From IMG/VR virus record IMGVR_UViG_3300017766_001646, positions 1-28,081 of that record: a stretch of DNA of 28,081 nt; one strand, given 5' to 3'. Below the pieces are notes generated by a model. It saw nothing but the letters and a program-made list of their open reading frames with translations, was not told the DNA's origin and ran no database searches. Position 1 is the first letter of the stretch; every line of letters starts with the position of its first letter. This document shows, one piece after another, positions 1 to 28,081 of the stretch. Origin of the DNA: a virus. Its lineage: Duplodnaviria; Caudoviricetes. The position numbers and the translations under genes were made by a program.

Positions 1-2
1 AA

Positions 3-791
3 AAGTTTAGCATCGAGGGGGCACAGATAACCGCCGATGGACAACTCGAAAGCGCCATCCTTGCGAATGAGGCAAGCGTCAGCATGGTTGAAACGGCGGC
101 AGGTCGTAAACCGGCAGGAGTTAGCCTCGGCAGTTCATGGACAGCACTGCCAGACGAATCCTTGCAAGCCTTTGTCGGTTTTTCGGGTGATGGAAGCCCT
201 CTGGGTGTCCTATTTGAAACAATCCCGCAGGTAACAACCGACGCTATGCAGATGGCGCTTGTGCAGGGAATCAGCCTTGGTGAAGGTCCACGAACGGTAG
301 CACGGCGGGTACGCAAAGCAGCTGACATCGGCAGAAGCCGTGCAGAGACTATTGCACGAACCGAGATGATACGTTCTGCCCGTGAAGCACAACGGCAACT
401 CTATACCGAGAACATTGCAGTACAGGGATACAGACGGCAAGCCACCCAAGATAGCCGGGTCTGTCTTGCATGTCTGGCTTTGTCTGGCACACTGCATAAG
501 ACAGATGAAATCATGCCAAGCCATCCGAACTGCCGGTGCGTGATGATTCCGGTTACCTTGTCATGGGCTGAGATTACCGGTGATTCTTCCATACCTGACA
601 CGCGCCCAGCGGTAGCCACGCCTGATCGTATCCTTGCTGGTTTGTCTGAATCTGACAAGATAGCCATCATGGGGCCTGCTAGATATCAGATGTATCTAGA
701 TGGCAAACCACTTGCTGATTTCGTGCAGGTGGAACCCAATATGGACTGGGGTCCTACAACCCGTGTACTGCCCTTACGTAGCCTTGTATAA
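3..791 (+). CDS. Phage head morphogenesis / minor head protein (Mu gpF / SPP1 gp7 family), 5'-truncated
   Basis: Frame is open from base 3, upstream of the ATG at 84. Motifs RAETIARTE, DSRVCLAC and HPNCRC are typical of the gpF family. Lies directly upstream of protease and capsid. Confidence 0.9.
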   Translation, partial: KFSIEGAQITADGQLESAILANEASVSMVETAAGRKPAGVSLGSSWTALPDESLQAFVGFSGDGSPLGVLFETIPQVTTDAMQMALVQGISLGEGPRTVARRVRKAADIGRSRAETIARTEMIRSAREAQRQLYTENIAVQGYRRQATQDSRVCLACLALSGTLHKTDEIMPSHPNCRCVMIPVTLSWAEITGDSSIPDTRPAVATPDRILAGLSESDKIAIMGPARYQMYLDGKPLADFVQVEPNMDWGPTTRVLPLRSLV

Positions 792-795
792 GGAC

Positions 796-812
796 TGTGG
801 GATACTGAAGCC
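796..812 (+). promoter_or_regulatory. Putative late promoter (extended -10, TGTGG-GATACT), leaderless
   Basis: TGTGGGATACTG at 796-807; 6 nt separate GATACT from ATG 813. Identical 12-mer at 3114 and 7701. Confidence 0.6.
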
Positions 813-1760
813 ATGGACGTGTTGACATCTACTGTAGACGGTATCAAGAGTGACAGGCTTGGCTATGTCAAAGGTTACCTTGTGCGCTTTGGCGATACCC
901 AAAGTGCTGACCTCGAAGGTGACTATTTCACCAAGTCAACCGACTACGGTTTCCCGATTTCCGAAGGCAAGCGTGTCCCGTTGAATGTGTATTATCACCA
1001 CGGCATGGATAAATTTATAGGCAAGAAGTCTATCGGTACTGGTTACATCAAGATGGACGATACAGAGCTTTGGTATGAGGCTCAGTTAGACATGGCTGAT
1101 GAATACGGAAGCATGATCGCGAAACTCTGCAAACAAGGCAAGATGGGCTTTTCCTCTGGTGCAGCCGGTCATCTGGTAGAGCGCAAGAGCATGGGTGGTG
1201 CTTCTGAGATTACACGCTGGCCAATCGCTGAAGCATCGATTACCCCGACACCAGCCGAGTATCGCAACAGCGTTAAAAGCCTAAAGGAGTATTACGGCAT
1301 GGAGCCTATGGAAGAAGAAGAAATGGTAATGGCTCCAATGCCTGAGCAATCCCCGGAAGAATACGCAATCTCCGTGTTTGATGAGTCCGAAGGTGACCTT
1401 ATCCACGAAGGGCTGGAAGCCTACTACGATGCGCTTTGTGGAGCCATTGAAGCGGTATCAGATCAAAGCATGGCAGATGCCATCATTGATGAGTTTGCAA
1501 GACGTGCAAAGGGCTTGTATGCCATGCACGGAACTAAAAGCGTACAGCCTGCATCTTTGCGGTCTGTCGAGCGTCGGCTGCGGGATGCAGTCGGTCTATC
1601 ACGGTCAAGCGCCAAGCGTTTGGCTCCCGTTGTCTGGGATTCTCTGCGGGATGCAGACCAGCCGGAAGAGCAGCCGTCCATCGTAGTAGAGGCGAAAGCC
1701 ACTGACATAGACGAACGCCAAGAACTGCTGGCACGTCTGGAGTTGCTAACACAACTATGA
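813..1760 (+). CDS. Prohead maturation protease (HK97-like) with acidic C-terminal extension
   Basis: VKGYLVRFG..DLEGD, YYHHG, GFSSG and EASITPTPAE motifs; located immediately before the capsid gene. Confidence 0.85.
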   Translation: MDVLTSTVDGIKSDRLGYVKGYLVRFGDTQSADLEGDYFTKSTDYGFPISEGKRVPLNVYYHHGMDKFIGKKSIGTGYIKMDDTELWYEAQLDMADEYGSMIAKLCKQGKMGFSSGAAGHLVERKSMGGASEITRWPIAEASITPTPAEYRNSVKSLKEYYGMEPMEEEEMVMAPMPEQSPEEYAISVFDESEGDLIHEGLEAYYDALCGAIEAVSDQSMADAIIDEFARRAKGLYAMHGTKSVQPASLRSVERRLRDAVGLSRSSAKRLAPVVWDSLRDADQPEEQPSIVVEAKATDIDERQELLARLELLTQL

Positions 1761-3055
1761 ATATCGAACAACTGAACGCCAAGCGTGAATCGCTTTTGGC
1801 TACAGCCCGTGAGCTGGCTTCCGGTGAGGGTGACCTCGCGCAAGTTAAGTCCATCATGGCTGAAGCAAAGAACATCGACGAGCGCATCGAGACCATCAAG
1901 AGCCTTGGTGCTTCCGCTCCTGTGGTTGCACCTGCTGACAACCCACAGCCTTGGAAGGGTGGCATCAACGTACAGCGCAACCCGTTCAACGGATCCGCTG
2001 ACGAGAAGAACCTGAAGGCTTACACCTTTGGCCAGTTCGCCCGCCACTTGGCTGGTGTCAAGTCTGCTACCAAGTGGTTGTCTGACAACGGACATTTGAA
2101 GGCACAGACCGAAGGCACAGACAGTGCTGGTGGTTACACGGTTCCTAACATCGTTTCCTCGGATCTCATCTGGCTCCGTGAAATGTACGGCGTTGCTCGT
2201 CGCAACTCCCGTATCTACCCGATGTCCTCGGATACCTTGCTTGTTCCTTCCGCAACTGCGTCCACCACGGTCTACTATGCATCTGAAGCAACAGCAATCA
2301 CGGCTTCTGACATCACCTTTGGTCAGGTCAGCCTTGCAGCCAAGAAGCTCGCAGTTCTCACGATTGCATCCAAGGAACTCGGCGAAGATACGGTAATCGA
2401 CCTCGGTGCTGCTCTTGCCCGTGACATGGCATACGCCATCGCTAAGGAAGAGGACAACGCTTGTTTCAACGGTGACGGAACCAGCACCTATGGAAGCATC
2501 ACTGGTATCTTGCAGGCTGTTTACGGCCTCAACGCTACCAAGGCTAACATCGCTGGTGTCGTAGTTGGAGCCGCTTTGTCTGGTGCATCGTTTGCTAACT
2601 TCACGCTTGCTAACTTCCAAGCGATGGTTGCAAAGCTCCCGACATACGCAGATCAGGCCAAGTGGTATATGCACAAGGACCTTTTCTTCAATGGTGTTGC
2701 TGATAAGCTCATCGCCCTTGGTGGAAACGCAATCCTCGACATCCAGAACGCATACACCACTGCACCTACCCTGTTCGGTTACCCGATCGAGTGGGTTCAG
2801 AATATGCCTAAGACACCAGCTGCAACAACCCCGGTTGCAATCCTTGGCGACCTGACAAAGGGTGTTGCTTTTGGTGACCGCCGTGCAATGACCGTTGAGG
2901 TTTCCGATCAGGTGAAGTTCGTCGAAGACGCACTTACCTACAAGGCAACCGAGCGCTTTGCATTCAGCGCGCATGATGTCGGAAACGTGAACGCGACTGC
3001 TTCCAGCCGTGTACCGGGTTCGCTCATCGTTCTCGCAACAAGCACCGCTTCCTAA
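1757..3055 (+). CDS. Major capsid protein, HK97 fold
   Basis: N-terminal coiled-coil delta domain, GGYTVP, KKLAVL..SKEL..D, FNGDG, LFGYPI, ILGDL; strongly biased codon use; ATGA overlap with the protease stop. Confidence 0.95.
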   Translation: MNIEQLNAKRESLLATARELASGEGDLAQVKSIMAEAKNIDERIETIKSLGASAPVVAPADNPQPWKGGINVQRNPFNGSADEKNLKAYTFGQFARHLAGVKSATKWLSDNGHLKAQTEGTDSAGGYTVPNIVSSDLIWLREMYGVARRNSRIYPMSSDTLLVPSATASTTVYYASEATAITASDITFGQVSLAAKKLAVLTIASKELGEDTVIDLGAALARDMAYAIAKEEDNACFNGDGTSTYGSITGILQAVYGLNATKANIAGVVVGAALSGASFANFTLANFQAMVAKLPTYADQAKWYMHKDLFFNGVADKLIALGGNAILDIQNAYTTAPTLFGYPIEWVQNMPKTPAATTPVAILGDLTKGVAFGDRRAMTVEVSDQVKFVEDALTYKATERFAFSAHDVGNVNATASSRVPGSLIVLATSTAS

Positions 3056-3077
3056 CCCGAAGCGTAGCCACGCAGTC

Positions 3078-3109
3078 AAGACCCTCGGCAGACGTGCCGG
3101 GGGTCTTTT
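3078..3109 (+). terminator. Rho-independent terminator after the capsid gene
   Basis: AAGACCCTCGGCA-gacg-TGCCGGGGGTCTT (13-bp stem, one G-U pair) running into TTTT. Confidence 0.85.
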
Positions 3110-3113
3110 GCCA

Positions 3114-3130
3114 TGTGGGATACTGAGAGC
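3114..3130 (+). promoter_or_regulatory. Putative late promoter (TGTGG-GATACT), leaderless
   Basis: TGTGGGATACTG at 3114-3125, just after the capsid terminator; 6 nt from GATACT to ATG 3131, the same spacing as at 796. Confidence 0.6.
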
Positions 3131-3628
3131 ATGATGACACGAGCCGAAGCGATAGCACAGGTATCCTTGTTTTTGGATGCCCAGTCCTACCCGCAGATGT
3201 CCACAACCGAGATAGGGAGCATCCTTGATTCCTTCTCACGGTTCACTACTTGGACGGCATCCACAGCCTATTCTGTTGGCGATCGTGTTGTACCTGTTGT
3301 CCCGAATGGCAGAGTGTACGAATGCAGGGTTGCAGGCACAAGCGCAACCACTGAGCCTGATTACCCTGCCTATCCCGATTACCAGTTCAAAGGTTTTAGT
3401 ATTGAGGATGGCGCATCGGATCCGCGGTTAACTTGGGTTGACCAAGGCCCCATCAACGTAGAGCGTTACGATGTCAGGACAGCCACCCGACAAGGTTGGC
3501 TTATCAAAGCCAGCCGATGTGCTTCTGAAATCGATGCCAAAGAAGGCACAAGCGATGTCAAGCTAAGCCAACTCAAAGCCCACTGCCTATCGATGGCAGA
3601 GCGATACAGACCGGTGGTGTTCGCATGA
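3131..3628 (+). CDS. Head-tail connector/adaptor with inserted carbohydrate-binding-like module
   Basis: First gene after the capsid; helical N- and C-termini resemble adaptors (YDVRTATRQGWLIKA); central WTASTAYSVGDRV...YECRVAGTS. Start placed at 3131 rather than 3113 because of promoter geometry. Confidence 0.7.
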   Translation: MMTRAEAIAQVSLFLDAQSYPQMSTTEIGSILDSFSRFTTWTASTAYSVGDRVVPVVPNGRVYECRVAGTSATTEPDYPAYPDYQFKGFSIEDGASDPRLTWVDQGPINVERYDVRTATRQGWLIKASRCASEIDAKEGTSDVKLSQLKAHCLSMAERYRPVVFA

Positions 3629-3990
3629 GCCCTTTACTACGCGCAACCCTGAGTGCTGGCATGGTACGTAACATCTGCCATACGCCTGTAGAGGTTCACC
3701 GCTTCACGTTGACCGAAGATGGGCGCGGTGGTGTTACTGAGACATGGCGCAAGGTTGCCGAGTACAAGGGCAGACTGTCCAATCAATCAGACACAGAATC
3801 CATTGTAGGCGGTGGCATCCAGCCATCAGCCACATGGAGCATTACCCTCGCGGTTAGTGCTGATGTTATGCCGAACGACCGCATCTATGTGGTTGGAGAT
3901 GAATCAAAATACTACGACGTTGTTGGTACAGACTTCGGGCAGACGGACCTGATTGTGCAACATGTCGGACTAGTGGAGCGTACAGCATGA
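3625..3990 (+). CDS. Head closure / head-tail joining protein (SPP1 gp16-like)
   Basis: EDGRGGVTETWRKV and DVMPNDRI motifs, 121 aa, gene position. Confidence 0.8.
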   Translation: MSPLLRATLSAGMVRNICHTPVEVHRFTLTEDGRGGVTETWRKVAEYKGRLSNQSDTESIVGGGIQPSATWSITLAVSADVMPNDRIYVVGDESKYYDVVGTDFGQTDLIVQHVGLVERTA

Positions 3991-4199
3991 TGGCAGAGTG
4001 GATGCAACTAGGGGCAGTGATTGGTATCCCTCTGATTGCTAGCATCAGCGGTTTGTATAAGATGCTGTGGGATATCAAGTCCGACATCCGCATTCTGGTA
4101 CACGATGCCAAGCAAACGGAAGCGGATCTAGTGATTATTAAAAAGGCGATAGCAAGACTAAGCGAGCGAGTAGCAGCACTGGAGGCACGGCATGGGTAG
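3987..4199 (+). CDS. Small membrane protein (1 TM + coiled coil), holin/antiholin-like
   Basis: N-terminal hydrophobic helix LGAVIGIPLIASISGLY, then a heptad-like C-terminus (RLSERVAALE). Confidence 0.55.
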   Translation: MMAEWMQLGAVIGIPLIASISGLYKMLWDIKSDIRILVHDAKQTEADLVIIKKAIARLSERVAALEARHG

Positions 4200-4443
4200 C
4201 ATTAGCATCAAGAGACTAATAGTGGTTGTGATCGTGGCTTTCGTGGCTTCATTCACCAGCGTGTTCGGTGATGGCATCCGTACTGCACAAGCGCAAGATG
4301 TCGCCGAGCTGGGCGCAGTGCTGGCACTCTACGGAAGCAAGGCGGTAGCGGCTGGAGTCTCCGCTGCGGTGTCATCTGTGCTGGCTTTCCTCACGATGCC
4401 TTTCAAGGGTGTTGCGCCTAACGCTTTGAAGGTGGGCAAATGA
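4192..4443 (+). CDS. Holin-like membrane protein (2 hydrophobic segments)
   Basis: 83 aa; hydrophobic stretches LIVVVIVAFVASF and AVAAGVSAAVSSVLAFL; basic C-terminus. Confidence 0.55.
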   Translation: MGSISIKRLIVVVIVAFVASFTSVFGDGIRTAQAQDVAELGAVLALYGSKAVAAGVSAAVSSVLAFLTMPFKGVAPNALKVGK

Positions 4444-4667
4444 ACTTTCAGAATCTTGAAATCACGCAGAACCCACAGAATCCAGCAGATTGGATTGTCA
4501 AGGGTGTTATCACCAACGATGCAAACGAAGAGATTGCAAACTTTGGGCCTAATGGTGAAAGCGTATTTACTTGGTGGGCACAACAGGATACTGCTTGGCA
4601 GTTGTCTATCGTCAATCAGTTTGTATGGTTGATGGCTGCTGAAATCGTGAATGGGACAGCGGAATAA
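4440..4667 (+). CDS. Hypothetical protein, possibly associated with the fibre
   Basis: 75-aa ORF overlapping both neighbours (ATGA and TAATG junctions). Confidence 0.7.
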   Translation: MNFQNLEITQNPQNPADWIVKGVITNDANEEIANFGPNGESVFTWWAQQDTAWQLSIVNQFVWLMAAEIVNGTAE

Positions 4668-6667
4668 TGGCAACTTACTATGTTCGCCCGGATGGCAATA
4701 ACAGCAACGCCGGAACAGGCCCAGCTGCTAACCAAGCGTGGCAAACCCTAGCACGTATCGTGCAAGCAGGTACTGCATTTACGTCTGGTGATACGGTTTA
4801 CATCGCTCCCGGCACATACCGCCAGAGTATCACCACGACTGCGACCTATACATCTGCGACTAACTTTTTCGGTGACCCTACTGCGGCGCAGTTTCCGGGT
4901 GTCACTCCGGGTGTTGTCCGCATTACAAACTTTTTATCAACAGATAATGCATCAGCAACAAACCAACTTTTATGGGGTGGTGTAACGTTTGACTTTATCA
5001 ATATAAGTAATATCTATTTTGACCATACATCGCTAAATGGTGGGATTTATTACACTGGAACCGGAAGCTATTCATCAATCCGCAATTGTATTTTTTCAGG
5101 AAACTCAGCGAGTGTAGCTGGTGTAGGTACACCTGCAATCAGATTAACATCTATAAAAAATACAACAATTGAAAACTGCATCGTTCTACGGTCTTATGTC
5201 GGCGTGTACATTACCACTACTACAGATACTGATACTAATGTCGTAATACGCAACTGCTTTATTAATAATGCAGGGACACAACATTGTTATGTATCAAACT
5301 CCACTGGCGGTGGTGTCATAGTTACAAATAATTTATTTTTATCAAGTGCAGCAAGTTCAGTAAATATACTCGGTGCAGGCAACGCAACATCATTATCATA
5401 TGTCACAAACAATATTTTTTGTCATTGCACCGGGTCTGTGCAAGGTGGCTCTGCAACCACGATTGTAGAGAACTATAATCGACGAGTAAGTTCTGGTGGG
5501 AATACAACTGTCCCTACTGGCATAAATACGACCAGCGGCGCACCGCAGTTTGATTTTGGGCATTCTGCACTCTTCAACATTGCACTACAAAAACCGTTCA
5601 GTTCTATCGTTGGTTCTGTAAACGTCGGTGCAGGTCTATCTACCTATGCAAGCACAACCGACCTTTATGGACAAACTTGGTCGGCTGGTGCATCAACGCC
5701 AGATATTGGATGCGCTACAGATGTGCAAGCATCAGGGACAAGTTATTACTATCCAACCGAGCGCAACGCATCTACCATCACAATCGCTCCCGGCTCTACA
5801 TCACAATCCATCGAACTGTATCTTGGTGCTACAGGTCTAACAGCCTCCACAAGCGGTCTGTCAGCCCGATACAACCGTACACGCACTGCAAGCGTATCTA
5901 TCCCTCTAGTAGCCCGTACCATCGCACAGGCGTGGACTGCTGGTGGCTTTGCTGAGGTAGACGCAACCAACATGCCGGGCGTGTATCGCTTAGACCTTCC
6001 GGATGCTGCATTGGCTGCTGGTGCTGACGATGTCACGATTGTGGTCAGAGGTGCAAGCGGTACGAACGGTGCGGTGCTGACGGTCACGCTTTCAAGTGGT
6101 GGCTTGACGGCAGCGCAGACAGCATCTGCTGTCCTTGATGCTGTTGGTTCCTCTTATGTCACCGCTGGCTCGATTGGTTATTCAATCCAGAACAGCAACG
6201 TGGCAAGCATCAGCGGTAGCACAGCGGCAGCCGATGAGCTCGAAGGCGCTCTCCTTCACAACGGGACAGACTACATCAGCGCAGAACTGGTAACTCCGGT
6301 TACATCAGCCGCTCTGGTTCGCATGGGTCCTTTTGAGGTCAAGGCTGATGGTCTTGGAGCATCTGATCCGCTGGACATCCAGAAGGGCGCACAGCACGGC
6401 ATTGATATTCAATGCGTAGACAATAACAACGCCGGAATCGATATCACCTCTGCAACTGTTACGGCTAAGGTCTACAACAGCGGTGCTACGCTGGTTGACA
6501 CGTACTCCTGTACGGCAACCTATGCAGCTGATGGACGTGCTACCTTTACTATCGATACGACAGTGACCAACGTACCGGGCACTTACACTGCTACGATTAC
6601 ACGCACAACAGGTGCATCTGATACGCAGGTATTCGGTCCACTGCGAATCTATGTGAGGGATATCTAA
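4667..6667 (+). CDS. Virion fibre/spike: N-terminal right-handed beta-helix (pectin-lyase-like), C-terminal Ig/BppU-like domain
   Basis: MATYYVRPDGNNSNAGT...WQTL...GDTVYIAPGTY start; Asn/Cys ladder repeats (IRNCIF, IENCIV, IRNCFI, VTNNLF, VTNNIF); C-terminal beta-sandwich ending FGPLRIYV. Confidence 0.75.
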   Translation: MATYYVRPDGNNSNAGTGPAANQAWQTLARIVQAGTAFTSGDTVYIAPGTYRQSITTTATYTSATNFFGDPTAAQFPGVTPGVVRITNFLSTDNASATNQLLWGGVTFDFINISNIYFDHTSLNGGIYYTGTGSYSSIRNCIFSGNSASVAGVGTPAIRLTSIKNTTIENCIVLRSYVGVYITTTTDTDTNVVIRNCFINNAGTQHCYVSNSTGGGVIVTNNLFLSSAASSVNILGAGNATSLSYVTNNIFCHCTGSVQGGSATTIVENYNRRVSSGGNTTVPTGINTTSGAPQFDFGHSALFNIALQKPFSSIVGSVNVGAGLSTYASTTDLYGQTWSAGASTPDIGCATDVQASGTSYYYPTERNASTITIAPGSTSQSIELYLGATGLTASTSGLSARYNRTRTASVSIPLVARTIAQAWTAGGFAEVDATNMPGVYRLDLPDAALAAGADDVTIVVRGASGTNGAVLTVTLSSGGLTAAQTASAVLDAVGSSYVTAGSIGYSIQNSNVASISGSTAAADELEGALLHNGTDYISAELVTPVTSAALVRMGPFEVKADGLGASDPLDIQKGAQHGIDIQCVDNNNAGIDITSATVTAKVYNSGATLVDTYSCTATYAADGRATFTIDTTVTNVPGTYTATITRTTGASDTQVFGPLRIYVRDI

Positions 6668-7020
6668 TGGCAATAATCTTTGATTTGACGGAAGACCCTC
6701 AGCAGGTCGTGCAAGTCTCCGCATGGGTCGGAGACTGGCACTCCTATGTCGTCCGCTTGGTTGACGAACTGGGAAGCCCTGTGGACATTACGACAGGTAC
6801 GCTTGGTGCAACCTTTACCAACATTGCTACGGGTAGTGCTTACTCCTTTGGCGGTGGTAGCGTGACGCTAACCAAGCAGTACAGCGCACAAGGCATCTTG
6901 TCTGTGTTGAATCCTGCGGCTTATCCGACATCTGCCAACATCAGGCTAACGGTATCGTTTACGGTTGGTACTGATGTTCGGCGCTTTGGGCCGTTAGAGA
7001 TTGAGGTACTGGCTCCGTGA
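6667..7020 (+). CDS. Small Ig/BppU-like structural protein resembling the fibre C-terminus
   Basis: PVDITTGTL...RFGPLEIEV resembles GIDITSATV...VFGPLRIYV of the upstream protein. Confidence 0.6.
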   Translation: MAIIFDLTEDPQQVVQVSAWVGDWHSYVVRLVDELGSPVDITTGTLGATFTNIATGSAYSFGGGSVTLTKQYSAQGILSVLNPAAYPTSANIRLTVSFTVGTDVRRFGPLEIEVLAP

Positions 7021-7433
7021 TAAAGGTTTCCTACAGCCTGAAGCAGGTAAACCTGCAAGCCTACCAGAAGAATCTGGGCAGGTTATCTCAGGTTGTTGGC
7101 AAAGCTGCTGCTGATGTCGAAGGCGAAGCAAAAGCCAGCATTCTCAAAAACTCTGGCAAGTACAAGCAATACGGCAATCACTGGTCAAGCCCTCCGGGTT
7201 CACCACCAAACAACGACACTGGCAACCTTGCTAATAGCATCGGTCACCGTATGCTTACACCTACATCGGCTGAAGTGTTTGTGAGCGCAAAGTATGGAGT
7301 ACCGTTGGAACTGGGCTGGATGTCGAAGGCTGGCAATCATGTACCGGCAAGACCGTTTCTACGTCCAGCCGTTGAGTATGTAGCCCCGTCTTTTCAAGCA
7401 GCGTGTAAGACTATCCTGAAGGGTGGCAAGTAA
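7017..7433 (+). CDS. Neck/tail-completion protein (HK97 gp10-like)
   Basis: PNNDTGNLANSI, YGVPLELG and PARPFLRPA motifs; GTG start. Confidence 0.9.
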   Translation: MIKVSYSLKQVNLQAYQKNLGRLSQVVGKAAADVEGEAKASILKNSGKYKQYGNHWSSPPGSPPNNDTGNLANSIGHRMLTPTSAEVFVSAKYGVPLELGWMSKAGNHVPARPFLRPAVEYVAPSFQAACKTILKGGK

Positions 7434-7912
7434 TGGCATTTGAGCCAGCAGTAATCGAGCAATGGATCTACGAAACCTTGACAGGCGATAGTACGCTTAT
7501 GGGTTTACTTGCTCCTGACAATAAGCCTAATGGCTTCCAAATGAGCGTGTACAACACCATTGCCCCGCAGGTAGACCCTATCAGCCGTAAGCAACCTATA
7601 ACGCCTTACATTGTCTTTGACCGTGCAGGTAATTCTGGGCAAGACCAAGACACCATCTGCGGTAGCCGGGTGTTCACATATCCAACCTACAGGATCACCG
7701 TGTGGGATACTGCAACTGGTGCGGTATCGATGGCAAGCAGTGCTGCTATCATGTCCCGCATAGACACATTGCTTGATAATCAACACGTTTCGAGTACCTC
7801 TCCTAGGTTCTATTGCCGGAGAGAATCAACAGCTCAAACGTTCGGTTTAGAGAGCGGTGGTCGGACTGATTTTGGAGTGACAGCGGTGTACCGATTCGTC
7901 ACGCAACAGTAG
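7433..7912 (+). CDS. Tail terminator/completion protein (DUF3168-like)
   Basis: PYIVF and RITVWD motifs; lies between the gp10-like gene and the tail tube gene. Confidence 0.75.
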   Translation: MAFEPAVIEQWIYETLTGDSTLMGLLAPDNKPNGFQMSVYNTIAPQVDPISRKQPITPYIVFDRAGNSGQDQDTICGSRVFTYPTYRITVWDTATGAVSMASSAAIMSRIDTLLDNQHVSSTSPRFYCRRESTAQTFGLESGGRTDFGVTAVYRFVTQQ

Positions 7913-7921
7913 GAGTAAATT

Positions 7922-8356
7922 ATGCCTTTTACAAGAACAAGTGCGCTTATCGGTGAAAACTGCGTCGTGACGGTGGCTTTCGGTGGCTACCAAGACGGTA
8001 CGCCTTCAGCCTTTACCGCTGAGACTTATACCTGTATCGCTCGCTCGGTTCGCTTCTCAACATCGGTAAACAGCGTAGATGTTAGCGCACTCTGCGATGC
8101 TCAAAACAAAGCACAGGTAACCAAGGCGAACGGTAGTGTTGAAGTAGAGTTTTTGGTTGATTCGGTTGTCGGTCCTATCTTCTACGGCAAGGACGGTTAC
8201 TACTGCCAAATCGTAGTAACACCGGGAAGCCTTACCGCTAAGACCTTTGTCGGTGTTGTTACCGCTACTGGCCTCAGTGTTGCAAACGAGGAAGCCGTAA
8301 CCGAGAGCGCAACAGTCACCCTTGGTGCTAACGGAGTTGCTACCGCTTGGTCGTAG
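7922..8356 (+). CDS. Major tail (tube) protein
   Basis: Strong AGGAG RBS; 144-aa beta-rich protein (VDVSALCD); canonical position before chaperone and tape measure. Confidence 0.75.
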   Translation: MPFTRTSALIGENCVVTVAFGGYQDGTPSAFTAETYTCIARSVRFSTSVNSVDVSALCDAQNKAQVTKANGSVEVEFLVDSVVGPIFYGKDGYYCQIVVTPGSLTAKTFVGVVTATGLSVANEEAVTESATVTLGANGVATAWS

Positions 8357-8367
8357 TACACTAGCGC

Positions 8368-8760
8368 ATGGCACTAAGTAACCTAAAACAAATACCGAAA
8401 GATGCCGACAAGGGAACCCTAGTGGTCGACTTGTCGGACATCGCTGGTGACGGCGCAGAACTCCGCTTCCGTGAACCGAAGGCGGCTGACCTCTTCCCAG
8501 ATTCCAAAGAGCTGCAATCCCTGCGTGTAGCATTCGCCGAGTTTCCCGAAGCAATGCTGTACCAGATTTATCTGCTAGGTCGGTGCTATGTACCAGACCC
8601 TACAGATGCAGCTGAAGAATCACCATTACGGGCATTCGGTAATCTGGCACGTACCAGCAAGCAGACGTTCTTTCGCATCCTCGGTGAGTTTATTAGTTGG
8701 TATCCAACAGATGACTTACAAGGCAGGGTCAAAGACGCAAAAAACGACTCCGAGGTGTAG
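8368..8760 (+). CDS. Tail assembly chaperone (lambda gpG analogue)
   Basis: Between tube and tape measure genes; LRFREP motif; slippery heptamer near its 3' end. Confidence 0.85.
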   Translation: MALSNLKQIPKDADKGTLVVDLSDIAGDGAELRFREPKAADLFPDSKELQSLRVAFAEFPEAMLYQIYLLGRCYVPDPTDAAEESPLRAFGNLARTSKQTFFRILGEFISWYPTDDLQGRVKDAKNDSEV

Positions 8761-8915
8761 CCGGTCAGGTTGCCTACTACACCGTGAAGTATCTCAACCG
8801 GCATCCATCAGAGACCGATCTAACGCTTGACCAAATCGCAGAAGTTGCGATGATAGGACAAGAGATAGAAAAGCAACAGGTCGAGATGATGAGTGCAATG
8901 ATTGGAGGCAGGTAA
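8739..8915 (+). CDS. -1 frameshift extension of the tail chaperone (gpGT analogue)
   Basis: A AAA AAC at 8739-8745. The -1 frame reads RLRGVAGQVAYYTVKYLNRHPSETDLTLDQIAEVAMIGQEIEKQQVEMMSAMIGGR to TAA 8913-8915, which overlaps the tape-measure ATG. Confidence 0.85.
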   Translation, partial: KKRLRGVAGQVAYYTVKYLNRHPSETDLTLDQIAEVAMIGQEIEKQQVEMMSAMIGGR

Positions 8916-10627
8916 TGACAGTAGCAGAACTTACAGCCAAGATATCGGTAATAGGCGAGGCTGCTGCTGTCCGTGCCTTACAGCGTGTAGGTTCTTCTGC
9001 ACGTTCCGTTGGTGAAGCAATCCGAACAGCCGCCGATGCTACTCGATTGCTTGAAGCTGCGCAGGCAAGCTTTGCAACCGTGACAGGTGTGCAAGCTGCC
9101 ATGGCTTACGATTCACAGGTTCGTGGCTTGGCTGCATATGCCAAGAATGCACAGGAACTACAAGCCCAACTGGGTAGGCTACAAGAGATTGCAAAACTCC
9201 CCGGATTGGGGCTCAAGGAAGTCCGTGCGGGTGTCCTGCAACTAGAGGCAGCAGGTCTAAACGCGCAGACAGCCGAGCGAGCATTGATGGCATTCGGCAA
9301 TGCTCTTGCTCTGGTTGGTAAGGGTAAGTCCGAACTAGATGGCGTAATCCTGGCGCTTGGTCAAATATCTAGCAAGGGTAGTATCTCAGCTGAGGAAATC
9401 AACCAGATCGCCGAGCGTGTACCGCAGATCCGGCAGGTGTTGGTTTCTGCCTTTGGTACGGCAAGTACGGAAGCCATCCAGAAGATGGGCATTACGGCAG
9501 ATGAAGCCATCAAGCGTATTATCTCTGGTCTAGAGCGTTTGCCAAAGGCTACGCAATCAGCATTGACTACGTTTGAGAATCTGCAGGATGCTCTAGAGCA
9601 AGCGTTCCTTCCGATTGGTCGTGGCATCCTTGATATCTTTGGAAGTGCCGAAGGTGGCACAATGCGTCTTATTGATTTGATTTCAAATATTGGTAAACAG
9701 ATCGGTGAGGTGTTTACTGCTATCGGCAAGAGCGGTGTTATTCAGGATGTCTTCTCAAAGTTTCTAAGCGGTACTGGCGTTGCAAACTTTCAGCAGATGA
9801 TGGTTGGAGCAATCGCAAACATCCTTGCTTATATGGGTCAGATTCCTAACTTCTGGAATGCCATCGTGCATGATATGGGTGTTGCATTTGAGTTTGTAAA
9901 AGAGTCAATGATTTACTATTTCGGTGAAGCGTACGACTGGGCTGCTGGCAAATGGAACGAACTTATAACGGCATTTAGTACTGGTGTTCAGGACTTTGGC
10001 ACGGCGTTTCTTGAGTTCATACAGCCAATCCTGACAGGATTGAAAAAAGCAATCGCAATATTGACTCTTGGTGCAGTACAGTTGCCGGGTGGTGAAATAC
10101 CAAATGTAGGATTATTGGCACCATCAAATGGTGCATATTTACCGCGAGAGACTAAAACATTACCTCCGCCTAGGATAAGTCCATTACCGCCTAATTTTAT
10201 GTTGCCAAGTGTAATAGCAAATGCAAATGCTATTGCTGGTCAATACCAAAGAGCCATCATGGGGAATCTTGGTCCACAAGGATTACCACCGGGGATGATA
10301 TACGGTGGTGCTCAAGGTACTGCTGGTGCTATGGGTGGAGATTCTATCGGCGGATTACTTGGCAAGATTGCAGACAATACGAAGTCAACCGCAGACGCTC
10401 TAACACTGCGTCGTGAAACGCTCGGTGGTGGCAAAATGGGAGCCTTAGGTGTTACCGCTGGTGAACTTGCCGTAGGTGGTGGCGGTGGCATCAGAATGGG
10501 CGATTTCTTTGGCGGTGGTAACAACGGCTTGATTCCAGCAGGAACAGAGCTTGAACGCTCGGTAAGACGCATCATGCGGGATGAAGCACGGAAGAACGGT
10601 ACTCCCGGAATAATGAAGAGGTTCTGA
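8915..10627 (+). CDS. Tape measure protein
   Basis: MTVAELTAKIS start; N-terminal tape-measure domain (ALGQISSKGSISAEEINQIAER); Ala/Gly-rich helical body; follows the frameshifted chaperone. Confidence 0.92.
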   Translation: MTVAELTAKISVIGEAAAVRALQRVGSSARSVGEAIRTAADATRLLEAAQASFATVTGVQAAMAYDSQVRGLAAYAKNAQELQAQLGRLQEIAKLPGLGLKEVRAGVLQLEAAGLNAQTAERALMAFGNALALVGKGKSELDGVILALGQISSKGSISAEEINQIAERVPQIRQVLVSAFGTASTEAIQKMGITADEAIKRIISGLERLPKATQSALTTFENLQDALEQAFLPIGRGILDIFGSAEGGTMRLIDLISNIGKQIGEVFTAIGKSGVIQDVFSKFLSGTGVANFQQMMVGAIANILAYMGQIPNFWNAIVHDMGVAFEFVKESMIYYFGEAYDWAAGKWNELITAFSTGVQDFGTAFLEFIQPILTGLKKAIAILTLGAVQLPGGEIPNVGLLAPSNGAYLPRETKTLPPPRISPLPPNFMLPSVIANANAIAGQYQRAIMGNLGPQGLPPGMIYGGAQGTAGAMGGDSIGGLLGKIADNTKSTADALTLRRETLGGGKMGALGVTAGELAVGGGGGIRMGDFFGGGNNGLIPAGTELERSVRRIMRDEARKNGTPGIMKRF

Positions 10628-12834
10628 TGGCAAACTCTTGGCCACTATTGATCGAAGTAGACTGCCCAGAACCACGCCCACAAAAGGGGCGTTTAGTCGT
10701 TGCAGCTGATGGCACTACTTGGGACTTATCCAAGAGTAGCAATGTCTGGCTGGAGCCTTCTACGCTGACATTGATGCTTGCCCCGCTTCCGGTTACCGCA
10801 GCATGGCGCACAACGTACGCTGGTAACTATGCCCGGTTTCAGAAGAGTGATTACACGCTGACAACGGCGGCATCTTGGAAGCAGATGCAGATCAAGGCAT
10901 CCGGTGATTACTACCTGCAAAGCCTCAATGTAACCGAGAGAGCAACGCTCACAACAGCATGGAGTGCTAACCAGCCAGCATATATCAGCCTGTATGTACC
11001 GGGGCTCAAGGATTCAGATGACACGGTGATACTCAAGGCTGGTTGGGGTGTAGGTTCTGCTGGCTCTGTTGAAGTCTGGTTTGCTGCTAACGGATCTGCA
11101 CAGGTCTACAAGTCTGGTGTTTTGGTTGGAACTTACCAGCGCAACGATAGCAACATTGCACCTCAAGCCAATGCCGTCTACCTAACATCTGTGGCTAGTG
11201 ACTTCATAACCATTATGATGATTCCATGCCGTCGTAGAGAGTTGGTTGTAAGCACTTCTACCGGGCTTGCGTTTAGCCATGTCTTTGCCGACCTATCCCC
11301 GGCAACGGCTAACACCATCACACCTGCTGCTGCATTCTCTTGGCTTATCCCACAAGGACAGGCAAGCGTACAGCTCGCAAAGTTGCAATTTGCTACCAGC
11401 GGTTATGGTGTAAGCCCAGTCAAGAAACTACGCTATGCACCGCCAACGGGCGCAACTTTCTATTCTACTTACGCCTACGATGCAATCGGGCCAGGCTCTG
11501 CTTCCGCTACTTACTCAGTTGTCAAGGATGACCTGACGGCTTATACGCCTAACGGAACAATCAAGGATGTACGGGCTAAGGTTACGCTGGCAAGTAGCAC
11601 AGGATCTGCAACCTTTGGATTCTACGAAATAGACATGGTTTATGATCCAGAGGTAGGCAGTACCGCAGATGACCCGGTAGACATCACTTGCGATGTCGAG
11701 CGCCTAAGCATCAGTGTAGACGATAACGGCCGTGCTACGTGTAGCCTAACAACCCGCAGAAAGCCAATCACAGATGCAGGTGTAGACCAACCGCAAATAA
11801 CCTCAGACCGTCCAATCCGGATTGCTTTGACAGATGGTGCTACGCCTACGCCAGCAGAGATAGACATATTCCGAGGGACGCTTACACCGCCTGAGATTAC
11901 CTACGAGGAAAACGATACGACAAAGGATTGGAGCATCTTTGTGTACTCTGGTCAAGATCGTTCCCGTGACTTTGACCTTGCGTATATCGTAGAGTCCTAC
12001 CCGTACGATGGATTAGTAGCGGTAAACGCCATCATTGACCTGATGCTCATCGCAGGATACGACGGCAACGTTTATCTTACTGGTGATACACCACTCCTAG
12101 ACTTGCCATATAGCCCGAACATTTCAAAGGGTCAATACGCTCTAGCACCTGACTTTTTCGACACGGTTGGCGGTTATATCGATAAGCTCAAGAACGATTA
12201 CTACGCTAACTGGATTGTCGGTTGGATGCCAACTACCAGCGGGTATTCGTACGTTTGGCAAGACGCTCCTAATGCTTCTACCACTCCGGTAATGACCCTA
12301 TACCAAAGCATCGCAGCAGCAACCACGGCAGGTGTTGCAGAAGTGCTTAGACCTAAACGTGTAGTGCGTAGGATGTCAAGCCATTACGAAACACCGGAAG
12401 CAACACAGGTGCAGGTTGTTGGACAAGACCCAGCGACCGGATTGTTTATTACAAAGAGCCGAGTTGACTCAGCTGCGGAAACTGCAAGCACTGCACCAGC
12501 GTCACGCCCGTACAACTGGAGAGGCAGACCAGTACCGTACCAACTGCGTGACCCAGCACTAACAACGCAGGATGCTGTAGATCAGGCTTGCGACATTCTC
12601 TATGACCGCTTGACTACAGGACGCATTCTTATCGAATGGGAGTCTGATTTCTTGGTTTTATTTAGCAATAACCGACCGCTTTGGCTTGGTGATGTAGTTC
12701 GGATTATGGAACCTGACGGCACAACCACAAAGGGTGATTACCGTATTATCGGCATACCGACGATTGACTTTGTGACCGAGCAGACATCAGGCTTCAGTGT
12801 ACGCAAAGCCGTGTATCGTGGGCAGAAAGTCTAG
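10627..12834 (+). CDS. Tail tip / baseplate hub protein
   Basis: 735 aa directly after the tape measure; C-terminal half has hub-like motifs (IFRGTL, PLWLGDVVRI...YRI). Confidence 0.65.
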   Translation: MANSWPLLIEVDCPEPRPQKGRLVVAADGTTWDLSKSSNVWLEPSTLTLMLAPLPVTAAWRTTYAGNYARFQKSDYTLTTAASWKQMQIKASGDYYLQSLNVTERATLTTAWSANQPAYISLYVPGLKDSDDTVILKAGWGVGSAGSVEVWFAANGSAQVYKSGVLVGTYQRNDSNIAPQANAVYLTSVASDFITIMMIPCRRRELVVSTSTGLAFSHVFADLSPATANTITPAAAFSWLIPQGQASVQLAKLQFATSGYGVSPVKKLRYAPPTGATFYSTYAYDAIGPGSASATYSVVKDDLTAYTPNGTIKDVRAKVTLASSTGSATFGFYEIDMVYDPEVGSTADDPVDITCDVERLSISVDDNGRATCSLTTRRKPITDAGVDQPQITSDRPIRIALTDGATPTPAEIDIFRGTLTPPEITYEENDTTKDWSIFVYSGQDRSRDFDLAYIVESYPYDGLVAVNAIIDLMLIAGYDGNVYLTGDTPLLDLPYSPNISKGQYALAPDFFDTVGGYIDKLKNDYYANWIVGWMPTTSGYSYVWQDAPNASTTPVMTLYQSIAAATTAGVAEVLRPKRVVRRMSSHYETPEATQVQVVGQDPATGLFITKSRVDSAAETASTAPASRPYNWRGRPVPYQLRDPALTTQDAVDQACDILYDRLTTGRILIEWESDFLVLFSNNRPLWLGDVVRIMEPDGTTTKGDYRIIGIPTIDFVTEQTSGFSVRKAVYRGQKV

Positions 12835-12836
12835 CC

Positions 12837-15764
12837 ATGCCATACATTGACGGCACACGTACAGCCACGCTCACAATGAGCCATACACAGAATGTGCAGA
12901 TAAGAATCTGGAATCCATTCGCTGTACAGCCTGAAGAACCGGACTACAACACGCACTATACGAACTTCACATTTGGTGGGCATCTAGGTTTCTCGGCATC
13001 GCTTGCTATTGCTACAAACGTTGTTGCACCATCCCCGGGCTCCGCGTGGTCGTGGGAACTACGAGCAAACATCACGGTAAACAACGGGCACGGTTCCAGC
13101 GCAACAAGCTACAAAGTGCTGGCATCTGGAAGTGAGACAGGCGGGACAAACTATAAGGACGTTAGCGCAACGTGTGCCGGTGATTTCTCCGCATCTGTTA
13201 GCGTTGACAAACTTTGGGATATTGCCGAGGCTGGCTTTTCATCTTCTAGCGCACCAACAAGGTTCCCCAGCCTAACCTCCTATACTTGGTATGAACGCAC
13301 CACCACGGGCGCTACAGCGGCTTGTAGCCTATCTGCTGGTGGTAGTGCTGTCAGTGTGTCGGCTGCTGCATCATCTAGGAATACGGCAGACTATACTGCA
13401 ACCCTTGATGCTTACGGCTTCAGCTCCGGGGATGATAGGCACGACTTTGCAGTTAGCCTTGTCAAAGTCAACGGCGTAGCGGTTCACGACATTACACACG
13501 CTCACACTTTCCACAATCAGAGTGCTACCGAATGGAGCCTGTCGGTACTTGGTGAAACTGACGGCTTTGGCATCGTTAGCACGGCATCCGCTGACATCGG
13601 TACTTCTTCCTGTCTCGACCGCAACGTAAGTATTGCTGGCAGAATACGTGCATGGGAGGGGGCATATCCAGATGCTCTTAATGTAACGGTTACAGGCTAT
13701 GATGGCGGTACACGTACTGTAGGTTCTTCTGGTGGCTCATACGGGGCTACAGATACCTTTGTGGACTACAGCACCACATCGGTACTTGTTGACCCTACGT
13801 ACGGAACAGATACGCTAACCACTCAAGCGGACGATGTGCCTACATGGATATCTGCGGAACTCTCCGGCAGTGGTCTAACAACCAACGGAGACAGTAGCAC
13901 GGACAACCGTGTACTGTTCCGTGGTTGGCGTTTCAATGGCTGGAGCATAGCCGAGACTAATAACCGTGCCATTTCTGGTACAGGCAACGACCGGACATAT
14001 AGCCCTTATGAAGGCATGAGCGGTTACCGTTACCTTCAGATTCAGATAAAAGCACAATCTGGCACTAACGCTCCCGGAACTATTGAACTGACCGATTACC
14101 ACGGCAACTGGAAAAGATGGCAGGTTGTGGCTCCTACGACCTCCTACAGCACCATCACGCTAGATCTTTGCTCTCCTGATACGTGGAGCCTTGGCGGTAC
14201 TCCGGCAACCGATGACAAGGACAATCCTTACCCGCGCAAGAACACGGCATCGAGCAGCTACGCAGGAAGCGAAAGCGTTGATTCGGCTTATTGGGGCATC
14301 ACGTCCTGCCAGCGGTTACGAGTACAAACCGGAAGCATTGACATCGGTACAACCACGCTGGTTTACACCAACACGGATTCTACTTACGTCCCGGATTCCT
14401 TCACGGCTCAGTTTGAACGCATCACGCCTGCTATCGTTTCGGAAGCCGACACGACTACTTACTACTACGGTAGGCGCTTCTGGCAACAAGACAGAGACGG
14501 TAGATGCGAAGAAGAATCCGATGTTTGGTGGCAGAAGACCGTAGGCGGTGCTACCGGGGTCACAACCTACAGCGTAGATCCGGTAACGATATCCGAGCTG
14601 TGCGACCAGATAAACGCATCCGATGTTTCTATTGTTCGTCATCCCGGTTGGACTGCTACAAACTCTGTTGCCTATCCGGCTGGTGCTACCTGCTCGGCAT
14701 CACAACCACCGCTTAGGGATTGTTTCCTAAACGGCGTTACTGGCTACTCTACTTGGCTTAGAGGTGGCGGTATCCTTGCCACGCCTAACGCCACAAGCGG
14801 TACAGACTTTGCATACGGGCATCAGTTAGCCCAAGGCACTATCGTTGCCCAGACGCTCTTTGACCGCATCAACGGCAACTTCCCTCCTGACCTCAATGAC
14901 CCGTTCGATGTCAATGGCGGGACAGATAGCGGGTTGTACTTACCGGCTGGAAGTTTGCTCCGTGGTATCGCCCATGGCGCTTTGCTTGACAACGCCGGTG
15001 ACCCTCTAACCACTGGTACGGTTGACCTGTTGCTTGCATCCACAGGCGCAAACCGTGGCACTGATAGCACGATAGATGCCGAGGGGCGGTACTTTACATC
15101 CACTCCCTGGGGGCTTGGTGAAAGCAACCACGATGCCGATTACAGCGGTGACACCATCGGTATATTGCCATTGCATACAAGCCATCGGTTTAGGTGCTGG
15201 TTTCGTGAACAGGAGCTAGCGGGTGTTTGTGTATCCGCTGCCGTGGCTCCTAACCAGCGGATGTGCTATGCGGTTATTGAAGATGGAGCGGTAGCCCTGC
15301 ACTTTGCGGATGGGCCTAACGCAACAAACTTTGTGATGCAGCTGACAAGCATAACCGATGCTTCCTGCGTCCACATTGCATACGATCCTACCAGCGCAGT
15401 AGGTCGGCTTTACATAATTGTTGATGCATCAGGTAACGACATCAAGAGTTATTACACAGATGACGAGGGGGTGAATGTCAGCGTGGCAGTAACAGTTACA
15501 GGTTCAGGTGATGATGCCAGCGTGGCAATCAATCCCATGGGTAAGCGCATCGTTGTCTATCACCACTCAAACTCCCTCTATAGGGTCATATACGACCCAC
15601 AGGGTAACGTTATTACCGCAGCCAGTGTGATAGTTGCCGGAGGTGTAAATCAGGGCAAGACGGCTGTCGCTTGGAGGCTTGGTGTTTGGTTTGCCTACTA
15701 CCGTGATGGTGGTAGTAGTCTCATGCAGATATCAAGCATCGATGATGGGGAAACTTGGAGTTAG
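12837..15764 (+). CDS. Large tail-tip / receptor-binding structural protein
   Basis: 975 aa, Ser/Thr/Gly- and beta-rich; C-terminal Asp-box-like motifs (YTDDEGVNVS, SSIDDGETWS). Confidence 0.6.
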   Translation: MPYIDGTRTATLTMSHTQNVQIRIWNPFAVQPEEPDYNTHYTNFTFGGHLGFSASLAIATNVVAPSPGSAWSWELRANITVNNGHGSSATSYKVLASGSETGGTNYKDVSATCAGDFSASVSVDKLWDIAEAGFSSSSAPTRFPSLTSYTWYERTTTGATAACSLSAGGSAVSVSAAASSRNTADYTATLDAYGFSSGDDRHDFAVSLVKVNGVAVHDITHAHTFHNQSATEWSLSVLGETDGFGIVSTASADIGTSSCLDRNVSIAGRIRAWEGAYPDALNVTVTGYDGGTRTVGSSGGSYGATDTFVDYSTTSVLVDPTYGTDTLTTQADDVPTWISAELSGSGLTTNGDSSTDNRVLFRGWRFNGWSIAETNNRAISGTGNDRTYSPYEGMSGYRYLQIQIKAQSGTNAPGTIELTDYHGNWKRWQVVAPTTSYSTITLDLCSPDTWSLGGTPATDDKDNPYPRKNTASSSYAGSESVDSAYWGITSCQRLRVQTGSIDIGTTTLVYTNTDSTYVPDSFTAQFERITPAIVSEADTTTYYYGRRFWQQDRDGRCEEESDVWWQKTVGGATGVTTYSVDPVTISELCDQINASDVSIVRHPGWTATNSVAYPAGATCSASQPPLRDCFLNGVTGYSTWLRGGGILATPNATSGTDFAYGHQLAQGTIVAQTLFDRINGNFPPDLNDPFDVNGGTDSGLYLPAGSLLRGIAHGALLDNAGDPLTTGTVDLLLASTGANRGTDSTIDAEGRYFTSTPWGLGESNHDADYSGDTIGILPLHTSHRFRCWFREQELAGVCVSAAVAPNQRMCYAVIEDGAVALHFADGPNATNFVMQLTSITDASCVHIAYDPTSAVGRLYIIVDASGNDIKSYYTDDEGVNVSVAVTVTGSGDDASVAINPMGKRIVVYHHSNSLYRVIYDPQGNVITAASVIVAGGVNQGKTAVAWRLGVWFAYYRDGGSSLMQISSIDDGETWS

Positions 15765-15850
15765 AAGGAAGGGGTGGTGGGCAGCGAAGATGCAGAAGGG
15801 AGACTGCCCACCGTGTCGGGAGATAAGATCGACAAAAGGAATATATCACC

Positions 15851-16387
15851 ATGAGCAGACCTATCGCACTTAGAGCAGCTAAAGAAGCCCTAGACAATGT
15901 TGGCGTTCAGGAAGTTGGAGACAACCGAGGCAAGGCGGTTGAAATCTATCAAGCATCCACCACTCCACCTGTGCCACCCGGTAGCCCTTGGTGTGCCGCC
16001 TTTGTCGTGTACCGGCTACGCAATGCGGCTCACGACCTAGCCCTAACAATCCCAGTTGACTGGCCACGCTCGGCTTACTGTCCCGATCATGGCAACTGGG
16101 CGAGAAAAACAAAGAACTGGCTATCAGTCAATGATGCACAAATGGATCCTTCAAAAGTCCGCATCGGTGACCTGTGCTGTTTCTGGTTTGCACCGCTGAA
16201 CAGGCTCGCTCATATCGGTATCGTTACCGGCGTATTCCCTTGGGGCGTGAAGACCGTAGAGGGTAATACATCCCCTGAGATGGAAGACGAGGACAAGCCA
16301 GAGCGTGAAGGTGACGGGGTCTACCGCAAGGCTAGAGCATGGCGTGAGCTTGGCGCAAACGGTGGCTTTGTGTCTATAGACTGGTAG
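15851..16387 (+). CDS. Endolysin / cell-wall hydrolase, CHAP family
   Basis: PWCAAFV (catalytic Cys), AHIGIV (His), TVEGNT; last gene of the late arm. Confidence 0.88.
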   Translation: MSRPIALRAAKEALDNVGVQEVGDNRGKAVEIYQASTTPPVPPGSPWCAAFVVYRLRNAAHDLALTIPVDWPRSAYCPDHGNWARKTKNWLSVNDAQMDPSKVRIGDLCCFWFAPLNRLAHIGIVTGVFPWGVKTVEGNTSPEMEDEDKPEREGDGVYRKARAWRELGANGGFVSIDW

Positions 16388-16443
16388 GTTCCATTTTGGA
16401 ACTAACCACTTGAACTTGTAAGAAATCCTTACAAGTTGACAGC

Positions 16444-16474
16444 AAAAGACCACCCTTCTTACGTTGGGTGGTCT
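16444..16474 (-). terminator. Rho-independent terminator of the leftward operon
   Basis: Stem AGACCACCC (16447-16455) / GGGTGGTCT (16466-16474); on the minus strand it runs into a short U tract; lies between convergent genes. Confidence 0.65.
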
Positions 16475-16536
16475 CCGCTTTCCAAGCACCGATAGTTGTT
16501 GTTTTTTGGTTTCCCTTGCGGGTGCTTGATTCTACC

Positions 16537-16869
16537 CTATGGCATCAACTGACTTGCCATCTCGCCAATCCACTTACGAATCTCCCAGTCATCAGGAGCG
16601 CCGAACGTAAACTGGTCGATTCCGATGATGATGTCTACGCCACCGCTGCTGTAGGTTGCGCTTTGCAGCTGACCCTTGCAGGTTGTGAACCAGAGCGTAC
16701 GGCGGAGGTTGTGGATAGCTACGCAGATTTTGCGAGTGTATATCCATGCACCTGCCTGCTCGCTCCACATTGAATCAAAGTCAAGCTCAATACTCTCGAA
16801 TGTCGTGTGGTCTTTGCGGAGGACTGATTCCAATCTCTCCATCGTGTAGACGTTGTCTAATACTTCCAT
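16537..16869 (-). CDS. Hypothetical protein
   Basis: 110-aa ORF with GGGAGATAAG RBS and its own sigma70-type promoter. Confidence 0.75.
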   Translation of the reverse strand: MEVLDNVYTMERLESVLRKDHTTFESIELDFDSMWSEQAGAWIYTRKICVAIHNLRRTLWFTTCKGQLQSATYSSGGVDIIIGIDQFTFGAPDDWEIRKWIGEMASQLMP

Positions 16870-16903
16870 CTCTTATCTCCCTGCGGTATATACCCGCACT
16901 GAG

Positions 16904-16932
16904 AATATACACCCAGTGCGGATAGTTGTCAA
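16904..16932 (-). promoter_or_regulatory. Sigma70-type promoter with overlapping inverted repeat
   Basis: Minus strand TTGACA (16932-16927), N17, TATATT (16909-16904); inverted repeat CCGCACTG (16894-16901) / CAGTGCGG (16914-16921). Confidence 0.75.
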
Positions 16933-17219
16933 ACTTTATCTGCAAATGTTCTTCTGATAAGTGTTTTCAGAATGTCAAGATCATCCTTCAAACGAACATT
17001 TTCGATTTGCAGTTCTACCCATTTTTTCTCCCAGTCAATATTTTCCAACTGCACTTCCGGCTTTGACTTTCGCAACCTATCTTGATATCTCCAGTACACC
17101 GTATGGCAAGTGTTTGGATTCATATTCAGCATAGCTGCAACTTGTTTAGCTGTATAGCCTCTAGCGCGTAGGCTAATTATTGATTCCTTTTGTCTCTCTG
17201 ATAACTGCTTTGATCCCAT
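16929..17219 (-). CDS. HTH DNA-binding protein with C-terminal coiled coil
   Basis: LSERQKESIISLRARGYTAKQVAAMLNMNPNT HTH; AGGAGATAAG RBS; AT-rich. Confidence 0.75.
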   Translation of the reverse strand: MGSKQLSERQKESIISLRARGYTAKQVAAMLNMNPNTCHTVYWRYQDRLRKSKPEVQLENIDWEKKWVELQIENVRLKDDLDILKTLIRRTFADKV

Positions 17220-17228
17220 GCTTATCTC

Positions 17229-17768
17229 CTATATTGTTTTTATGGTTACCGATTCAGTAGCTGGGATTAGATCAAGCCCCGGTGCATTGTCAAGCGCAAA
17301 GTCACTGAGTTTGCTAACCAGCACGGTGTGCTTTGTCCTGATTGCTTCCGGGTTGTGTTCCATCAGCCATGCCACGGTCTCTTCCTCGTCTACAACCTTG
17401 ACACGCTCGGCAACAGTCCGGAAGGACACAGAGCCAAATGGACACGTCCATGTCTTGACCTTTAGTGTGCCGTCTGCCTTGCGTGGCAGTTGACTCATTG
17501 CATAGTCTTGCAGCTGTGCGTTGTACCGGCGCTCTAGCCATTCAAGCCGTGCAACTTGTTTACCGATAATCTTGACCATGTTGTTGGTGATGGCATCAAG
17601 CTTGTCTTTCTCAGATTGAATGCTTGCCTCAATGTCCATACGCTTCCGCATGACCAGCAGTGCGAGATCTTCAGGTGATTCCTCGCCCGTTATCCAACCG
17701 GATGCTGGACCGGCATACTCGCCGGTCTCCGTATCCCATAGCTCACCATCGATTACATCAAATCCCAT
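17229..17768 (-). CDS. Mu Gam-like / Sipho gp157-like DNA end-protection protein (host-nuclease inhibitor)
   Basis: Long coiled coil followed by KTWTCPFGSVSFRT...VVDEEETVAWL...IRTK; clustered with ERF. Confidence 0.75.
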   Translation of the reverse strand: MGFDVIDGELWDTETGEYAGPASGWITGEESPEDLALLVMRKRMDIEASIQSEKDKLDAITNNMVKIIGKQVARLEWLERRYNAQLQDYAMSQLPRKADGTLKVKTWTCPFGSVSFRTVAERVKVVDEEETVAWLMEHNPEAIRTKHTVLVSKLSDFALDNAPGLDLIPATESVTIKTI

Positions 17769-17986
17769 TATCTAATAACCTCCCAATCTTCCCTTGCTTC
17801 CTGAATCGCTCGATCGTACAGGTCATCGATGGCAGGGCACCAAGCGTGTCTATTGCCATCAGCCCTGTACATAATCAGGTTCTTCTCTCCGATGTCTGAG
17901 AACCGGACATAACAGCCCGGCTCCCATGCTTTGCGCCTGATGCTCAAGCCTTCAAGCAGTCTTGTATACACTGCCCCAAATCTCAT
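17768..17986 (-). CDS. DUF2829/Tad2-like small protein (paralogue 1)
   Basis: N-terminal MRFGAVYTRLLEGLSIRRKAW; C-terminal WCPAIDDL...EDWEVI. Confidence 0.6.
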   Translation of the reverse strand: MRFGAVYTRLLEGLSIRRKAWEPGCYVRFSDIGEKNLIMYRADGNRHAWCPAIDDLYDRAIQEAREDWEVIR

Positions 17987-18462
17987 CGTTGTAAACCTCT
18001 AGGCTTGATGGGCTCAGATATAACGATGTTTCCCTGCGGTCCTCTTGGCAGCTGATTGGTTGCAAGGTTTGCATCGTCATCCTCATCAGCTGATATCGCG
18101 AGGAGTGCAGACACGCTGTAGCGCCTACCGTAAGTGAGCGCAGAACCTAACCCGTGTGCATCAGGCTTAGTTACCGGAATGGTTGCCGTGGTGCTAATCC
18201 ATTCACCTGATGTATGGATGATTCGACTCTCTACTGTAATCGCTACAACCTTGCCATCTGTGACGTTGGTTTCCGTAGTGCCTTGTGTAAGCATCAAGCC
18301 GTTATCAGTCAGGATAGGGCGCAGAGCGTCCAAGATGCTGTCAAGGGTGACATACTTGGAACGGAAGGCAGGATTGTTGCCTTCCTTGCTGATGCCTTGC
18401 ATACGGCTTTGTGCCTTGATAAGGGAAGGGGCAATAGCCCCTATGGTTTCACTACTTGTCAT
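17983..18462 (-). CDS. erf: ERF-family single-strand annealing protein
   Basis: NPAFRSKYVTLDSIL, IHTSGEW and GSALTYGRRYSVSALLAISADEDDDA, the ERF signature. Confidence 0.93.
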   Translation of the reverse strand: MTSSETIGAIAPSLIKAQSRMQGISKEGNNPAFRSKYVTLDSILDALRPILTDNGLMLTQGTTETNVTDGKVVAITVESRIIHTSGEWISTTATIPVTKPDAHGLGSALTYGRRYSVSALLAISADEDDDANLATNQLPRGPQGNIVISEPIKPRGLQR

Positions 18463-18728
18463 ACATCTTCTCCCATTCTTGTGTTTATGTAGTTGATATG
18501 CTTGATGATTTCATCTCGATTGTCGAGATCAAGGCCATAGTCATCTGCAAAGTTTTGTGCTAGTTCGCTGTCACGATTGGCCATGACGTAGTCTGTCACC
18601 GCTTCTACCCGCAGCTCATAGACCGAGCCACACTTACAACCATGACCACGGTCACCGTAGTAATCTACTTCTTCCATCAGTTCGCTAGGTATGTAAACAC
18701 CTAGAAAATCATCTGCATGTACTGTCAT
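18459..18728 (-). CDS. Hypothetical acidic protein
   Basis: 89-aa ORF, AGGGAGATAA RBS, ATGA overlap with erf. Confidence 0.7.
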   Translation of the reverse strand: MTVHADDFLGVYIPSELMEEVDYYGDRGHGCKCGSVYELRVEAVTDYVMANRDSELAQNFADDYGLDLDNRDEIIKHINYINTRMGEDV

Positions 18729-18770
18729 CTTTTATCTCCCTGCCCCCTTTCGGGGGCTTGTCCTTTCTGA

Positions 18771-19049
18771 TTACCTTAGGGTTATGCTTGGGTTTTCTAC
18801 TCCAAGCGATTTGGCCCATCGAGCGATTACATTATGTGGTGCTTCAAAATGTGCTCCGACTTCTACTTGATCACCATCAATGTAGATTGCAATCTCTGGT
18901 TGTGCGTAAACCGTTTGGTTTTTAGCGAAGCAGTTATTGCCGGTGGCTTTATATGTGATAGTTGGCAACGTACCGATTTTCTTACTGCTTGGAGTTGGAA
19001 GAATCTGGCCGTTCTTCATGGTAACTGCGATGCGGGTCAATGTATTCAT
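18771..19049 (-). CDS. Hypothetical protein, first gene of the leftward operon (probably leaderless)
   Basis: The second Met (19049, MNTLTRIAV) lies 6 nt downstream of the TATATT -10 box; the first Met (19064) lies inside the promoter. Confidence 0.7.
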   Translation of the reverse strand: MNTLTRIAVTMKNGQILPTPSSKKIGTLPTITYKATGNNCFAKNQTVYAQPEIAIYIDGDQVEVGAHFEAPHNVIARWAKSLGVENPSITLR

Positions 19050-19055
19050 GTATTG

Positions 19056-19084
19056 AATATACATCTAGAATATATATATGTCAA
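19056..19084 (-). promoter_or_regulatory. Leftward early promoter
   Basis: Minus strand TTGACA (19084-19079), N17, TATATT (19061-19056). Confidence 0.8.
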
Positions 19085-19088
19085 GGGC

Positions 19089-19125
19089 TTGACAGAATAA
19101 TATATTCGTGTGGTATATATAGAGC
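19089..19125 (+). promoter_or_regulatory. Rightward early promoter
   Basis: TTGACA at 19089-19094, then TGTGG-TATATA (19109-19119; spacer is long at 19 nt), 6 nt to ATG 19126, no SD. Confidence 0.65.
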
Positions 19126-19359
19126 ATGATTAGAGGATTGACCCAACAGGAGCTGGCACGGAGAACCGGATTTACGCAACCCCGTATCAGCGATTACATG
19201 ACTGGAAAAAAGGCTCCATCGGACACCAGTCTGATGAAGCTGGCAGAAGCGATGGATATGGATCCAGCGGAACTCAGCAAGCAGTTGATGCTACGCAGGA
19301 CACTGCGCAAAGGCAAAGCACCAGAAGCACCGGAACAACCAGAAGTACCGGGCGAATAA
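19126..19359 (+). CDS. XRE/Cro-like HTH transcriptional regulator
   Basis: GLTQQELARRTGFTQPRISDYMTGKKAPS HTH_3 pattern; first rightward gene. Confidence 0.92.
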   Translation: MIRGLTQQELARRTGFTQPRISDYMTGKKAPSDTSLMKLAEAMDMDPAELSKQLMLRRTLRKGKAPEAPEQPEVPGE

Positions 19360-19385
19360 GTTAGAGATAGTTAGGAGATAAGAAG

Positions 19386-19694
19386 ATGCGACGATGCAAC
19401 GAATGTGGGAACAGCGTAGAAGATACAGACAAGATGTGTACGGCTTGCCGTTTGGCAGAATGGCGCCACTTCCAAACCTTGGAGATCAACAAAAGAAATA
19501 GGCAGAATGCACTGGATGCTAACCGGGCTGCATACCTTGGACGCAAGAAAGCAATCAAGGACAGCATCAAGGCTGGTGTTATTACTGCGCTAACGGTTCT
19601 GCTGTTCTTGGCGCTTGTATCTGCTACCCGTGACGCCATCCGGTACGAGTGGGAGACTAAGCCAGCAATGCTCAAGGCAAACGGTGTCAAGTGA
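19386..19694 (+). CDS. Zinc-ribbon + transmembrane protein
   Basis: CNEC...CTAC at the N-terminus; hydrophobic helix GVITALTVLLFLALVSA; AGGAGATAAG RBS. Confidence 0.7.
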   Translation: MRRCNECGNSVEDTDKMCTACRLAEWRHFQTLEINKRNRQNALDANRAAYLGRKKAIKDSIKAGVITALTVLLFLALVSATRDAIRYEWETKPAMLKANGVK

Positions 19695-20476
19695 AAGCCC
19701 ATCAACGTATTGTGCGTGAACAAAAAGCCATTGAGGAAACCAATGGCTTATTTGGCGCATGGTGGCTAGATGTAAACACCGACATAAAGAATGCAGTAGT
19801 AAGACCTGTAACTATTGAAACAGCCAAGCGAATCGTTGAGGAATATGAATGGCTTGGATGTATGCCTGCTGTTGTATGGCATACCTTTGGAATATTCTTT
19901 GATGATGCTTGCGGTGGCGTTGTTTGTTTTGGTCCTGAATACTCAGAAAACCTAGGCATACAGGCAAGATTGCAAGGCAGGAAGTGTGCCGACTGGAGTA
20001 AGTATGGCTTTGAGGGGCGCATGATTCTTTTGTCTCGCGGTGTTTGTCTACACTGGGCTCATCCGCATTCAGGAAGTAAGCTTATTTCAGAAGCAATAAA
20101 AATGTTGCCCGATAAGTACAGAGTCATTACGGCAACAGTAGACGATCTAGCGGGTGAGATTGGCACGATATACCAAGCTTGTAACTTCCATTATGTTGGT
20201 TCAATGCGTGATTCAAATTCAAACGTAAAAAGCAAAAAGGGTGATCGTGATGCATGGCTTATACATGGCAAACTTTACGGTACACGGGCGATACGTCAAA
20301 AGGTTGGATCAGTAAAGGTTGAAGATATAAAGCGCATCTTCCCAACAGCCGAACATGTCAAGCAAAACAGCAAGGGTAGGTATTTCTATTTCCGTGGCAA
20401 CAAACATGAACGCTTAGAATACTGCACCGCCATATCTCATTTGATAAAGCCATATCCCAAGCGGGTAGAAGTTTGA
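19691..20476 (+). CDS. Mom-like (GNAT-fold) DNA adenine modification protein
   Basis: ILLSRGVCL...SKLISEAIKML...ATVDDLAGEIGTIYQACNFHYVG matches the Mom-family D-x-x-x-G-x-x-G-x-I-Y-Q-A-x-N-F/W-x-Y-x-G pattern; C-terminal KGRYFYF and KPYPK. Confidence 0.75.
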   Translation: MKAHQRIVREQKAIEETNGLFGAWWLDVNTDIKNAVVRPVTIETAKRIVEEYEWLGCMPAVVWHTFGIFFDDACGGVVCFGPEYSENLGIQARLQGRKCADWSKYGFEGRMILLSRGVCLHWAHPHSGSKLISEAIKMLPDKYRVITATVDDLAGEIGTIYQACNFHYVGSMRDSNSNVKSKKGDRDAWLIHGKLYGTRAIRQKVGSVKVEDIKRIFPTAEHVKQNSKGRYFYFRGNKHERLEYCTAISHLIKPYPKRVEV

Positions 20477-21294
20477 TACCAAGTAAGACAACCATCAGAC
20501 AGACGCTCCGGGCTCTATCAAGGACACCGGAGCGTTTACTGTCTCACGATGAAATGGTACTCCTCCACTCTGGCTGGAAGCACGGCATCATGCAGGACGA
20601 ATGCCTAGATGCCATGGTGCGTCATAACCTTGGATTTATCAGGGATGTTTGCAAGGTCATCAAGCACAAAGAGCATTTCATCGATGCTTGCCAGTACTGC
20701 GTTGAAGGTGTCATAAGAGCGATTGAAAAGTGGGAGCCTGAACGAGGCCTACGCTTTTCGACTTACGCTCATCCGTGGATATACCAGAAGCTCAGACGCT
20801 ACCAATCAAACCAACTTAGAACCATCCGGATTGCCGAACACGCAGTGGTCAAATGGCACAAGCTCCGCAGATTCTATGTGCTGTTAGAGTTGGAACTCAA
20901 GCGCCCACCAACCGATGCCGAACTCTCAGAACGCTCTGGCATGACCATAGAGACCATTGAAATGTGCAGGACGGCTCACGGCTTAGAGCCTGTGTCAATG
21001 CACCACGGCATCCAAGGCACTGACCTTGTGCTGTACGAATCTGCCGTGTTTGGCACAACCCAAAGCGCAGAGGATGAGTACATGGAAAGTGTGGAGGAAG
21101 GAAGCGCAATGGATCACCTATCTCGGCTGGATGATGAAACCCGGCAGATGGTTGTTTTGCATCTTGGCTTAGATGGACGTGTACCGCAGACAATCCACAT
21201 GATAGCCAGCCGCTACCGTTTACCGCCCGTAGTAGTCAAACAGAGGCTTGCAGAGGCATTGCAGGAACTGAGGAAGAACCTTGAAACATCTTGA
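20473..21294 (+). CDS. Phage-encoded sigma70-family RNA polymerase sigma factor
   Basis: Region 2 (VRHNLGFI; GVIRAIEKWEPERGLRFSTYAHPWIYQ; RTIRI), region 3 (ELKRPPTDAELSE), degenerate region 4; TTG start. Confidence 0.9.
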   Translation: MIPSKTTIRQTLRALSRTPERLLSHDEMVLLHSGWKHGIMQDECLDAMVRHNLGFIRDVCKVIKHKEHFIDACQYCVEGVIRAIEKWEPERGLRFSTYAHPWIYQKLRRYQSNQLRTIRIAEHAVVKWHKLRRFYVLLELELKRPPTDAELSERSGMTIETIEMCRTAHGLEPVSMHHGIQGTDLVLYESAVFGTTQSAEDEYMESVEEGSAMDHLSRLDDETRQMVVLHLGLDGRVPQTIHMIASRYRLPPVVVKQRLAEALQELRKNLETS

Positions 21295-21640
21295 AGACCG
21301 AGAACAAATCGCCTTGATTACTTGGGTTCGCCTGATGGAGTCAAAGCATCCCGAACTGGCTACCTTGTACCACTGCCCTAATGGTGGGCATCGTGACATC
21401 AGGACAGCTGCTAAGTTCAAGGCCATGGGCGTGAAGGCGGGAGTCTGGGATATCTTCTTGCCTTGCCCAGCACCGGGATTGTTCATCGAGATGAAGGCAG
21501 GTAAAGGTAGGTTGACTCCGGGGCAGGTGTCCTTTAGAGACTCCTTGCTACCGCATGGCTATTCTTTTGTGGTGGCTTATTCTTGGCATGATGCCGCCAA
21601 GGCTATCGCCGATCATGTCGGTTTTACTTTTGATGTATAA
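21281..21640 (+). CDS. VRR-NUC domain nuclease (PD-(D/E)XK, resolvase-like)
   Basis: EDREQ, HCPNGGHR, GVKAGVWDI, FIEMKAGKGRLTPGQ. Confidence 0.92.
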   Translation: MKHLEDREQIALITWVRLMESKHPELATLYHCPNGGHRDIRTAAKFKAMGVKAGVWDIFLPCPAPGLFIEMKAGKGRLTPGQVSFRDSLLPHGYSFVVAYSWHDAAKAIADHVGFTFDV

Positions 21641-21651
21641 TATGACTGTTC

Positions 21652-21733
21652 CTTTCTGTGTGGAATAGGCTTTGCCACCCTCCGGAGTAGCTACCGGAGG
21701 GTTCCTAGCAGAACGGAAACATCACACAGAAAG
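21652..21733 (+). promoter_or_regulatory. Structured 5' leader upstream of the primase gene
   Basis: TATAAT at 21636-21641; outer 11-bp stem 21652-21662 / 21723-21733; inner 9-bp hairpin 21677-21702. Confidence 0.5.
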
Positions 21734-21743
21734 TTGATACATC

Positions 21744-22616
21744 ATGGCACTTCCTGCCACTGATGCCGTTCAGGCTATCGCCTTTTTACGGCATCTATTC
21801 AAGCCATACACAGACGGCTTTATCGAGATTCGTCCGCTCTCAAAGCATAAACCCCACGCTAATAGGACTACCTACAGAATCCCTGAATGCCTGAAGGGTG
21901 AAGCCGGGCAAGCACTTAGCCAGCACATCATCAGCCTTGCAATGCGTGGCTATGATGTTTATGTAGGTGTGTGTCCAAGGGTTGCTCCTGAAGGTCCCGG
22001 ACGCAAGCTAGGCAAAGATGCCATAGAACAAGTTGGGGCAGTCTGGGTAGATCTAGATTCTAAGGTTGAGGGTGCGAGTAGTCAAGTATTGCTTGACACC
22101 TGCGACATTGTTGTATCTACCGGCAATGGGTGGCACGGGTACAAGATTCTAAGCAGCCCTAAACTCTGCAAGTCAGCACGAGAGCGCACCACGCTGGAAT
22201 ACCGCATCAGAGACTTTGCCGACAAACTTCTACCCGGTACTGACAATGTCTCCAACGTAGACCGGATCCTACGAGTTCCTGGGACTCTAAACTGGAAGGA
22301 CGCAGACAACCCTAAAGCCGTAACGATGCTAAAGGGTGGAGCCATCAAACCAACATACAAGCAATCCTTGTTGGTTGAGATGCTGGGCGATGAACGGTTA
22401 GATGCTCTTCTGGCATCTGCCAAGGCTGGCGAACTTGGACACGCTATCCCGATGATTCGCCATGCTTCCGGACGTTACACCGGATGCCTTGATACTTTCT
22501 TTCTAGAGGTCGAGCAGGCTTGCATAAAATCAAAAGCTGATGCACGATGGTCATTCCTATTAGACGTTGTCCGAGCAGACCTGCCGGAGATTATGGAGCA
22601 CTACTTTGGCAGATGA
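21744..22616 (+). CDS. RepB-like archaeo-eukaryotic primase (catalytic domain)
   Basis: VYVGV, VWVDLD, VVSTGNGWHGY, DRILRVPGTLNWK. Confidence 0.85.
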   Translation: MALPATDAVQAIAFLRHLFKPYTDGFIEIRPLSKHKPHANRTTYRIPECLKGEAGQALSQHIISLAMRGYDVYVGVCPRVAPEGPGRKLGKDAIEQVGAVWVDLDSKVEGASSQVLLDTCDIVVSTGNGWHGYKILSSPKLCKSARERTTLEYRIRDFADKLLPGTDNVSNVDRILRVPGTLNWKDADNPKAVTMLKGGAIKPTYKQSLLVEMLGDERLDALLASAKAGELGHAIPMIRHASGRYTGCLDTFFLEVEQACIKSKADARWSFLLDVVRADLPEIMEHYFGR

Positions 22617-23943
22617 ATGGTTTGATGAGTTAGACGCTACTCCGAAGCGTCCAGCGCGGTCAGAACGTGGCGAGCCTAACGGTGAGTTTACGCATCACAA
22701 GCTCATGGAGCGACACCCAGAGGGTGGAGGTCCATACGGTGGCAGAGATAATGCCGTAACCGCTTTGGTTGGCTATCTCAGAGAGCGCCAGTTTCATTAC
22801 GATCTAGCCGTTGCCTTTGCATTGGATTGGAATCGTAACCACTGTGACCCTCCTCTACTTGACCATGAAGTGCAGGACAAAGTTGGACGTGCTTGGGCAG
22901 AATGGTCAATCAGTGTACGAGAGATGTACACAAAAGAGATGGCGGTAAAAGACCTGCTGGCAGAACGTGCCAAAGCACTAGAGCCAAAGCAAGCACGCAA
23001 AAAGAAAGTGCCGTGGGACTGGGACAGGTTGCAGGAAGAAGCAGCCAAGAGCCGAGACACGGAATGGATAATCCCTCACGTCATAGCACGTCAAGCCATT
23101 CACTACTTTGCTGGTCCACCTAGTAGCGGTAAGTCATGGATGGCAGCTGACCTTGTCCGAGCTTCACAGTGCGCTGGTAACTGGATGGGTATCGCTCCCT
23201 GCGTCAAGTCTAAGGTGTTATACGTCAATGAAGAGATGGGTGTAGGTGAATACAATAATCGATTCCATTTGCTATACCCGGAAGCCTGCCGAGGGCTTCA
23301 TTCGTTTGTGAATGAAAACATCCGCTTTACCGATCCAGATGACCTTGAAGACATCGTAGAGTTTGTCAAAGAGAATGGCATCGACATTGTGATTGTTGAT
23401 ACTTTCGTCCGGGTCCACAACCTTGATGAAAACAGCAACTCCGAAATGTCCCAACTCTACCAACACTTCAAGCGTGTTACGGATGCAGGAGCTGCGCTCG
23501 TGGTTCTACACCATGCCCGTAAGGGCGCTACAGGCTCACTGGGGCACGAAAGTATGCGCGGGGCTGTAGAGATAGCAGCGCAGGCAGAAACCGTGCTGTC
23601 AATCGAAAACAAGATGGGGCACTACACGGTCAAGACCGTAAAGCAAAGACGTAGCCCATTTGAAGACCAGCTAAACTTTGAGTTTAAGATTCACGCCAAC
23701 GCTCCGAATGATTTGGAGATTAGGCGCATAGACATTGCCACCGAAGAAAAGACACTGGATCAAGCCATCTTGGACTACATCGGAGAGAATCCGGGGCAGA
23801 CCAGCCAGCAGATAGCCGATGGTGTGAAGAAGCGCAAAACCGACGTAGTGAAGGCACTACAAGGGCTTGAAGATGAGTCAATGTTGAACGTCATGAATGG
23901 ACAGAGAGGAGCCAAGTTCTATAGCCCACACAGTATGTTCTAA
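22606..23943 (+). CDS. PriCT-1 + AAA_25 (RecA/RepA-like) helicase with C-terminal winged helix
   Basis: GGRDNA...WNRNHCDPPL...EV (PriCT); Walker A AGPPSSGKS; Walker B IVIVDT; VLHHARK. Start placed at TTG 22606, 7 nt after GGAG. Confidence 0.88.
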   Translation: MADEWFDELDATPKRPARSERGEPNGEFTHHKLMERHPEGGGPYGGRDNAVTALVGYLRERQFHYDLAVAFALDWNRNHCDPPLLDHEVQDKVGRAWAEWSISVREMYTKEMAVKDLLAERAKALEPKQARKKKVPWDWDRLQEEAAKSRDTEWIIPHVIARQAIHYFAGPPSSGKSWMAADLVRASQCAGNWMGIAPCVKSKVLYVNEEMGVGEYNNRFHLLYPEACRGLHSFVNENIRFTDPDDLEDIVEFVKENGIDIVIVDTFVRVHNLDENSNSEMSQLYQHFKRVTDAGAALVVLHHARKGATGSLGHESMRGAVEIAAQAETVLSIENKMGHYTVKTVKQRRSPFEDQLNFEFKIHANAPNDLEIRRIDIATEEKTLDQAILDYIGENPGQTSQQIADGVKKRKTDVVKALQGLEDESMLNVMNGQRGAKFYSPHSMF

Positions 23944-24003
23944 CCTGTTCCCTGACCTGTTCCCACGACCTGTTCCCTTAAGAATATGTAATTGGGAACA
24001 GGT
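23943..24003. repeat. Iteron-like repeats, candidate replication origin
   Basis: ACCTGTTCCC at 23943, 23955 and 23968, an AT-rich 16-nt spacer, then the inverted copy GGGAACAGGT at 23994-24003. Confidence 0.8.
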
Positions 24004-24131
24004 GATAAATCCCCCCTCTCTCTCAGACTCTCTCACCCCCCAGCCGAGAGGGCTGGAGGGGTAATCAGAAGGGCAAAACCGTTCCCCCGCTTGATGCGGG
24101 GAACGGCATTGCCAAGAAAGTAGAAAAGACA

Positions 24132-24500
24132 ATGGACATTGAGTTTTTGACATGGAAGCAACTGAAAGAGCGTGCTGAAATGGATCGCAAGTTGAATGGT
24201 GAAAAGTATGACCACTTACTTGAAGTGGCTATCGCTTGGTTACAATCCGGCGGTCGAATGAGCCTTCACCGGTGGGCTATGCGTCGAGACTTTGAAACGC
24301 ATTTAATCCTTGATGGTAATGACATTAAGTTGGTTGAATGTGACGGTGTAAAAATCCCATTCTGCAAGATAACCGATTTGGTTTACGATGAGTTTCTGAT
24401 GATTCCAGATACACACGAAATCGGTGAACACACGCCATATCCTGAATGGATATACGGAGACCTTGAAGTGCCGCAAATGCGCATCAAAAATAGTGTTTGA
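24132..24500 (+). CDS. Hypothetical protein
   Basis: 122-aa ORF co-oriented with its neighbours; purine-rich upstream sequence. Confidence 0.7.
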   Translation: MDIEFLTWKQLKERAEMDRKLNGEKYDHLLEVAIAWLQSGGRMSLHRWAMRRDFETHLILDGNDIKLVECDGVKIPFCKITDLVYDEFLMIPDTHEIGEHTPYPEWIYGDLEVPQMRIKNSV

Positions 24501-24526
24501 CATAATATACCGACTGGGTATATAGT
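24497..24526 (+). promoter_or_regulatory. Sigma70-type promoter for the SSB/nucleotide-metabolism cluster
   Basis: TTGACA (24497-24502), N18, TATAGT (24521-24526); palindrome ATATACC-gactg-GGTATAT in the spacer. Confidence 0.75.
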
Positions 24527-24576
24527 TTGCATGGCAATAGTGCCGTGAATAAGCCGGATGGCTTGAAGGAGTAAAG

Positions 24577-25065
24577 ATGGGATTTTTTGCACAGCATGGT
24601 TCGTACAGCGAAGGCAACGGTAAAAAGTTTGCAGTAGCTGAAGCAGGCATCTACACCTGCGCCTTGGTTGACATCGAAGCAGTACAAGGCAAGTCGTTTG
24701 ATGATCCATCGGTACTTGAACCAAACTACAAGTTTGTGTTTGAGACAACCGAGGTTGGTGACGATGACGGGCAACCCTTCCGGTTCGTGCAGTTCACCAA
24801 AACAGCCTATGGTAATGACAAGGCGAAACTGACTATCCTGCTCGATTCCATGGTTGGTAAGCACATGGACCGCAACGAGTATCAAAACCTCGACATCAAC
24901 GCTCTCAAGGGCAAACAATGGCAGGTTGTCGTTGGTACTCGCCAGAAAATGAACGGCGAGATTGGCAACATTATCGAGACCGTAAAGCCTGTAAAGGTTG
25001 CAGCTACCAAGCCATTACGCAAGGCTGTACCTACGGCAGACATCACAGATCCATTCGAGGACTAA
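24577..25065 (+). CDS. Putative single-stranded DNA-binding protein (DUF669-like OB fold)
   Basis: GIYTCALVDIE N-terminus, LKGKQWQVVV, acidic-aromatic tail DITDPFED; strong AAGGAG RBS. Confidence 0.65.
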   Translation: MGFFAQHGSYSEGNGKKFAVAEAGIYTCALVDIEAVQGKSFDDPSVLEPNYKFVFETTEVGDDDGQPFRFVQFTKTAYGNDKAKLTILLDSMVGKHMDRNEYQNLDINALKGKQWQVVVGTRQKMNGEIGNIIETVKPVKVAATKPLRKAVPTADITDPFED

Positions 25066-25298
25066 TGCGACAACATTACACGGTTGGCACGCTCGATGCC
25101 TTGGCAGTAATCGAAGACTGGGGGCTGGACTTTGTATCCGGCTCCATAGTCAAATACCTACAGCGCCAAGAGCATAAAGGGCAGGCAGAGCGAGATAGGT
25201 ACAAGGTACTTTGGTACGCAGCCTATCTGGTAACACGCTCTAGAGAGTATGCCGACCGTGTAGTAAACGATGCCAAGGAGATAAGCAATGGGTCGTAA
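25065..25298 (+). CDS. DUF3310 family protein (T7 gp1.7 / SaV-like)
   Basis: HY...DALAVIEDWGLDF..GSIVKYLQR..HKG..ERD.YKVLWY; ATG 25065 overlaps the upstream TAA. Confidence 0.82.
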   Translation: MRQHYTVGTLDALAVIEDWGLDFVSGSIVKYLQRQEHKGQAERDRYKVLWYAAYLVTRSREYADRVVNDAKEISNGS

Positions 25299-25599
25299 TA
25301 CTATGACGTTTTCGCAGAAGAAAAGAATTGTTGGTGCTTCTGCTGCGGTTTGGAAAGCAATCGTAAACCTGCAATACATCATGCGTGACAGCGGTAATAG
25401 CACAAGAGAATGCGTCCGTGTCAATAAGTTAGTGAATCTAGCCAGTGACAATGTGCGATATTGGATTGACAGACCGGTCTTTGAACTTACCGATGTGGAC
25501 AATAGAAAAACCGCAGAGCAGTTTGATGAGGCATGGAAGATATTTCAGACTGATAGTTTGAAGGACATCATAGACGAGGCTGATAATGGCACGACCTAA
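25288..25599 (+). CDS. Hypothetical protein
   Basis: 103-aa ORF, AAGGAGATAAG RBS, overlaps both neighbours. Confidence 0.7.
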   Translation: MGRNTMTFSQKKRIVGASAAVWKAIVNLQYIMRDSGNSTRECVRVNKLVNLASDNVRYWIDRPVFELTDVDNRKTAEQFDEAWKIFQTDSLKDIIDEADNGTT

Positions 25600-25996
25600 G
25601 TGCAGTATCGTGGAGTCACACCGAAAGCGTGACGTGGTACTGCAAAGATACGAGGAGCTTGTGGCAGGAGGGATGCGGTGCCACGATGCAGCACGTACCC
25701 TCGGTTATAACCACACCACGATTAACTACTGGAAAAAGCAGATTCTAGATCAGACAAGAATCGAGATACAGGCAGAAGTACAGACCATGGCAAACGGATC
25801 GTTTAGCGTAGCACTTGAAAAACTGCGCTCTGGCTACATGGTACGCAGGCATGGGGCTTCTTGGTTTCTACAGTTGGTAGATAGCAAGATATGCCTGTAT
25901 CTGCTCGATGGTGCAGGTAACCGGAGATACAGCCGGGTTGCATCTTTTGGATCCGCTGATGTCTTGGCGATGGACTGGGAGATTTTCGTAGGATGA
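25586..25996 (+). CDS. HTH + DUF2829/Tad2-like fusion protein (paralogue 2)
   Basis: N-terminal HTH (EELVAGGMRCHDAARTLGYNHTTINYWKK); C-terminal SFSVALEKLRSGYMVRR...SADVLAMDWEI. Confidence 0.62.
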   Translation: MARPKCSIVESHRKRDVVLQRYEELVAGGMRCHDAARTLGYNHTTINYWKKQILDQTRIEIQAEVQTMANGSFSVALEKLRSGYMVRRHGASWFLQLVDSKICLYLLDGAGNRRYSRVASFGSADVLAMDWEIFVG

Positions 25997-26622
25997 CAAA
26001 GCTAATCTGGATCACACCTGAAGCGGAGCAGGTTATCGGTTACTGCGCTAGGGTCTCCAATCCTGCTAACCAAGATAACCCAGACGTTAGCAGGCTCTTG
26101 TCCTACTGCATCAAGCACGGGCACTGGTCAATCTTTGAAATGGCTAGCATGTGCGTTGAAATCAAGACAACACGTGCTATCGCTCCGCAGATTCTTAGGC
26201 ATCGGTCATTCTCTTTTCAAGAGTTTAGCCAAAGGTATGCACAGGTTGCTGAGTTCCCCATTCTGGGGCAGATGAGGCTTGCTGGTACAACTAACCGCCA
26301 AAGCTCACAACTGATACCAGAATACAAAGAGTTAGATGCAGAGATGCAGGGAGTCATCTTAGACGCTGAGTTGGCTGTATCGCGTGGCTACCATGCATAC
26401 AACGAGATGATAAAAGCAGGTATCGCTGCGGAGACTGCAAGGATGGTACTACCGCTCTGCACTCCGACCACGATGTATATGTCTGGCACCATACGGTCTT
26501 GGATACATTACGTGCAGTTACGAACGCAGGACGATACGCAGTTAGAACACAGGGAGATAGCAGAGTCCATCAAGGCTTTGATGGCTGAACACCTGCCGAT
26601 AACAATGGGAGTAATAGGATGA
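25993..26622 (+). CDS. thyX: FAD-dependent thymidylate synthase
   Basis: HGHWSIFE, the ThyX motif QILRHRSFSFQEFSQRY, ARMVLP, TQLEHR. Confidence 0.97.
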   Translation: MTKLIWITPEAEQVIGYCARVSNPANQDNPDVSRLLSYCIKHGHWSIFEMASMCVEIKTTRAIAPQILRHRSFSFQEFSQRYAQVAEFPILGQMRLAGTTNRQSSQLIPEYKELDAEMQGVILDAELAVSRGYHAYNEMIKAGIAAETARMVLPLCTPTTMYMSGTIRSWIHYVQLRTQDDTQLEHREIAESIKALMAEHLPITMGVIG

Positions 26623-26858
26623 GATTCGGAGATGTAGTACAAGCCTTGATGGCTGGTGGTGGTAACGCTGTATGGCGGGAAGACTGGGGAGGCTCCGTAT
26701 TCCTGCGGTATTCCGAACTGTGGAATATCTTTGAACTGCATGGCCCTAAGGGACGGGTAACACAGCTGGAAGAGTTGAGCCTATCCCCTGGTGATTTGTT
26801 TGCTAACGATTGGGCACTGGTTGCCATTGATCCACAGAGCGGATGGGTGAAGCAATGA
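26619..26858 (+). CDS. DUF2829/Tad2-like small protein (paralogue 3)
   Basis: MRFGDVVQALMAGGGNAVWREDW...LSPGDLFANDWALV. Confidence 0.62.
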   Translation: MRFGDVVQALMAGGGNAVWREDWGGSVFLRYSELWNIFELHGPKGRVTQLEELSLSPGDLFANDWALVAIDPQSGWVKQ

Positions 26859-27004
26859 ACCAGATTCAACTAATCAAATATAGATTTGCACGGAGTGTAA
26901 ACATAATTGGCTGGAGGCTTGTATCTCGAATAAGCCGAGCAATGATAGTAGTAAATGACTGGTGTATTGAAAAAAAGCCACAACAAGAAGAGGTAGCAGA
27001 ATGA
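26855..27004 (+). CDS. Small hypothetical protein (49 aa), absent from the ORF track
   Basis: MNQIQLIKYRFARSVNIIGWRLVSRISRAMIVVNDWCIEKKPQQEEVAE; ATGA overlaps at both ends. Confidence 0.65.
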   Translation: MNQIQLIKYRFARSVNIIGWRLVSRISRAMIVVNDWCIEKKPQQEEVAE

Positions 27005-27207
27005 TTACCTTTACCCTTGGTATTCTGCTGGGCGCTGGGTGCTTGGCTGTCTATAACGAGATGTATACAAGATGGCTATACGCTGATGTGAAGAGACGCG
27101 CGAAACAGCAAGGCATCAGTGAACGTCAGATGAAAGATGCCCTCGTATGGGCAGCTACAGAAGAAATCGAGGAGAGCCTAAATGCCAGCACAACCCGGAG
27201 CAGGTAG
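27001..27207 (+). CDS. Small membrane-anchored protein
   Basis: Hydrophobic N-terminus MITFTLGILLGAGCLAVY; GAGG RBS. Confidence 0.65.
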   Translation: MITFTLGILLGAGCLAVYNEMYTRWLYADVKRRAKQQGISERQMKDALVWAATEEIEESLNASTTRSR

Positions 27208-27550
27208 ACCGACTAAGTACACGCCAGACACGGTAGAAAAGATTCTGGAGGCTCTACGGGGTGGTAACACCCGCAGGGCTTCCTGTGCTGTTGCCGATGT
27301 TTCACAAGATAGCCTAGCCCTTTGGCTTAGGACCTATCCCGAATTTGCGGAAGCAGTAGAAAAAGCAGAAGGTAAAGCGGAAGCCAAGATGGTTTCAGTC
27401 ATTCGTGATGCTTCTGAAACAACATGGCAAGCGGCTGCATGGTGGCTAGAGCGGAAGCACAAGCAGGAATGGTCAAGCAGGGTAGAACAGACAGGCGCAG
27501 ACGGTTCACCTGTCAAAGTGATTGTGGAGTACGCAGATGGTAAAGATTAG
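27182..27550 (+). CDS. terS: Terminase small subunit
   Basis: GRPTKYTP, HTH, YPEFAEAVEKA, WQAAAWWLER, C-terminal TGADGSPVKVIVEY. Confidence 0.8.
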   Translation: MPAQPGAGRPTKYTPDTVEKILEALRGGNTRRASCAVADVSQDSLALWLRTYPEFAEAVEKAEGKAEAKMVSVIRDASETTWQAAAWWLERKHKQEWSSRVEQTGADGSPVKVIVEYADGKD

Positions 27551-27932
27551 TTTTCACGGGGTTATTCCTACTCGTGCAACCAAGTTTAGTGCAGGTTACG
27601 ATCTACGCTCACCCGGTGACATCGTGATCCCTGCTGGGGCTACCGTAGGGGTTGACACAGGCACTTATGTTTCTATGCCTGTTGACCTTTGTGCTCTTGT
27701 CTGTAGCCGTTCCGGTCTAGCCTTGCGTGGTCTTGCTGTTGCCAATGCTCCCGGCATAATTGATGCTGACTATACAGACACTGTCAAGGTGTTACTGCAT
27801 AACCGTACGCAAGGTGACTGGGTGATTGAGGCAGGAGACCGAATAGCGCAGCTGGTGTTTACGCCTTTTGTGGTTGGTGATGATATCCCAGTAAGTGAGC
27901 GTACAGGTGGGTTAGGTTCCACAGGAGATTAG
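27537..27932 (+). CDS. dut: Trimeric dUTPase
   Basis: SAGYDL, SRSGLA, GIIDADY, GDRIAQL, RTGGLGSTG; ATG 27537 follows a GGAG RBS. Confidence 0.96.
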   Translation: MVKISFHGVIPTRATKFSAGYDLRSPGDIVIPAGATVGVDTGTYVSMPVDLCALVCSRSGLALRGLAVANAPGIIDADYTDTVKVLLHNRTQGDWVIEAGDRIAQLVFTPFVVGDDIPVSERTGGLGSTGD

Positions 27933-27934
27933 AT

Positions 27935-28081
27935 ATGACAGGGCTTGAAGCTTTAGCGTATTTACGCAACCACAGATACGGTGCTGTCCGATGTAAGGAT
28001 TGGGCAGAAGAGCAGTTTATACTTACACAATGTTCTGGTAATGAAATGTCATGGTGGAACTACTACCTAGATGACTTTCTT
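27935..28081 (+). CDS. Hypothetical protein, 3'-truncated; possible fourth DUF2829-like paralogue
   Basis: AGGAG RBS; MTGLEALAYLRNHRYGAVRCKDWAEEQFI, open to the window edge. Confidence 0.55.
   Translation, partial: MTGLEALAYLRNHRYGAVRCKDWAEEQFILTQCSGNEMSWWNYYLDDFL

Follow-up and report, generated by a model that had tools for sequence, protein, structure and literature searches.

A phage gene that joins an HTH to a domain homologous to the Tad2 sponges, with which other phages sequester bacterial alarm molecules, has an architecture that is real, conserved and apparently undescribed. The fusion is a core gene of a freshwater tailed-phage group, its pocket residues place it outside the Tad2 sponges, and it is predicted to be a sequence-specific DNA-binding regulator of the ssb-to-terS operon or of a late switch, the Tad2 fold probably serving oligomerisation; we give this reading about an even chance. 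Matches to PF11195 (formerly DUF2829) are currently interpreted as anti-immunity sponges. In the large and abundant phage group described here, the Tad2 domain has been expanded without the sponge pocket and one copy has been fixed in a likely regulator; either regulation is a second role of the Tad2 fold, or the fold binds a yet-undescribed signal.

The window (the whole stretch of 28,081 nucleotides that was analysed) is a linear 28 kb virus record with a completeness of 93% (CheckV). It belongs to a tailed phage that encodes a sigma factor of its own and has an HK97 capsid; the record lacks terL and portal, whose expected place is between 28081 and 1. Among the 24 runs listed, the three that hold at least half of the window's words are freshwater metagenomes. 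Features are collected in Table 1. In the run from ssb to dut each gene overlaps the start of the next, and the name ssb is our reading of the operon's first gene, from its acidic tail and its position. A Pfam search of the probable fourth Tad2-like paralogue was without a match. Elsewhere in the window lie a Mom-family DNA modification gene (19691-20476; PF25680, E 4e-21), missing at that slot in several relatives, and the gene for the sigma-70-family factor (20473-21294), for which the relatives divide between two divergent alleles, one at about 43% identity and the other at 75-98%. Three direct 10-base repeats and one inverted copy, iteron-like, stand directly 3' of the helicase gene (23943-24003) and are a possible replication origin.

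Table 1. Features mapped in the window
Feature	Coordinates	Strand	Evidence
HTH/Tad2-like fusion gene, allele A, 136 aa	25586..25996	+	ORF, Pfam, relatives, dN/dS
N-terminal arm with conserved R3 and P4, then three-helix HTH (residues 1-55)	25586..25750	+	
Helical linker, residues 56-70, prolonging helix 3; Met68 codon at 25787	25751..25795	+	
Tad2-homologous domain, residues 71-134; A91 and A119 replace pocket Trp; insertion absent	25796..25987	+	
ssb-like / replication protein gene, first gene of the operon	24577..25065	+	NF046043 weak match
DUF3310 gene, constant neighbour of the fusion	25065..25298	+	
thyX, accessory at this position	25993..26622	+	38/74 loci
Stand-alone Tad2-like paralogue; first Trp kept, Asn and second Trp absent	26619..26858	+	
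Stand-alone Tad2-like paralogue between erf and gam-like genes	17768..17986	-	above PF11195 cut-off
Terminase small subunit (terS), in ssb operon	27182..27550	+	
Probable fourth Tad2-like paralogue, cut by contig end	27935..28081	+	own profile E 0.0003 for one sequence; hhalign only 3.6%
Sigma-70-type promoter-like site, 11 of 12, in front of the overlapping run ssb to dut	24497..24526	+	
Short inverted repeat right after the -10 box	24530..24547	+	conserved; RNA fold

As first described, the fusion ORF encodes an HTH followed by a Tad2-homologous domain. Pfam matches, all below the cut-off, are to HTH_23 (residues 18-52, E 0.0055) and PF11195 (residues 72-133, E 0.0025); homology to Tad2 is further seen in profile matches to all seven solved Tad2 sequences listed, with a sub-clade E of 0.001. 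The N-terminal part has the three-helix bundle, the Ala-x4-Gly turn and the Trp in helix 3 of the HTH_23/homeodomain-like clan, and G29, A35, G40 and W49 are its invariant residues in an alignment (A1) of 72 proteins, the query plus 71 of its 107 relatives.

Nor is the fusion an artefact or a peculiarity of one contig, either of which would have counted against the original prediction: 107 of 118 candidates are relatives, 96 of these 107 span at least 94% of the query, and the fusion is encoded in 37 of 42 viral stretches. Values of dN/dS (96 unsaturated pairs from 32 distinct loci) are 0.092 for the HTH, 0.087 for the linker and 0.094 for the C-domain, and both the HTH and the C-domain are under purifying selection. 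Among distant members the mean column identity of the C-domain is 0.87 versus 0.62 for the HTH. One allele A copy (L040:1017-1410) is broken into two frames near residue 103 by a frameshift or a sequencing error. The proposal that an internal start at Met68 could release the free domain fared poorly: Met is present at 68 in 47 of the 72 aligned proteins, and of 26 distinct DNA variants 22 have a start codon there but one alone a Shine-Dalgarno-like motif.

Distant forms were sought among 1.84 billion representatives, with 163 matches, of which 150 were listed, most of them HTH repeats. A single slot, downstream of ssb and upstream of the packaging genes, is occupied by allele A, by allele B (two HTHs and a Tad2-like domain; 76 of 83 viral stretches) or by allele C (a divergent N-terminus and a Tad2-like domain; 54 of 57 viral stretches), with one allele per locus in 160 of the 166 loci that have any match; further forms are longer (P0213, P0217) or stand-alone (P0119, P0126). 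The alleles have exchanged N-terminal modules. That of allele C is under selection (dN/dS 0.11); no recognisable HTH was found in it, comparison with allele B giving E 0.018 and 2.6%, and this counts against a tidy reading of the slot.

In 118 of 118 cases ssb is followed by the fusion within 2 kb. For a count of core genes we took the best 80 of 113 ssb-picked loci, of which 74 reach the next anchor gene and are informative; all 74, which are related to each other and represent the A/C lineage only, carry allele A (40) or allele C (34). In the same loci other genes are found less regularly: thyX in 38, the orthologue of 26619 in 47 and gene 25288 in 2.

A second family of HTH/Tad2-like fusions (L177:10559-10987; 10 of 14 stretches) belongs to another sub-clade, in which the first Trp is kept. 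The larger related phage of the L177 type carries a stand-alone member of the first sub-clade beside this second-family fusion. A tree parts the two fusion sub-clades with strong support; a single origin of both families with later losses is possible. The second family was also seen in L175, L178 and L184-L191.

Solved Tad2 structures include SPO1 gp34.65 (8SME/F/G, 8WJE), HgmTad2/AcrIIA7 (8KBI), ModTad2 (8V3E, 9EIB) and SptTad2 (8WJD). According to the available text of 10.1101/2023.05.01.538930, SPO1 Tad2 contacts gcADPR through W25, W73, N26, D79 and T78, and via waters through D67, H71 and S76. When the two are matched with the beta1 Arg and the Asp-Trp end as anchors, following printed alignments, the fusion has A91 for W25, S92 for N26, A119 for W73, G122 for S76, A124 for T78 and R117 for H71; the residues retained are D79 (as D125) and probably D67 (as D108), and no others. 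These replacements recur. The W73 position is Ala, and D79 is kept, in all 96 distinct fused domains; the W25 position is Ala in 82, Gly in 10 and Trp in 4 (a rule-based assignment in which miscalls are possible), and none of the 96 has the Trp-Asn pair. A91 and A119 are each present in 71 of the 72 aligned proteins. Invariant across 23 diverse members of the sub-clade are R88, D108, G109, D125, D130 and W131, and these six together with Y105 and A110 are kept between alleles about 40% identical. Fixed replacements beside residues kept across alleles argue against simple decay of the domain.

The dinucleotide pocket is formed by an insertion of 41 residues in HgmTad2 (32-72) and of 24 in SPO1, and mutation of HgmTad2 W21A/N22A markedly reduced binding, as given in the accessible part of 10.1101/2023.11.15.567273; the cUMP site of MoTad2 lies at the same interface (10.1101/2025.08.24.671296, available text). 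In the fusion this insertion is replaced by a two-residue turn (99-100). With both pocket Trp residues changed to Ala, the Trp-Asn phosphate loop shortened and its pair lost, and the insertion absent, neither known ligand site is therefore kept, and since the known alarm-binding residues are gone the fusion is likely a core phage gene regulator and not a sensor of those alarms.

Stand-alone PF11195 paralogues, as had been predicted, are present, at 17768-17986 and 26619-26858. Our own profile finds 403 Tad2-like domains in 164 of 168 sequences, with two to six copies in 154 of the 168. Among 190 distinct domains that are not fused, the first Trp is kept in 122 and the canonical Trp-Asn pair in one, so the earlier label of the paralogues as sponges of known signals is not supported. 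Short, highly variable Tad2-like genes are expanded at loci L004-L170 and L175-L183, up to six per locus; they form some 35 sequence groups, and the canonical pocket is absent from nearly all of them.

Promoter-like sites expected at 24497 and at 16904 were both found. The 24497 site matches at nine or more of 12 positions in 74 of 82 distinct ssb-upstream regions. Further near-consensus promoters lie at 16870-16932, where a short palindrome (about 16884-16897) stands below the 16904 promoter, and at 19056-19110, a back-to-back pair before a cro-like gene. We found no operator for the fusion HTH, and the covariation of k-mers with HTH allele is confounded by lineage. The inverted repeat at 24530 occurs once in the window, tolerates G-U pairs and folds as RNA (z -3.3; z -4.3 for the allele B leader); it is common to allele A and C phages, whose N-termini are unlike, and is thus a poor operator candidate, more likely a 5' RNA hairpin. 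The leader 5' of ssb is structured, with two short hairpins in A/C phages (24528-24579) and, in allele B phages, one long stem with varying pairs (L051:9318-9412).

Under the regulator reading, the ssb-to-terS operon would be transcribed from the host-type promoter at 24497, and the fusion would self-associate, Tad2-like, through helix alpha1 and strand beta2, presenting two or four HTHs to phage DNA; from its position, its target would be its own operon or the switch to the packaging genes. Its core status, purifying selection, invariant HTH signature and the doubling of the HTH in allele B speak for such a role. In the gene order the slot closes the replication genes and precedes terS, a place often taken by late regulators such as RinA or Q. 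Tad2 tetramers assemble along alpha1 and beta2/alpha2, as described in the accessible parts of 10.1101/2023.05.01.538930 and 10.1101/2023.11.15.567273. The fusion keeps alpha1 and beta2 but lacks helix alpha2, which in Tad2 belongs to the dimer interface; its assembly may therefore differ from that of Tad2. Against the regulator reading, the conservation of the C-domain exceeds what a plain oligomerisation module might need, the phage's own sigma factor could handle late transcription alone, and in 34 of 74 loci the slot is occupied by allele C, which is without a recognisable HTH.

A one-component sensor with a remodelled pocket is a possible though rather unlikely reading. Replacing four Trp by Ala in each pocket would make room for another host nucleotide or metabolite, whose binding changes DNA occupancy. 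Ala is fixed exactly at both Trp positions, the divergent alleles hardly vary at D125, D108, Y105 and the Asp-Gly-Ala loop, and a second HTH fusion family exists. The ligand range of Tad2 is moreover plastic, 19 of 84 tested sponges having inhibited none of seven systems (10.1101/2025.08.24.671296, available text), and viral SLOG-HTH sensors of ADP-ribose derivatives have been proposed (PMC9503650, accessible part). D125 and the Asp-Trp end, however, also occur in many divergent paralogues, and the Asp-Gly pair lies in a beta-turn common to HgmTad2, so both may be structural; a core gene, besides, fits poorly with patchily distributed host defence. The original prediction, here taken to include His-ADPR, was that the domain detects gcADPR or cyclic dinucleotides, in the manner of Tad2, and passes the signal on to transcription. 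Homology to Tad2, a possible fold match and the kept D79 equivalent agree with it, but the equivalents of W25, N26, W73, S76 and T78 are all replaced, including the pair whose mutation reduces binding, and the 24-41-residue insertion needed for dinucleotides or cUMP is cut to a turn. The Trp-Asn loop is kept in all four solved Tad2 sequences of the printed and profile alignments, and only 1% of short Tad2 proteins are predicted to be without a gcADPR site (10.1101/2023.11.15.567273, accessible part); we regard sensing through the known pockets as very unlikely.

An arrangement like that of Acr-Aca proteins, in which the HTH would autorepress the strong promoter of a Tad2-like counter-defence kit while the C-domain neutralises a host defence component, draws on the near-consensus promoter, on the variable Tad2-like genes of the operon, which number up to several, and on the HTH fusions AcrIIA1, AcrIIA13-15 and AcrIF24, which act so (PMC10901769, available text). 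It appears improbable to us: the sole conserved inverted repeat has the features of an RNA hairpin given above and becomes a long stem in allele B phages, and core status is unlike that of most counter-defence genes. We likewise doubt that the protein binds DNA to assist replication or packaging, without a part in transcription, its HTH being of terminase or invertase type and its Tad2 fold oligomerising. Its place between ssb and terS would suit such a helper, as would weak PHROGs matches (E 0.0006-0.1) that link its HTH with small terminases and a DNA invertase, but these matches reflect a generic HTH, and a terS distinct from the fusion is present in phages with allele A or C, a terS-like gene before terL in those with allele B. 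The idea that the fusion is itself the terminase small subunit, as the sole HTH-oligomer gene directly before terL, is contradicted by the separate terS. More speculatively, and with a low probability in our estimate, the Tad2 fold may repeatedly have been made the sensor half of phage transcription factors; here an indispensable sensor with an alanine-widened pocket would take a new host signal and time the replication and packaging genes by host immune or metabolic state, while the many variable stand-alone paralogues titrate it or form hetero-oligomers with it.

Compared with the Tad2 sponges, the fusion has a homologous core (a predicted helix, beta-sheet and short helix, and the Asp-Trp end) and the D79 equivalent and is likewise phage-encoded; it differs in its N-terminal HTH, in having Ala for both pocket Trp, in a Trp-Asn-Gly loop three residues shorter, in the absence of the insertion and helix alpha2, and in being a core gene where the sponges are accessory. 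Tad2 proteins are not only stand-alone, contrary to what had been supposed: fusions of Tad2 to Acb4 and to Sequestin (PF21825) are in print (10.1101/2025.07.12.664507, available text). There too a Tad2 domain is joined to a second module, but the partner is another sponge, and in the available text neither HTH nor DNA-binding partner occurs. AcrIIA1, AcrIIA13-15 and AcrIF24 resemble the fusion in combining an HTH with a counter-defence-type domain under a strong phage promoter, and AcrIIA1 is reported to sense Cas9 (PMC10901769, available text); the fusion differs in its fold and in that no inverted-repeat operator was found. The NrtR Nudix-HTH, WYL-HTH and predicted viral SLOG-HTH proteins similarly join an HTH to a domain of a nucleotide-binding family, whereas in the fusion the second domain is Tad2-like and the known pocket is lost. 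The earlier remark that no description of such a system was known agrees with our literature search, which found none in its range of preprint main texts and mostly open-access papers. The term HTH was not found in the available text of 10.1101/2025.08.24.671296, whose table of 7,492 Tad2 homologues may include HTH fusions.

One allele B contig of this phage group (L174, 26.8 kb) lies in a genome bin titled uncultured archaeon; it is probably mis-binned, because the promoters are of bacterial type.
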